From: Planctomycetota bacterium | Lineage (GTDB): Bacteria; Planctomycetota; UBA8108; SXIK01 | Direction: 5' to 3' | Assembly (NCBI GenBank): GCA_965223265.1 | Contig: OZ244999.1 | Span: 6,496,001-6,560,000 of the forward strand | Length of the DNA stretch: 64,000 nucleotides | Part shown: one piece after another, positions 1 to 64,000 of the stretch | How positions within the stretch are numbered: position 1 is the first letter of the stretch | Layout of the letters: each line of letters starts with the position of its first letter | Translations under genes and position numbers: made by a program | Notes under the pieces: model-generated | Database searches by the model: none | Told to the model about the DNA's origin: nothing | The model's input: only the letters and a program-made list of their open reading frames with translations

Positions 1-21
1 TCGCAGCGACGCCCGACGTGC

Positions 22-1962
22 CTACAGCCCCAAGCGACGATTGTATACGAGCCATTCGATGAGAACGAAAACGAGCGCCACCGCAGCGAACCAACGCCAA
101 TGCTCGGTGCGCCCCTCTCCTTCGGCTTGATTCACCGCCACTTCGAAGTCGCCAAAGTCGATCTTTTCCGCGGGCTCAAGGTTGGACTCTCGTGCGTTCA
201 GCAACCCCACAGGCAGACGTTCGATCACTTGATCCGCCGCGATCACCTCGTACACACCGACCTCGCTCGGCGACGCGACCACCAAGTTGCCGTTACTCTC
301 TCGCGTGGGCACCAACCGTTCACCGCTTGGCGAGCGAAACACGACGCCCTCTTGCACTTCGTCTTCGCGATCAGCTGGCCTGTACACCAACGCTTCGCCG
401 CTACGGAAGCGACTGCGCGTGACCCCGCGGTTCTGTTGTTCGAGCCATTCCAGAGCATTCGCGAAAAAGATCGGGAACGAGTAGTGTTGATCGAATGGCC
501 AGTTCGTGTCCATGACGTCGAAACCGATCACCACCGCGGTAGCAGGTCGTTGTCCGGGTCGCCGAAACAAATAGCTACCGATAATCGGCCCCTGATCAGA
601 CTCGACGAGGGGGAGGAATCCATCCCGCTCCTCCAGGACGAACGAAGACTCGATGATCAAGTTCGTGTAGAGCAAGAATCGGTTCACAGGGTGCGACCGA
701 TCCCAATCGATGATGAGAGGCAATTCGACGCGGCTCGAATCCAAAGTAGAATCTTCGCCGCGCTCGGTCTCAGCGTCGGGCGCACCTGGTAGGCAGCCGA
801 CATAGAGCGATGGCAGCTGCGGCACGCCCGGGGGAGCCTTCTGGTTGAACAGGACAACGTCGGCACCAAGTTTGCGAGAAAGGTTCTCAGGTGGGACGTC
901 GCGGGTCTCCTGTAGGTACTCGCCGAAGGCGACACGTCGCATGACGAGGAATGGACTGCCACGAAAAAGCGACTCGATCCAAAAATTGGGTTCACTCACG
1001 AGCAAGACGTTGATGCGCCGTTGTTCCTGCACGCGTACCCAAGCTCGGTCATCCAAATCGAGCGCGTCATCAACTTGGACCTCGACACGCGCAACGCCGT
1101 CCAGTCGATCACCGCAATCGAAGGTGACAGAGTGACTCTTGCCTGCGGCGAGCTCAACCTCCTTGACGTCGACGAGGTCGTCATCAAAAAAGAACTCCAC
1201 TTCGCCACTCCACGCCTTGCTACCGAAGTTCTTCAGTACGGCCAAAACTTCGATCCGCCGATCCACTTCGTAAGTTTGGCGCGCGTCACACTCGATCACG
1301 GCGACGTTAGCCACCGGTGCTGCGGCACTGAAGAACTTCACACGCTGTCGTTTCACCTCTTCAGGCAAACGACTCAAATCTCCGTAGCAACTGTCGCCGA
1401 GGACGTGCACCTCGGCGTCGACGAGAGTGGAGGCCAGCGCGGTACCGTCGACGAGGGAAGGCGTCAATCGCGTCGGCGACGCGACCGCAGCAACCGAATC
1501 GATCGTCGCTGAGAGTGCCGTGCGATCTCGAGTGAGCGCCGCACGCGTCTGCGTTCGCGCCCCGAACGACAGGATCGCGGCGCGGTCCTCCGGTTTCATC
1601 GAAGCGATTAGTTCGCGAGCGTGTTCTTTGATGCGATCGATCCGAGCCTGTCCACCTTCACGCGCCGCCATGCTAGCTGACTGATCGATGAGGAGAACCA
1701 CGTTACGTCCGGGCTCGAGTTTGCCGATCGTATGTGGTCTCCACAGCGCGAGGATCAACCCTACCAGAATGATCAGCTGCAGAAGCAAAAGGAGGCTTCG
1801 CCGCAGCCGTTGAAACGGCGCGTTAACATGCAGATCCTCGACAGATCGACGCCAAAGAACAGTACTCGACACTACGCGCTCCTGTCGACGCAGCTTCAAG
1901 AAGTAGAGCGCAATCAGGGCCGGAATGAATGCTAGCAGCGAATACACTGGGAGCCAGCTCAT
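22..1962 (-). CDS. BatA-domain / von Willebrand factor A (vWA) membrane protein
   Basis: N-terminal BatA-like segment (PALIALYFLKLRR..VSSTVLWRR..LLLLLQL), MIDAS motif DQSASM and C-terminal TM helix ending in EWLVYNRR. ATGA overlap with the DUF58 gene. Confidence 0.85.
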   Translation of the reverse strand: MSWLPVYSLLAFIPALIALYFLKLRRQERVVSSTVLWRRSVEDLHVNAPFQRLRRSLLLLLQLIILVGLILALWRPHTIGKLEPGRNVVLLIDQSASMAAREGGQARIDRIKEHARELIASMKPEDRAAILSFGARTQTRAALTRDRTALSATIDSVAAVASPTRLTPSLVDGTALASTLVDAEVHVLGDSCYGDLSRLPEEVKRQRVKFFSAAAPVANVAVIECDARQTYEVDRRIEVLAVLKNFGSKAWSGEVEFFFDDDLVDVKEVELAAGKSHSVTFDCGDRLDGVARVEVQVDDALDLDDRAWVRVQEQRRINVLLVSEPNFWIESLFRGSPFLVMRRVAFGEYLQETRDVPPENLSRKLGADVVLFNQKAPPGVPQLPSLYVGCLPGAPDAETERGEDSTLDSSRVELPLIIDWDRSHPVNRFLLYTNLIIESSFVLEERDGFLPLVESDQGPIIGSYLFRRPGQRPATAVVIGFDVMDTNWPFDQHYSFPIFFANALEWLEQQNRGVTRSRFRSGEALVYRPADREDEVQEGVVFRSPSGERLVPTRESNGNLVVASPSEVGVYEVIAADQVIERLPVGLLNARESNLEPAEKIDFGDFEVAVNQAEGEGRTEHWRWFAAVALVFVLIEWLVYNRRLGL

Positions 1963-2858
1963 TTCACCAACCCCCGACGGCGTAGGTACTCAAGAACCAG
2001 GCGATCGAACGCCCGCGCAGTGCTCGTGGGTACGTAGTGCATGCCGCGCGCCGCGCAGTAGTTCCGAATCTCGGCGCAGAAGAGGTCGAGCGTTTTTTTA
2101 TAGCGTTTGAGCAGCGCCCCGGACACGGAGATTTCAGCTTCGCTCCCGTCCTCGACATCGACGAGGCGCAGGTCACCGGTAACCTCCGGCTCAATCTCCT
2201 GCGGCGCGAGGACGTGAAACACGAAGATCTCCGTCGATCGACCGCCGGCGAGAAGATAGCGCAGGCACGACTCAAACCCTTCCTTGTCGAGAAAGTCGGT
2301 GATAAAGATCACGAGCCCACCGCCTCGCTGGCTCAGCGAAAACTCCTTACACGAACGGGCTAAATCAGTTCCCGCCTCATCGGCCGAGTCCACCCCGCCA
2401 AGCACGTCGAACAGTCGCATGGTCTGCCGACGCCCTCGAGCCGGGCCGAACAGCGGAGTCATGCGCTCAGCGAAACCGGCGAGGCTGACGCGGTCTTGGT
2501 TCACCAGGCCGATGTATGCTAGAGCCGCAGCCAGTTTCTTGGCGTACTCTAGTTTGTTGGGGTCACCGAAGTCCATCGAAGCGCTACGGTCGATCAAGAT
2601 CCGCACGCTCAGATCCTCCTCTTCGAGAAAGATCTTCAGAAACAACCGATCCAAACGTCCGTACACGTTCCAGTCGAGATATCTGAGGTCATCCCCGGGC
2701 ACGTAAGCGCGGAAGTCCGCGAACTCGTTCGAGTACCCACGTCGCTTCGACAACCGATCGCCCTTCAGCTGACCAGCAATCATTCGCCGCGACACGAGCT
2801 CAAGCTGCTCGATCTTGGCGATGAATTCGTCGTCCAACAATCGCTGTTTGGTTGCCAC
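1959..2858 (-). CDS. DUF58 domain protein (MoxR partner, vWA-like)
   Basis: Motif EFADFRAYVPGDDLRYLDWNVYGR..LKIFLEEE followed by DRSASM. GTG at 2858 chosen as start, which is uncertain. Confidence 0.9.
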   Translation of the reverse strand: MATKQRLLDDEFIAKIEQLELVSRRMIAGQLKGDRLSKRRGYSNEFADFRAYVPGDDLRYLDWNVYGRLDRLFLKIFLEEEDLSVRILIDRSASMDFGDPNKLEYAKKLAAALAYIGLVNQDRVSLAGFAERMTPLFGPARGRRQTMRLFDVLGGVDSADEAGTDLARSCKEFSLSQRGGGLVIFITDFLDKEGFESCLRYLLAGGRSTEIFVFHVLAPQEIEPEVTGDLRLVDVEDGSEAEISVSGALLKRYKKTLDLFCAEIRNYCAARGMHYVPTSTARAFDRLVLEYLRRRGLVK

Positions 2859-2918
2859 GTTAGCTGACCTATTTTCCCAGGAATTCCTCAGCAACCGAAT
2901 CGAGACTCGACGCCATGG

Positions 2919-3926
2919 TTAGCTTTCCGACACCTCAGTCGTCTTCTCCAGAATCTCATCGACGATCCGGTCAGTCTCGACGCCTTCAGCTTCGCCCTCA
3001 AAGTTGAGAAGAATGCGATGCCGCAGCACCGGATGCGTCGACCTCTTCAAGTCGTCAAAACTCACGTTGTAACGACCATCAAGAAGGGCGCGGATCTTTG
3101 CGGCGAGGAGAAGCGACTGTGCGCCGCGCGGGCTGGAGCCGTAGCGGACATACTGATTCGTCATTGGTACGGCGTAGTCCTTTCCGGGATGGGTGGAAAG
3201 GATCACCCGAATCGCATAATCCTTGACGTGCGGCGCAACCACTACTTGACGCACGAGATCTTTCCACTTTTCGATTTCGTCGCCGCCCATGACAACGGAG
3301 CGCTGATCGTCGAATGCATCCACCGTGCGCTCGAGCACGGTGCCAAGCTCCTCGCGCGTAGGGTAATCTACCAAAACCTTGAACATGAAGCGGTCGAGCT
3401 GAGCCTCCGGGAGTGGATACGTCCCGTCCATCTCGAGAGGGTTCTGCGTCGCCAAGACGATGAACGGCTTCTTCATGGCGTAGATCGTTCCAGCCACAGT
3501 CACACTTCGCTCCTGCATCGCCTCGAGCAGCGCAGATTGCGTCTTCGGTGTGGCGCGGTTGACTTCATCGGCGAGCACAATGTTTCCGAAAATCGGTCCC
3601 TTTTGAAACTCGAAGTGCTTTCGGCCGGTGTCGTCCTCGATGACGATGTTCGTACCAACAATGTCAGCTGGCATGAGATCCGGCGTGAACTGAATACGTC
3701 GAAACTCCAAATCGAGTACTTCGCTCAGCGTGCGCACCAAGAGTGTCTTGCCCAGTCCAGGGACGCCCTCAAGCAGGCAATTGCCGCCGGCAAACAGGGC
3801 GATGAGCACCTGATCGATGATGTGCTGCTGACCGACGATCATCTTGCTGATCTCGTCGCGCACGCGGCCGAATTGCTGGCGAAACTCGGCGGCCTGCTCT
3901 TCCATGGCGGACGCGGCTATACTCAT
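2919..3926 (-). CDS. moxR: MoxR-family AAA+ ATPase
   Basis: Walker A GVPGLGKT, RIQFTPDLMPAD, Walker B LADEVNRATPKTQSALLEAMQE, ATQNPLE.GTYPLPEAQLDRF. Confidence 0.95.
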   Translation of the reverse strand: MSIAASAMEEQAAEFRQQFGRVRDEISKMIVGQQHIIDQVLIALFAGGNCLLEGVPGLGKTLLVRTLSEVLDLEFRRIQFTPDLMPADIVGTNIVIEDDTGRKHFEFQKGPIFGNIVLADEVNRATPKTQSALLEAMQERSVTVAGTIYAMKKPFIVLATQNPLEMDGTYPLPEAQLDRFMFKVLVDYPTREELGTVLERTVDAFDDQRSVVMGGDEIEKWKDLVRQVVVAPHVKDYAIRVILSTHPGKDYAVPMTNQYVRYGSSPRGAQSLLLAAKIRALLDGRYNVSFDDLKRSTHPVLRHRILLNFEGEAEGVETDRIVDEILEKTTEVSES

Positions 3927-4117
3927 GAGAACTCAGCTCCTGGTTCAGCATCTGGGGAAGAATCATCGAGAAGAATCATCGGGAAAAGTCGACTGACTGC
4001 GCGGTCAATTCAGAGGACAACAAGCCATGGCGATTCTGGGAACACCTGGTTCCGCGGTGCAGCTCGACCGTCCGTCGCCGCAGGCGTCGCGGAGGCATAG
4101 GATTGACGGACTTGCGA

Positions 4118-7100
4118 CTAGCTCTCGTCCTCCTCCTTCTTCTCCCGAAGCGCTCTCTTCTTCGCTTCGAGAAGGCGTGATGTATAGGATCCCGCCGCCT
4201 CTGAGCTCGGCTCTGCCTCGGCTGCGGGCGCGGACTCTTTCGCCGGCTTGTCTGCACCGTGGCGAGCGCGCTCCGGCGTCACCTCGGTAAAACTCTCGAG
4301 CGCCGATGCGGCGTCGACCGGACGTGCGTCATCCTCGGCACGGGCATGCACCGCTCGGACACCCGCTGCGGCACGGCCAGAACCCACACGACGCGAAGCC
4401 GCTTCTGACGGTGCCGCGGAAGTCTCCACCGTTGACGGACTGTCAACCGAACCACCTCCGTAACGAGCGTCGGTCGATTCGCGCAGTTTCGCCTTGCGCT
4501 CGAGAAGCGTCGCCAACCGTCCTTCGGTAGGAGCTAGTTCGCGTTTTCTCACACCGATCAGCAAAGCGGCGTAGTTCACGGCCTTCAAGAATGCCTGACG
4601 GTAGTCGATGGCAACGCGGCGCACGAAGACGTCGATAAAAAACATCGCCAATGCCGCCAGAACCAGAGACTGCCAGACGTCACTGACGTCGTACGATGCC
4701 TCAAAGTCGCGGCGAAAGAACTGGGCGTCGGCAGGATCATCGAAGTAGACACCTCCTCCTGCGTCAGCGATCTGTCGCAAGAGTTCATGGTTGGTCTTCA
4801 AGCGTCGATACTCCCCTGAGTATGGCACACTCACGCCAGTGACGAACGAGCGTTGATTTCCGTCACGCTCGTAAACCGCGCTCAGCGTATAGGTACCCTT
4901 CTTCGGTGTCGCGAAGTTGGCGCGATAAGATCCAGGCGCAGTTTGCGGCATGTCGACTCGCTGATCTTTGAAGTCCGGTCCGACGACACTCACTTGCAGG
5001 TCGAGGTCTTTGATGAACCGGCCATCAAGACTGAGCGCGTCGAGCTGAATCGTCGCGGTGTCGCCTTCAATCGAGCGCGTGACGCGGAAACGCTCCTCGC
5101 CGCGCGTGCGCATGACCCACCGCAGGCACTGCGCCCAAAAGGGCTGAAACCCACTCCATTCGGCCCAGTTGCCTCCCCACCGCCGGCCGGCGTCGGACGT
5201 GAACGCGACCGCCTTGCCGACGCCGTAGGCCCAAGTCGCGAGCACGGGATCCTCCGTAGGATCGTCCTCGCTCGCGGGGTGAGTCAAAGGCACCGACGCG
5301 AGAGGCTTTCTGGTCGTCAAGACGTACCCGTTAAGTGGCGGCATGCCGCGCTGTCCAACACCCTGGAGAATCGGGTGGGAGCTGCGCAGATTTGGCGTGA
5401 ACGGCTCTTCTGAGATCAGAGACTTCGTCACCGTCGTTGTCTCACGGATAAAAATCTCCGGCAAATCGTCCGGTGACTGTAAGAAGTAGTAGTTTCCACC
5501 TCCGATCGCCGCCATGTTCTTCATCGCCGCCGGGATCGTGCCGTGTGCCCCATAGCATATGGTCGACACTGTGATCCCCGCGTTGACCATGTTGGAGAGG
5601 AGCGAGTTCGGGGGAGGCGTCGGATCGCCGTCGGACAAGACGATTAGGTGCTTGATCGATGCTGGCGTTGACTGTAGCCCGGTGAACGCCATCCGCATGA
5701 TGTTCTGAAACGACATCATGTCGCCGGGACTAAAATTCTGCAGAAGCCCGAGCATCTGCTGTCGCTTGCTGACAGGCGACATCGGGAAGAGCCACTGGTC
5801 CCCCGCATTGCCGTAGTAAAGAACACCGCAATAGTCACGCGGCGATAGAATCTTGATACCTTGCTGAAGGACCTGAACCGCCCAGTAGTTGCCGCGGGCC
5901 AGCTCACACGAGTGGACGACGAACGCGATGGCGCCGTTGGGCATGACCTTCTTGTTCTTGATGTCCATTTCAACGGGTAACAACCGTTCGATCGGCGTCG
6001 CCCGATAGCCGCCAGCGCCGAAACTGCTCTCACCGCCGATCATGACGAAGCCGACCCCGATCGTCTTGACGAGAGACTCGAACATCTTCATCGTGTCGAC
6101 GCTCAAACGGTCGGCTGGAATATCAGAGAGCACAATGGCGTCGTAACCGAAGTATCGCTCGATCGATGTCGGGAGCGTCTCTGGTGTGGCGATGTCCACG
6201 GAGATCTCTTCAGCTCGCAACGCATCCAGCAAAGCTTGGTCGCCTTCCTCGTCGTCGGCACAGAAGAGCACGGCAGGCGTGCCCTGCACACGCGTGAACC
6301 CGTACGCAACGTTGTTCTCGAAGATGTAGTCGTCCGTAGATCGCAGCGGCTCAACGCGCGCCTCGTAGTAGTTTTGGCCTACGCTTCCGATGCGACGACC
6401 GGAAAAATCGAAGACGTTCTTACCTGCCTTGAGAGGCTGGTTGGCACCCGAGACGAGCTGCCCATTTTCGTAAAGCTGCAGCTGCACCTCAGTCTCTATG
6501 GTCGAATCGACGACGACGCGGATGTCGAAAGGCTCACCAACATTCTGTTCAGGGTCGACGATAAGCTTTTCGACCGAGATTTCCGCGGGATACTCATAGG
6601 TGACCGGCACAACGTCGATGGTCACACCTTGAGCACGAGCGTTGTGGACCTCCTCCACCACCGACCCACTATTCTGATTGCCGTCCGAAAGCAGCACGAT
6701 GCGCTTGGCGTGGCGCTCCGGAAACGCTGCGGTGGCCAATCGGATAGCGGCGCCGATATTGGTAGCCTCTGGCTCGATCAGGGTCGAGAAACTCGTCAAA
6801 TCGAGCTCGAGCGGCCTTGGAGTCAGCTCGATGCCGGGTACGCGGCCAAACGCGAGGACGCCGACGCGATCGTCGGGTCGGCGCCCGTCGTTCGCCTTGC
6901 CATTGATGAACCGGCGCTCAGCGTCCCGCTGTTCAGCAGGCACACTCTCCGACAAGTCGGCGACGAAGATCACGGCGAGGTCGTCGTTCGTGCGAAAAAA
7001 CCGCGCTTCTGCGAGCGCCAGGACCAGTAGAATCACGACCACACAGCGCAAACCGAGGACCACCGCTCGTCGTACGGCAGGCAAGCCCGCGAGACTCCGC

Positions 7101-7183
7101 CGCGAAAAGAGAAAAATCAGGGGCACGAGCAGCAGCAGGAGCAGAAACCACGGCGAACCAAACGCCAACGAGAACTCGGTCAT
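4118..7183 (-). CDS. Large membrane protein with two vWA-like domains and a glutamine-amidotransferase-like domain
   Basis: N-terminal TM helices, DLSES MIDAS, LLSDGNQN, GFVMIGGESSFGAGGY..PIERLLPV, second vWA-like domain with LSDG, WAYGVGKAVAFTSD, and C-terminal TM followed by a low-complexity tail. Confidence 0.85.
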   Translation of the reverse strand: MTEFSLAFGSPWFLLLLLLVPLIFLFSRRSLAGLPAVRRAVVLGLRCVVVILLVLALAEARFFRTNDDLAVIFVADLSESVPAEQRDAERRFINGKANDGRRPDDRVGVLAFGRVPGIELTPRPLELDLTSFSTLIEPEATNIGAAIRLATAAFPERHAKRIVLLSDGNQNSGSVVEEVHNARAQGVTIDVVPVTYEYPAEISVEKLIVDPEQNVGEPFDIRVVVDSTIETEVQLQLYENGQLVSGANQPLKAGKNVFDFSGRRIGSVGQNYYEARVEPLRSTDDYIFENNVAYGFTRVQGTPAVLFCADDEEGDQALLDALRAEEISVDIATPETLPTSIERYFGYDAIVLSDIPADRLSVDTMKMFESLVKTIGVGFVMIGGESSFGAGGYRATPIERLLPVEMDIKNKKVMPNGAIAFVVHSCELARGNYWAVQVLQQGIKILSPRDYCGVLYYGNAGDQWLFPMSPVSKRQQMLGLLQNFSPGDMMSFQNIMRMAFTGLQSTPASIKHLIVLSDGDPTPPPNSLLSNMVNAGITVSTICYGAHGTIPAAMKNMAAIGGGNYYFLQSPDDLPEIFIRETTTVTKSLISEEPFTPNLRSSHPILQGVGQRGMPPLNGYVLTTRKPLASVPLTHPASEDDPTEDPVLATWAYGVGKAVAFTSDAGRRWGGNWAEWSGFQPFWAQCLRWVMRTRGEERFRVTRSIEGDTATIQLDALSLDGRFIKDLDLQVSVVGPDFKDQRVDMPQTAPGSYRANFATPKKGTYTLSAVYERDGNQRSFVTGVSVPYSGEYRRLKTNHELLRQIADAGGGVYFDDPADAQFFRRDFEASYDVSDVWQSLVLAALAMFFIDVFVRRVAIDYRQAFLKAVNYAALLIGVRKRELAPTEGRLATLLERKAKLRESTDARYGGGSVDSPSTVETSAAPSEAASRRVGSGRAAAGVRAVHARAEDDARPVDAASALESFTEVTPERARHGADKPAKESAPAAEAEPSSEAAGSYTSRLLEAKKRALREKKEEDES

Positions 7184-8277
7184 CGCCTCAACCCTCTCCC
7201 ACTGAGAATGTCGCTCGCCTGCCTCGTCTCGGCAGGTTGAGGCGTCCCCTGCGACTCCGGACCGCTTGCCACACCATCCGCTGCAACGACGTCCGATGCG
7301 GGCGGCTCGCGCTGCACCGCCGCCGTCTCCCAGTCGAAAATCTGCACGCGATGGTTGCCGTAATCAGCGACATAAACTCGTCCGTCAGGCCCGACTTCGA
7401 TATCCCACGGAGTCGAGAGCCGCCCCGGCGCACTGCCAGGTCCTCCCCAAAAACCAAGGAACTCTTCGTCGGCGGAGAACTTCTGAATGCGATGATTCCC
7501 CCACTCGCAGACCAAAATCGCGCCCTTGTGGTCGACAGCAACCGCGATCGGATAGCGAAACTCGCCAGGCCCCTGGCCAAGTCGTCCCAGGGAGCTAACG
7601 TAGCGACCGTCAAGACTGAACCGCTGAACGCGGTGATTCGCGCAGTCGGCGACGAGGAGATACTCAGTGCCCTCCCGCACCTCGATCGCCATGCCCTGTG
7701 GTCGCTGGAACTGACCGGGCGCCCCTCCCATCTTCCCCCACGATTTGATGAACTCGCCGCTCGATGTGAACTTGAGGATGCGGTCGTTGAGACCACCGAA
7801 GTCGCCAGCATAAACCATCCCCTGTGCATCGACGACGACGTCGCGCCCGAACGTCAGCTGACCCGGTCCGAGCCCGTTTGAACCCCAGCGCGCGAGGATC
7901 TCGCGGCCTTGAGGATCATAGCGGAGGATGCGGCTGTAGTGGCTGTCGTTGACGAGAAGGTTTCCATTCGCCTCAACGGTCATGCCGACAGGTTGGCCAT
8001 ACTTGAACTCCGGCAGCGTCCAGACGTTCAAGACACTACCGTCGTCGGCCAGGTGCTGGATGCGCCCGCTGCGGTCGACCGCGTAGAAGCTTCCATCTTT
8101 GGCAACCGCAATAGCGCGTGGTTTGATGAATCGTCCCGGGCGCTGACCGCGCGCGCCGATGGTCGTCGGCGCCTCGATGGCACCCTCAACACTCGAAGCA
8201 TTCGCCATCCACCAAGCGACACCGCTGGCGATGAACGTGACGACGACGATGCCTCGCACCAAATTCAACACGAGCAA
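7180..8277 (-). CDS. NHL-repeat beta-propeller protein with N-terminal membrane anchor
   Basis: Repeated G..PGQF..P.G.AV...G...V.D..NHR.Q.F units and a hydrophobic N-terminus. Confidence 0.9.
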   Translation of the reverse strand: MLVLNLVRGIVVVTFIASGVAWWMANASSVEGAIEAPTTIGARGQRPGRFIKPRAIAVAKDGSFYAVDRSGRIQHLADDGSVLNVWTLPEFKYGQPVGMTVEANGNLLVNDSHYSRILRYDPQGREILARWGSNGLGPGQLTFGRDVVVDAQGMVYAGDFGGLNDRILKFTSSGEFIKSWGKMGGAPGQFQRPQGMAIEVREGTEYLLVADCANHRVQRFSLDGRYVSSLGRLGQGPGEFRYPIAVAVDHKGAILVCEWGNHRIQKFSADEEFLGFWGGPGSAPGRLSTPWDIEVGPDGRVYVADYGNHRVQIFDWETAAVQREPPASDVVAADGVASGPESQGTPQPAETRQASDILSGRGLRR

Positions 8278-8408
8278 AAGACCTTCAGAGAATGGGAGGT
8301 AGCGCTGCGCCGCTCTGCCGCGTGCGGGCGTTCACGCCGCAGTCCCGAGTGACAACGGGACACTGAAATGTGCGTGCTCGCGCGGTCCAACGACGCCGCG
8401 CGGTCGAA

Positions 8409-10331
8409 TCACTCGTCTTCCTGATCACCGTTCAGCAATCGGTCGAGGTATCTCTGGACATGCGCCTTCCGCTCGATCGGGAGCGGTTCCGTCTCGACTT
8501 CCTCGGCGAGTTCCTGAATTGCCTGGCTGACATTGACCTTGCCTTCGAAGGTCGCTTCACCACGCATGAGTGGTCCATCGACATCGAACTTGCCAACAAT
8601 CATGCCGCGAGGATTGAGCTGCTTCGCCTTGATCTTCTCGCGCTTCATTGTGGTGTCATGCGGCGCCACGCCAGGCCCGGCGCCGTTCGCACGGCCCGGC
8701 CCACTGCCGGACTTGGGTCCGGTTCTCTGTGACTGTCCCAATGACAACTTCAATCCGTTTGCTGCGCTCCGACCGGAGCCCTGGGCCTGGCCGCTTCACG
8801 TGCCGCCAGGCTTGCCTTTGCCGCCCTGTCATGTGCCGCCGGGTTTCTGACCCTGCGCCAGTTTCTTACCGCAGTTCGCACAGCGATGCAGCTGTCCCAT
8901 CTGCGCCTTGGTCTGCTTGATGAGCTCCATCGCCTGTCGCAGCGCCGCCAGGTCCTGGGAAAGTTGGGCGAGGGAGTTCAAGTCCTGATCCATCCCCTGC
9001 ATGTTCGAAAGCATCTTGGCCATGTCAGCGCTGCTCATGCTCAGCGACTCCATCCCGCTGAGGCTGTTGGCAAACGCCCCCGACTGTCGCGACAGCCGTG
9101 CGAGCTCCTTCTGCAGCTGCTTGATCCGCTGCTTCTCCTTTTCGGTGAGCTGCTTCGGATCTTTCTTCGCGAGCTGCTGCAACTCCTTGGTCAGTTTGTC
9201 GAGCTCTGTCTTTGCCTTCGCGAAGTCGCCCTGTTTGAGCGCGGCTTGCAGCGCCTTCGTAGCGACCAGCGATTTGAGCGACAAACCCTCGAGCTTCTTG
9301 CGCATCTTGTCGAACTGGTCGAAACGGTTGGCGGCGAGACCCTGCTTGAGAATCTCTTCGCGGCGCGCGATTTCGAGGAGCCCCTTCTTCTGCGCGTCGC
9401 TCCTCTTGGCCGCGCCGTCGCCCTTTTGCTCCTGGGAACCTGGCTGCTGCCGGTTTGGCTTTTTTGCCTCAGGGTCATACTTGCTCAGTCGCTTCAACAG
9501 CTCCTGTGTTTCCTTCGAGGTGTTCTCGGCGGCCTTTGCCTCGAGGCGATCGAGCTCTTTTTTGAGTTTGTCTTTTTCCTCGTCGATGGCCTTCGCCATC
9601 TCCTCTTCGTGCGAAGCGCCTTCGGCCGTCGAAGAGAGTCCAAAAGGATCAAGAATCGGCAGGAATGTCAGCGCCACGGCAGCGAAGACGGGTACTACGA
9701 TCCACAAAGCACGGCGTCTTGGGGTGAGAGGGAACACCTGGCGGACGTCAGCGTCCAACAACGATCGCCCGGCGTCAGCGACGACGAGGCCGGCCCACTC
9801 GCTCTGGCCGCGGCGAGTCGAGTCTGCCGCAGACCGTACGTGCGCCGCGGCGACTTCGGGATGCTCAGCGAAGTACGCACTGGCGACGCGTTCCTTCATC
9901 GCCAGTCGGCGATCCGTCTCGACGGCAGTGTCGAACAGTCGAGGACGCCGAAGGAAAAGGGCTCGCACCATGGCGGCCACGAGACTCAGACCAGCGATTG
10001 CCGATACGATCTCGAGGCGGAAAACGCCCGGATAGAGGAGTCGGTCGACGACGATCAAAAGCGCGCTCACTGACGCGGCAAGAATCGCATAGGTGACGAG
10101 ATGGTGCCCAAAGCAAGCAAGCGTCAACCGACGGCGCCCCCGGCGAAGGAATTGCTCGAGGTGGGCTGCCGCATCGCGGCCCTCGGCAGCGCCAGGGTCT
10201 ACCGAGTGCCCCACTTTCGAGCCCCCAACCGAATCCCCCACTACCGAATCTCCCGCGGCCGATCGACCGTCAGCCTCAGGCAGCGGAGAATCGCGCATGG
10301 GAGAGGAATCGTCTCGTCTCGACATAGCCAC
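8409..10331 (-). CDS. Membrane-anchored coiled-coil protein, proposed single 640-aa ORF with two in-frame UGA codons (candidate selenoprotein, residues 501 and 512)
   Basis: ORFs 8829..10331 and 8409..8753 are in the same frame and separated only by TGA at 8829-8831 and 8796-8798, reading HRCANCGKKLAQGQKPGGT*QGGKGKPGGT*SGQAQG. The protein has three TM segments, a long K/E/Q/L coiled coil and a Gly-rich tail ending LPIERKAHVQRYLDRL. Confidence 0.75.
8766..8779 (-). promoter_or_regulatory. Candidate bacterial SECIS hairpin
   Basis: The mRNA reads GCUCC-GGUC-GGAGC, with the loop starting after a 21-nt spacer from the second UGA. The GGUC loop resembles the E. coli fdhF SECIS apical loop. Confidence 0.55.
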
Positions 10332-10470
10332 CCCGACTCGATCAGGTCACGTAGGGCCCGGCGTCGTGTACCGGAAAATCTTTGACCGCAATGACTTCGG
10401 CCGAATCAACAGCGTCTGGACAGGCGCCGCGCAGCATCGTGGCATCCGCCCACGACCGGCTGCAGGCGTT

Positions 10471-10499
10471 ATCATAAGTCGCCCCAGCGCCGCCGACAA
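10471..10499 (-). promoter_or_regulatory. Sigma70-type promoter for the MoxR/vWA operon
   Basis: TTGTCG-17 bp-TATGAT on the minus strand, just downstream of a terminator. Confidence 0.55.
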
Positions 10500-10519
10500 G
10501 TTCTCCGGGGAATTCCCAC

Positions 10520-10544
10520 AAAAAAAGCCATCGCGCCCGTGGCT
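10520..10544 (-). terminator. Intrinsic terminator after the M16 peptidase pair
   Basis: AGCCA..TGGCT stem followed by a T-run on the minus strand, 16 bp after the stop codon at 10561. Confidence 0.55.
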
Positions 10545-10560
10545 CGCGGTACCCGCGTTC

Positions 10561-11910
10561 TCACTGCGTCGAGGCCGCCCCCTCCTCCGGTGTGATAACG
10601 AACGCCGAGTAGTTCTCTGGGTCGAGCAATTGCTCGACACGATCGGCGACGACCTCCTGCCGGATCCCGCCCAACAGATCCACGACCTCAAAAAGATCAA
10701 AATCGTGGAACTCATAGAAAGTGAAGTGGTTAGCGATGTACTCGAGGGAGTTGAACGCGCTGATAAAGTGACCCGTGAAGCGACGTTTCTCGCGCTCGAA
10801 CTCGTCCTCTTCAACGCCACGCTCCCGACAAGCGACGATCGATTGAACGACCGCCTCCTCGAGACGCTCGGGAGCAGGCGTGTCCCCGCCGATCATCGAA
10901 TAACCGACGCCAGCACCAAGGTTGTAGGAAGACCCGAAATCATCGGTGATCAGCTCCCTCTCGTAGAGGTCGCGGTAGAGGTCGCTGCCGCGTCCGAACA
11001 ACAGTTCGAGGGCCAGCTCCGAGGCGAGCTCGTGCTCGACGAACGCCTTGCCGCTAACGGGGACGTCCAGCTCCTTGAAGCCGAGGAGAAGCTTCGGCAC
11101 GGCCACGGCCATCGATCGCCGCTGGTGGTGCCGCGCCACGCCCTGGCTCTCCGGTGGGAAACGCCGCTCCACAACAGCTCGCCGCCGTCCAGAAGTCGAA
11201 CGTTCGCCGGAATCGGAGTGCTCCGCCACAAATCGAAAGAGCTCGCCTGGATCCACGTCGCCGACGACGAACAGGATCATATTCTTCGGATGGTAAAACG
11301 CATCGTGACACCGGTGGAGAAGCTCCGGTGTGATCTCGGCAATGCTCTCCGGCGTGCCGGCGATGTCGATGCGCAGCGGGTGCCGTACAAACAACTCCTC
11401 TAACACCCCCATGTAGCTCACCCACCCAGGGCTATCATCATAGCCCTTGATCTCTTGCTCGATGATGCCCCGCTCCTTCTCGACCTTGTCTGGGGCGAAT
11501 ACAGGATGCTCGACGAAGTCGATCAGAAGCTTGAGGTTGTCGTAGAACTCGTGCGTTGACGCGAATAGATACGTCGTCGTCGTGAAGGACGTCGACGCAT
11601 TACTGTACGCGCCGTTGCGTGCGAAGAGATCTGAGACATTGCCGGCTTCGGTCTCAAAGAGCACGTGCTCGAGATAATGCGCGATGCCATCCGGAACTTG
11701 CACGCGTTCCCCGCCTTCAACGACGAAGTCGTTGTCGACCGAGCCATAGTACGTCGAGTAGCTCGCGTAGCGTTTCCTAAAGCCCGGCTTGGGACACACC
11801 ATAACGCGCAACCCAGACGGCAGCACCTCGCAGAAGACTTCTTCCTTAAGAGTCGTACTCCAGCGTCGCTGACGCTCGCGTGGGCTCGTCCTCGAGTCTT
11901 CCTTCGACAT
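10561..11910 (-). CDS. M16 (insulinase-family) zinc peptidase, catalytic subunit, YmfH-like
   Basis: VPDGIAHYLEH (inverted HxxEH motif), SNASTSF.TT.Y, EKERGIIEQEI, YHPKNM. ATG at 11910 chosen as start. Confidence 0.9.
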   Translation of the reverse strand: MSKEDSRTSPRERQRRWSTTLKEEVFCEVLPSGLRVMVCPKPGFRKRYASYSTYYGSVDNDFVVEGGERVQVPDGIAHYLEHVLFETEAGNVSDLFARNGAYSNASTSFTTTTYLFASTHEFYDNLKLLIDFVEHPVFAPDKVEKERGIIEQEIKGYDDSPGWVSYMGVLEELFVRHPLRIDIAGTPESIAEITPELLHRCHDAFYHPKNMILFVVGDVDPGELFRFVAEHSDSGERSTSGRRRAVVERRFPPESQGVARHHQRRSMAVAVPKLLLGFKELDVPVSGKAFVEHELASELALELLFGRGSDLYRDLYERELITDDFGSSYNLGAGVGYSMIGGDTPAPERLEEAVVQSIVACRERGVEEDEFEREKRRFTGHFISAFNSLEYIANHFTFYEFHDFDLFEVVDLLGGIRQEVVADRVEQLLDPENYSAFVITPEEGAASTQ

Positions 11911-12019
11911 GAACCGCTTGTCCTGTTCTTCTAGCACTTGTGGAAATCTACACGGCATACTCAACGTTCATACCTAACGCGTCGACCCCACGGGCCTCGC
12001 GAGCGGCGCAAGGCAGAAC

Positions 12020-13318
12020 CTAGCCGCGCGTCAAGAGATAGCTTGTGTCCAAATCGAGCTGCTGCGACACTTCAACGATGTGGTCCCGGGTCACCCCGCG
12101 AACGCGCTCGCGGAACCGCTCAAGGTCGAGCGGACGCCCATGCAGGCCCCAGACAAAATCGGTCTGTGCTAGGGCGCTGGGGTTATCCTCCAGCATTTCG
12201 TTCTGATTGAGGATCGTCGCCACAGTCGATGCAATCTCGTCATCGGAAATCTCACCTCTCTGCATCGCCTCCACTTGCTGGCGAATGATGACCGTGGCTT
12301 CATCGACGTTCTCAGGAGCTATGCCGCTCGAGATGGTCAGGAATCGTTTTGTTCGTTCGACGCTCGAACGCACGGAGTAACAGAGGTTCGCCTTTTCGCG
12401 GACATTCTGGAACAGTTTCGAGTGGCTATAGCCGCCGAGAATGCCGTTCATGACGAGGAGCGTCTCGTAGAGGTCGTCCGTGTAAGAAACCTGGTGGCGG
12501 TAGCCCATGACGAGCTTTGCTTGCTGCACGTCCATGGTCTCAACGGCAGACTTGGGCTCGTCGACAGGCCCGAGCGACGCCGGTCGTTCGTTGACAGCAA
12601 GCTCGAGCGGACGGTCCAGGAACTCACAAAACTCACGCGTGATGAGATCCTTCGTGGGTTCAATCTCAAGGTCACCCACGACGTACACGGAAATCGGGTA
12701 GTGGCTCAACCAATCCTTATGGAATTGCCGCAGCGACTGAGCAGTGATCTGTTTCAAGTCGTCGATGCGGCCGTGCTCGTAAAGACAAAACGGATCGCCC
12801 GCAAACATCGTCTCGAGCATACGCTGTTCGGCATACGCCGATTTTGAGTCAAGTAGCCCACTGATGTGGCGATGCAGATTGGCCTTTTCATGCTCGACGC
12901 AGGCCTTGGGAAAGTCGCCATCGACGAGAAACGGATCGCTCACAGACTGACGAACGAACTCGACAGCTTGACGCAGCACCGAAGCGGACTCCGGCAGGAA
13001 GAGGTCGTTGACGCACTCCATCCGTGCCTGCACGAGGTGCCAATCGCCGATTTTGTAGACCGACGATCCCAAGGACGTGCCATACAGCCCTTCGAGAAAT
13101 CTATTCATGCTCTGCAAATCGGGGTGCGCACGAGTTCCGCGCCGCAGCACCATCGGTAAGAGAGCCATTGACGTGACCGTCTCAGAGGTCAGATTGCCGA
13201 GAAAAGTGACCTGCATCACGACGGTTTTTATCTTTCGACTTGAGCACAACGCCAAGTGGAACCCAGGCGCCGGGTCGAAGTGTACGAAGGTGGATTCGGA
13301 CGTGGTCGTGTCTTTCAC
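12020..13318 (-). CDS. M16 peptidase, non-catalytic subunit, YmfF-like
   Basis: M16 C-terminal motif NGILGGYSHSKLFQNVREKANLCYS, no HxxEH, adjacent to the catalytic partner. Confidence 0.85.
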   Translation of the reverse strand: MKDTTTSESTFVHFDPAPGFHLALCSSRKIKTVVMQVTFLGNLTSETVTSMALLPMVLRRGTRAHPDLQSMNRFLEGLYGTSLGSSVYKIGDWHLVQARMECVNDLFLPESASVLRQAVEFVRQSVSDPFLVDGDFPKACVEHEKANLHRHISGLLDSKSAYAEQRMLETMFAGDPFCLYEHGRIDDLKQITAQSLRQFHKDWLSHYPISVYVVGDLEIEPTKDLITREFCEFLDRPLELAVNERPASLGPVDEPKSAVETMDVQQAKLVMGYRHQVSYTDDLYETLLVMNGILGGYSHSKLFQNVREKANLCYSVRSSVERTKRFLTISSGIAPENVDEATVIIRQQVEAMQRGEISDDEIASTVATILNQNEMLEDNPSALAQTDFVWGLHGRPLDLERFRERVRGVTRDHIVEVSQQLDLDTSYLLTRG

Positions 13319-13428
13319 AGTTGGTAACGTAGAGCTGAAGAAAGATGCCTATGACTTGGCTGTACGCCGCTGGAAAGATCTACGCGGCGCCGCGCGCTCC
13401 CGTCCGCCCGCCGGTCCGTACGTTCGCG

Positions 13429-15432
13429 TCACTTCCGATCAAACAGCCTTTCGATCTCCCGTTGACTGAAAACGACAGCCGTCGGTCGACCATGAGGACA
13501 GTGTCGGAGATCCGAAGCGCACTCACCGCGCTGCAGGAGACTCCGGATGTCCTCGGCCTCCAAAGTTGTACCACCTTTGACGGCTCGCTTACACGCGATC
13601 GTTGCAGCGATTCGCCGCAGGGGACCCTCGACGCTACTGGGCATGTCCCGCTCGCGGGCCTCCCGACTCGTCGCTGTTTTCACTGCGCCGGCTTGAAAAT
13701 CGAGCAAAATCGCGCTGATCATCTCGCCGAGGTCAGTGGCTCCCGCCTCGCGATCGAAAATACTCGGGAGCGCGTGCACGGCAACCGATTCCGGTCCGAA
13801 CGCCTCCATCTCAAAACCGAAACGTGCCAGAAGCGTCGCCACTTCGTCCACGAGTGGCATCAGCTCCGTTGAGATCGTCACAACTTCAGGCACCAGCAGA
13901 CGCTGACTCTCGACGACACCGTCGACAAGACGTTGATACACCGATTCAAAGAGGATTTTCTCATGCAGAGCGTGTTGATCGATGATCATCAGCTGACCGG
14001 CCACCTCGACGATGATGTAGGTGTCGAAGACCTGGATCACCCGTGCGCCCGCCCCCGGGAGACCGCTGAGACGCGAGGAGTCGGCCGCCTCGGCCGCCGG
14101 GCCGCGACTCCCCACGCTGGTGTTTGTCGCCGCGACGCTGTCGGGCAGTGCTGACGGAGCCCCACCAGCGGTCGGAGTTTGGGGCGCGGGAGCCGCCTCG
14201 GCGCCGGTCTGCCGCCCTCTCGCACCGCCGTCGCTCTCTCCACCTTCCACTGCGACCGGCGGCAGCTCGAACGAAGCCACCGCTCCGTCTGCCGACGCCT
14301 GGTCGAGCACTTCGTCCGGCTGCTTCTGCTGTTGCTCCCAGCGAAACTCGCGGCCGGTGATTTCAGCGAAGAGATCTCCCATCGTCGGTGCCGGATCTGC
14401 ATCGGTTGAAGTTTCTTCCGACTCGGAGGTCGTTTCGCCGAGATTCTCCAGCGCCCGGCGAACGGCATGGTGGACAAGCCGGTAGATCGACGATGAGTCG
14501 CGAAAACGCACCTCCGTCTTCGTCGGGTGCACGTTGACGTCGATCTCTCCTCGCGGAAACTCAAGAAAAAGGTAAGCAATCGGTTGATAACCCGGAATGA
14601 GGAATCCTTGGTAGGCGCTCCGCAGCGCATGCGACAACGTTCGGTCCCGAATCCAGCGACCGTTGGCGAAGAAATGCTGCTCCTTGGCGTCGCGGCGCCG
14701 CGTACTTGGTGCCGCGACAAACCCGACGACAGACGGAAATTTGGGATCGTCGCCGGCTCGGATTTCGATCAAAGCTTCGCTCACCTTGCGCGAGACGAGT
14801 TGACGTACGCGCTCGCCCAAGTCGTCGGTTGCCGCCACGTCCAAAACTTCGCGGCCGCCATGCACGAGCCTGAACCTGACTCCGGGCGCGCCGAGGGCGA
14901 TACGCGTGACCTGTTGAATACAGTGCGACACCTCAGTCGCGGCGGCGCGCAAAAACTTGCGTCGCGCCGGAACGTTGTAGAACAGGTCGCGCACCTCAAC
15001 GCAGCTCCCCGGGGCTCCAGCGTGCGGCTCGGGAGCGTCCATCCCCGGCCGATATCGATACGGGTGTTCCGCGGCAGGCGGCTGCGACACGATCTCCGCC
15101 ATACTGACGGCAGCGACGCTGGCGAGCGCCTCACCTCGAAACCCAAGCGACGAAAACCCAAGCTCGTTGGCGCTAAGCTCTTCGTCTCGCAGTTTACTCG
15201 TGGCATGTCCGTGGAAAGCCAGCTCCAGCTCACCGGGTGCGATGCCGCAGCCATTGTCGCGCACACTGATCAGCTTCTTTCCTCCGTCCTCAAGGAGGAT
15301 CGTGACCTCAGTGGCATCCGCGTCCAGGCTGTTCTCGACGAGTTCTTTCACGACACTCGCCGGTCGCTCGATCACTTCTCCCGCCGCGACGCGATTGATG
15401 ATCTCCGGCGGTAAGATTCGAATCTTGGGCAT
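13429..15432 (-). CDS. mutL: DNA mismatch repair endonuclease MutL
   Basis: AAGEVIERPASVVKELVENSLDA, GFRGEAL, DVNVHPTKTEV, DQHALHEK endonuclease motif, ACK and CPHGRP. Confidence 0.97.
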   Translation of the reverse strand: MPKIRILPPEIINRVAAGEVIERPASVVKELVENSLDADATEVTILLEDGGKKLISVRDNGCGIAPGELELAFHGHATSKLRDEELSANELGFSSLGFRGEALASVAAVSMAEIVSQPPAAEHPYRYRPGMDAPEPHAGAPGSCVEVRDLFYNVPARRKFLRAAATEVSHCIQQVTRIALGAPGVRFRLVHGGREVLDVAATDDLGERVRQLVSRKVSEALIEIRAGDDPKFPSVVGFVAAPSTRRRDAKEQHFFANGRWIRDRTLSHALRSAYQGFLIPGYQPIAYLFLEFPRGEIDVNVHPTKTEVRFRDSSSIYRLVHHAVRRALENLGETTSESEETSTDADPAPTMGDLFAEITGREFRWEQQQKQPDEVLDQASADGAVASFELPPVAVEGGESDGGARGRQTGAEAAPAPQTPTAGGAPSALPDSVAATNTSVGSRGPAAEAADSSRLSGLPGAGARVIQVFDTYIIVEVAGQLMIIDQHALHEKILFESVYQRLVDGVVESQRLLVPEVVTISTELMPLVDEVATLLARFGFEMEAFGPESVAVHALPSIFDREAGATDLGEMISAILLDFQAGAVKTATSREARERDMPSSVEGPLRRIAATIACKRAVKGGTTLEAEDIRSLLQRGECASDLRHCPHGRPTAVVFSQREIERLFDRK

Positions 15433-15615
15433 GCCTCTCTCCTCTCATCCCCCGAGCCTCTGCAAAAAACCGCAGGCAAGATGCAAGCCGCAAACCGGCT
15501 GGAACTCTCTTTCCCAGAGCTCTTCTGCAGGCACTCGGATCATTCTCTCAAGTGAGCGCCCTCTCACTGGCGCTGCGATTCCAGCCCGGTGTGATCCATC
15601 GGGCGAGCATCAAAG

Positions 15616-16485
15616 CTACTGCGACTGCAGCAGATGATTTGCACACACGAATGTGTTTCGAGCCAACATCGCGACAGTGATCGGTCCCACCCCACCCGGC
15701 ACTGGCGTAATCCAGCTAGCCTTTGGCGAGACCGAGTCATAGTCCACGTCCCCGACAACGCCTCGCCTGCCCGGAACACGATTGATGCCAACGTCGATCA
15801 CGATGACGCCGTCACGGACCATATCACCGGTGATCAATCCCGGTTTACCGACGGCAACCACAAGGATATCAGCATTTCGCGTATGCTCCTCGAGGCCGCG
15901 CGTCGCGATGTGACACGTCGTCAACGTCGCCATCTCCTGGAGCAAGCAAAGCCCAACCGGCTTGCCGACGATGTCGCTGTGGCCGACTACGACGACGTGT
16001 TTGCCTTCAACGTCGACCCCGGTCGAGTCAATCGCCTCGAGAACCGCAAGAGCGGTACACGGCCCTGTCGCATGTCGATCGTAGATCAACCGCCCCAAAT
16101 TCGTCGGATTGACACCCTCGACGTCCTTGGTGGCGTCGATCCTCTCCTGAACGGGAGCCGCCGGGATCTCGTCGGGAAGCGGCATCGTGAGTAGGATTCC
16201 CGTCACCGTCGGGTTGGCGTTGAGAGCATCTATGTGGCTAAAGAGAGCGTCGACCGTCGTCGTCTGATCGAGTGACAGATGCGTCAGCTGAATGCCCAGT
16301 TCAGCGAAACGCTCCTTCTGCTTTCGGATGTACACTTCGGACCCGGCGCTACCGCCGACCTGGACGGCCACTAAATTCGGGACCAGCCCGTCGCGTCGAA
16401 GCTTAGCGACCCCGAGACGCACCTCGCCGAGGATTCGCTCAGCGATTGCCTGTCCGTCGATCTCATTTGCCTTGGGCGCGTTCAT
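15616..16485 (-). CDS. folD: Bifunctional methylenetetrahydrofolate dehydrogenase/cyclohydrolase
   Basis: KDVEG, PCT, VVGHSDIVGKP, VIDVGIN, TPVPGGVGPITVAML. Confidence 0.95.
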   Translation of the reverse strand: MNAPKANEIDGQAIAERILGEVRLGVAKLRRDGLVPNLVAVQVGGSAGSEVYIRKQKERFAELGIQLTHLSLDQTTTVDALFSHIDALNANPTVTGILLTMPLPDEIPAAPVQERIDATKDVEGVNPTNLGRLIYDRHATGPCTALAVLEAIDSTGVDVEGKHVVVVGHSDIVGKPVGLCLLQEMATLTTCHIATRGLEEHTRNADILVVAVGKPGLITGDMVRDGVIVIDVGINRVPGRRGVVGDVDYDSVSPKASWITPVPGGVGPITVAMLARNTFVCANHLLQSQ

Positions 16486-17054
16486 CGACTCTTCCCATCG
16501 ACTCGATCCGTACGACTCCCCGCGTCACGCCGCCAGATTCCGCTACGCCCCCCGCTCTTTTCGACCACATGCGCGTGCTCGATGGACGCGCCGCGGTCGA
16601 CCGCTTTCACCATATCGTAGACGGTTAGAGCGGCCACAGTCGCCGCGGTGAAAGCTTCCATTTCGACTCCGGTACGCGCCACGACCGAGGTTTCCGCCTC
16701 GATCTGTAGTCGCGCGTCCTGGTTGCCCTCGCCTTCATCGGCAAGCCAACTGAACTCGATCTGGACGTGGTCGAGCGGCAACGGATGGCAAAGAGGAATG
16801 AGGTCTGCGGTGCGTTTCGCGGCTTGTATGCCGGCGATACGAGCGACTCCGAGAACACTGCCCTTCGGGTGGCTGTCGCTCGCAATCAAGTCGCGGGTCG
16901 CAGACAGCATGCGCACGACGCACCGCGCCCTAGCGCGCCGCGACGTCGGCTTCTTGTCCCCGACATCGACCATGCGGGCGGCCCCGTCAGGATCGACGTG
17001 CGAAAGCTCAGCGCCGGCCGCAGACTCCCGCGGCGATTTCGACTCTTGGCTCAT
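16482..17054 (-). CDS. moaC: Cyclic pyranopterin monophosphate synthase
   Basis: LSHVD..G.ARMVDVGDK, AAKRTADLIPLCHPL, TGVEMEA, YDMVKAVD, KSGG. Start moved to ATG 17054. Confidence 0.95.
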   Translation of the reverse strand: MSQESKSPRESAAGAELSHVDPDGAARMVDVGDKKPTSRRARARCVVRMLSATRDLIASDSHPKGSVLGVARIAGIQAAKRTADLIPLCHPLPLDHVQIEFSWLADEGEGNQDARLQIEAETSVVARTGVEMEAFTAATVAALTVYDMVKAVDRGASIEHAHVVEKSGGRSGIWRRDAGSRTDRVDGKSR

Positions 17055-17142
17055 TGATTCAGCCGCGGAGAGGTGTGAATGCGTCGCGGCATCGGCGAGC
17101 GCGAGGCCATTTCTGAGCACCGATGGCCTGTAGCCCCCATGG

Positions 17143-18168
17143 CTAACGCCTACGCCGCAATACATAGTCGCCAAGAAGCTCCAGAGACTCACGCACGTCG
17201 CCAGCGCCTCCGCCGCCGGTCGGCGGAGTTCGGAGCGGACGCCCGACGATCTCTTTGAGTTCCTCCTTCGCGCTGCGGACAAACGCCTCCGCGCGATCCA
17301 AGCATTGATCGATGATGCCGTGCTCGAACACCATCGTTTGGATACGAGCCTCGACTTCAGTCGACAGCGGTCGAGCCAGCTCATCGCGAAGACTCGCTGC
17401 CTCACGACTTGAAACGTTTTCCAACAAATAGATCAGCGGTAAAGTCACCTTGTTCTGGCGTAGATCGCTCCCGAGGCTCTTACCGGCGACGACTTCAGTG
17501 CCGGAATAGTCAAGGCAGTCATCGACGATCTGGAACGCCATGCCGAGGGCGTTTCCAAAGCGGTGCAGTCGATCGCAATCGGGCGCGCCGAAACCGGCCA
17601 GCGTCGCGCCAACGCGACACGCTACGGCGTAGAGAATCGCGGTCTTTTGATGGATGATTTCGAAATAGTGCGTCTCGTCCATCTCCGGCTGAAAACGACT
17701 TTGCAGCTGCAGCAGTTCGCCGGCACAAATGGTCTGGGTGGTCTTCGAGAGCAGCGTCGCCATCCCGTCGACGTGGGTCGATAGATGAAACGCGCGCGAG
17801 TAAATAAAATCACCGATCAGAATCGCGGCCCGTTCACCCCATCGTCGATGCACGGTCTCGAGGTTTCTGCGAATGAGCGCAGCATCCAGTACATCGTCGT
17901 GAACCAAAGTCGCGGTGTGAATCAACTCGATCACTGCGCCGATGCGGATGTGGTCCCGACTGCACTCGTCGCCGTTGAGCCGACCGCAGAGAAACACTAG
18001 GGCCGGACGCAATTGCTTGCCGCGAAATCGAGCGACGTGCTGCAAGATGTCATCGAGAATGTCATCGTCGTGAGCAAACTCGCGACTCAGAAAATCGTCG
18101 AGCGCTCCGAGCTCGCGCCGAATCGGCTCGTAGATCAATTGAAGTTGTGGGCCTGCCTTTATGTCCAT
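17143..18168 (-). CDS. Polyprenyl diphosphate synthase (IspB/HepT-like)
   Basis: GKQLRP, ELIHTATLVHDDVLD (FARM), FQIVDDCLD (SARM). Start ATG 18168. Confidence 0.93.
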   Translation of the reverse strand: MDIKAGPQLQLIYEPIRRELGALDDFLSREFAHDDDILDDILQHVARFRGKQLRPALVFLCGRLNGDECSRDHIRIGAVIELIHTATLVHDDVLDAALIRRNLETVHRRWGERAAILIGDFIYSRAFHLSTHVDGMATLLSKTTQTICAGELLQLQSRFQPEMDETHYFEIIHQKTAILYAVACRVGATLAGFGAPDCDRLHRFGNALGMAFQIVDDCLDYSGTEVVAGKSLGSDLRQNKVTLPLIYLLENVSSREAASLRDELARPLSTEVEARIQTMVFEHGIIDQCLDRAEAFVRSAKEELKEIVGRPLRTPPTGGGGAGDVRESLELLGDYVLRRRR

Positions 18169-18169
18169 T

Positions 18170-19291
18170 TCACACAGCAAGTTGAGACACTTTGTTGGCC
18201 TCGAGTTCGAACGCGGAAGCGACTCCCGCATGGAAGATTCTGCCGGCGTGTACGTTGACGCCTTGGGCGACATCGTCACCCATATCGACAAAACCGCGAA
18301 TCCCGCCGTCAGCTAACATCAAAAGATACGGCAGAGTAGCGTTCGTCAGCGCGAACGTCGAGGTCCTCGCCACCGCGCCTGGCATGTTCGAAACACAGTA
18401 GTGCACGACTCCTTCGTCGACGTAGGTGGGTTCGGTGTGCGTCGTCGGTCGACACGTCTCGATGCAGCCTCCCTGATCGACGGCGACATCTATGATCACC
18501 GAGCCGTCCTTCATCGCCCGAACGTCGGCTCGCGTCACGAGAAGCGGCGCCCGCGCACCGGCGACGAGAACCGCACCAAGCACGATATCGGCTTGGCGCA
18601 CTTTCTTACGAATCAAGAACGGGTTGGAGAAAAGCGTCGTCACGTTCGCCGGCAAGGTATCGTCGAGGTATCGGAGGCGGTCGAGGTTGACGTCGAAAAT
18701 CGTCACTTGCGCCCCAAGCCCGGCGGCAATCAGCGCGGCGTTCTGCCCGACAACACCGCCGCCTAGAATCACGATCTTGGCGGGCTCGACGCCTGGCACG
18801 CCGGAAACCAGCACGCCGCGGCCGCCGAACGGACGTTCCAGATACTTGGCGCCCTCGAGGACGGCCATCCGACCGGCTACCTCGCTCATCGGGGTCAGAA
18901 GTGGCAATCGGCCACGCGCGTCCCGGATCGTCTCGTAGGCCACGCACGTCGCGCCACTTGTCAGCATAGCGTCGGTGAGGGCACGCGACGAGGCGAAGTG
19001 GAAGTACGTGAACAGAATCTGCCCGGCCCGCACGAGCGGGTACTCCGTCGGCTGAGGCTCCTTGACTTTGACAATGATATCGCCTGTCGAATACACCTCC
19101 GCGGCCGAGGAGACGACTTCGGCACCGGCCGAGATGTACTCATCGTCAGGCACGCCGCTGCCGAGGCCAGCGCCAGCCTCGACGACCACGCGATGGCCAC
19201 GCTCGATCAACGCGTGCGCGCCGGAGGGCGCGACCGCAACCCGGTCTTCGTCCTGCTTAATCTCTCTGGGAACTCCGACAACCGTCGGCAT
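18170..19291 (-). CDS. ald: Alanine dehydrogenase
   Basis: GVPREIK, VKVKEP, LPLLTPMSEVAGR, GGGVVG, DVAVDQGGC, NMPGAV. Start ATG 19291. Confidence 0.96.
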   Translation of the reverse strand: MPTVVGVPREIKQDEDRVAVAPSGAHALIERGHRVVVEAGAGLGSGVPDDEYISAGAEVVSSAAEVYSTGDIIVKVKEPQPTEYPLVRAGQILFTYFHFASSRALTDAMLTSGATCVAYETIRDARGRLPLLTPMSEVAGRMAVLEGAKYLERPFGGRGVLVSGVPGVEPAKIVILGGGVVGQNAALIAAGLGAQVTIFDVNLDRLRYLDDTLPANVTTLFSNPFLIRKKVRQADIVLGAVLVAGARAPLLVTRADVRAMKDGSVIIDVAVDQGGCIETCRPTTHTEPTYVDEGVVHYCVSNMPGAVARTSTFALTNATLPYLLMLADGGIRGFVDMGDDVAQGVNVHAGRIFHAGVASAFELEANKVSQLAV

Positions 19292-19577
19292 ACTCTCTTC
19301 CACCCTAAAGCCATCACGTTCGCGATCGAACGTGTCTCGGGGATAGTCCAAGCCGCTCCGCTCGTCCCTTGAACGAGGCTAATTCTTGGCGCACTCCACT
19401 CCAATGACCACCATATCTCATGGACCAGCCGCGCCACCCGCCTCGAGAAGCCACCTCAACAACGGGCGCAGCCGTTGCAATGAGTCTCCACCTCCTAGAC
19501 GTGAAGCGACCGTATAAGTCGTTGCTGTGTAAACCCTTGTCGCGCTATCGGCAAACACTGAGCAGGCGAAAACGTGG

Positions 19578-20234
19578 TCACTGATACAGTCGATTCTCTA
19601 GGATATAGCGCGCAACTTTTGCGGGCACCAAATCCGCGAGCGGTCGACCGGCTCTGACAGCCGCACGCACGTCGGTTGAACTCAGAATCGAAGGGGGCAT
19701 TCTTACGTGATCACGCTCGATTCGCAACAAGTCGGCGCGAGAAAATTGGGGAAAATCGTCGGCCCTCCACGAGATCTCTGCGCCCGGGCGGTTGACGACG
19801 ATCAACCGCGCTAGGGAAAGAATCCGCTGCGGCTGGCGCCACTTGGAGAACTCGGCGAACAGGTCGGCACCGATGATGAAATACAGCGTCGCGTCACCCA
19901 GGCGACGACGCAATTCGGCGAGGGTGTCCACGGTGTAACTCGGGCCCGGACGCTGCAGCTCCAGGTCGTCAGCAACGAACCTCGGCTCCTCCTCGCACGC
20001 GAGCTCAACCATTCGTAGCCGGTGCGCGGCCGGCGCCAGTTCGCCGGTTTTGTGCGGCGGCTGGCGCGCCGGTAGAAAGAGCACGCGGTCCAGGCGACGC
20101 GCTGCCGAGACCGCACGCGCGACGTCCAAGTGACCATAATGTATGGGGTTAAATGAGCCACCCAAAACGCCTACGTGGCCCACTTCAGCGCTGTTTGGAG
20201 CGCCTACGGCGTCGCTCTTTTTGTCTGCAGACAT
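19578..20234 (-). CDS. nadD: Nicotinate-nucleotide adenylyltransferase
   Basis: GGSFNPIHYGH, PPHK, SYTVDTL, FIIGAD, SSTDVR. Start ATG 20234. Confidence 0.95.
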   Translation of the reverse strand: MSADKKSDAVGAPNSAEVGHVGVLGGSFNPIHYGHLDVARAVSAARRLDRVLFLPARQPPHKTGELAPAAHRLRMVELACEEEPRFVADDLELQRPGPSYTVDTLAELRRRLGDATLYFIIGADLFAEFSKWRQPQRILSLARLIVVNRPGAEISWRADDFPQFSRADLLRIERDHVRMPPSILSSTDVRAAVRAGRPLADLVPAKVARYILENRLYQ

Positions 20235-20284
20235 GAAATCCGTCCGGTCAGGCCAGGGTGAAACGGACCAACTCGAGAGTAGGA

Positions 20285-20477
20285 CCCCAACGCCTGCAAA
20301 AAAATGGCGAGTAAGAACGGAGAAGAGTGCGTCAGTAGCGGCGTTTGAGACGTGGCGGCACGCGGAGCGTACTTCACTGTACATGAGCATTGCGGACGCG
20401 GTTCGAACGTCGCTAATGGCGTGCTATTCACCGAGCCGAAGGCGTTTCTTGCCGTCATTTTTTTGCAGGCGTTGGGG
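20285..20477. mobile_element. 193-bp MITE (non-autonomous insertion element)
   Basis: Perfect 22-bp terminal inverted repeats CCCCAACGCCTGCAAAAAAATG (20285-20306 and 20456-20477), flanked by direct repeat TAGGA (20280-20284 and 20478-20482). No transposase ORF. Confidence 0.85.
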
Positions 20478-20547
20478 TAGGAATCACCGGGATGCACGGA
20501 CTCGGCCGGCTGTGGCGACGCGCCAACACCGACGGCAACGCGGCAGT

Positions 20548-21849
20548 TCACGGGTGGGTTCGGTAGAGAGTGCGCGGGAACGGAATGCACTCGCGGACGT
20601 GGTCGGTGCCGCAAAGCCAGGCGACCGTCCTCTCGAGTCCAAGACCGAAACCGGCGTGCGGGACAGAGCCATAGCGCCGCAGATCGAGAAACCACTGCAG
20701 AGGCTCGCGCGCCACCTCGTGTTCGTCGAGGCGAGCTTCCAGCACGTCGAGATCGTCCTCCCGCTGCCCACCGCCGATGATTTCACCGACGCCCTCGGGG
20801 GCCAGCATGTCGACGCACAATGCGCGCGACAGATTCTCGGGATCACGTTTCATGTAAAAAGCCTTCACCGCGGCCGGATAGCGATGGACGAGGACCGGGC
20901 GATCAAACTTCGCCGACAATGCAGTCTCCGCTGGTGCACCAAAGTCGTCTTCGTCGGCATGTTCAACCCCCTGACCGCGAACGACCTCGACGGCTTCATC
21001 ATAAGTCAGGCGAGGAAATGGCCCCTTGACGCACTTCAACGCTTCCACATCACGATTGAGCGTCGCCAGCTCCTCCTGGCAGTGACTCAGAACGTGCGAG
21101 ACGATGGCGACGACGAAGTCCTCCGCGAGTTGCATGATATCGTCCAGGTCAGCGAACGCCACCTCTGGCTCGACCATCCAGAACTCAGTGAGATGGCGGC
21201 GCGTCTTCGACTTCTCAGCGCGAAACGTCGGCCCAAAACAGTAGACTTTGCCGTAAGCGAGTGCAGCCGCTTCCATGTAGAGCTGCCCACTCTGGGTCAA
21301 GAAACATTCGTCGTCGAAGTAGTTGACTCGGAAAAGTGTCGTCGTGCCTTCGCAGGCGTTGGGCGTGAAAATGGGTGCATCGACACAGAGAAAACCTCGA
21401 GCGTGAAAGAAACTGCGGATTGCGGTGATGGCGGCGTCACGAACCCTCATAGTGGCTTGAACCTTGCGGGACCGCAGCCAGAGGTGACGATGTGACAGCA
21501 AGAAGTCGACCCCGTGAGCCTGGTTGGCAATCGGGTACTCGCTTTCAGGTTGGTGGACAACCTCAACATCATGTGCCGTCAGCTCGACTCCTCCAGGAGC
21601 CCGAGCGTCCTCGCGGACGACGCCTCGCAGCGCCAAAGACGTCTCGAAAGGCAGAGTGCTGCAGCGTTCGAACACCTCGGGCGGGGCGTCACTCACGCCC
21701 ATGACGGCTTGTACGGATCCACTGCCATCACGAACCACGAGGAAGTGGATCTTACCCTTCGAGCGCCGCTTGGTGAGCCACCCGCGCACCACGACCTCCT
21801 CCCCGATGTGCGATGCCAAGTCCTTCACCCGAACTTCAGATCCATCCAT
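20548..21849 (-). CDS. asnS: Asparagine--tRNA ligase
   Basis: OB-fold N-terminus, LTQSGQLY, GPTFRAEKSKTRRHLTEFWMVEPE, GSVPHAGFGLGLER. Confidence 0.95.
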   Translation of the reverse strand: MDGSEVRVKDLASHIGEEVVVRGWLTKRRSKGKIHFLVVRDGSGSVQAVMGVSDAPPEVFERCSTLPFETSLALRGVVREDARAPGGVELTAHDVEVVHQPESEYPIANQAHGVDFLLSHRHLWLRSRKVQATMRVRDAAITAIRSFFHARGFLCVDAPIFTPNACEGTTTLFRVNYFDDECFLTQSGQLYMEAAALAYGKVYCFGPTFRAEKSKTRRHLTEFWMVEPEVAFADLDDIMQLAEDFVVAIVSHVLSHCQEELATLNRDVEALKCVKGPFPRLTYDEAVEVVRGQGVEHADEDDFGAPAETALSAKFDRPVLVHRYPAAVKAFYMKRDPENLSRALCVDMLAPEGVGEIIGGGQREDDLDVLEARLDEHEVAREPLQWFLDLRRYGSVPHAGFGLGLERTVAWLCGTDHVRECIPFPRTLYRTHP

Positions 21850-22089
21850 ACGGCGAATGCTCCCCTCTGTTCGCGTTGTCAGTTGTTCGCCCTCGTTTCG
21901 TTCGATGGCACCCGACCGTTGGGGGCGGCAACTGGCCGCCCCAACGGCGACGAAAACCTGCCTGTGCTATAGAGGTTCGGGAACCGGTTGTCGAGCCCCG
22001 AGGCGGCGATCGCCGTCCGACACCGCGAACGAGAGCCGGCGGACACCGGCGCGCGGGGACTCCGGCCTTGTCGCTGTGCTAGTTTCCGT

Positions 22090-22118
22090 TTGGCCGGGTT
22101 CATCGCGCCAGGTATAAT
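22090..22118 (+). promoter_or_regulatory. Sigma70-type promoter upstream of the dockerin-protein pair
   Basis: TTGGCC-17 bp-TATAAT. Confidence 0.55.
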
Positions 22119-22512
22119 CGTCGTGGGTTGAAGGCGGCCGACTGGCCGCCCTTGGGTCCTGCCCCAAGTTGAGTTCCATCAGCGCCTTACGTTAGACACC
22201 GAGAACCGCGTCAGTGTAGAGCGACGCCGATTCGCCGGGCCTCGACGAGTCGTTACAGACTCGACGAGCTGACAGCAAGACGCGATCATGTTCGGTTCGG
22301 CCGCAGGGCACGCTCACCGCGTGTCGACGGCTGGCCTTTGATTCTTTCGTCATTCTGATTGCCTTATCGCTGTTTGGCTTTTGAGAGGGAGGCGCTTGCG
22401 TCACCCTTCGGAGCTTCGTCTGGGTGTTTCGCCTGCTAGCGAGACGCTCTATACAAACATTGGGGTCTGGCGGTTGTTGTGGGAGCAGCGGGAATCCCCG
22501 CGAGGAGAAGAA

Positions 22513-24642
22513 ATGATTTTCCGGCCGAATCGCATCCAACATCGACGCGGGCGTGTCGTTGGGAGTTTGCTGTTCGTGTTGGTCAGTGCCTTCACGTCGG
22601 TCTCGGCGGATAACGGCGACGTGCAGCGCGTCTCGGACGTGCTCCAATCGAAGACACCCACCGACTTGGCCTTCAGCGACAGTTCACTATGGGTGGCAAC
22701 CCGTAACGACGGCAAACTCCATCGTGTCGATCTGTCGCTCCAAAGCGTGCAGACGACGATCGACAACCCACACGGGGTCGGATCGATCCCCAATCTCGTG
22801 CTCACGTGGGGAATCGCGTCTCGCCCGAGCGGGGCGTTGTTCGTTCTGGCGCAGGATGGCGCTGTGTGGGCGGTGCGAGAAGTCACGACCGCCGGCACCG
22901 AAGTCGGCAGCTTCAACCTCGTGCCGCCGGACTCCGACGCCAATCGATTCCGCGGTTTGACGTTCGACCCGACAAACAATCACCTTTGGAGTCTCGAGAC
23001 CAACCGTGACGAGATCGTCCGGTTCAATCTTTCTGGCAGCGCTGTCGAGTCGCTGGCCCTCCCCGGGGGCAATGCGGTGCTGAGAGGCGAAGGCGTCGCG
23101 ATCTTCGAAACTGGGGCCGGGCATCGGCTATACGCAGCCCACGGTGACATCTTCCGTAGTGGTCCGACCTCTCTCTTGCAGCTGACCATGGCCGGTGAGG
23201 TGACGGGATTCGTCGTGCCTCTCCTGGAGGTGCCTGGCATCGTTTCGTACGGCTTCGAGATGTATCAAGCCGGCGCCCAAACCAGGGCCGTCGTGATCAA
23301 CGGTGACGGTCAATTGATCGAGATCGAGCATTCGATCCCGTCGATCGCGCCGCCGTCGCAGCTCGCATGCACGCTGACCGCGGCGAACAATATCGTCCTC
23401 ACATGGACGAATCATGGTTCCGGCGCTGGCGGCAACTACTCTCAGAGCCTCACAGTTGCGCGTGACGGAGCTCCGATCGCGACGGTCTCGGGGACGACGA
23501 CTTCTTTTGTCGACACAACTCCGCAGGAGGGGCCGGCATCCTACACTGTTGGGGTCGCGGAATCTAGCGCCTCCAGCCTGCCGTGCACGGCTACTGTCGG
23601 AACCGGAGGTCTCATCGCTTGGACAAGCTTTGGCGGGGTCAAGCCGTACGACATCACTCGCAACCCGGTCACAGGCGAACTCCTCATCACCGACGATCCC
23701 GGTGTTCTCGGCGACGGTCGGATCTTCCGTTACAACAGCGATCTCGAATTGTTGGGAGAGATCCCAAGTCCATTCACTGACCCAGGCGCGATCACCTACG
23801 TCGAATCGATCGACGTGCCGACATTTCAGGTCGACCCGCCGTTCGTGACGCTGGAAGACGTGATCGCCGTCGGTCGCCAGTCGACGCCGCAGGTCTCCCT
23901 GATCGAGCCCGATGGCAACGTGCTGACGACTCTGACCCTAGAGATTCCAGGTTCTCCGTCTCGGGTCGGAGGATTGACCTACATCGCCGCAGAACAGAAA
24001 TTCATCTGCATTGAGATGGAATCGCGGGAGATCATGACGTTCAGCGGTTCCGGCCAACTACTTGACACTTGTTTTCCCAAAGGGACACTCCCTCCCCTGC
24101 CGCTTGAAGAGACGCTCGAGCTCGGAGTGACCTACGACCACAACCAGGCCACGCTCCTTGCGGGTTTCGACGACGGCGAGGTGCGTGAACTCTTTCCGGA
24201 CGCCGACGCCCAAGGCGGTTGTGTAGCAACCACGTTCTCGTTCTCGCTTTCGAGTCTTGGCGATCAATTCAACACGAACGACTTTTTCAGCGGCTTTGAA
24301 ATTGTTGACAACACATTGGTCATCGGTGGACGCGATTCGAACGCGATTTTCCAGGTCCTCATGCACCCGTTCACGAATGCGTTCCGTCGAGGCGACGCAG
24401 ACCGAGATGGCTCCATCGACTTAAATGATGCGGTTCGCGTCGCGAACTATCTGTTCAAGGACGGGGCACTCACGATCACATGCCTCGACGCTGCCGACGT
24501 CAACGACGATGGAATCCTCGACGTCTCTGACCCTATTTATCTTCTCTTCCACCTGTTCAGGCAGGGTCCGGCACCGCCAGCGCCTTACAACGCCGAGGGC
24601 AGCGACCCCACGTTTCGTGACAATCTTGGCTGTGCCAGTTAG
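22513..24642 (+). CDS. Secreted beta-propeller/Fn3-like protein with C-terminal dockerin-like domain
   Basis: GAGGAG RBS, signal peptide, propeller-like repeats, PPSQL.C..LTWTN Fn3-like segment and C-terminal FRRGDADRDG..CLDAADVNDDG..DPT..LGC. Confidence 0.75.
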   Translation: MIFRPNRIQHRRGRVVGSLLFVLVSAFTSVSADNGDVQRVSDVLQSKTPTDLAFSDSSLWVATRNDGKLHRVDLSLQSVQTTIDNPHGVGSIPNLVLTWGIASRPSGALFVLAQDGAVWAVREVTTAGTEVGSFNLVPPDSDANRFRGLTFDPTNNHLWSLETNRDEIVRFNLSGSAVESLALPGGNAVLRGEGVAIFETGAGHRLYAAHGDIFRSGPTSLLQLTMAGEVTGFVVPLLEVPGIVSYGFEMYQAGAQTRAVVINGDGQLIEIEHSIPSIAPPSQLACTLTAANNIVLTWTNHGSGAGGNYSQSLTVARDGAPIATVSGTTTSFVDTTPQEGPASYTVGVAESSASSLPCTATVGTGGLIAWTSFGGVKPYDITRNPVTGELLITDDPGVLGDGRIFRYNSDLELLGEIPSPFTDPGAITYVESIDVPTFQVDPPFVTLEDVIAVGRQSTPQVSLIEPDGNVLTTLTLEIPGSPSRVGGLTYIAAEQKFICIEMESREIMTFSGSGQLLDTCFPKGTLPPLPLEETLELGVTYDHNQATLLAGFDDGEVRELFPDADAQGGCVATTFSFSLSSLGDQFNTNDFFSGFEIVDNTLVIGGRDSNAIFQVLMHPFTNAFRRGDADRDGSIDLNDAVRVANYLFKDGALTITCLDAADVNDDGILDVSDPIYLLFHLFRQGPAPPAPYNAEGSDPTFRDNLGCAS

Positions 24643-24657
24643 AGGGAGAGCAAAGCG

Positions 24658-26292
24658 ATGTTACTCATGAACACGAGAACTACACGAAAGACCCCGTCAC
24701 GTTGGCTCTGCGCTCTCCTGCTGTTGGCGGCCACCGCGCCACTCGCGGCACAGGGCACGATTCGTATGGGAACCGCGGAAGGAGACGCCGGCCAGCGAGG
24801 CATCCACGTGATCATCACGGCGTCCCATGACGTGACCCTTCACGGCTACTCGGTAGCGTTTACGTACCCAGCGGACGTTCTGACGTTGACGCGAGTCTCC
24901 ACCGCTGGAACCGACGCGTCGGCCCTCGACCCAGACTTCGTCGGCTCGACGCTCGACAATCAAGGTGGGCTGGGAAGCATGGGCGTGATCTTCGACCTCT
25001 CCGATGGTGCGGGCGTCGTCGAACTTGACCCGCCGGCGGCGAGCGCGACGAACATCATCGCGCGCCTCACTTTCGACGTTAATTCCGGTGCGGAGGGCGG
25101 GGTCTATCCGCTCGCGTTGGTCGATGGCATTGGCAACCCGGCCAAGTTCAACCGTCTGAGCCACCTGGGTACAAGCCTTGTCCCAGAGCTCGTCGACGGC
25201 GAGTTCATCGTCAGCGGCACCGGCAACACCGTGCGCCTTGAAAAGCGACAAGCGATCGCAGGCGCGACTCCCAACTTGCCGATTTTCGCTTCGGCGCAGC
25301 ACTCCGATCCACTGGACGGGTTTCAGATCGCTTTCACGTACGACAAACGAGCGCTCACGCTCAACGACGCCACCTACGCTGGCACTGCGCTCGACTTCGA
25401 GCTCGGCCGGTCCGGGCTCATTGAACTCTTCAGTTTCGAGATCAAAGACGACCTAGACCCAATCTTCAACCGCGCCACTCTCGCCGTTCTGTTCGACTTC
25501 AACTTCCCGTTCGACTCGCAGCAACTCTCGCCGAATCCTGACGCCCCGGAGAATCAGACGCTGATTCGATACAACTTCAACGTCAAGGACTTCGCCGATG
25601 ATGAACGGCAATGGCAAGAGCTCTTCATGGACGAGATCAATGTCCCAGGCATCCTCACGACGCGCATGATTTTCGGCGATCGCAGCGTCCAGCCGACGCT
25701 CGATCACGGCAAGATCTACTTTTCAACCGGCACTCTGCGGGGGCGTGTAGTTGACGCCAAGACCGGCCAAGCTCTCAGCGGTGTTTCCGTCAAGACGTCG
25801 CCAGACAATCTCGCGGTAACGACCAACGGCAGCGGCGAGTACACGTTCAACAACATTCCACCGGGAGTGTACTCCTTGCTGCTCACGAGCCCTATCTACT
25901 ACGCCGCGCGTTTGGACGAGGTCATCGTCGTCGGCAACTCACAGACAACTCAGGCCGACGACGTCTCGATGCATAAGGTTCCGCCAGCGGTGCAGCGGCC
26001 TTTCGTACGCTCGTTTATCAATGACGACGAGACGTTAGACCTCTCCGATCCGATTTTCTTGCTCAACTTCCTCTTTCAAGGCACGGAGACGCCGCAGTGT
26101 CTGGATGCCGGAGACGTCAACGACGACAACGCCCTCGACATCTCCGACGGCATCTTTCTCCTGACATTCTTATTCGTCGAAGGGGGTTCGGAGCCGCCGC
26201 CGCCGTTCTCGTTCGACCGCTCCGGTTGCACGCTTGACCCAACGCCAGGCCCATCACCGCTCGGCTGCGAGTTTTTCAGCTGCGACGACTAG
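24658..26292 (+). CDS. Secreted protein with two cohesin-like domains, a carboxypeptidase-regulatory-like domain and a dockerin-like domain
   Basis: Signal peptide (APLAAQ), two related beta-rich repeats (GYSVAFTY / GFQIAFTY), GTLRGRVVDAKTG..TNGSGEYTF.NIPPGVY, and CLDAGDVNDD..DPT..LGC. Confidence 0.7.
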   Translation: MLLMNTRTTRKTPSRWLCALLLLAATAPLAAQGTIRMGTAEGDAGQRGIHVIITASHDVTLHGYSVAFTYPADVLTLTRVSTAGTDASALDPDFVGSTLDNQGGLGSMGVIFDLSDGAGVVELDPPAASATNIIARLTFDVNSGAEGGVYPLALVDGIGNPAKFNRLSHLGTSLVPELVDGEFIVSGTGNTVRLEKRQAIAGATPNLPIFASAQHSDPLDGFQIAFTYDKRALTLNDATYAGTALDFELGRSGLIELFSFEIKDDLDPIFNRATLAVLFDFNFPFDSQQLSPNPDAPENQTLIRYNFNVKDFADDERQWQELFMDEINVPGILTTRMIFGDRSVQPTLDHGKIYFSTGTLRGRVVDAKTGQALSGVSVKTSPDNLAVTTNGSGEYTFNNIPPGVYSLLLTSPIYYAARLDEVIVVGNSQTTQADDVSMHKVPPAVQRPFVRSFINDDETLDLSDPIFLLNFLFQGTETPQCLDAGDVNDDNALDISDGIFLLTFLFVEGGSEPPPPFSFDRSGCTLDPTPGPSPLGCEFFSCDD

Positions 26293-26368
26293 CGCTTAGC
26301 TTAGCCTCGAGTTAGCAGCCTGTTGAAAAGGTGCTTCGAGTCCGCCGAATGACTTTTATTGTGGCGTA

Positions 26369-26415
26369 TCCTTGCGGGCTTGGCGCGAAAAAGAGTCGCG
26401 CCAAGCCCGCAAGGA
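26369..26415. repeat. Perfect 20-bp inverted repeat between convergent genes (possible bidirectional terminator or REP element)
   Basis: TCCTTGCGGGCTTGGCGCGA-7 nt-TCGCGCCAAGCCCGCAAGGA. Confidence 0.8.
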
Positions 26416-26531
26416 CACAGACAAGTCAGGAAAACAGCAGGAACACGGCCGCCGTCGACGCGACTCGACCGGGATCGACCCAAGAAGCGCTGCACGGGGT
26501 AGCGCTCGACGCGAACTGGCGAAACGCGAAA

Positions 26532-27698
<1,167 letters not shown>

Positions 27699-27956
27699 GT
27701 CTCTTTCCTCAAACGAATGAAGGATCACCCGCGGAGCACTAGTGTCAGCCGCATTTTCACAACTCCTTGGCGAGTCACGGTAAGTGGCGTCACACAGGGT
27801 AGGAAGAGCGTTCGAACAACCATCGAATCGCCGCGCCTGGCAGGCCAACGAAACCGGAAGCCGAAAGCGCGACTTACAGCGTCGCAACAAGTTGTGAGAA
27901 ATGCGGGTTGGTTCGACTCGAAGAACTTCCCGCGGCGAATTGAAAGCGGGATTCTA

Positions 27957-29342
27957 TCAACCCGCTGTTCCGAAAAAAAGCTGCATCTGGCCGCGTAGCC
28001 ATTCAATGTGTCGGCTCGTAGATCCGCGGAGCTTTCGGCACGTTTCGAGAGCGCGTTGACCGAGCGCTTCTCGCTCCGCCGGAGCGCTCAACAGACGGCG
28101 GATCGCACCATCAAGGTGATCGAGGTCAGGCACCTGAATCACCGCGTCCGCCGCGGCGAGGCAGTCTCGTTCTGCGGCGAAATTGCCTGTGGATGGACCC
28201 AGGACAACCGGGCGGCCAATCCGGGCAGCCTCGAGCATGTTGTGACCACCATGCGGCACGAAGGTGCCTCCGATAATGACGACATCGGCGAGGTAGTAGA
28301 AAATGTCGAGCACTCCGAGCACGTCGACGACCAACACCCCCGTGCCAACCGCCTCCACAGAGCCGCGCTGAAGCGCCTCAACAATGTTGCTGTAGCGTAC
28401 GGCCGAAGTCGCCAGACCCCAGTTCTCAACCTCGTTGGCAACTTGCAGTCTCTCAACATGTCGTGGTGCCAAAACCAGCCGCACACCCGGCAGATCGGCC
28501 CGCCACTGCTCGTAGAGCCGCGCCAACGCGGTTTCCTCGCCAGGGTGCGTGCAGCCCGCGACGATCACGAGCTGTTGGCCTCGATTCCAACCGAGACTGG
28601 CGCGCAGCGGCTCGCCGTCAGCGGCGCTGGGAGACGGCTCAACGTCGTGCTTCAGGTTGCCGAGGGTCTCGATGCGCCCCGGGTCGACGCCCAAGCGAAG
28701 AAAGCGTTCACGATACTCATCCGACTGCACCGAAATCGCTGTCGGCAGAGCGAACAACCCGCGCGCCAAAGGGCCAACCTGCAAGTAACGGCGCGCAGAG
28801 CGCTCCGATAGGCGACCGTTCACAACGCCAACAAACACTCCATGGGCGGCTGCAGTGAGCAAGAAACCTGGCCACAGCTCGAGCTCGACGAGAAGGATCA
28901 GAGCCGGTCGGCGACGTCGAAACGCAAGCGACAGACATGGACCGAAGTCGATCGGCGCGTAGAACACCCGCCGTGGGTCGAGCCGTCGACGGGCGATCTC
29001 GAAACCCGTCGTCGTCGAAACCGAAACACAAAAGTCCCACTGGGGGAAAGCGTCTTCGAGGACTCCGACCAGCTGAGCGGCCACACCGACCTCGCCGACC
29101 GACACGGCATGAATCCACATTTCAGGTCGCGTGCCGCGACGCCGCGGGACGAAGCCGAACTTGTGCAACCAGTTGCCGCGATACTTTCGGCGCGTGAAGA
29201 AGCGAGAAATCAGTAGGAAGCCAGCTACCGCGAACGGCGACAGCAGCAAGTACACGCAGTCGAGCGCACATCTAGCGACGAGGAACCTAGATCGGCGGCG
29301 AGTCGATGCTCCCGACGAGGTTTCAGCGGCGGAAGACGTCAC
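27957..29342 (-). CDS. waaA: 3-deoxy-D-manno-octulosonate (Kdo) transferase
   Basis: WIHAVSVGE, ELELWP, NGRLSERS, GNLK, APRH, GGHNMLEAA. Confidence 0.92.
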   Translation of the reverse strand: MTSSAAETSSGASTRRRSRFLVARCALDCVYLLLSPFAVAGFLLISRFFTRRKYRGNWLHKFGFVPRRRGTRPEMWIHAVSVGEVGVAAQLVGVLEDAFPQWDFCVSVSTTTGFEIARRRLDPRRVFYAPIDFGPCLSLAFRRRRPALILLVELELWPGFLLTAAAHGVFVGVVNGRLSERSARRYLQVGPLARGLFALPTAISVQSDEYRERFLRLGVDPGRIETLGNLKHDVEPSPSAADGEPLRASLGWNRGQQLVIVAGCTHPGEETALARLYEQWRADLPGVRLVLAPRHVERLQVANEVENWGLATSAVRYSNIVEALQRGSVEAVGTGVLVVDVLGVLDIFYYLADVVIIGGTFVPHGGHNMLEAARIGRPVVLGPSTGNFAAERDCLAAADAVIQVPDLDHLDGAIRRLLSAPAEREALGQRALETCRKLRGSTSRHIEWLRGQMQLFFGTAG

Positions 29343-29371
29343 GGTCTCAGCCTCGTCTTCACTTGCCCCCG

Positions 29372-32041
<2,670 letters not shown>

Positions 32042-32239
32042 TCCTGAAACGTCACCTCTTTAAGTATCGTCAGAATCGTGGCGGAGGAGCCGAGGAGGTT
32101 CGCGCAGGGCCAAGAGTGGCGGCACCTCTGCGCTTGCGGCTCGAAAAAAAGACTTTCGCGACGCACACTTTGCCCTAAATTATAGCCCCATCGACGCTGG
32201 GCTCCATAAGAATCGCAAGAGAGGGAACGGGAAGCAGCG

Positions 32240-33166
32240 ATGGCGACCCGCACAGCCAAATCAACTCCACGAGCGCTCCACGAGTGGATCGAGGAGTTCC
32301 TCTTCTGCCTGGAGGTCGAACGCGGTCTTTCCGACAACACCTGCGCGGCCTACCGTCGCGATTGCGAAGCTTTCGCGGCGTCGCTGCCTGCGCACCTTTG
32401 CGTCTCGCCAGATCTCATAGGGGAGCCGCACCTGTTCCAATTCATCGTCGGCGAACGGGAGAGAGGACAACATGTCCTTTCCATCCGCCGCTCAGTTTCG
32501 GCTCTGAAGACGTTCTTTCGCTATTTGCTGGCGCACGGTGCGATCGAAGACACCCCGGCACGCCACCTAGACGCACCACGGCTCGGGTTCCATCTGCCGA
32601 GCGTGCTCAGTGTCGATGAAGTCGACCGCCTGATCGAGGCGACCGAGCAGTTCCCCTCTCGTTATCCCCGCCGCGACCGGGCGCTACTGGAACTCCTCTA
32701 TGCCTCCGGGCTTCGTGTCGGCGAGCTGACGTCGCTGGAAGTCGATAGCATTCACTTTCGCCTCGGCGTAATTCGATGCCTGGGCAAGGGGTCAAGGGAA
32801 CGCATCGTGCCGGTCAGCAAGCGCGCCCTCCGCACCGTAGAAGAATATCTCTTCGAAGAGCGGCCGAAGCTCACGCGGCACCACCCCAGCGAAACACTTT
32901 TTCTGTCGCGGAGCGGTCGTGCGCTCGGTCGTGAAGTCGTTCGGGCGCTGGTCCAGAAAAACGCGCGGCTCGCCGGCATTCAGCGCGACGTAACACCGCA
33001 CACGCTGCGGCATTCACTGGCGACGCATCTGATCCAAGGCGGCGCGGATTTGCGTATCGTGCAGGAAATCCTCGGTCATGTTCGCGTCGAGACGACGGAG
33101 ATCTACACGCACTTAGACCGCGCGGACCTCAAGAAAGCGCATCGACGGTTCCACCCACGAGCTTAG
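32240..33166 (+). CDS. xerD: Tyrosine recombinase XerD/XerC
   Basis: RDRALLELLYASGLRVGEL, GKGSRERIVP, TPHTLRHSLATHL, LGH..TTEIYTH, C-terminal HPRA. Confidence 0.85.
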   Translation: MATRTAKSTPRALHEWIEEFLFCLEVERGLSDNTCAAYRRDCEAFAASLPAHLCVSPDLIGEPHLFQFIVGERERGQHVLSIRRSVSALKTFFRYLLAHGAIEDTPARHLDAPRLGFHLPSVLSVDEVDRLIEATEQFPSRYPRRDRALLELLYASGLRVGELTSLEVDSIHFRLGVIRCLGKGSRERIVPVSKRALRTVEEYLFEERPKLTRHHPSETLFLSRSGRALGREVVRALVQKNARLAGIQRDVTPHTLRHSLATHLIQGGADLRIVQEILGHVRVETTEIYTHLDRADLKKAHRRFHPRA

Positions 33167-33243
33167 CTCGCGTGGAGCAGTCTCACCGTTCCTCCGCGAC
33201 CGAGCAGATACGCTCCTGACTCGAGGCTCAACGAAGGGCGGGC

Positions 33244-33930
33244 TCAGACCCTGTCGTATTTCAGCATCGTGTAGCCGAGGCGGATGAAGTCGCCTTCCTT
33301 GAGGACGGTCTTCTTGATGCGGTCGCCGTTGACTACGGTCCCGTTGGCACTCTCGAGGTCCGTAATGATGTGTTGGTCGCGGACGGCTTCGATGACGCAG
33401 TGGTCACGCGAGACCTTGCCGTCACACAATCGAAGATCCGACGTGACGCTGCGGCCGATCTTGAAGTGCTCCTTCCCTTTGAGAGAAAAGCGCTTGCCCT
33501 GATCGTCGCCGTCGATGACCACCAGCGCCGGCTGGGAGGCTCGGGTCTTCGTCAGCACGCCACCGTTAAACGCCTGCGCATCGGTCTCGTTGGAATCCGG
33601 AGCTGACGAAGCCAAGCGCCCAGGAGTCTCTTCGTCGACGAGCTCGAAGCTGATCGCCACGTCGCCCGCTTGGATCGTGTCGCCGTCTTGCAGGTCCACC
33701 TTGTCGACAGAATCGCCGTTGACTTGCGTACCGCTCTTCGTCCCCAGATCGTAGATGCTGTACTGCTCACCACTGCGATAGACACGAAAGTGGCTAAACG
33801 CGACGGACTTGTCCTTAAGGTAGATGTGATTACCCTGCGACCTACCCGCCTCGAACACGCTCAGGTTCTTCAGAAGGATTGTCTTTCCTTCGTCAGCGCC
33901 CGCCGTGATGGTGAGACATGCGATATTCAT
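33244..33930 (-). CDS. Tandem (two-domain) FHA protein
   Basis: Two FHA-like units: GRS..VAFSH..DLGTKSGTQVNG..L.DGD and GRS..VSRDH..DLESANGTVVNG..L.EGD. Confidence 0.88.
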   Translation of the reverse strand: MNIACLTITAGADEGKTILLKNLSVFEAGRSQGNHIYLKDKSVAFSHFRVYRSGEQYSIYDLGTKSGTQVNGDSVDKVDLQDGDTIQAGDVAISFELVDEETPGRLASSAPDSNETDAQAFNGGVLTKTRASQPALVVIDGDDQGKRFSLKGKEHFKIGRSVTSDLRLCDGKVSRDHCVIEAVRDQHIITDLESANGTVVNGDRIKKTVLKEGDFIRLGYTMLKYDRV

Positions 33931-34123
33931 GTGTCCTGAGCGTCAAGCAACAGATCTGCAAGCGCGTGCTTCCAAACAAAGTGCCGCGGCGCACGCCTAA
34001 CCGTGGCTGAGAAGTGTAGCCCACTGACGAGCAGCTGGCAAATTGGTCCGAATACTCGGCACGCCGAGTGCAGAAGGCGCCCCATCACTCCTCAACTCGA
34101 CGTGAGAGCGTCGCGTCGTGAAC

Positions 34124-34161
34124 AAAAAAAAGGCCCGTTCCTGACGGGTAGGAACGGGCCT
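34124..34161 (-). terminator. Strong intrinsic terminator
   Basis: 12-bp stem AGGCCCGTTCCT/AGGAACGGGCCT with a 7-nt loop, followed by a T-run on the minus strand. Confidence 0.85.
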
Positions 34162-34300
34162 GTGGAACGTGGGTTGGGGGCGTTAGACTCTCCAACGCGT
34201 CACGCGTTCGCTATTTTCTACGGCCAAGAGGATGTTCCTGCTCGGCCGCCCACCAACGTTCAGCCTTCAGCGCTGGCCTGACGGCCAATCACGCGAAAGC
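34124..34300 (-). ncRNA. Candidate ~180-nt structured sRNA or attenuated leader
   Basis: Bounded by a promoter (34307-34335) and a terminator, contains several hairpins, and has no meaningful ORF. Confidence 0.5.
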
Positions 34301-34306
34301 CATCGA

Positions 34307-34335
34307 AGACTAAGACGAAACAGAAAAACCGTCAA
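34307..34335 (-). promoter_or_regulatory. Sigma70-type promoter
   Basis: TTGACG-17 bp-TAGTCT. Confidence 0.6.
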
Positions 34336-34433
34336 ACGCCAAAATTTGTCACCTCTACGGCCGCTGCTCCGCGTCGCGTCTCGCCCGTTTCAAATTCGTT
34401 CAAATAGGCGAGTATTCGCGGTTTCGCACGCCC

Positions 34434-35243
34434 TTGAGACACCTCCGTCCCGCAGATCCAGTGTCTCAGCCTTGGGCATCGAAAACTTTTTTGACCGCTA
34501 CTTTTGTCGCTGCCGGGGTTACAATCACGTTCATGATTGCTTTGAGCTTCTACGCCGTGGCTGTCATCTACTCGTTCGTAGGTTTGATGCTTTCGTGTAT
34601 CTACCTGTACAGCGAGCGTCTTCGAAGTGCCAAGTGGTTCCATTTGGTGACTCTGTTCGTCGTTTTCGTCGCCACATCTCTCGCCACTTCGGGAGCTTCG
34701 TCGGAGCACAACCAGTTGACCATCGACGAGTATGGTCGCGCTTTCTTCGTTTTCTCTGTGGCAATTCTCTTCTACGTTCCGGTACTCGTCTTCCTTGCGA
34801 TCCACTATTGGGACCTGCTGCTCAATCGCCTCTTCTTTCCGAGCGCCGAGCCGGAAGTGATTGAGCCACCGGCGACCATGAAGGAGTGGTGGCAGCTTCT
34901 CTACAGAACGCTCGACGTGCTGAAAGATCGTCCATCTGACGTACGCCTCCGGCTGCGGGTCGCTCATATCTATCAACAGCTCGGATACTACGATGCCGCT
35001 GCCTATGAGTTCCTGCGGGCCTCGGAGTGGCTTCCGCGCGGGTACTCGCATGGCCACGTCCTCTACAAGGCGGCCTATATCCTGGTAGAAAAACGGCACG
35101 AGGTGCCCCGCGCTTTGCCCGTCTTGCGTCGCTTGATCAGACTGTATCCGAAGAGCTATTTCGCTTCGTACGCACGGCGGATCGTCAACCGACACGAATC
35201 CCACGAACAGCCCAGTAACGGCCCTTCGTGGGATCTACGATAG
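34434..35243 (+). CDS. Membrane protein with C-terminal TPR-like helices
   Basis: About four hydrophobic segments, then RLRVAHIYQQLGYYDAAAYEF and LYKAAYIL..LIRLYPKSYFA. Start uncertain. Confidence 0.7.
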   Translation: MRHLRPADPVSQPWASKTFLTATFVAAGVTITFMIALSFYAVAVIYSFVGLMLSCIYLYSERLRSAKWFHLVTLFVVFVATSLATSGASSEHNQLTIDEYGRAFFVFSVAILFYVPVLVFLAIHYWDLLLNRLFFPSAEPEVIEPPATMKEWWQLLYRTLDVLKDRPSDVRLRLRVAHIYQQLGYYDAAAYEFLRASEWLPRGYSHGHVLYKAAYILVEKRHEVPRALPVLRRLIRLYPKSYFASYARRIVNRHESHEQPSNGPSWDLR

Positions 35244-35290
35244 CGCTGGGCGGGGTTTCTCAGCCGAATGACTTTTTTAACGGGCTGTCG

Positions 35291-36892
35291 TTAACCGACG
35301 CTCACCGCCTTCGCCCAGATGATCCCAGGCTGCTCAGCGAGCGCTTCCACGACGGCTGGTGTGACCTCCGTGTCGACGTTGAGGACGGCGAGCGCCCGCC
35401 CGCCGCTCTTGTCGCGGCCCAGACTCATGTAGCTGACGTTGACCGCCGCCGCCGCTAACTGCTGTCCGACCACGGCGATCATCCCCGGGCGATCCTCGTT
35501 CGCCGCAAGAATCATCTCGCCTTCGAGTACGGCGTCGAATTGATACTCGTCGAGGGTCACAAGGCGGACGCCGCTGCGGCCGCGAATCGTGCCCCCGAGC
35601 TCACGCGCTCCCCCACTGTCGGCGACTTCGACGCGAATCATGTTCACGAAATAGCGACTGCTGCCTTCGGAGCGCTCTTCGACCACGAGCCCTTGCTCCT
35701 TCGCGAGCGCGCGGACATTGATGAAATTGACGGGCTGAGCGGAGTGGCGGCCGATAAAACCTTCCAGCACGCTCCCCGTCAGGTAGCTCTGAATCCGATC
35801 GGTGAAGAACTGCCCGAAGAACTTGACGATCACTCTCTCCGGCTGCCCTTCGAGCAGCTGAGCGTGCAGACGTCCCATCTTGAGTGCCAGCTGACGATAC
35901 GGTTCGACATCTTTGGTGAGATCTGGGTCGAGCTGAATGGCGTTGACGGGACTGTGGAGCCGTCTCTCGCGTAGGAAATCGATCACCTGCTCCGCCGCCG
36001 TCATGGCGACGTTTTGCTGCGCCTCCCGAGTCGAGGCGCCGAGGTGAGGAGTTGCGACGACGTTCGGATGAGTCGCCAACGCCCACGAGGACGGAGGCTC
36101 TTCGGCGAACACGTCAAGCGCCGCGCCGCCGACCCGTCCTGACTCCAGGGCACGGTAGAGCGCATCCTCATCAACGATGCCGCCGCGCGCGCAGTTGATC
36201 AGGAGCAGTCCCTTCCTAGCGCGTGATAAAACTTCGTCACCAATCAAGCCGCGCGTCTGCGGACTGAGCGGAACGTGAATGGTCAAAATATCGACGTTCG
36301 CGACGAGCGTCTCGAGATCTTTGACAAGCGTAACGTTCAGCTGCTCGGCCAGCTGCGGGGAGACGAAAGGGTCGTAGATCTGCACGCGAAAGCCGAGGCC
36401 GAACGCCATGTCGACGACGTGTCGCCCAATTTTCCCGAGCCCGACGACCCCGAGCGTCTTGCCACGCACCTCCACTCCGAGGAACTTGCTGCGTTCCCAC
36501 AGGTGCTCTTTGATCGACTGATTCGCCGGCGCGACGTTGCGCGCCAGTGCCATCAGTAGAGCGATCGCGTGCTCCGCGGCGGAGCGGGTGTTTCCCTCAG
36601 GAACGTTTTGAACAACGATGCCTTTGCGCGTTGCCGCTTCTACGTCGATGTTATCGACGCCAACACCAGCGCGGACGATCAACTCGAGTGTATCGTTGCC
36701 CTCAAGGAGCTGCGCTGTGATCTTGGTCGCGCTGCGGATGATGACCGCTTGAGACTTCTGAAGCAGCGCTTTCTTGTCGCTCTCAGGCAACCCCGGCTCG
36801 TAGATCGTTTCAATCGACTCGCACTGCTGCAGCAGCTTGAGGGCATCTTCGCTGAATTTGTCAGCGATGAAGACGCATGGACGGTGGTTCAC
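35291..36892 (-). CDS. serA: D-3-phosphoglycerate dehydrogenase (with ASB/ACT domains)
   Basis: RAGVGVDNID, GKTLGVVGLGKIG, INCARGG, TPHLGAST, C-terminal DRPGMI ACT domain. The GTG start overlaps the fabF stop. Confidence 0.95.
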   Translation of the reverse strand: MNHRPCVFIADKFSEDALKLLQQCESIETIYEPGLPESDKKALLQKSQAVIIRSATKITAQLLEGNDTLELIVRAGVGVDNIDVEAATRKGIVVQNVPEGNTRSAAEHAIALLMALARNVAPANQSIKEHLWERSKFLGVEVRGKTLGVVGLGKIGRHVVDMAFGLGFRVQIYDPFVSPQLAEQLNVTLVKDLETLVANVDILTIHVPLSPQTRGLIGDEVLSRARKGLLLINCARGGIVDEDALYRALESGRVGGAALDVFAEEPPSSWALATHPNVVATPHLGASTREAQQNVAMTAAEQVIDFLRERRLHSPVNAIQLDPDLTKDVEPYRQLALKMGRLHAQLLEGQPERVIVKFFGQFFTDRIQSYLTGSVLEGFIGRHSAQPVNFINVRALAKEQGLVVEERSEGSSRYFVNMIRVEVADSGGARELGGTIRGRSGVRLVTLDEYQFDAVLEGEMILAANEDRPGMIAVVGQQLAAAAVNVSYMSLGRDKSGGRALAVLNVDTEVTPAVVEALAEQPGIIWAKAVSVG

Positions 36893-38139
36893 TGGGCTCC
36901 TTCCCAACGGCCGAACAGTGTCGTGACGTTATGTCCACCAAAACCGAAGGAGTTGCAGATGGCATACTCAATCCTGGCATCTCGCGGCTCATTTGGCACA
37001 TAGTCAAGATCACATTCGGGGTCAGGATGGATGGAGTTGATGGTCGGAGGCGCGACCTGGTGTTGAATCGCAAGCACCGTAACGACAGCCTCGACCGCTC
37101 CAGAAGCACCGAGGAGATGTCCCAACTGGGACTTCGTTGAGCTCACCGCGAGCTTCCGCGCGTGGTCGCCGAAGGTCGTGTGCAGAGCTCGAGTTTCCAT
37201 GACGTCGTTGAGCGGCGTGGACGTCCCATGGGCGTTGACATAATTGACGGCGTCAGGGGTAATCTCAGCGTCACGAATCGCCGCGCGCATCGCCTCCACC
37301 GCCTGAGCTCCATCCGGCAAGGGTGCTGAGATGTGATGTCCGTCGTCAGTCATTCCGACGCCCACGAGCTCAGCGTAGATTCGCGCACCGCGCTTCTGAG
37401 CGAACTCTGCGTCCTCGAGAACCAGGCCTCCTGCTCCTTCGCCGACGACAAAGCCATCGCGATCGATGTTGAAGGGTCGAGACGCCGTGAGCGGATCATC
37501 GTTACGCTCCGAAAGGGCTCGCAGGGCGCAGAATCCACCAACGCCCAAAGGTGTGATCGTTGCCTCGGAGCCGCCGCAGATCACAACGTCCGCTTCGCCA
37601 TTCTGGATCGTACGCAGCGCCAGACCAATTGCGTGCCCTCCGGAGGCGCAGGCTGACGCGACGGCGTAGTTGACGCCTTGGATACCAAAGCGGATCGCGA
37701 TCTGCCCCGCCGCGGCGTTCAGCATCAACTTAGGAATGAAAAACGGATTGATCCGTTTCGGACCACGTTCCATGACGACTTTGTGGGTCGACTCGATCTC
37801 TTCGAGCCCACCGATTCCGGAAGCCCACACACAACCGGTGCGACCTTTCTCGATGCTCGCCAAATCGAGTCCCGAGTCGTGGACTGCTTCGTCCGCCGCG
37901 CCGACCGCGTACAGGACAAACCGGTCCATGTGCCTCGCCTCTTTCTTGGAGAGGTACTTGAGCGGATCGAAGTCTTTGACCTCGGCGGCGAAATGAACGG
38001 CAAACTCGCTGTGGTCGAAACGCGTGATGGGGCCGACACCATTTCGAGAATTAACGACGCCGTCCCACAGATCGGGAACGCCACAGCCGATGGGCGTCAC
38101 CGCTCCAATTCCGGTCACTGCTACTCTTCGCTTACTCAT
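36889..38139 (-). CDS. fabF: 3-oxoacyl-ACP synthase II
   Basis: SACASG, NAHGTST, STKSQLGHLLGA, NSFGFGGHN. Confidence 0.97.
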   Translation of the reverse strand: MSKRRVAVTGIGAVTPIGCGVPDLWDGVVNSRNGVGPITRFDHSEFAVHFAAEVKDFDPLKYLSKKEARHMDRFVLYAVGAADEAVHDSGLDLASIEKGRTGCVWASGIGGLEEIESTHKVVMERGPKRINPFFIPKLMLNAAAGQIAIRFGIQGVNYAVASACASGGHAIGLALRTIQNGEADVVICGGSEATITPLGVGGFCALRALSERNDDPLTASRPFNIDRDGFVVGEGAGGLVLEDAEFAQKRGARIYAELVGVGMTDDGHHISAPLPDGAQAVEAMRAAIRDAEITPDAVNYVNAHGTSTPLNDVMETRALHTTFGDHARKLAVSSTKSQLGHLLGASGAVEAVVTVLAIQHQVAPPTINSIHPDPECDLDYVPNEPRDARIEYAICNSFGFGGHNVTTLFGRWEGAQ

Positions 38140-38396
38140 GGGTGCCGCTCTCTTCGCAACCGCTAGTCTTCCAGCATTGGCGGACAGAATTGACCATTCC
38201 AGCGCTCACAAGAAATGACGCCAAGAAACACCTTCGGCTCAGCGAAAAGCACGACATGAGCGACATTCAAGCCGCTACGGACGCACTCTCTGCCGTTCTT
38301 GCTCACCACTTGTTTGCAGGCGTTCGGGTTCATTTGCACCGCCATGCCTCTTCTTCACAGGCTTCGCCCGTGTCTTTCATCAGATGCCCCGCATGT

Positions 38397-38532
38397 CTCA
38401 TTAAATGCAGCTCATTCAAAGGCACCATTCATTCCAAAACGCCTCATTCCAAGGCGCCTCATTCAACAGCACCTCATACAAGAGCACCTCATACAAGAGC
38501 ACCTCATACAAGAGCACCTCATACAAGAGCAC
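38397..38532. repeat. 15-bp tandem repeat (VNTR)
   Basis: Four exact copies of CTCATACAAGAGCAC (38473-38532), preceded by about five progressively degenerate copies. Confidence 0.9.
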
Positions 38533-38901
38533 CGTGACGAGCATTCCGATGAAAAACGCAGGATAAGACCATCGAACACACACAGAGATAGTATAGACGT
38601 GAGCCCTCCGTTCCACACGCTGTCTGTCACAGGGCCCAAGCACTCCCGCCGAAGAACTGGACCAACTCCTCCGGTTCGAACTCTCGCCGGGCCGCTCCCG
38701 ACGGCCAAAGTGCCATTTTGACGTCCGTCAGCAGCACCACAATCAACCGAGAACGTCGGATCGGCGACCATCTCAGTCCGTCCAAGGGCAGCGCGAACAC
38801 GAAATGGCGACGAGAGAATCTCGCGACCGGCCGATCAAGTCCTCGGGACTATCTCCGGCGCGCTCAGTCCCCGGCGGCGCCATTTCGTGCCGCGTCGGCA
38901 C

Positions 38902-39153
38902 TCACGAAGAGGCATCCCCCTTGTTCTTCACGATGTAGTCGGTCGCTTCGCCAACGGTGCGGATCTTCTCCGCGTCCTCGTCGGGAATGCTCAGGTCGAA
39001 CTCCTCTTCGAGCTCCATGACGAGCTCCACGATGTCGAGAGAGTCGGCGCCGAGATCGTTGATGAAACTTGCCTCCGGCTTGACCTTCTCGCGCTCGACT
39101 TCAAGTTGACTCGCGACAATCGACGCGACACGTTCGGAAATATCTTCTGACAC
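38902..39153 (-). CDS. acpP: Acyl carrier protein
   Basis: [23 protein letters not shown] start with AGGAG RBS. Confidence 0.97.
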
Positions 39154-39178
39154 GATCTTCGTACTCCTGAAAAGAACC

Positions 39179-39937
39179 TCAAGCGATTCCAAGTCCCCCA
39201 TCCACCCGGATCACTTCTCCAGTCACGTAACCCGCACCAGGACCGGCGAGAAACGCGACGACCTCCGCGACCTCAGCCGCACTCCCGAATCGCCCCAGCG
39301 GTATCTTACCCGCAAATGCCTCGACGACTCCTTCATCCATCGCAGCCGTCATTTCTGTCTCGATAAAACCTGGCGCCACGGCATTGACCGTGACCCCCCT
39401 TGTCGCCAGTTCCTTGGCGAGAGTGTAGGTGAAAGCGATCACTCCCCCTTTGGAGGCGGCGTAGTTCACTTGGCCAGGGTTTCCAACCATTCCGACGACA
39501 CTGGTGATATTGATGACACGTCCAGCGCGCTTCTTCAACATGTGACGCGCGGCGGCCTTGCTCAAATTGAAGACGCCCTTGAGATTAATCGCCAGCACCT
39601 CGTCCCACTCCTCCTCGGACATCCTCAGGATCAAGTTATCCCGCGTGATCCCGGCGTTGTTCACAAGAACGTCGAGGCGATCGAATTCCTTCAGGAACGC
39701 GTTCACGGTCTCGCCCACAGCCGCGAAATTGGCAACATCACACGCAAAGCAGCGAAACTGCTGCTGAGGGAAGTTAGTCGAAAGTTCGTTTGCCACTTCC
39801 TCGAGTGCAGAGGCGTTGCGAGAGACAAGGCCGACATTCGCCCCCTCCGCCGCAAGACGTTTGACTACGGCCTCTCCGATGCCGCGGGAGGCACCAGTCA
39901 CCAGCGCGTTTTGTCCGGTCAGACTCTTCGCTTCCAA
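39179..39937 (-). CDS. fabG: 3-oxoacyl-ACP reductase
   Basis: [30 protein letters not shown]. Confidence 0.96.
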
Positions 39938-40021
39938 ACGATCACTCCTCCGTTCGCCAGCCCGCAGGTCGCACTGGGGACGACTTCATTTTCCTCAAGG
40001 CGAGGGCCTTTCTCATGTAAC

Positions 40022-41011
40022 TCACGCTTCAGTCCCCACGCAGAGCTCCTGGATCTCGGTCGCGTTGCCAACGGAGTGAACTTTCAGTTCAGGGGCAACT
40101 CCTTTGACGAGGCCCTGGAGCACCCGTCCAGGGCCTAGCTCGAGTGCCTCCTGTGGGCGGCTCTCACCGACCAAGGATTGAACGATCGCAACCCACTGAA
40201 CGCTGCTCTCGACTTGGCGGATCAGCCCGTCGCGGATTTCCTCCGGATCGCTGACGGCTCGGCCAGTGACGTTCGAGTAAAACGCAACGCGTGGCGGGGA
40301 GATGCGCAGCGTCGTGAGCAGCGGTCGCAATTGCTGCGTCGCTGGCGCCATCAGCTCGGAATGATAGGCACCCGCGACGCGAAGCGGAACAGCGCGACGC
40401 GCACCGGCCTCCTTGAGCAATTCGCTCGTGGCGGCGACGGCTTCCTTGGTGCCGGAGATCACCGTCTGCTTCGGCGAGTTATAGTTCGCAATGCCAACGC
40501 GGTGCCCTGACGCACGTGCGCCCGCGACAACACGCTCCACAGCCGACGCGTCGAGCCCCAAGACCGACGCCATGGCGCCAGCCTCAGCGTCACACGCCTG
40601 TTGCATGAACTCGCCGCGACGGGCGACGATCTCGAGGGCGTCGTCGAACTCCAAGCTTGCCGCGAAGACGAGCGCAGAATACTCTCCGAGGCTGAGGCCG
40701 GCCGTCGCGCAGGCGTCGCTGTCGGTACAAAACGGCCCAGCTCCGACACCGAGCTCGCGGAGCACTTCAAGTACTGCCATGGAATGGAGAAAGATCACCG
40801 GCTGGCTGATGCGGGTTGAGTTGAGGAGCGCCTCGGGGCCGTCACGGCAAATCTCGAGGTAGTCCACGCCGCGGCGCTCACGCGCTCGGTCAAACACCTT
40901 TTGGGCCGCTGGATAGGCCGCGGCCAAGTCGACGGCCATGCCAAGATGTTGGGCTCCCTGCCCGGGAAAAAGGAACGCGTTTCCCGAAGCCTTTAGCGAA
41001 AGGTCTGCCAT
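40022..41011 (-). CDS. fabD: Malonyl-CoA:ACP transacylase
   Basis: FPGQGAQ, GLSLGEY, VAGAYHS, ELGPG. Start ATG 41011. Confidence 0.95.
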   Translation of the reverse strand: MADLSLKASGNAFLFPGQGAQHLGMAVDLAAAYPAAQKVFDRARERRGVDYLEICRDGPEALLNSTRISQPVIFLHSMAVLEVLRELGVGAGPFCTDSDACATAGLSLGEYSALVFAASLEFDDALEIVARRGEFMQQACDAEAGAMASVLGLDASAVERVVAGARASGHRVGIANYNSPKQTVISGTKEAVAATSELLKEAGARRAVPLRVAGAYHSELMAPATQQLRPLLTTLRISPPRVAFYSNVTGRAVSDPEEIRDGLIRQVESSVQWVAIVQSLVGESRPQEALELGPGRVLQGLVKGVAPELKVHSVGNATEIQELCVGTEA

Positions 41012-41058
41012 GTCGGTTGCTCCCGGATGCAATGTGGCCTTTTCAGCTCGTCCCCCCG

Positions 41059-42063
41059 TCACCACCGCAGCAGGTTGTAGCCCCAGGTGAGACCAGCTCC
41101 GAACGCCACCAAAAGGACGATATCTCCACGGTTCAATCGTCCCGCCGCAACCGCCTCATCGAGCGCGATCGGAATGCTCGCGGCAGAGGTGTTGCCGTAC
41201 TTCTCCAGGTTGAGGTGAAGGCGGTTTTCGTCGATCGGAATCTTCTTGAGCGCCGCCTCAATGATCCGATGGTTTACCTGGTGCGGCACGACACACGCGA
41301 TGTCATCGACTTTGAGGTTGTTGCGCTCGAGTGCCGTCTCAATCAATTCGATCATGCTACGAGTCGCGAACTTGAAAACCTCTTTGCCATTCATTGTGAG
41401 GAAGTGCTGACGCGCTTCCACAGTCTCATGCGTTGCCGGCGCTGCTGATCCGCCGGCGCGAATCTCGATCAGGTCTGCCCCGCTGCCATCAGCGCACAAG
41501 TAGTTATCGATGACGGCGGGTCCGGTGGCGGCAACGGTCGTATCCTTCTCACCGCTGCGGCTGAGAACAACCGCACCGGCGCCATCCCCGAACAGAATGC
41601 ACGTGCCGCGATCTTCGTAGTCGATCACTCTCGACAGCGTCTCCGCTCCGATGACGAGCAAGTTGCGGTACATTCCTGTCTGGATCAACGAGCTCCCGAC
41701 CGTAACGCCGTAAACGAAACCAGTACAAGCCGCGCTCAGATCGAATGCAGCCGCACGCTCGCAGCCAAGTTCGCGCTGCACATATACGGCGCCGGCCGGC
41801 ATATACGTGTCTGGCGTGACGGTGCACAGGATGACAGCTTCAATCTCACTCGCCTCACGCTCGGCTGCAGCGAGCGCTTGTCGCGCCGCCTGGATTGCCA
41901 GATCGCTCGTCGACTCACCCTCTGCAGCGATCCGCCGCTCGCGGATGCCGGTGCGCTGCAGGATCCACTCATCGCTCGTGTCGACGATCTTTTCGAGATC
42001 GGCGTTCGTCAACCGTCTCTCCGGCACGTAGGAACCGGTGCCCGCGATATAGCAGTCGTACAT
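41059..42063 (-). CDS. fabH: 3-oxoacyl-ACP synthase III
   Basis: RTGIRERR, AACTGF, LFGDGAGA, PHQVN, GNTSAAS, FGAGLTWG. Confidence 0.96.
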   Translation of the reverse strand: MYDCYIAGTGSYVPERRLTNADLEKIVDTSDEWILQRTGIRERRIAAEGESTSDLAIQAARQALAAAEREASEIEAVILCTVTPDTYMPAGAVYVQRELGCERAAAFDLSAACTGFVYGVTVGSSLIQTGMYRNLLVIGAETLSRVIDYEDRGTCILFGDGAGAVVLSRSGEKDTTVAATGPAVIDNYLCADGSGADLIEIRAGGSAAPATHETVEARQHFLTMNGKEVFKFATRSMIELIETALERNNLKVDDIACVVPHQVNHRIIEAALKKIPIDENRLHLNLEKYGNTSAASIPIALDEAVAAGRLNRGDIVLLVAFGAGLTWGYNLLRW

Positions 42064-42255
42064 CAAAAATCCTCAGGATAGTGGAGGTCCAGACGACGAT
42101 CGCGGCGCATGATCGCACCGCTCAGCAGAAGCCATCGTCATAGTGGGGATTTTGCGTCAGGACCAACCATCGTTCCACCTGGTCTCACTGGGAACGCCAC
42201 ATCGGTGACGCAGAACAACATCGGCGGACCTTGGTCCCCGGGTATTCCGCGGAGA

Positions 42256-42284
42256 ATACTAGTCAAAACAGGTCCAAAGGTCAA
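42256..42284 (-). promoter_or_regulatory. Internal sigma70-type promoter upstream of fabH
   Basis: TTGACC-17 bp-TAGTAT. Confidence 0.55.
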
Positions 42285-42644
42285 TTGCAGAAACACTTAA
42301 CAGCACGCGGAAACGGTGCCAAGCCGAAATCTGGCCTCTTCGCCGTACCGGATCGGCTGCGCCGTCGCAAAATCCGGCGATGCGCATTCGGCGATGTCGC
42401 AGTCCACCGATGTCGATCCGGCGATGTTGCAACCCCGCGATTCCGCCTCGCACCCGCACCCGAAGGGACCCTGCCGGCTCGCGACGCGTCGGTGGCGCCG
42501 TCGTCGCACGGGCGACGATTTCCCCCCGCAACCGCGGCTGGCGCAAGAGTCAGAGCGACTTGCCGCCGCGCGGCCGCACCCGTGCCGCACGGAAAAGTTG
42601 CCTTAGCCTCGAGTTTGGGCGTTCGGATCGATCGGACACGTCCG

Positions 42645-43673
42645 TCACTCAGCGTCGATCTGCCGCACTGCTGCACTGATCTTGCGGTTCAGATTGGTAT
42701 CCACCATGCGCGTGGCGAATCCAATCGCGTTCGCAATGGCCCGGTGATCGGACCTACCATGGGCGATGATCGTGACGCCATGGACGCCCAGCAGGGGCGC
42801 ACCCCCATACTCGGAGTAGTGAAACCGGCGCGCCAGGCTTTCGAGGCGAGTCGACGAGCTGCCGTCGGATGCGTGCTGCCCGGGCGCACTCCGCGGCAAA
42901 CCGCGAACAAAGTCGCTGAAGACCACCATCAACCTCTCGGCGAGCCCTTCGGCAACCTTGAGTACGACGTTGCCGACAAACCCGTCGCAGACAACCACGT
43001 GGCAACCGCCGTTGAAGATATCGCCCCCCTCGACGTTGCCCACATAGTGGAGATCGGTCTGGTCAAAGAGCGCGTGCGTCGACTTGACGAGGGCATGCCC
43101 CTTCTCGCTCTCGGCACCGATGTTCAGCAAACCGACGCGCGGCCGATCGATTCTGAGAACGTCCAGCGCGTAGAGATTGGCCATCAGTCCGTACTGCAGC
43201 ATATGAATCGCCCGCGGACTGACATTCGCCCCGGCGTCAATGACGACGACGGGCTGCTCTCCTGCCGGCAGAACGACGGCAATTCCGGCCCGCTTGACAC
43301 CCGGAAGCAGGCCAAGAATGAGAGTGGCAGCGGCGACGCAGGCGCCCGTGTTGCCCGCGCTCAGCATCGCGCTGGCTTTTCCCTCTTTGAGCAGTTTCGC
43401 CATCACCTCGATCGACGAGCCACGGTTGCGGCGCAGCGCCTCGACGGGAGAGTCTCCCATGCCCACGACCCCCTCCGCGTGAACAATCTCAAGCTGGCCG
43501 GAGACCGCGGTGGCACTCGCGAGCGCGTCCAGTTCCGCTCGGATCAGCTCCTGCCGACCTACCAGCAACAAACGGAGGTCCGCGTCGCTGCGGGCCGCCT
43601 CAACCGCCCCTCTCACAATCTCCCCAGGGGCACGGTCGCCACCCATGGCGTCGATTGCGACCGTGCAGGTCAA
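42645..43673 (-). CDS. plsX: Phosphate acyltransferase PlsX
   Basis: AIDAMGGD.AP, SAGNTGA, DAGAN, CDGFVGN, YGGAPLLG. Confidence 0.96.
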   Translation of the reverse strand: MTCTVAIDAMGGDRAPGEIVRGAVEAARSDADLRLLLVGRQELIRAELDALASATAVSGQLEIVHAEGVVGMGDSPVEALRRNRGSSIEVMAKLLKEGKASAMLSAGNTGACVAAATLILGLLPGVKRAGIAVVLPAGEQPVVVIDAGANVSPRAIHMLQYGLMANLYALDVLRIDRPRVGLLNIGAESEKGHALVKSTHALFDQTDLHYVGNVEGGDIFNGGCHVVVCDGFVGNVVLKVAEGLAERLMVVFSDFVRGLPRSAPGQHASDGSSSTRLESLARRFHYSEYGGAPLLGVHGVTIIAHGRSDHRAIANAIGFATRMVDTNLNRKISAAVRQIDAE

Positions 43674-43676
43674 GAC

Positions 43677-43862
43677 CTAGAAACCTTCCTCGACAGCGAT
43701 GACCGACTTGCCGCGGTAGTAGCCACACTCGCCACAAACGGTGTGCCTCTCTTTGGCAGCTCCGCAGCGCGAGCACTTGATGAGAGTGACCGCTTGGAGG
43801 GCGAGGTGCGAACGCCGGATGCCCTTGCGGGACTTGGAGGTTTTCCGTTTAGGTACTGCCAT
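43677..43862 (-). CDS. rpmF: 50S ribosomal protein L32 (zinc-ribbon type)
   Basis: MAVPKRKTSKSRK..CSRC..HTVCGECGYY. Confidence 0.98.
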   Translation of the reverse strand: MAVPKRKTSKSRKGIRRSHLALQAVTLIKCSRCGAAKERHTVCGECGYYRGKSVIAVEEGF

Positions 43863-43995
43863 GAGTGATGCCGCCCTTCGTTGCGGTTAGGTGCGCTGCA
43901 AACTTGTGCGCAGAGTCGCAGCTGTCCAGTCTCCGCAGCGCAGACAAGCGACTCGCAGCACGGCGGTCAGGGACCCCGTGCCGAAGAAACGCGAT

Positions 43996-44024
43996 ATTCT
44001 AAGCAGCTCGCCCACCACTGTCAA
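43996..44024 (-). promoter_or_regulatory. Strong sigma70-type promoter for rpmF-plsX
   Basis: TTGACA-17 bp-TAGAAT. Confidence 0.7.
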
Positions 44025-44158
44025 AATCAATTCAATGCGCCAGGATACGCCCGAGACGACCCGCAGTCAGCGGGGTTCGTTCCCGATGGCACGTTGGATG
44101 TGTGCGCCGACACCGGCACGACGACAGACCTTGCCCGGTCCCGTTGTGACAGCCTTTT

Positions 44159-46753
44159 TCAGCCACCCAGGCGTTGGAGCACGGCCTGATACGCCGCGTC
44201 GACGGCTGGCGCGAGCTTTGCCTCCTCAAATCGCCCCCCTGCCTGCACCATCTGCGGGCGTCCGCCGCCGCGAGCCCCGAGGACCCCACCCGGCGCTTTA
44301 AAGAGCTCCCTGGCGTCCACTCCTTCGTCGACCAGCGCCTGGCTCACGGCCATCAGAACGCCGAGACGACCGCCCGCCGTGCCGATCAAGAGAGCGACCA
44401 AGCGTGAGCTCTCCTTCTTCAACCGGTCATACTGATCCCGGAGCCCCTTACCGTCAACCTCGGGCAGAATCGCGCCGACGAAGAGCGCGTCGCCGACACT
44501 TTCGCGCCGAACATCCCCGCTCTCCTGGGCGCCCGCCGTGGCTCCCGCCTTGAGTTTTTGCTTCAAGTCGCGGTTCTCCGTCAACAGCTTCTCAACGCGT
44601 TCGAGCACGGCGGCGGGCTGCACCTTGAGCGCAGCGGCGATGTCGCGCAGGCGCTCGGAATTGGATCTGTGCAGAGCCTCCGCCGTGGCAGCGGTCAACG
44701 CCTCGACGCGCCGAACCCCCGACGACACCGACCCCTCTGCGGCGATGAGAAACGGGCCGATCTCACCGGTCCGGGCCACGTGGGTGCCGCCACAGAGCTC
44801 CATCGAAAAATCACCCATCTGGACGACTCGCACGGCGTCGCCATACTTCTCTCCGAAAAGCGCCATGGCACCCCGCTTGACCGCGTCTTCGTAATCGGTT
44901 TCGAACGTCTCGACCGGCAAGTCATCGAGGATTTTTTCGCGCACGAGATCCTCTGCCTTCTCAAGCTCCTCGGGCGTGAAAGCGTTGAAGTGTGTGACGT
45001 CGAATCGCAGGCGTTCGTCCGCCACCAACGATCCCTTTTGGCGCACATGATCTCCCGCCACCTGGCGCAGTGCGGCGTGCAACAGGTGAGTCGCCGAATG
45101 GTTTCTCTGAATGGCGCGGCGGCGATCTCGATCGACGACGCCGCGCGCTGGGACACCGCGGATCAAGTCACCGGCATCGCCGCTGACAAATTTCGCCAGG
45201 TGGACGATGCGCCCGCCTTCCTTCTGGGTGTCAATGACTCGCAGTCGAAACGTGTCAGACTCGATCCACCCTGTGTCGCCAACCTGTCCACCCGCCTCGG
45301 CATAAAAGGGTGAATCTGACAGCAAAATCTGCCACGTCGAGTCGACTTCCCGCGCTGCAACGATCTCCCCCTCTCCTTGCATCGAAGCGTAGCCGCAGAA
45401 TCGCGTCTCCGGGAGGTCGTCGCCCCATCCCGCCAGTGAGTTGACTTGAGAAGCGAACTGAGTCGAACCACGCGACCGCTCTCGCTGATCGGCCATGCGC
45501 TGTTCGAAGCCTTCGAGGTCAACCTGGAAGCCAATCTCGTCAGCCATCCTCTCGACCAGGTCGACTGGAAAGCCGAATGTGTCATAGAGCTTGAAGAGGT
45601 CGGCCCCAGGGATACGTTTCTTACCCGCCTTCGCGAGCCGTTTCGCGGTCTCCTCGAAGAGCTCGATTCCAGTATCGAGCGTCTCGCCGAAGCGCTCTTC
45701 CTCGTTGCTGACAAGTCGCGCGATCAGTGCAGAATTCTGGCGAATCTCGGGGTAATCCTCCCCCATAGTGTCGACGACGACATCCACCAGATGCTCAAGG
45801 ATCGGTCCGCCGGTGTAGATCTTGCGACCGTAACGTGCGGCACGGCGGAGAATACGTCGCAAAACGTAACCGCTACCCTCGTTGGACGGCTGGGCTCCAT
45901 CCCCCAACGCGAAGACGAGAGATCGGATGTGATCGGCCAAGACGCGGTGCGGCACGCCTTCTGGGCCAGCGTCGTACGGCACGCCTGTGATCTCCTCGAT
46001 CCGCTGGATCAGCGCCGTGAAGAGATCGATTCCGTAGGCGGAGTCGACGTCTTGTAGGATCATTGCCACGCGTTCAAGCCCCATGCCGGTATCGATACTG
46101 GGCCTCGGAAGCGGTTCCTTGTCGCCACCCGGCTTTTGATCGAACTGCATGAAGACGAGGTTCCAAATCTCGAAGAAACGCTCGCCGTTGTCGACGTCCG
46201 CAGGGCCGAAGGCGTCGCCCCGATCGAAGAGGATCTCCGAGCACGGGCCGCAAGGACCGACGTCGCCCATACTCCAGTAGTTGTCTTTCTCCCCCATGTC
46301 GACGACTCGCTCCTCGGGCAATCCCGTGACCCGGCGCCAGATCTTGCGCGACTCGGCATCCTCATGGAACACGGTAACCCAGAGTCGATCCGGGGACAGT
46401 CCTAGGCGCTCGACGACCAGCTCCCACGCAAACTCGATCGCCCCTTCCTTGAAGTAATCGCCAAACGAAAAATTGCCAAGCATCTCGAAAAACGTGAGAT
46501 GGCGCGTCGTGTACCCGACGTTGTCGAGGTCGTTGTGCTTGCCACCGGCGCGGATGCACTTCTGCGCCGTCGTGGCGCGGGGAAACTTCGACTTCACCTT
46601 GCCCGTGAAGACTTCCTTGAATTGGTTCATGCCGGCGTTGGTGAACAAGAGGGTCGGATCCCCATGCGGCACCACAGAGCTCGACGGCACGACGACGTGT
46701 CCACGCTCTTCGAAATAGCTCAGGAACTGACGACGGATTTCGCTAGCCTTCAT
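44159..46753 (-). CDS. alaS: Alanine--tRNA ligase
   Basis: LFTNAGMNQFK, HLTFFEMLGNFSFGDYFK, DTGMGLER, HSATHLLH, ELCGGTH, GGGRPQM. Confidence 0.99.
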   Translation of the reverse strand: MKASEIRRQFLSYFEERGHVVVPSSSVVPHGDPTLLFTNAGMNQFKEVFTGKVKSKFPRATTAQKCIRAGGKHNDLDNVGYTTRHLTFFEMLGNFSFGDYFKEGAIEFAWELVVERLGLSPDRLWVTVFHEDAESRKIWRRVTGLPEERVVDMGEKDNYWSMGDVGPCGPCSEILFDRGDAFGPADVDNGERFFEIWNLVFMQFDQKPGGDKEPLPRPSIDTGMGLERVAMILQDVDSAYGIDLFTALIQRIEEITGVPYDAGPEGVPHRVLADHIRSLVFALGDGAQPSNEGSGYVLRRILRRAARYGRKIYTGGPILEHLVDVVVDTMGEDYPEIRQNSALIARLVSNEEERFGETLDTGIELFEETAKRLAKAGKKRIPGADLFKLYDTFGFPVDLVERMADEIGFQVDLEGFEQRMADQRERSRGSTQFASQVNSLAGWGDDLPETRFCGYASMQGEGEIVAAREVDSTWQILLSDSPFYAEAGGQVGDTGWIESDTFRLRVIDTQKEGGRIVHLAKFVSGDAGDLIRGVPARGVVDRDRRRAIQRNHSATHLLHAALRQVAGDHVRQKGSLVADERLRFDVTHFNAFTPEELEKAEDLVREKILDDLPVETFETDYEDAVKRGAMALFGEKYGDAVRVVQMGDFSMELCGGTHVARTGEIGPFLIAAEGSVSSGVRRVEALTAATAEALHRSNSERLRDIAAALKVQPAAVLERVEKLLTENRDLKQKLKAGATAGAQESGDVRRESVGDALFVGAILPEVDGKGLRDQYDRLKKESSRLVALLIGTAGGRLGVLMAVSQALVDEGVDARELFKAPGGVLGARGGGRPQMVQAGGRFEEAKLAPAVDAAYQAVLQRLGG

Positions 46754-46837
46754 GGAAGGAGATCAACTCGCTCCTGCTTAATCTCTGCCGCGCCAAACAC
46801 ATGCAGCGGCGCCTGACGTTGCCTGCGGCGTCTGCCA

Positions 46838-47407
46838 TCACTCTGACGCCTCAAGCTTGACGCACCAGACGCGATCGTAGCGCGGTGCGACGCCAGGCCG
46901 CAGCGTGCTGTGAAGAAGCGCTACATTCTCTACAGTCTGGGCACATCCGGCAAGACCGCTCTCATTCAGGACTTCCTCCCAATTCTCGATCGCCAGTCCG
47001 CGTGGATTTCGCGCTAACGTCACGTGCGGTGACCAGCGTCGCCGCGGAGGCTCAAACCCTATCGCGGCGGCAGCTCTAATGACACGGTCGCACACAACGC
47101 GGAGCTCCTCTTCGCCGGTCTCGAGTCCGACACTGAGCACGCGCGGAGCGACACGACGATGCCCGAGCAAAACAGCGCGCCCCAGCCGCATTTCGAACCG
47201 CTTCACTCCGAGGAGCGACTCGGCGACGCGCCCGTGAAGATCCGCGACCACCTGCGAATCGGCCTCACCCAAGAACTGCAGCGTCAGGTGGAGATTGGCC
47301 GGTGCAACCCATCGCAATCGTGGCAGACTCCGCTCGGCCGCCGGCAGAAAGCTGGCGTAGACGCTGCGGATCTCTGGGTCAAACTCGACGGCTACGAAAG
47401 CTCTCAT
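46838..47407 (-). CDS. thpR: RNA 2',3'-cyclic phosphodiesterase (2H family)
   Basis: MRAFVA and two HxT motifs (LHLTLQFLG, PHVTLAR). Confidence 0.9.
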   Translation of the reverse strand: MRAFVAVEFDPEIRSVYASFLPAAERSLPRLRWVAPANLHLTLQFLGEADSQVVADLHGRVAESLLGVKRFEMRLGRAVLLGHRRVAPRVLSVGLETGEEELRVVCDRVIRAAAAIGFEPPRRRWSPHVTLARNPRGLAIENWEEVLNESGLAGCAQTVENVALLHSTLRPGVAPRYDRVWCVKLEASE

Positions 47408-47619
47408 GGGTTGGATCTCACCACGTGGGGGCGTCTCGGCGACCCTCAAGTTTCGCTTCACTTCGCTTCGGTGCGCGTTTGCGTGGATGTTGGCGACGGC
47501 CCAGTATTTTGAGTCCGCCTCTGTCTCGCATCGGACTCCGTTCCTGCCCGTCTACGCCTCCGGGCGCCACGTTCTCCAGCCGCGGCTCCAACGTCGTCAG
47601 CTCACAGACCGGGAGGTCG

Positions 47620-48522
47620 TCACAGCTTCAAATCGCTGCGAAAACGCTCAAACCGCTGCGCCACCTCGCCTTCTTCGACTGTCGCTATACTGTCAACGCC
47701 GAAATCTTCGACCGTCGTCGAAGCCGCGACGGTGCCATAAGCCATCGCACGTCGGAAGGACACTTCATCGATGTTGCCGACGTCACGAAGGTGTCCCATG
47801 AGAGCGCCAGCAAAGCTATCGCCTGCCCCTGTCGGATCTTGGACCCTCTCAACGGGAAACGCGGGCAGGGCGCTGATGCGTTCCTGGCTGAAGAAGAGCG
47901 AACCATGCTCCCCCTTCTTCACCACGACTCGTTTCGGACCCAGCTCCAAGATTGCCTTGCCTGCGGCGATGAGATTGGGTGCATCGGTGAGCAGCAGAGC
48001 TTCAGAGTCGTTGAGAAGAAGGCCGTCGATCTTGGAGAGCAGCTCGAGCAGCTCTCGCCTTTGGGTCTGGATCCACAGATCCATCGTATCCGCCATGACG
48101 AAAGCCGGGTTCGAGACCTGGTCGAGCACGCTCATCTGCGTCTGCGGGGAGCCGTTCGCAAGAAAGACATACTCGGAGTCGCGGAAGCTGTCCGGAATCT
48201 TCGGCTCAAAGTGCTCGAAGACGTTGAGGTCGACGGACAGCGTCTCGCGGCGATTCATGTCGGGCGAGTATTCCCCACACCAGCGAAACGTCTTGCCTTC
48301 ATCGACAACCTCGAGCCCCTCGAGGTCGATTCCGCGCTGCGTCAAGAATCCCTTGTCCGTGTGCCGAAAGTCTCCGCCGACGACACCGACGAGTCGCACC
48401 TGGCCAAAGAATCGTGCCGCAAGAGAGCAGTACACGGCCGAACCGCCGAGCGCCTCGAACACTTCGCCATGCGGAGTCTTGATGGAGTCGTAGGCGACCG
48501 AACCAACAACCAGTAACGACAT
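47620..48522 (-). CDS. PfkB-family carbohydrate/nucleoside kinase
   Basis: LGGSA, KKGEHG, DPTGAGDSFAG. Confidence 0.92.
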   Translation of the reverse strand: MSLLVVGSVAYDSIKTPHGEVFEALGGSAVYCSLAARFFGQVRLVGVVGGDFRHTDKGFLTQRGIDLEGLEVVDEGKTFRWCGEYSPDMNRRETLSVDLNVFEHFEPKIPDSFRDSEYVFLANGSPQTQMSVLDQVSNPAFVMADTMDLWIQTQRRELLELLSKIDGLLLNDSEALLLTDAPNLIAAGKAILELGPKRVVVKKGEHGSLFFSQERISALPAFPVERVQDPTGAGDSFAGALMGHLRDVGNIDEVSFRRAMAYGTVAASTTVEDFGVDSIATVEEGEVAQRFERFRSDLKL

Positions 48523-48718
48523 GTTCGCCTCCGTGTAGTGGAAAACGCCTGAGAATACTCGATTTACCCGGCCTCCGATAGATCGGCTGCAGAGCTCAAA
48601 AGCTGCAGGGACTCATGGCGGCCGCGCCCTGCGTTGAAGCTGGAAAGCGGCGGTGTTATTCTGGGAAACTCCCATGCGGGCTCTGTCGATCGAGTCCCGA
48701 AACGCTCTGAGGATCACC

Positions 48719-49780
48719 ATGACACGCCGCCTCCAGGTCACGCCCCAAGGGTTCGATGCCGCGATCCTCGACGAGGCTGCGGCGATCCTCAACGAGGGGG
48801 GGATCGTGGTGTTTCCGACTGAGACGGTCTACGGCGTCGGTGCGGTCGCCGACGACGAGGCTGCCGTCGCCCGGCTCACAGCCCTCAAACAGCGCGTCGA
48901 CAAACCGTTCAGCTACCACGTCGCGGACGACGCACAGCTGCGTCAGTTAGTCGACGAACTCCCAGCGGCAGCGCGCGCCCTCGCCGATCGCTACTGGCCC
49001 GGCCCTCTGACCCTGGTCGTTCCAGGTGCCCAAGGGAGTGAGTCGACGATCGGCATCCGCATGCCGGCCGGCGAGATCGCCCGTGAACTGATCCGTGCGA
49101 CGGGGCGTCCCGTCTTCGTCCCCAGTGCCAACCCTGCCGGCGAAGCTCCCGCTCTGACAGCCGACGAAGCTGAGGCCTACTTCGGTGATGGCGTCGACCT
49201 CATCATCGACGGCGGCACAGTTCAGCTCAAACAGTCGTCCACGGTAGTTCAGGTCGAAGACGAACGCTTTCACATTCTCCGCGAGGGAATTATCAGCCGC
49301 GAGATGGTGCACCAATTGATCTGCGGTAAAACGTTTCTCTTTGTCTGCACTGGCAACACATGTCGCAGCCCCATGGCGGCGGCGCTGTTTCGCAAGCACC
49401 TGGCGGCAAAGCTCGGGAAGTCCGCCGACGACCTTGAGGAGGTCGGATACCAGATTCTTTCGGCGGGCACATTCGCCATGCCCGGCGCACACGCAAGCGG
49501 TAACGCAACGGAAATCATGCGCGAACGCGGCTGCGACCTGAGCGGTCATCGGTCACAGCCGGTGTCGGTTGATCTCCTCGGAGCAGCCGACCGCGTCTAC
49601 GCACTGGGGCCGTCCCACCTCGAGGTGCTCCTACAGGTCGATCCTGAACACGCCGGGAGATTCCAAACGCTCGCCGAAGATGGCATCGTCGACCCGATCG
49701 GCGGCAGCCTCGAGATCTACCGCCGCTGCGCTGACGAGATCGAACGTGCCGTGGTGAAGCTCCTGGAAAACTGGAGTTAG
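48719..49780 (+). CDS. Fusion of threonylcarbamoyl-AMP synthase (TsaC/Sua5) and low-molecular-weight protein phosphatase
   Basis: FPTETVYG, WPGPLT, PSANPAG, SSTVV, then FVCTGNTCRSPMA, SAGT and DPIGG. The start could also be 48674. Confidence 0.9.
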   Translation: MTRRLQVTPQGFDAAILDEAAAILNEGGIVVFPTETVYGVGAVADDEAAVARLTALKQRVDKPFSYHVADDAQLRQLVDELPAAARALADRYWPGPLTLVVPGAQGSESTIGIRMPAGEIARELIRATGRPVFVPSANPAGEAPALTADEAEAYFGDGVDLIIDGGTVQLKQSSTVVQVEDERFHILREGIISREMVHQLICGKTFLFVCTGNTCRSPMAAALFRKHLAAKLGKSADDLEEVGYQILSAGTFAMPGAHASGNATEIMRERGCDLSGHRSQPVSVDLLGAADRVYALGPSHLEVLLQVDPEHAGRFQTLAEDGIVDPIGGSLEIYRRCADEIERAVVKLLENWS

Positions 49781-49820
49781 CTAACGCCCTGGCAAGTCAG
49801 CAGCCAAGCGAGTCAGCCGT

Positions 49821-51902
49821 CTACGAGCTCGCTTCGGTCGAGTCGAGGATCGCTGCAGCGTTCGGGTCAGCCTCGCGGCGGACACCTCGGCGCCACTCGG
49901 CAAGATAAGTACTCTGTAGTTCTTGAAGAAGCTGACCTCGGTAGCGTTGTTTCTGGGTCTCGAACTCGCTCGAATCCGGCGGCACGATGTCATCGACGCG
50001 AATGAGGAAGCATGCGGCAGCCTGCGCGTCGGTGGTGACGGCGAGCGATCCGGTGGTTTCTTCAGAAAACGCGGCGCGAACGATCGACGGCCCGCCCTCC
50101 TGCGTCTCGGAGTCCTCGCCAGGCGCTGCGTCTGAAGCGTCGCCCTCATCTTCGCCCGCAGGGGAATCGGCCGCGGCGCCGTCGCTGTCGTCCACGGCGG
50201 CTTCTGCCAGATAGCTCAGGCTGAACGCACTACGCTTTACGTACTGATCGGAGACTCTGAGCTCCGCGGCGCTCGGTGCGACGAGGAAACTCTCGCCGTC
50301 GACTTCGACCGTCAAGCCTTCGGAAAGCAGCCCTGAAACCGCACCTTCGCGCTCGGCCGCCGCGACCTCCGTGGCCTTCGAAAGCGCCGCCGCAACGAGC
50401 TCAAGCGCTCTGTCAGTGACGGCTTTCTCCCTCACTTCCGCTTCCGACTCGGAGAACGCCAGCTGCCGCGGAGTCCTGACGTCGACTTCGGTGTAGAGAA
50501 CACGGCCGCCATCCGTTCTTAAAGAATTCTTCGACGGCTCGATCGACGTCTTCTGCGGCTGCCCGAAACGCGGTGTCAACTCCCGGAACCAGCCCGTCAC
50601 CGCGCTCGTGAACGCTTCGCCGAACACCTCTTCGGCGTCGTCCGCCGTCGCGTACTCGGTCGTGCCGCTGCGGAGGAATGGACTCTGACGAAGAATCTCT
50701 TCAAGGCTCGTCGGTTCGCCGGCGCTCGGGTACAGCTTCGAAGTCAGGGTGTTAGCAAAGACCGACATGAGGGAGTCGGTCTCGAGCTCAATCAGCTTCT
50801 CTCGGACCTCCGCCTTGACGTCGTCGAACGGCTTGTACAACTCGTCGTCGAGGGCTTTCTGCTCCTCGGCGGTCCGCAGGACAAACAGGTCTTCCGCACC
50901 ATTGATCGCGGGACGGCGATAGTCGTTGCGGTTCCTTTCGTAGTAGTCGATCAAGTCGTCGTCGGTGACGTCGGCTTCTGCGCGCTCAGCGAAATGTTTC
51001 TCCGGAACGAAAACGTAGCTGGCGCGGACACCAAGTGGACGGCTGAAGGCACGTGGATCCGCATCGAAGACCGCCCGGACTTCCTCGTCCGTCACGGATG
51101 GGCCAACCTTGGCGAGCAGATCCGCAGTTGGTTTGAAGTCGATCCAGCTGAGCTTTCGCTTCTGCTCCTGCTTGCGAAACTCTGCGTAGATCTCCTGGTC
51201 GTCGACATTGACCGTATCAGTGACGAACCTCTGGAGCTTCGCGAGCACCAAAAGCTCTCGAAGAGTCGATTCGAACTGCTGAATCGACATGCGGGTGCTC
51301 GCGACCGTTTCTTTCCAGCCCGCGGCGTCGAACGCGTTTCGCTCTTCGAGCTCACTGAGCTTCTCCTGCGACTTGAAGTACAATTGGAACTGCAGCTGCT
51401 GCGGGTTGTTCATTGCGCCCGGCTGCGCACGAATCTCCTCGCCGGCAAGACGGAACGCTTCTCCCTGGCGCCAAAGGTCACGAATCGACGCGCCGAGTTC
51501 CTCATCGGAGACGCGGATCCCCATGCGCTCTGCTGTTTTAAGATACAGCGCATAGTCGTAGGGATTCACTTGTAACCGGCCGCGGCGGTCACGCTCGGCC
51601 ACGAGTCCAGCGCATGCACCTAACGCAGGGGACGCGACGGCCGCGACGGAGCCGACCCGCTGCGCAGTCTTTTGAAAATCAGCCTCCGTCACCTTCTCCC
51701 CATAGAGAGTCACGCTGGCACCACCGTCGAACCAGCTGGAGAAGATTTGCTCGGCGGGAAGAGTGAACGCGAAAAACGGCGCCAAGATGAGGAGCAAGAC
51801 GACGAGAGCCGTCCGTTCGTTCCGTGCCAGCCAGCGTTGCCACCGCGCCCACAGGGACTTGTCCTCTTGCTTGTCAGTTCGGACCTTCTTCGACTTCGAC
51901 AT
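49821..51902 (-). CDS. SurA-N/PpiD-like membrane-anchored periplasmic chaperone
   Basis: N-terminal TM, AERMGIRVSDEEL, repeated VTD.E...Y segments and YKPFDDVKAEVREKL. The family assignment is by resemblance only. Confidence 0.65.
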   Translation of the reverse strand: MSKSKKVRTDKQEDKSLWARWQRWLARNERTALVVLLLILAPFFAFTLPAEQIFSSWFDGGASVTLYGEKVTEADFQKTAQRVGSVAAVASPALGACAGLVAERDRRGRLQVNPYDYALYLKTAERMGIRVSDEELGASIRDLWRQGEAFRLAGEEIRAQPGAMNNPQQLQFQLYFKSQEKLSELEERNAFDAAGWKETVASTRMSIQQFESTLRELLVLAKLQRFVTDTVNVDDQEIYAEFRKQEQKRKLSWIDFKPTADLLAKVGPSVTDEEVRAVFDADPRAFSRPLGVRASYVFVPEKHFAERAEADVTDDDLIDYYERNRNDYRRPAINGAEDLFVLRTAEEQKALDDELYKPFDDVKAEVREKLIELETDSLMSVFANTLTSKLYPSAGEPTSLEEILRQSPFLRSGTTEYATADDAEEVFGEAFTSAVTGWFRELTPRFGQPQKTSIEPSKNSLRTDGGRVLYTEVDVRTPRQLAFSESEAEVREKAVTDRALELVAAALSKATEVAAAEREGAVSGLLSEGLTVEVDGESFLVAPSAAELRVSDQYVKRSAFSLSYLAEAAVDDSDGAAADSPAGEDEGDASDAAPGEDSETQEGGPSIVRAAFSEETTGSLAVTTDAQAAACFLIRVDDIVPPDSSEFETQKQRYRGQLLQELQSTYLAEWRRGVRREADPNAAAILDSTEASS

Positions 51903-52135
51903 TCTCGGCTCCAGTCAGGATGGATTGGCGCGGTGCGCGTTGGGACAGACTCCCGGAATCGGCGATTTTAGCCAAACTCGGCGGGCCCGGGTAGGCGGAA
52001 ATTCCCGTGCCAACGGCGGCGGCGAAAGTCCCGTGCCGGCAAACTCATCACGGGCCGGCCGCAGCGAGCGCCTGCCCGGAAACAGCGCGCGAGACTGCGT
52101 CCTCGGCGCAGAAGGCCACACGCTCACGCGGCGCG

Positions 52136-53842
52136 TCAGAATCGATACTGATACTCGACGGCGACCGTATGAAGCCGCTCGAGGTCCGCGCTCACGTACT
52201 CGAAGTCGTCGTCGTAGTGGTAGCTCAAGCGCCACTGGTGCCTCGACCACGGACGCCAGCGGACATATGAGCCAAGGCTTGAGGCGCGAAAATCCAGCTC
52301 GGCAAACTGCGCCTCATAATCATAGGCGCGAACGATCGCAGTGAATCCCACGGCAATGTAGCGCTCGAAGTCCTGCTCGATCAGCGCTTCCAGCCCGACG
52401 GACGACGGTTCGCCGTCACCCTCGGCGTCCTCAGGGCGAAAATCAGCCAAACCGTTCGCAAGTGCGGTGTCGTCCAGACGAACCACGCGCCGCGGCAGCT
52501 CGGTGTGAACGTACCGCACGGTCGCGCGGCCCGTTAGCCCGCGCCATGGAGCGTCCGAAATGTCGGCACCGATCCAAACCTCGTGCCAATCGGTGTTGTA
52601 GTTGTCCTCCTCGCTGCCGCCGCGTACCAAGTGCGAGATGACGCCAACGAACGCCCCGTAGTGCTGAAACAAACCCTTGCGCACCTCTAGATAGAACTCG
52701 TCGTAAGGCTCCACGCCGCTGATGTTGAAGTGCTGCTCGACTCGATTCGAGCCGCGCCGAAAAGAAGATTGAGTGAAGTCGAAGATAAAGTCATCCATCT
52801 GGTCGGAGACCTTCGCGACGTAGCGAGCATCCGCCGTCAACTGCAGCGTTTCCGCCGCCGCGTGGGCATCGAAGGTGAGCGAGTGCGGCTCACGGTTGAT
52901 CTGTCGGTAACGGGCAGCCATCCAGCCGAACTCGGGTAGTTCCTGTCGCACCTCGGCTTCAGCGGTATTCCTCAGATAATAGACGTCCGAGAAGTTAAGC
53001 TGCGTTTCGTCGCCGAGCCAGACCGTGACGTGGCCCCCGGCGACGCCGTCGTGAGGCGACGCCGACCTCGAGTAGTACGTCACTCTCGAGCCTCCGAAGA
53101 CGGCAAACTCACTCTCCTGATCGGCGATCGTGACGCCACGTACGCGGGCCGTCGCGCCGTCGAAGTGAGCCCATTCGGCTTCACGCGCATACTGGCGACC
53201 AAGAGTTAACTCCAGGTGGCGCGAAAACGTCTCGACGCGCGCAAACAGCCGCTGGAGCTGAAGAGCTTGGCGATGCTTGAAGCGATCGAATCCGCCGAAC
53301 GACGCCTCGCCCGGCGAAGATCCGTCGATGTCTTTAAAGTATCGGAGCGCCGCTTCGCCTTTGAGCGATTGAATGATTCCTTCCTCCTGCCACGGCACGA
53401 AGAGATCCTCGAAGCGCATTGAGAGGAATTGGTCGACATCTTGGTCGCTCTTGTCATCAGCGCGCATGCGCAACTGCCGCACGTGCTCGAGATCGTCTGC
53501 GGTGACAGGAGAGAATGGCAAATCGGCACGCTTGAAGTCGTACACCTTCGCTTGATAACGAGCGCGATACGTGAGGTGAAGCTTCCCGCCCAGCGTTGGA
53601 TCGTCGGCAAAGCGAGAAAACAGGTTCTCGGTCGCACCGCTATCGCCGTTTGCGTCGTCCGCGTCCTCCGCCCAGAAGTCATCGTCGAGCCCGTCGCCAA
53701 ACGACTCGTCGGACGTCTCATCGAAGGTCGCGTCGTCACCGACGAGGGTGCCTCCGGGACTTAAGAGAATAGCGACTGCAAGCAGCGTCACGACGATGCC
53801 GAATTCCCGTGCGAGAACGGGACGCTGACCCCAACGTTCCAA
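52136..53842 (-). CDS. Probable outer-membrane beta-barrel protein
   Basis: Signal-like hydrophobic stretch, acidic N-terminal region, alternating amphipathic strands, LTLGRQY..HFDG, and C-terminal VEYQYRF (terminal Phe). Start uncertain (TTG 53842 or GTG 53791). Confidence 0.7.
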   Translation of the reverse strand: MERWGQRPVLAREFGIVVTLLAVAILLSPGGTLVGDDATFDETSDESFGDGLDDDFWAEDADDANGDSGATENLFSRFADDPTLGGKLHLTYRARYQAKVYDFKRADLPFSPVTADDLEHVRQLRMRADDKSDQDVDQFLSMRFEDLFVPWQEEGIIQSLKGEAALRYFKDIDGSSPGEASFGGFDRFKHRQALQLQRLFARVETFSRHLELTLGRQYAREAEWAHFDGATARVRGVTIADQESEFAVFGGSRVTYYSRSASPHDGVAGGHVTVWLGDETQLNFSDVYYLRNTAEAEVRQELPEFGWMAARYRQINREPHSLTFDAHAAAETLQLTADARYVAKVSDQMDDFIFDFTQSSFRRGSNRVEQHFNISGVEPYDEFYLEVRKGLFQHYGAFVGVISHLVRGGSEEDNYNTDWHEVWIGADISDAPWRGLTGRATVRYVHTELPRRVVRLDDTALANGLADFRPEDAEGDGEPSSVGLEALIEQDFERYIAVGFTAIVRAYDYEAQFAELDFRASSLGSYVRWRPWSRHQWRLSYHYDDDFEYVSADLERLHTVAVEYQYRF

Positions 53843-53878
53843 AAAATGCCAACGTTGCAAAAGATGACTGGCGCGGCG

Positions 53879-53980
53879 AAGAGAAAACGCAGAGGTCGGA
53901 GGGGCGCAGAGAGACGCGGAGAGCGTTCTTCTCTGATCTCCGCGGCTCTCTGCGTCTCCGCGTACTCTGCGTTTTCTCTT
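53879..53980. repeat. Palindromic REP-like element built from (A/G)CGC(A/G)GAG units
   Basis: Perfect 16-bp outer arms AAGAGAAAACGCAGAG / CTCTGCGTTTTCTCTT with nested CGCAGAG/CTCTGCG and CGCGGAG/CTCCGCG units. Confidence 0.8.
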
Positions 53981-54063
53981 GCCTTGCGCTGCAGAGTAAG
54001 TGCGCGCTGAGTCGAAAGACTCATACGACTGTAGGGGCTGAGTCGGCCTGGCCCATGGGCGCC

Positions 54064-54828
54064 TCATCGATTGTGACACCCCGCGCAGCTGTCGGCGAAA
54101 TTGTGGCACACGAGGCAGCTCCGGGATCGCAGCAGAGCTGCCTGGCGGTGCCCGCCGCCACCCATGAAGATTGGCGTGTGGTCGGGGGGCGGCTGACTGT
54201 GACAGTTCTCACAGTAAGACACTTCGTGGCACGTAGCACAGGAACGTCGATCATGAGTCGCGAGTCGACCATGAGTCGAACGCGCGAATCGTGGCGTATG
54301 TGATAGAGGCTTGCGAACGGCGTGACAGCCCTGACAATCGTCTTGCACGTGGCACAAAGAACACTTGTAACTCTCTCGCTCCGCCATGTGCTTGTGGTTG
54401 CGAATCCATGTACCGTCATGAAACCGCGGTTTTCGTTGATACCGATTCGTCACATGACATGTGATGCAGTCACGTGATAGGTCGTCGCCGTTGTGACACT
54501 GAAAGCAGCGTGCCATAGCCGGCAGACTCAGCTTGGGGTATGCGTCTGCCGGCGCCTCCGCGCGCAACTCGTTTTCCTCCAGAACGCTCTCTGCGCTGGT
54601 CGAGCTGAAGTGGCAAGTCTCGCACGGCTCAAACGAATGCGTCTCGTGGCTGAAGACGACATCCCCAGCGGCGTACGGTACGTGCTCGACTCCAAAGCGA
54701 AGTCGACTCGCCTCGAAACGGCTCTCTTCAAGCGGAATCAACGCGCAGCTAGCAAAGAAAACAAGAGCCCACAGGGCAAACGACGTCACACGCGCGCGCA
54801 GGGCAGGGCGACCCGCCGATTCGGGCAT
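54064..54828 (-). CDS. Nine-heme c-type cytochrome, predicted lipoprotein
   Basis: Nine CxxCH motifs (CETCH, CFQCH, CITCH, CSLCH, CQGCH, CATCH, CENCH, CLVCH, CAGCH), many extra His residues, and a lipobox-like FASC after a hydrophobic stretch. Confidence 0.92.
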   Translation of the reverse strand: MPESAGRPALRARVTSFALWALVFFASCALIPLEESRFEASRLRFGVEHVPYAAGDVVFSHETHSFEPCETCHFSSTSAESVLEENELRAEAPADAYPKLSLPAMARCFQCHNGDDLSRDCITCHVTNRYQRKPRFHDGTWIRNHKHMAERESYKCSLCHVQDDCQGCHAVRKPLSHTPRFARSTHGRLATHDRRSCATCHEVSYCENCHSQPPPDHTPIFMGGGGHRQAALLRSRSCLVCHNFADSCAGCHNR

Positions 54829-55033
54829 GACAAACTCCGTGGATGGCGACGCGAATTCCGGCCTCGGATCAACAGGCTTTCGCCGATGGGGCGAGTTCAG
54901 TGGCGCCAGAGCTGAGGCAGTCGCGACGCCAAATGAATCCCTGCGGGCAAGGAATGCAAAGAGGACGGCGGGGAATGAGCGAGAAAGATTGTACCACTCT
55001 CGATGAGAGTCGAGAGCACTTTCGCGTCACGGA

Positions 55034-56305
55034 CTATTGCACGCCGTCGTTGCTCGAACGGAGGAGTCGATCGGCGCGTTCGGCAACTGGTAGGTCCTCG
55101 CCGAACACCTCCTTAACGAGTCGCCAGGTGCGCTGCGCCTCCTTTGGACGACGGCTGTGCGCCTGGCACTCCCCCCGCATGACGAGAGCCTCGGCGCGCC
55201 AAGCTGTCTCCCCCATCTCCAACAGAGCCTCGACGTGCGCGCGCGCGAAGCGAACAGCGGTAGCGCGATCAGAAAAACCATCGCCGTCGCCCCGCAGCGC
55301 CTCTTTTGCGAGCAGATAGTGAAGCGTACTGCCGAGCGGCCCGCGACGGTCTTCCCCAAGAAACACCTCGAGCTTGGGAACTACGCGGGGTTTACCACGA
55401 CGCAGATCGGCTAGGAGCGACTGAAAAACTCGAGCACGCTCCGCGGGCATCGCTCGCTCCACACGCTCGCGCGACGCAGCATTGACGCGTCGTGAGAATC
55501 CCGCGACGTCGGTCCCGAGCGCGGAGGCGAGCTCCATGTGGAATGGTCGACCAGAGCAAACCCTTCGCAGCAGACGGCTCATTCCATCGTCACCTAGCCG
55601 CTCGCTCAACCAATCAACCGCGAGGAAAGCTTCTGCGTAGGTGATGACCGGAGCCTCATCCAGTGTCGAATCAGCGCGGGCCGAAGTCGCCGTCGGACGC
55701 ACCCCGTGAAGAAACGCCGTGGGTTGCTGACCGCGAAACACGGTGAACCCAATGCGCTCGCGCAATCGCGCCGCGCCTTCACCGGCGAAGAGCTGCGAAA
55801 GTCCCTCTCGGAACCACCACGGCACCGACGTATACCGCGACAACTCGCCGCGGTGTGAAGCCAAGACGGCGTGGGCAGTCTCGTGAAAAATCACGCTCTT
55901 CACCGCAGCGGGGTCAGCAAGGAACTTTCGCGCCGGCAGTTCGACGCGAATGCTCTCGCCGTCGAATAGAATACGCCCGAGTTCGAAGTATCCGTGGGGA
56001 ACCGTCGGCACCGTCGCTCGCGGCGCCGCACCGGCAGCACTCGTTTCGAACGCCCAGTCGATGCGATGCGAACCGAAACGCAAATTGAATCGTTCAGCGA
56101 AGGCACGCGCAGCATCCTTGCGGGCCCGTTCGGCCGCTGCAAGCAGGCGAGGGAAGCGTTCGTCCTTCTCGTACACCCCGGGCAGAACCGTCCACCGCGG
56201 TGCAGCCTGCGCACTACCGACACAGCATGTCAGCACCAGAGTCGCGATGAAGGCGCCTTCAACCGCCACGCAGAAACTCGTCCATTGCTTCGTTGGCGAG
56301 TTCAT
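55034..56305 (-). CDS. Secreted zinc metallopeptidase (peptidase MA-like) with TPR-like C-terminus
   Basis: HETAH followed by [18 protein letters not shown] and a signal-like N-terminus. Confidence 0.7.
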
Positions 56306-56699
56306 CACATCTCTCGTTTTCGGCGTGCCCGGCATGGCCGCGGACCCACTGCCAAACAACCTTGTGCGGTCTGGCCACTTCGATCAATCGCTCCCAGAGA
56401 TCCCGGTTCAAGACGGGTTGACGCTTCGAGTTCGTCCAGCCGCGACGTTGCCACGACGCCACCCACTCCGTCATTCCCTTGACCACATACTGTGAGTCGG
56501 TCACAACCGTGACCGTACCCGGCACTTCGATCTGCTCGAAGCCTGCAATCGCAGCTGAAAGCTCCATACGATTGTTCGTCGTATCTGCCTCCGCATGTTT
56601 CAGCTCTTTGAAGATCCCTTCACCTTGAACGATGACGCCAAAGCCACCCACGCCGGGATTGCCCCGGCACGCACCGTCGCAGAAGACGGCGTACCTCAT
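56259..56699 (-). CDS. rnhA: Ribonuclease HI
   Basis: [38 protein letters not shown]. Confidence 0.97.
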
Positions 56700-56887
56700 T
56701 TTCTCGCTCACGCCCTGCCTTTCAACTGTCTCCCGCTCCGCCTTCCGATCAGCCTCGGATCGGGACAGAGCTCCCAAAACGCCAAGTTACCTGCTTCGTC
56801 GATCGATCAATCCAGCTCTCCCTACGCTGGAGGCGATTCCCCGGTCTTCCCGTTCATAACTTTCGGACAGGCTCTCCGCAAGCCCGT

Positions 56888-59044
56888 TCATCCATTATGA
56901 CTCTCTTGAGACCGCCGCTGACGGCCCGACGGTCGAAAACTGATTTCCCGGGCATCCGGATTGACCTCCGACAAGACGACCCGGAGCTTGTCCCCGATCA
57001 AAAACTCGGTTTTCCTCCGTCTCCCTATAAGTTTTCTGCGTTTCTCGTCGTAATCATAAAAGTCATTCCCCATGCTCGCCACATGGACTAGGCCCTCGAC
57101 GAGATTCTCTTCACAGCGGACGACCAAACCATACGGCAGGATATAGATGATATGGACGTCCATTTCTGTTCCAACCAGGGGCTCCAGATAGCGAATCAGC
57201 CGTAGACGGGCCATCTCCCGTTCAGCTTCCTCTGCCCGCCGTTCGAGCTCGGACGCGCGCGCGAGAACCTCCGGTAGCCGTTCTTCCCAGCGCTGCGCAC
57301 GGCTCCGCGACAGATCCCCGCTCAGATGCGCCTCGAGAATCTGGTGGACGAGCAGATCGGGGTAGCGCCGGATCGGGGAGGTAAAATGGCAGTAGGCGTT
57401 GGTCGCGAGCGCGAAGTGCGCAGCTTCCGTTGCCGAGTACTCGGCGTGCCCCATGGTGCGCAGGAGGCTCAGCTGCACAACGGCGCCGAATGGCTCCGAC
57501 TCGACGTCGCGCACCAGCTGCTGCAGTTCCTCAGCCGCAGAGCCACCTCGATACTTCACCCCTATGGCGCCGAGGAACTCCAAGAACTCTTCAAATTTGT
57601 CCCCCTCGGGGGGCGGATGCGTGCGCAGAGCGCGCGGTAGTTTCTTTTTTATGAGAAAACGAGCCACAGTCTCGTTCGCGGCGACCATAAACTCTTCGAT
57701 CAAAGAGTGTGCAGCGTCACGCTCCTCACGTGCGATCCCAGTGACGTTTCCGTCATCGTCAGCCACAAGCACCGGCTTGGGCAGATCCAGGTAGAGCGAA
57801 CCTCGATCGTAGCGCGCCCGCTGCAGAATCCGGCTCAACTCCCCCATCTGCCTCAAGATGAGCCTCGGATCGCTGTGCGTGGCCTCGCCCACTGGTCGAC
57901 CTTTCGCGTCTTCCAAGACCTCCAAAACTTCCTCATACGCGTAGCGGTAGTGTGAACGAATGACGGAACGGACGATCTCACTATTGAGCATCGCACCCTG
58001 AGGGTCGAACGTCATAAACACACTCTTGGTGAGACGATCTTCCTCGGGTCTCAAACTGCAGAGATCATTCGACAATCGCTCCGGCAGCATCGGCACAACG
58101 CGCCCTGAGAGGTAGATCGACGTGCCGCGCGCCTCGGCTTCATGATCGAGAGGAGACCCATCGGGGACGTAGTGAGAAACGTCCGCGATGTGGACGCCGA
58201 GCCTTACGCGCCCCTCTGAGAGCTGCTCCAGCGAGACCGCGTCGTCGAAGTCCTGCGCACCGACCGGATCGATCGTGAACGTCAGAAGATCGCGAAGATC
58301 CCGGCGATCCGGCCACCGTGAGTTCTGCTTGACGCCGCGCGCAGCTTTCGCCTCCTGTAAAGCCTCGGCAGGAAACTCTCCTGGCAACTCGAACTCAGCG
58401 CAGATGACGCGGAAATCTGAATCGAGCGAGCCTTCGTCGCGCAGACGTACTTCCACCTTCCCCCGCAAATCATCGCTCCCTCCGCGCGCAGGCAGCGCAC
58501 GAACCAATACCTTTTCACCGCCGCGAGCGCCGCCGAGGTGCTCGGGAGAAATGTAAATCTCGACGCCGTGGCCGTCGGCCTGAAGCATGGCTCCGCCGCC
58601 CCCAATCTTTCGCAGCCGGCCTCGAAGCAGTTGTCGCGACCTCTCGACGACTTCGACAACTCGCACCTCTCGCAGACGCCCCGTCGGTACTCGCCCTCTC
58701 TTCTTCACGAGCTTGGCCAGCACCAGGTCGCCACCAAGAGCACTACCGCGACCGTCAGGGGCGACGAAGAACTCCTCGTCTGGGTCGCGCACAGAGCGGA
58801 CGTACGCGTGACCTTGCCGCGCCACACGCACCGACCCGATGCGATAGGGGCTCTTCGGCGACAGGTACGACCAGCCCTGACCTCGCAGGCGGTAGATCTG
58901 CCCAGCTCGCTCGAGCCGTGCCAGCTCTGCCTTGAGCTCTGCGGCCCCTGTCTCGTCCAAGCCCCAGAATCGGACGAGCTCCGCGCTGCCCTGATGGGGT
59001 TGCTCCTCAAGGTGTGCGAGGATCTCTTGACTCGTCGGCGGCAT
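56888..59044 (-). CDS. rnr: Ribonuclease R
   Basis: TIDP..AQDFDDA, VHIADVS, IEEFM..AN, HFTSPIRRYPDL, C-terminal S1 domain. Confidence 0.92.
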   Translation of the reverse strand: MPPTSQEILAHLEEQPHQGSAELVRFWGLDETGAAELKAELARLERAGQIYRLRGQGWSYLSPKSPYRIGSVRVARQGHAYVRSVRDPDEEFFVAPDGRGSALGGDLVLAKLVKKRGRVPTGRLREVRVVEVVERSRQLLRGRLRKIGGGGAMLQADGHGVEIYISPEHLGGARGGEKVLVRALPARGGSDDLRGKVEVRLRDEGSLDSDFRVICAEFELPGEFPAEALQEAKAARGVKQNSRWPDRRDLRDLLTFTIDPVGAQDFDDAVSLEQLSEGRVRLGVHIADVSHYVPDGSPLDHEAEARGTSIYLSGRVVPMLPERLSNDLCSLRPEEDRLTKSVFMTFDPQGAMLNSEIVRSVIRSHYRYAYEEVLEVLEDAKGRPVGEATHSDPRLILRQMGELSRILQRARYDRGSLYLDLPKPVLVADDDGNVTGIAREERDAAHSLIEEFMVAANETVARFLIKKKLPRALRTHPPPEGDKFEEFLEFLGAIGVKYRGGSAAEELQQLVRDVESEPFGAVVQLSLLRTMGHAEYSATEAAHFALATNAYCHFTSPIRRYPDLLVHQILEAHLSGDLSRSRAQRWEERLPEVLARASELERRAEEAEREMARLRLIRYLEPLVGTEMDVHIIYILPYGLVVRCEENLVEGLVHVASMGNDFYDYDEKRRKLIGRRRKTEFLIGDKLRVVLSEVNPDAREISFRPSGRQRRSQESHNG

Positions 59045-59109
59045 GCAGATGCTCGATCTTCTCTTCGGTGCCCGACCAGTTCATACCACACTTCCAGGCG
59101 CAGGCGTGC

Positions 59110-59136
59110 AAAAAAGGCCTCCGGCCCCGGACGCCT
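59110..59136 (-). terminator. Probable intrinsic terminator downstream of pilC
   Basis: GC-rich imperfect stem AGGCGTCCG/CGGAGGCCT followed by a T-run on the minus strand. Confidence 0.5.
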
Positions 59137-59319
59137 CCACAAAAGTCCCCATTCGAAACACATCGGACTGCGTTCGTCTCTGGGGGCACACTTCGAGGCG
59201 AAGGATCAGCCGGATGGGTTGGACTGGTTAGAGTATCTCGCGCAGTCTCCCTGGCTTTCTAGCGAAGTACCCAAACCAGCCGACCCGCAAGCCTCTGGAC
59301 GGACGTCGGTAGCAGCCTG

Positions 59320-60543
59320 TCAATTGATCGTTTCGATGATCTTGATCAGAGGCATGAACAGCGCCACCACGATGAAGCCGACGACGCCTCCCAGGCCGAC
59401 GATAATCATCGGCTCGATGAGGCTGGAGACACCTTCCACCGCAACGTCGACGTCAGCCTCGTAGTTGTCGGCAATCTTGATCAACATCTTGTCGAGCTCG
59501 CCGGTCTCTTCACCGACGTCGATCATGTTGACCAGGAGTTCATCGAACACACCAGAGTTTCTCAACGGCTCGGCGACGGTGTCACCTTCGCGAATACTGC
59601 CGTGGACCTCCTCGATAGCATTCGCAATGACGACATTCCCGACCGCGTCTTTGACGATACGCAGCGCCTCCAGAATCGGCACGCCAGAGGCGATGAGAGT
59701 TCCGAGAGTACGGCAAAACCTCGAGATCGATGACTTCTTGATGATCATGCCGAAGACAGGAATCTTCAGCTTGATGCGATCAAGGAGGGTCTTCCCGTTG
59801 TCCGTGCTCGCCACGGCCTTACCCACCACGAACAGCACAAACGGCACGCCCGGGAGCAAGTACCAATAGGTGCGTACGAGGTGACTACTGGCGAGAAGCA
59901 GCTGCGTCGGACCAGGAAGCTCCTGGCCCAGGTCCTTGAACATCTTTTCGAACGACGGCACGACGAACATCATGATGCACGCCACGATGAGCACCGCCAC
60001 GACGATGACCGCGATGGGATAGACGAGCGCCCCCTTCACCTTCTTTTTGATCTTCTCGGCCTTCTCCATGAAGGTCGCGAGTCGAGACAGAATCACGTCG
60101 AGCACACCGCCGGCTTCACCGGCTCTGACCATACTGACGTAGAGCTTGTCGAAGCTCTTGGGATACTTCGACAGAGCCTCGGAGAAGGTACTTCCCTGTT
60201 CGACGTCGTCACTCGTGCCTTCTAGCTGGTCACGGAACTTGCCCGGCTTTTGCTGCTCGGCAAGAATGCGCAGGCTCCGCACGATCGGCAGCCCCGCATC
60301 CTGCAGCGTCGAAAGCTGGGTGGTGAACGTGACGATCTGCTGGTGCTTGACGCGATCGAGAAGGGACCCGCCCTTTTTCTTCTTCTTTGCTTTCGGTGCG
60401 GACCGTGCCCGCATCGAGACACGCGTCGGTCGAAGGCCTTCGGAGCGTGCTTGCTTGATCGCATCGTCCTTGGACGACGCGTTGATCTCCTTCTTGACCT
60501 TCTGCCCGTTGTTGTCAACCGCTTCAACTGCGAAAACGGGCAT
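59320..60543 (-). CDS. pilC: Type IV pilus / T2SS inner-membrane platform protein (PilC/GspF)
   Basis: FTTQLSTLQDAGLP, AGEAGGVLD, YP..V, GEETGELD, EP.IIV..ALFMP. Confidence 0.93.
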   Translation of the reverse strand: MPVFAVEAVDNNGQKVKKEINASSKDDAIKQARSEGLRPTRVSMRARSAPKAKKKKKGGSLLDRVKHQQIVTFTTQLSTLQDAGLPIVRSLRILAEQQKPGKFRDQLEGTSDDVEQGSTFSEALSKYPKSFDKLYVSMVRAGEAGGVLDVILSRLATFMEKAEKIKKKVKGALVYPIAVIVVAVLIVACIMMFVVPSFEKMFKDLGQELPGPTQLLLASSHLVRTYWYLLPGVPFVLFVVGKAVASTDNGKTLLDRIKLKIPVFGMIIKKSSISRFCRTLGTLIASGVPILEALRIVKDAVGNVVIANAIEEVHGSIREGDTVAEPLRNSGVFDELLVNMIDVGEETGELDKMLIKIADNYEADVDVAVEGVSSLIEPMIIVGLGGVVGFIVVALFMPLIKIIETIN

Positions 60544-60808
60544 ACTTCCCTCCTATCGGGTACTTGCTTCACACGACCGACGAAGAGTCGGCACTAGATC
60601 TTACGGTTTTCTTTCGTGCCAGAATCCGTCCGCCGCGGGTGAGACCGGGCGACACCATCTTATCCCACGCGCCAGCGGCTTCCAAGGTCGAATGGTAGGG
60701 TTTCCTCCAGCTTCTGGCAAGAGAATCAAGGTCTCCTGACTTGGCGCAGCGTAGACGGCCGCCACGACTCGTCGGGGAACCTCCCTCCACCGACCTCCCG
60801 TCGCCCTG

Positions 60809-62503
60809 TTAGGTCATGATCGTTTCCTTCACCACCTCTTCGATGGTCGTCACTCCGTCGTAGATGTGAAGCAGTCCGGCGTCGCGAAGCGTTCGCATGC
60901 CGTCCTCCTTGGCTGCGACCCGAAGCTCGGCGGTCGAAGCGTGGTTCATAATCATGTCACGCAAGCGATCCGTGATAATGAACATCTCGAAAATCGCGAT
61001 ACGGCCCTTGTATCCCGTGTTGTTACACTTCTTGCAGCCCTTGCCGTAGAAGAACTGCTGTCCTTCGACGCCGGTGCGGGTGAGCTCAAGCTCGTAAAGC
61101 TCTTCGTCGGTCGGCTCGTACGGCTCCTTGCAGTCGACACAGATCCGCCGCACCAGGCGCTGGGCAATGATGCCCTCAAGACACGCGGTCATGAGGAAGG
61201 GCTCCAGCCCCAAGTCAAGAAGCCGCGTCACCGCCGACGGGGCATCGTTGGTGTGGAGGGTGCTAAAAACAATGTGCCCAGTCAGCGCCGCCTCGACGGA
61301 GATCTCCGCCGTCTCGAGGTCGCGAATCTCACCGACGAGAATCTTGTCGGGATCTTGCCGCAAGATACTGCGCAGACACGCGGCGAACGTGGTACCGATC
61401 TCATCGTTGATCTGGACCTGCACGATACCCTCGAGGTCGTATTCGACAGGATCTTCAGTCGTGATGATCTTGACGCCGACGTCGTTGGCTTCGTGCAGAA
61501 CGGAATAGAGCGTCGTTGTTTTACCGCTTCCGGTAGGTCCAGTGACAAGAATAATGCCGTTCGGCTTGCCACAAACCTTGCGCATCTTCTCCAGCTCATC
61601 CGGACGCAAACCCAGCGACTCGAGATTGAGCGCGAGGTTTTGGCGGTCAAGAATACGCATGACAACGCTCTCGCCATACATGGTCGGAAGAGTCGAAACA
61701 CGCAAGTCGACTGGGCTGCCGCCGATATTGAGTTCGATCCGTCCGTCCTGCGGCAGTCGCGTTTCGGCGATGTCGAGATTCGCCATGACCTTGACGCGTG
61801 AAATCACCGCCCGGGCCAGGTGAATCGGCGGCGGCATCATTTCATAGAGGACGCCGTCAACGCGGTAACGCACCTTGAATTCGTGTTCGAACGGCTCAAG
61901 GTGAATGTCCGCAGACCGGTCGCGAATCGCCTGAAGGAGAATCATGTTGAGGAGCTTGACGACGGGAGCGGCGTTCGCATCGGCCTCCATCTGGGCGATG
62001 TCGATGCTCTGCCGCTCCTTCCCGCTCGCCTCGGAGCCCGAGCCATCGAGAAGAGCATCCATGCGATTCGGCTCGTAGAAGCGCTCGAGGGCACGCTTGA
62101 GGCCTTCTTCGCTCGCCATGACGATGCGAAAGTTATCGATCTTCGGCAGCGAGAAACGCAAATCGTCGACGAGACTCAACTCGTCAGACTTGCAGGTCGC
62201 GACGGTCAGGGTGGCGCCGTCGTATTCAATCGGCATGATCTGAAACGTTTCAGCCGTTGTCGAGTCGACCAGCTCAAGGACTTCAGGAACGATTTCCTCC
62301 TTGTCGAGGTCGCGGTACTCGAGCCCACGCTGGACCGCCAGAGCGCGCGCCAAGTCATCCTCGGAGATCAGTCCGAGTTCCTCGCGCAGAATCTCTCCCA
62401 GCGCGCCGCCTTTCTCCTTCTGGACCTCAAGCGCCTGCTGCACATCGAATTCGGAGACAATCTCCAGTTCCTTGAGGATCTGACCGAGTCTCTTGTTCAG
62501 CAC
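60809..62503 (-). CDS. pilB: Type IV pilus / T2SS assembly ATPase (PilB/GspE) with N-terminal MshEN-like motifs
   Basis: DIHLEP, RLPQDGRI, GPTGSGKTTT, LRQDPD..VGEIRD, STLHTND, tetracysteine motif. Confidence 0.93.
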   Translation of the reverse strand: MLNKRLGQILKELEIVSEFDVQQALEVQKEKGGALGEILREELGLISEDDLARALAVQRGLEYRDLDKEEIVPEVLELVDSTTAETFQIMPIEYDGATLTVATCKSDELSLVDDLRFSLPKIDNFRIVMASEEGLKRALERFYEPNRMDALLDGSGSEASGKERQSIDIAQMEADANAAPVVKLLNMILLQAIRDRSADIHLEPFEHEFKVRYRVDGVLYEMMPPPIHLARAVISRVKVMANLDIAETRLPQDGRIELNIGGSPVDLRVSTLPTMYGESVVMRILDRQNLALNLESLGLRPDELEKMRKVCGKPNGIILVTGPTGSGKTTTLYSVLHEANDVGVKIITTEDPVEYDLEGIVQVQINDEIGTTFAACLRSILRQDPDKILVGEIRDLETAEISVEAALTGHIVFSTLHTNDAPSAVTRLLDLGLEPFLMTACLEGIIAQRLVRRICVDCKEPYEPTDEELYELELTRTGVEGQQFFYGKGCKKCNNTGYKGRIAIFEMFIITDRLRDMIMNHASTAELRVAAKEDGMRTLRDAGLLHIYDGVTTIEEVVKETIMT

Positions 62504-62569
62504 GCCAATTCTCCTTGCTCTTTCTTACGAATGCTGCCCTGCGGGATGTCGCGCTCGCCTTGCATCTGA

Positions 62570-64000
62570 TCAGTCGGCGCGGTGGGTGATCCTCAGAACT
62601 TCTTGAAACGTGGTGATTCCCGCCAGCGCTTTGCGCACGGCGTCTTCCTGGAGACTCGTCATTCCCTCCGACCGCGCCTTGGCGCGCAGCTCCTGCGTTG
62701 GCTTCATTTCGAATGCCATTTCGCGCAGATCGCCAGTCATCTCCATGAGCTCGTAGGCCCCGCGCCGTCCACGGTAACCGGCGTTGCCGCACGCCTGACA
62801 TCCGCCAGGCTCGAAAACAGTGGAGCCCTCAAGATCGGCACGCGTGATGCCGACTTGCGTCAACTCCGTATCTGACGGCTCATAAGGTTGCTTACACTCC
62901 GGGCACAAAATGCGGATCAAACGCTGAGCCATGATAGCCATGACCGCGGAGGCGACGAGGAACGGCTTGACGCCCATGTCGATCAGACGTGTCAACGCAG
63001 ACGGTGCGTCATTGGTGTGCAGCGTGCTGAACACAAGGTGTCCGGTGAGTGCCGCCTGGATGGCGATATCGGCAGTCTCTTGGTCGCGAATCTCTCCGAC
63101 GAGAATAATGTTTGGCGCCTGCCGCATCATGGCGCGCAGGATGCGCTGGAACGTTAGCCCGATTTCGTGGCGCACTTCGGCCTGATTGATCCCCGCCAAG
63201 TTGTACTCGATGGGGTTCTCGGCCGTGATGATCTTGACGTCCGGGCGGTTCAGTTTTTTGAGCGCCGCGTAAAGCGTTGTGGTCTTTCCCGATCCGGTCG
63301 GGCCGGTGACCAAAAAGATTCCCGTCGGGCGCTTAATGATCTTCTCAAAACGGTTGTAGTCGGATTCGTGAAACCCGAGCTCTTCGAGATCGACAAGACT
63401 CTTCTCCTTGTCGAGGATACGCATGACGACACTTTCGCCGTGGCGCGCAGGGAGAGCCGAGACGCGAAGATCGATCTCACGTCCGTGCAAATGGATCTTG
63501 ATACGACCGTCCTGTGGACGCCGCTTCTCGGCCATGTCCATGTCGGACATGATCTTGATGCGCGAAAGGATCGGGCCCTGAAGCTTCTTCGGCGGATTCT
63601 CCTTCTCTATGCAGACGCCGTCGACGCGGTATCGAATGCGGACGCGCTTCTCGAACGGCTCGACGTGAATATCGCTGGCGCGCTCCTTGAGCGCATTCGA
63701 AATGAGCTGCGTGACATACTTGATGACCGGAGCGTCGTCTTCAGCTGAGCCTTCCCCGGCGTACTCGTGTCTCCCCACCTGGACTTCGTCGTCGCCTAAG
63801 ACTTCGCCGAGATTGCCGGAAAGGCGGTAGTACTGATCGAGCGACTCTTCAATCTCCTCAGGCGTCGAAATCGCCGCTTCGACCTCGGTGTTGAGCAGAA
63901 AGCGAAGATTGTCGAGCACCATGTAGTCGAGACCCGACATGGCGACGTAGAGACTGCCGTTTTTCCGGGCAACGGGGACGATGCTGTTCTCAAGCGCGAC
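62570..64000 (-). CDS. pilB: Second PilB/GspE ATPase (5'-partial, runs off the window edge)
   Basis: SDIHVEP, PQDGRI, GPTGSGKTTT, RQAPN..VGEIRD, CPEC..CQAC. The frame stays open to position 64000. Confidence 0.92.
   Translation of the reverse strand, partial: VALENSIVPVARKNGSLYVAMSGLDYMVLDNLRFLLNTEVEAAISTPEEIEESLDQYYRLSGNLGEVLGDDEVQVGRHEYAGEGSAEDDAPVIKYVTQLISNALKERASDIHVEPFEKRVRIRYRVDGVCIEKENPPKKLQGPILSRIKIMSDMDMAEKRRPQDGRIKIHLHGREIDLRVSALPARHGESVVMRILDKEKSLVDLEELGFHESDYNRFEKIIKRPTGIFLVTGPTGSGKTTTLYAALKKLNRPDVKIITAENPIEYNLAGINQAEVRHEIGLTFQRILRAMMRQAPNIILVGEIRDQETADIAIQAALTGHLVFSTLHTNDAPSALTRLIDMGVKPFLVASAVMAIMAQRLIRILCPECKQPYEPSDTELTQVGITRADLEGSTVFEPGGCQACGNAGYRGRRGAYELMEMTGDLREMAFEMKPTQELRAKARSEGMTSLQEDAVRKALAGITTFQEVLRITHRAD

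Follow-up and report, generated by a model that had tools for sequence, protein, structure and literature searches.

Gene content of the locus

The window, meaning the whole 64,000-nt stretch of DNA that was analysed, carries on its minus strand a long gene whose reading frame contains two TGA codons (UGA1 and UGA2), a run of downstream genes of MoxR-VWA type and two upstream peptidase genes (Table 1). The NHL-repeat gene adjoined the gene of interest in 13/13 class-level loci, and an M16 gene lay upstream in 6/13. Among distant loci, for which only about 1.5 kb of flank was available, an NHL or VWA/GATase gene adjoined it in 9/26.

Table 1. Features of the locus, with positions in the window
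Feature	Position	Strand	Basis or remark
BatA N-terminal + VWA gene	22-1962	-	Pfam
DUF58 gene	1959-2894	-	Pfam
MoxR AAA+ ATPase (AAA_3) gene	2919-3926	-	Pfam
VWA / GATase1_like membrane protein gene	4118..7183	-	Pfam, synteny
NHL-repeat gene, downstream	7180..8277	-	Pfam; stop overlaps the start of the next gene by 4 nt
Whole gene of interest	8409..10331	-	640 codons + terminal TGA 8411-8409; start GTG 10331 or ATG 10325
Conserved C-terminal domain, residues ~562-640	8412..8648	-	kept in frame beyond the TGAs in every aligned relative
SECIS-like hairpin for UGA2, GCUCC-GGUC-GGAGC	8766..8779	-	folds, covariation, enrichment
Second hairpin, GCUGGC-type stem (GCCUGGC.GC-ACGUGAA-GC.GCCAGGC), UGA2 in apical loop	8785..8811	-	candidate UGA1 SECIS, loop at +31..+37
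UGA2, proposed Sec512	8796..8798	-	after KPGGT; column invariant Cys/Sec in alignment A1
UGA1, proposed Sec501	8829..8831	-	after KPGGT; aligned column TGA or Cys in relatives
CxxC, Cys484-Ala-Asn-Cys487, upstream of both proposed Sec codons	8871..8882	-	C484 and C487 invariant in A1
Long charged stretch rich in Lys, Glu, Leu and Gln, residues ~236-480, presumably helical or a coiled coil	8892..9626	-	composition
Three hydrophobic segments, putative TM helices, residues 76-101, 106-128, 206-233	9633..10106	-	Kyte-Doolittle scan
Two peptidase M16 genes, upstream	10561-11964, 12020-13318	-	Pfam

Reading frame and in-frame TGA codons

The minus-strand frame 10331..8409 was interrupted only by TGA at codon 501 and TGA at codon 512, as a first-pass annotation of this DNA had claimed. 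Table-11 ORF calling divides it into a 500-aa ORF (8829..10331) and a 114-aa ORF (8409..8753, start TTG 8753), both in this common frame. KPGGT is encoded before each TGA (UGA1: AAA CCC GGC GGC ACA TGA; UGA2: AAG CCT GGC GGC ACG TGA); the two copies differ at three synonymous third positions and keep the TGA twice, as that annotation had described.

The region 8700-8900, with the same TGAs, was identical (0 differences) in assembled contigs from four public runs. These runs came from two samples of a single study, which may be where the genome itself originated, and they confirm the DNA as assembled only. Given these matching contigs, an assembly error at the TGAs was rejected.

Conservation among relatives

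Six-frame searches retrieved homologues from 13/40 related genomes and from 53/400 genomes of the phylum; the compared genomes are mutually related, and such counts overstate independence. Among the 13 homologues, ten had two motif TGAs, two had one and one had none, the TGA-free member carrying Cys at both sites in an unbroken 600-codon frame. The 53 phylum matches contained two TGAs (18 matches), three TGAs (2), one TGA (8), one TAG (1) or no stop (24).

The motif variants across the family were CxxC..U..U, CxxU..U..U, CxxC..C..U, U..U..CxxC, all-Cys and no Cys, and in two relatives a third TGA lay inside the CxxC. Cys was found at both sites in locus L030 and at site 1 in L035, L054, L055 and L059; the all-Cys relatives were L045 and L057 (CxxC...CxxC), L048 (six CxxCxGxG repeats) and L058. 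Relatives of many genera repeat TGA or Cys at identical alignment columns, and the TGA pattern is therefore not due to chance. Four was the commonest linker Cys count (26/96 representatives). Neither Cys nor Sec was present in the linker of 11/96 full-length representatives, nor at loci L046 and L049; since some members are without both, the Cys/Sec centre is not essential to the core function of the family.

The frame, both TGAs and the C-terminal domain were kept at 24-42% identity across genera, and the stretch between the two TGAs stayed in frame with a length of 7-11 codons. The relatives were contiguous, with aligned TGA or Cys, and the Cys forms were single uninterrupted ORFs (L030) rather than proteins ending at the first TGA with a separate C-terminal gene. 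These contiguous homologues bear out the single 640-aa read-through protein proposed at the outset.

At E<=1e-3, a profile search returned 6,964 cluster representatives. Of the 150 top-ranking matches in a library of 1.84 billion representatives, 42 broke off directly behind CxxC...GGT; this is the expected effect of a gene-caller stop at UGA1, and the C-terminal domain is therefore missing from those entries.

RNA hairpins downstream of the UGA codons

The apical GGUC loop of the SECIS-like hairpin after UGA2 occupies 8774-8771, which corresponds to +25..+28 from the U of UGA2. A hairpin was counted as being of this type if its stem had 5 bp or more and its GGU loop lay at +19..+28. Such a hairpin followed the last UGA in 21/26 family genes, the other 5/26 being without it. 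Elsewhere it was found after 0/22 earlier UGAs, UGA1 among them, after 0/106 motif Cys codons and after 112/20,028 other codons (0.56%). Covariation was assessed after 24 sequences had been aligned with MAFFT on the UGA as anchor: 79.6% of cells paired, compared with 38-49% when the partner was slid, both-sided changes occurred in all seven pairs, and the observed score was reached by 0/500 shuffles.

Rfam covariance models run on 8650-8900 returned no SECIS family, only chance-level matches to unrelated families; few bacterial SECIS types are covered by Rfam. The apical loop of the fdhF SECIS carries G23 and U24. In the same genome, an FdhA-like gene has a TGA in a U-H-x-P context and a GGUCU loop at +22.

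The second hairpin, which holds UGA2 in its loop, was present in both the MFE fold and the centroid fold. Its z-score in this gene was -0.43, no stabler than shuffled sequence; the family mean was -1.5, with values <=-2 in 6/20. The next UGA lay in or at a hairpin loop (stem of at least 5 bp) in 13/22 cases versus 22% of control placements, and a contiguous stem of at least 7 bp was found in 9/22 versus a background of 13%, a modest excess. Family-wide support for a separate candidate UGA1 hairpin was thus moderate, and we give UGA1 an even chance of having a hairpin of its own.

Selenocysteine machinery and genetic code

The genome, a single contig of 9.18 Mb, contains selA, selB and selD (SelA 548 bits, SelB 324 bits, SelD 309 bits) and a tRNA-Sec (70.3 bits, anticodon tca), the only tRNA with a UCA anticodon among 61. 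SelA was detected in 36/36 TGA-bearing genomes tested (35 over the cut-off, one as a contig-end fragment of 263.5 bits) and in 12/19 genomes without the TGAs, being absent from the other 7/19. A changed genetic code was rejected because TGA is the terminal stop of 6/12 neighbouring genes.

Protein architecture and family identity

The hydrophobic segments are flanked by conserved Arg residues (alignment A1), and the positive-inside rule predicts that the Cys/Sec centre lies on the periplasmic side. The C-terminal domain has the consensus ...LNPRGxxVGxF..GEA...EVExEPLPxExxxxVxxY..... The C-terminal 213 residues were modelled with AlphaFold2 from a 36-row alignment (mean pLDDT 67.8): residues 434-480 formed one helix (pLDDT >90) and the Cys/Sec linker was of low confidence (pLDDT 45-66), so a metal site draws no support from any fold.

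Scanning the protein against Pfam gave 0 families, and the NCBIfam scan gave only a chance match to YibL (17.7 bits, cut-off 110). A profile search of PDB sequences returned chance matches only (E>=0.03). The all-Cys relative P0002 (ESM Atlas) fell only among 'hypothetical protein' clusters, mostly of Planctomycetota, and in no Pfam family. A word-indexed protein search with residues 470-640 gave no match at lengths 352-1122; this is not evidence in itself, and fits an annotation in which the C-terminal part stands alone or is left out.

None of the 119 families in the 2026 inventory of prokaryotic selenoproteins (PMC13188914, Table 1) fits the protein, which was rightly called unfamiliar when it was first noticed. 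The literature search found no description of the family, and no paper found combined 'selenoprotein', 'MoxR' and 'von Willebrand'. The portion of the deep-Sep article that was available (PMC12013277) names nine new families, none resembling the present one. In the available text of Kim et al. 2016 (PMC4807772), planctomycete selenoprotein candidates are given only in S9 Table, and the present family could be among them.

Interpretation and alternative explanations

We consider it very probable that 10331..8409 (-) is a real Sec-containing gene. Its 640-residue product would have three membrane helices towards the N terminus, then the long charged helical region, then a Gly-rich linker with Cys484-x2-Cys487, Sec501 and Sec512, and last the conserved C-terminal domain. 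The protein is most likely a member of a large unnamed selenoprotein family centred on Planctomycetota and found in MoxR-DUF58-BatA-VWA clusters. In the proposed mechanism, both UGA codons would be decoded by SelB and Sec-tRNA(Sec). UGA2 would be served by the fdhF-type hairpin with its GGUC apical loop 25 nt downstream, and UGA1 most likely by the upstream one of the two hairpins, in whose loop UGA2 sits. A ribosome heading for UGA2 would melt the UGA1 hairpin, and the two hairpins would therefore act in succession. Failed Sec insertion would yield a 500- or 511-residue form without the C-terminal domain.

As a working guess, held at somewhat less than an even chance, the four Cys/Sec ligands on their flexible linker would form a redox-active or metal-binding centre. 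If the protein is a selenoprotein, the Cys2Sec2 set could instead have a structural role, as a zinc-knuckle or DnaJ-like zinc finger through which the linker is stabilised or dimerised, which we regard as possible without expecting it. The CxxC...CxxC relatives L045 and L057, the repeats of L048 and the prevalence of four linker Cys point in that direction. Weighing on the other side, this protein had no DnaJ_CXXCXGXG match by Pfam, the predicted periplasmic location favours selenylsulfide or diselenide chemistry, and most Sec sites are redox-active according to the text and Table 1 of the 2026 inventory (PMC13188914).

The two UGA codons may not be equivalent. UGA2 alone could be a dedicated Sec codon, with UGA1 acting mostly as a stop or being read through at low efficiency, either with a near-cognate tRNA or because the lone GGUC SECIS acts over a long range; the 500-residue form would then be the main product and the full-length protein a minor one. 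The restriction of the canonical GGU-loop hairpin to the last UGA and the unremarkable z-score of the candidate UGA1 hairpin speak for this explanation. It is nevertheless improbable, since UGA1 aligns with Cys just as UGA2 does (L030, L035), its TGA is kept in many genera, members with three TGAs exist, and in most genes (13/22, versus 22% of controls) a hairpin places the next UGA in its loop.

If Sec is instead inserted at every UGA, a bolder scheme can be drawn, which is speculative and, in our estimate, unlikely in its entirety: two or three Sec, 8-12 codons apart, would be inserted in a nested manner, the earlier UGAs being read through a hairpin that loops out the next UGA or with the distal SECIS letting SelB act over 50-60 nt, and Cys2Sec2 would represent the first redox or metal chemistry assigned to Bat-like machinery. 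Nested or long-range insertion, if true, would mean a type of SECIS arrangement that is not known from bacteria.

Passage of the TGAs without selenium, by a near-cognate tRNA (Trp or Cys) or by programmed readthrough giving short and long isoforms, is very improbable. The nucleotide after UGA1 is C, a leaky context in E. coli, which would suit such passage. It is opposed by the covarying SECIS-like hairpin after UGA2, the exchange of the sites with Cys, the distribution of SelA (all TGA-bearing genomes, compared with its absence from 7/19 TGA-free ones) and a genome in which tRNA-Sec is the only suppressor tRNA. Each computational check that the first-pass annotation suggested turned out in favour of its main interpretation, Sec rather than Cys recoding or readthrough. 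Finally, it is hardly credible that the locus is a pair of distinct genes or a pseudogene in decay, with the 114-aa ORF (TTG 8753) translated alone or never: table-11 ORF calling does split the locus in this way and many public protein entries end at ...GGT, but the frame, TGAs and C-terminal domain persist across genera, the inter-TGA stretch remains in frame, the Cys forms are unbroken (L030) and the supposed internal start lacks conservation. The initial claim that neither a pseudogene nor a sequencing error is involved agrees with this conserved frame and with the matching contigs.

If confirmed, the present case would add a large family to the approximately 119 known prokaryotic selenoprotein families, and one of the few with two or three Sec residues. 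Gene annotation errs systematically here, routinely shortening family members at the first UGA. The close spacing of the UGAs with a single canonical SECIS makes these genes a natural test case for the reach of SelB and for tandem Sec decoding in bacteria.

Comparison with known systems

To our knowledge, no Bat protein contains Sec, and the function of the MoxR-VWA 'Bat-like' cluster has been unknown since 1999. A confirmed selenol/thiol centre inside this cluster would provide a testable chemical hypothesis. The neighbourhood resembles that of Bat (Bacteroides aerotolerance) and other MoxR-VWA systems in its MoxR AAA_3, DUF58, BatA N-terminal + VWA and VWA genes, whereas Pfam shows no homology of the present protein to BatA-E. 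According to the available text of PMC3557215, the role suggested for Bat proteins was the reduction of oxidised proteins in the periplasm or the export of reducing power, and no oxidative-stress phenotype was seen when Bat was deleted in Leptospira biflexa.

With DUF4175 proteins (PF13779) the family shares a long, low-complexity membrane architecture of unknown function. Relative P0032 gave a sub-threshold DUF4175 match (17.9 bits, gathering threshold 27.3), and there was no match at E<=0.01 for this protein or for 7/8 relatives tested. DUF4175 proteins neighbour MoxR/DUF58/BatA operons in Alphaproteobacteria. The repeated CxxCxGxG-like units in the linker of all-Cys relatives (L048) resemble the DnaJ-type CxxCxGxG zinc finger, but the present protein has no Pfam match to it and carries one CxxC followed by two isolated proposed Sec.

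The multi-Sec metal-binding families NF041115 (UxxU), MbdU (NF045648) and the FmdB-family UxxU proteins (TIGR02605) also have two Sec that are presumed joint ligands (PMC13188914); unlike them, the present protein, a large membrane protein, would carry its Sec in a Gly-rich linker, 10 residues apart and with no UxxU or CU. Compared with selenoproteins that depend on an fdhF-type SECIS, the family differs in having two and, in certain relatives, three Sec codons only 8-12 codons apart, in showing the canonical loop only at the last UGA and in belonging to no listed protein family. It resembles them in the in-frame UGA, the Cys homologues at the site, the full Sec machinery and the downstream hairpin with a GGUC apical loop approximately 22-28 nt from the UGA.

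Reading frame and UGA codons

The gene under study occupies a single minus-strand frame, interrupted solely by two TGA codons (UGA1 and UGA2), which cause table-11 ORF calling to cut it into a 500-aa and a 114-aa ORF. The surrounding residues are ...H-R-C-A-N-C-G-K-K-L-A-Q-G-Q-K-P-G-G-T-[TGA]-Q-G-G-K-G-K-P-G-G-T-[TGA]-S-G-Q..., and re-reading of the sequence bore out the duplicated KPGGT-TGA motif with three synonymous third-position differences described in the first-pass annotation, which had proposed a two-selenocysteine (Sec) protein. The assembled contigs from four public runs (two samples from a single study, which may be where this genome came from) were identical to the window at 8700-8900, with zero differences, and carry both TGAs.

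Coordinates of the features discussed (window positions, or positions in extracted loci, L, and in the single host contig, C1)
Feature	Window or locus	C1	Remarks
Read-through frame	10331..8409 (-)		GTG 10331 (ATG at 10325); stop TGA 8411-8409
UGA1	8831-8829 (-)		codon 501
UGA2	8798-8796 (-)		codon 512
Hairpin 3' of UGA1	8811-8785 (-)		GCCUGGC.GC-ACGUGAA-GC.GCCAGGC; UGA2 inside apical loop
Hairpin 3' of UGA2	8779-8766 (-)		GCUCC-GGUC-GGAGC; GGUC 25-28 nt from U of UGA2
NHL-repeat gene	7180..8277
VWA/GATase1-like gene	4118..7183
NHL stop/VWA start overlap	7180-7183		4 nt
DUF58/BatA overlap	1959-1962
SelD match	L017	3460739-3461653
tRNA-like gene		2022659-2022732
FG-GAP / UnbV_ASPIC TGA	L074:2560-2562 (+)	5755064
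FG-GAP / UnbV_ASPIC TGA	L075:595-597 (-)	3157218
CMD-family TGA	L076:274-276 (+)	8525443
FdhA-like TGA	L067:1903-1905 (+)	8400141
Dispersed repeat		743394, 1761223, 4405747, 6782496, 8354571, 8371300, 9142223 and others	CGTGTG-GGTG-TGCGTG

Conservation of TGA and cysteine in relatives

Six-frame searches with the read-through protein found homologues in 13 of 40 related genomes (26-42% identity). When these loci were translated, ten had TGA in the two columns aligned with UGA1 and UGA2, two had one TGA (G039, with Cys at site 1, and G025, where the first unit is absent), and G005 had an uninterrupted, TGA-free frame with Cys at both sites (...CKSCGKAGQ-C-NSQGK-C-GSC...). The relatives were contiguous in frame with aligned TGA or Cys, in agreement with the Sec proposal. 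In the alignment of the read-through protein with its relatives (A1, window protein numbering), the CxxC cysteines C484 and C487 and site 512 are invariant as Cys/Sec, site 501 is nearly invariant, and the C-terminal domain past the TGAs is kept in the same frame (LDPRGxxVGxF...GEA...EVExExLPxEYxxxVRxY).

With the last 213 residues only as query, matches were obtained in 53 of 400 phylum-wide genomes; by automated count these held two TGAs (18), three (2), one (8), one TAG (1, a weak match) or none (24). Among the 26 phylum-wide loci examined in detail, the commonest linker motif was CxxC..U..U, and the variants were CxxU..U..U (three Sec; G274 and G395), CxxC..C..U, U..U..CxxC (G102), all-Cys forms (including CxxC..CxxC, and six consecutive CxxCxGxG units in G135) and forms without any Cys, with (GQ)n in place of the motif. 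Cys and TGA were swapped in both directions at three different positions, and such exchange at homologous sites is the classic selenoprotein signature.

The A1 profile was searched against 1.84 billion cluster representatives and retrieved 6,964 proteins at E<=1e-3 (1,130 at E<=1e-30). Among the best 150 of the 6,964, 96 were full length with the C-terminal domain, 42 stopped just past CxxC...G-G-T (31 with a literal GGT terminus), the point at which gene calling would be halted by the first UGA, and 12 were truncated in other ways or atypical. Four was the commonest Cys count in the linker of these 96 full-length representatives (26/96), and 11/96 had zero.

Sec machinery and genetic code

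The host genome (one contig, 9.18 Mb) encodes SelA (548 bits), SelB (324 bits), SelD (309 bits) and tRNA-Sec (70.3 bits, anticodon tca), the components that the first-pass annotation had suggested looking for. A reassigned genetic code is excluded, because among the 61 tRNAs detected with Aragorn only tRNA-Sec has a tca anticodon, and TGA terminates 6 of 12 neighbouring genes.

Co-occurrence with SelA was assessed in 55 genomes with a family member (five weak TGA-free matches and the TAG match omitted). SelA was present in 36/36 genomes with an in-frame TGA (35 above cut-off, one as a 263.5-bit fragment at a contig end) and in 12/19 TGA-free genomes, being absent from seven, four of which are 96-99% complete; none of the 55 combined a TGA-form gene with a lack of SelA.

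The SelD match lies within a 790-aa open frame (against a 311-position model), which suggests a fusion with another domain. Aragorn also listed a tRNA-like gene without an amino-acid assignment, its anticodon being called as two bases (gt).

Hairpins downstream of the UGA codons

The last UGA is followed on its 3' side by a hairpin whose apical loop is GGU(C). Uninterrupted stems of 5 bp or more, capped by a GGU loop that begins at +19 to +28, were found at 21/26 last UGAs (cases that are not independent, since the window and three nearly identical genomes from a single genus are among them), at 112/20,028 remaining codons of these genes (0.56%), at 0/22 earlier UGAs and at 0/106 motif-region Cys codons. 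In a UGA-anchored MAFFT alignment of 24 of the 26 sequences (two near-duplicates omitted), 79.6% of cells in the seven-pair helix were paired, versus 38-49% with the 3' partner slid 1-3 columns; both-sided changes occurred in 7/7 pairs, and the covariation score was 0.516 versus 0.11-0.16 (0/500 shuffles as high). The encoded peptide differs between genes (GSGRS, GRGRG, GSGQG, GQGFV, ERGLV...) though the helix is retained, which argues for selection on the RNA. UGA2 is followed by a SECIS-like, covarying GGUC-loop hairpin.

No GGU-loop hairpin was found at the proper distance from UGA1, the GGUC loop of the window being 58 nt off. A second, non-canonical hairpin, present in the MFE and centroid folds, is a likely candidate to serve UGA1. 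Segments that began at one UGA and extended 24 nt beyond the following one folded better than dinucleotide shuffles in 19/20 cases (mean z-score -1.5; <=-2 in 6/20; only -0.43 for the window). The next UGA fell in or at a hairpin loop (stem of 5 bp or more) in 13/22 cases versus 197/880 control placements (22%), and contiguous stems of at least 7 bp followed 9/22 earlier UGAs versus a 13% background; the register of these hairpins varies from clade to clade. Alternatively, UGA1 may use the distal SECIS at long range, or may be decoded inefficiently.

Protein architecture, neighbourhood and putative function

The window protein matched no Pfam or NCBIfam family, and neither did eight relatives, except for one sub-threshold DUF4175 match; an all-Cys relative sits among unnamed ESM Atlas clusters, commonest in Planctomycetota. 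A hydropathy scan gave three hydrophobic segments (residues 76-101, 106-128 and 206-233), with Arg clusters conserved in A1 before the first and third and after the second, which by the positive-inside rule would place the N-terminus inside and the C-terminal 400 residues outside. AlphaFold predicted one confident helix (residues 434-480), a disordered Cys/Sec linker and two helices of moderate confidence in the last 45 residues.

The gene is flanked by two M16 peptidase genes and, on the other side, by NHL-repeat, VWA/GATase1-like, MoxR (AAA_3), DUF58 and BatA/VWA genes. The NHL gene adjoins the family gene in 13/13 close loci (related genomes), and NHL or VWA/GATase adjoins in 9/26 distant, phylum-wide loci (short flanks). 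The NHL/VWA and DUF58/BatA genes overlap stop to start, as is typical of translationally coupled operon genes. One study (PMC3557215) relates an older proposal that Bat proteins export reducing power or reduce oxidised proteins of the periplasm, and that a Leptospira bat deletion had no oxidative phenotype.

Since some members lack the Cys/Sec cluster, it cannot be required for the family's core function; where present, it typically offers four ligands. Our leading, tentative reading is that the cluster is a putative redox-active or metal-binding centre, carried by a flexible Gly-rich arm that belongs to a membrane-anchored part of the MoxR/VWA complex; ranked behind it, the main alternative of a putative, purely structural zinc knuckle is also possible.

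Novelty and comparison with known selenoproteins

We rate the family as a new family of bacterial selenoprotein, itself a known kind of protein; its unusual feature is the tandem-UGA arrangement. A 2026 inventory of prokaryotic selenoproteins counts 119 families or subfamilies, and its Table 1 holds no MoxR/VWA-cluster membrane protein and no GGTU...GGTU motif (PMC13188914). NCBIfam models of the inventory families did not match the window protein, and literature searches found no description of the family, although a supplementary table of PMC4807772 might list it.

Elsewhere in the host genome, two FG-GAP / UnbV_ASPIC paralogues (1054 and 767 codons) have one in-frame TGA each (context GKxxHDL-U), and downstream of each TGA lies a hairpin of 7-8 bp whose GGUC loop is at +24/+25. 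These proteins may form another selenoprotein family, and FG-GAP/ASPIC was not seen in the inventory table (PMC13188914). The TGA-hairpin scan of C1 also returned at least eight near-identical copies of one sequence (translation ...TRLKTVRDCD*VRVCVWVCVG) and three copies of another (...SPTESCAS.Q*VGLDRVRGAG), both rejected as dispersed repeats.

A carboxymuconolactone decarboxylase (CMD)-family ORF has its TGA in C-H-Y-U (CxxU), with a GGUC-loop hairpin at +29, and agrees with the known CMD-like selenoprotein type. An FdhA-like gene (149 bits, under the TIGR01553 cut-off) has a TGA in U-H-x-P context and a GGUCU-loop hairpin at +22, so the local SelB evidently uses a GGU(C)-type loop; the SECIS loop of E. 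coli fdhF is GGUC, with G23/U24.
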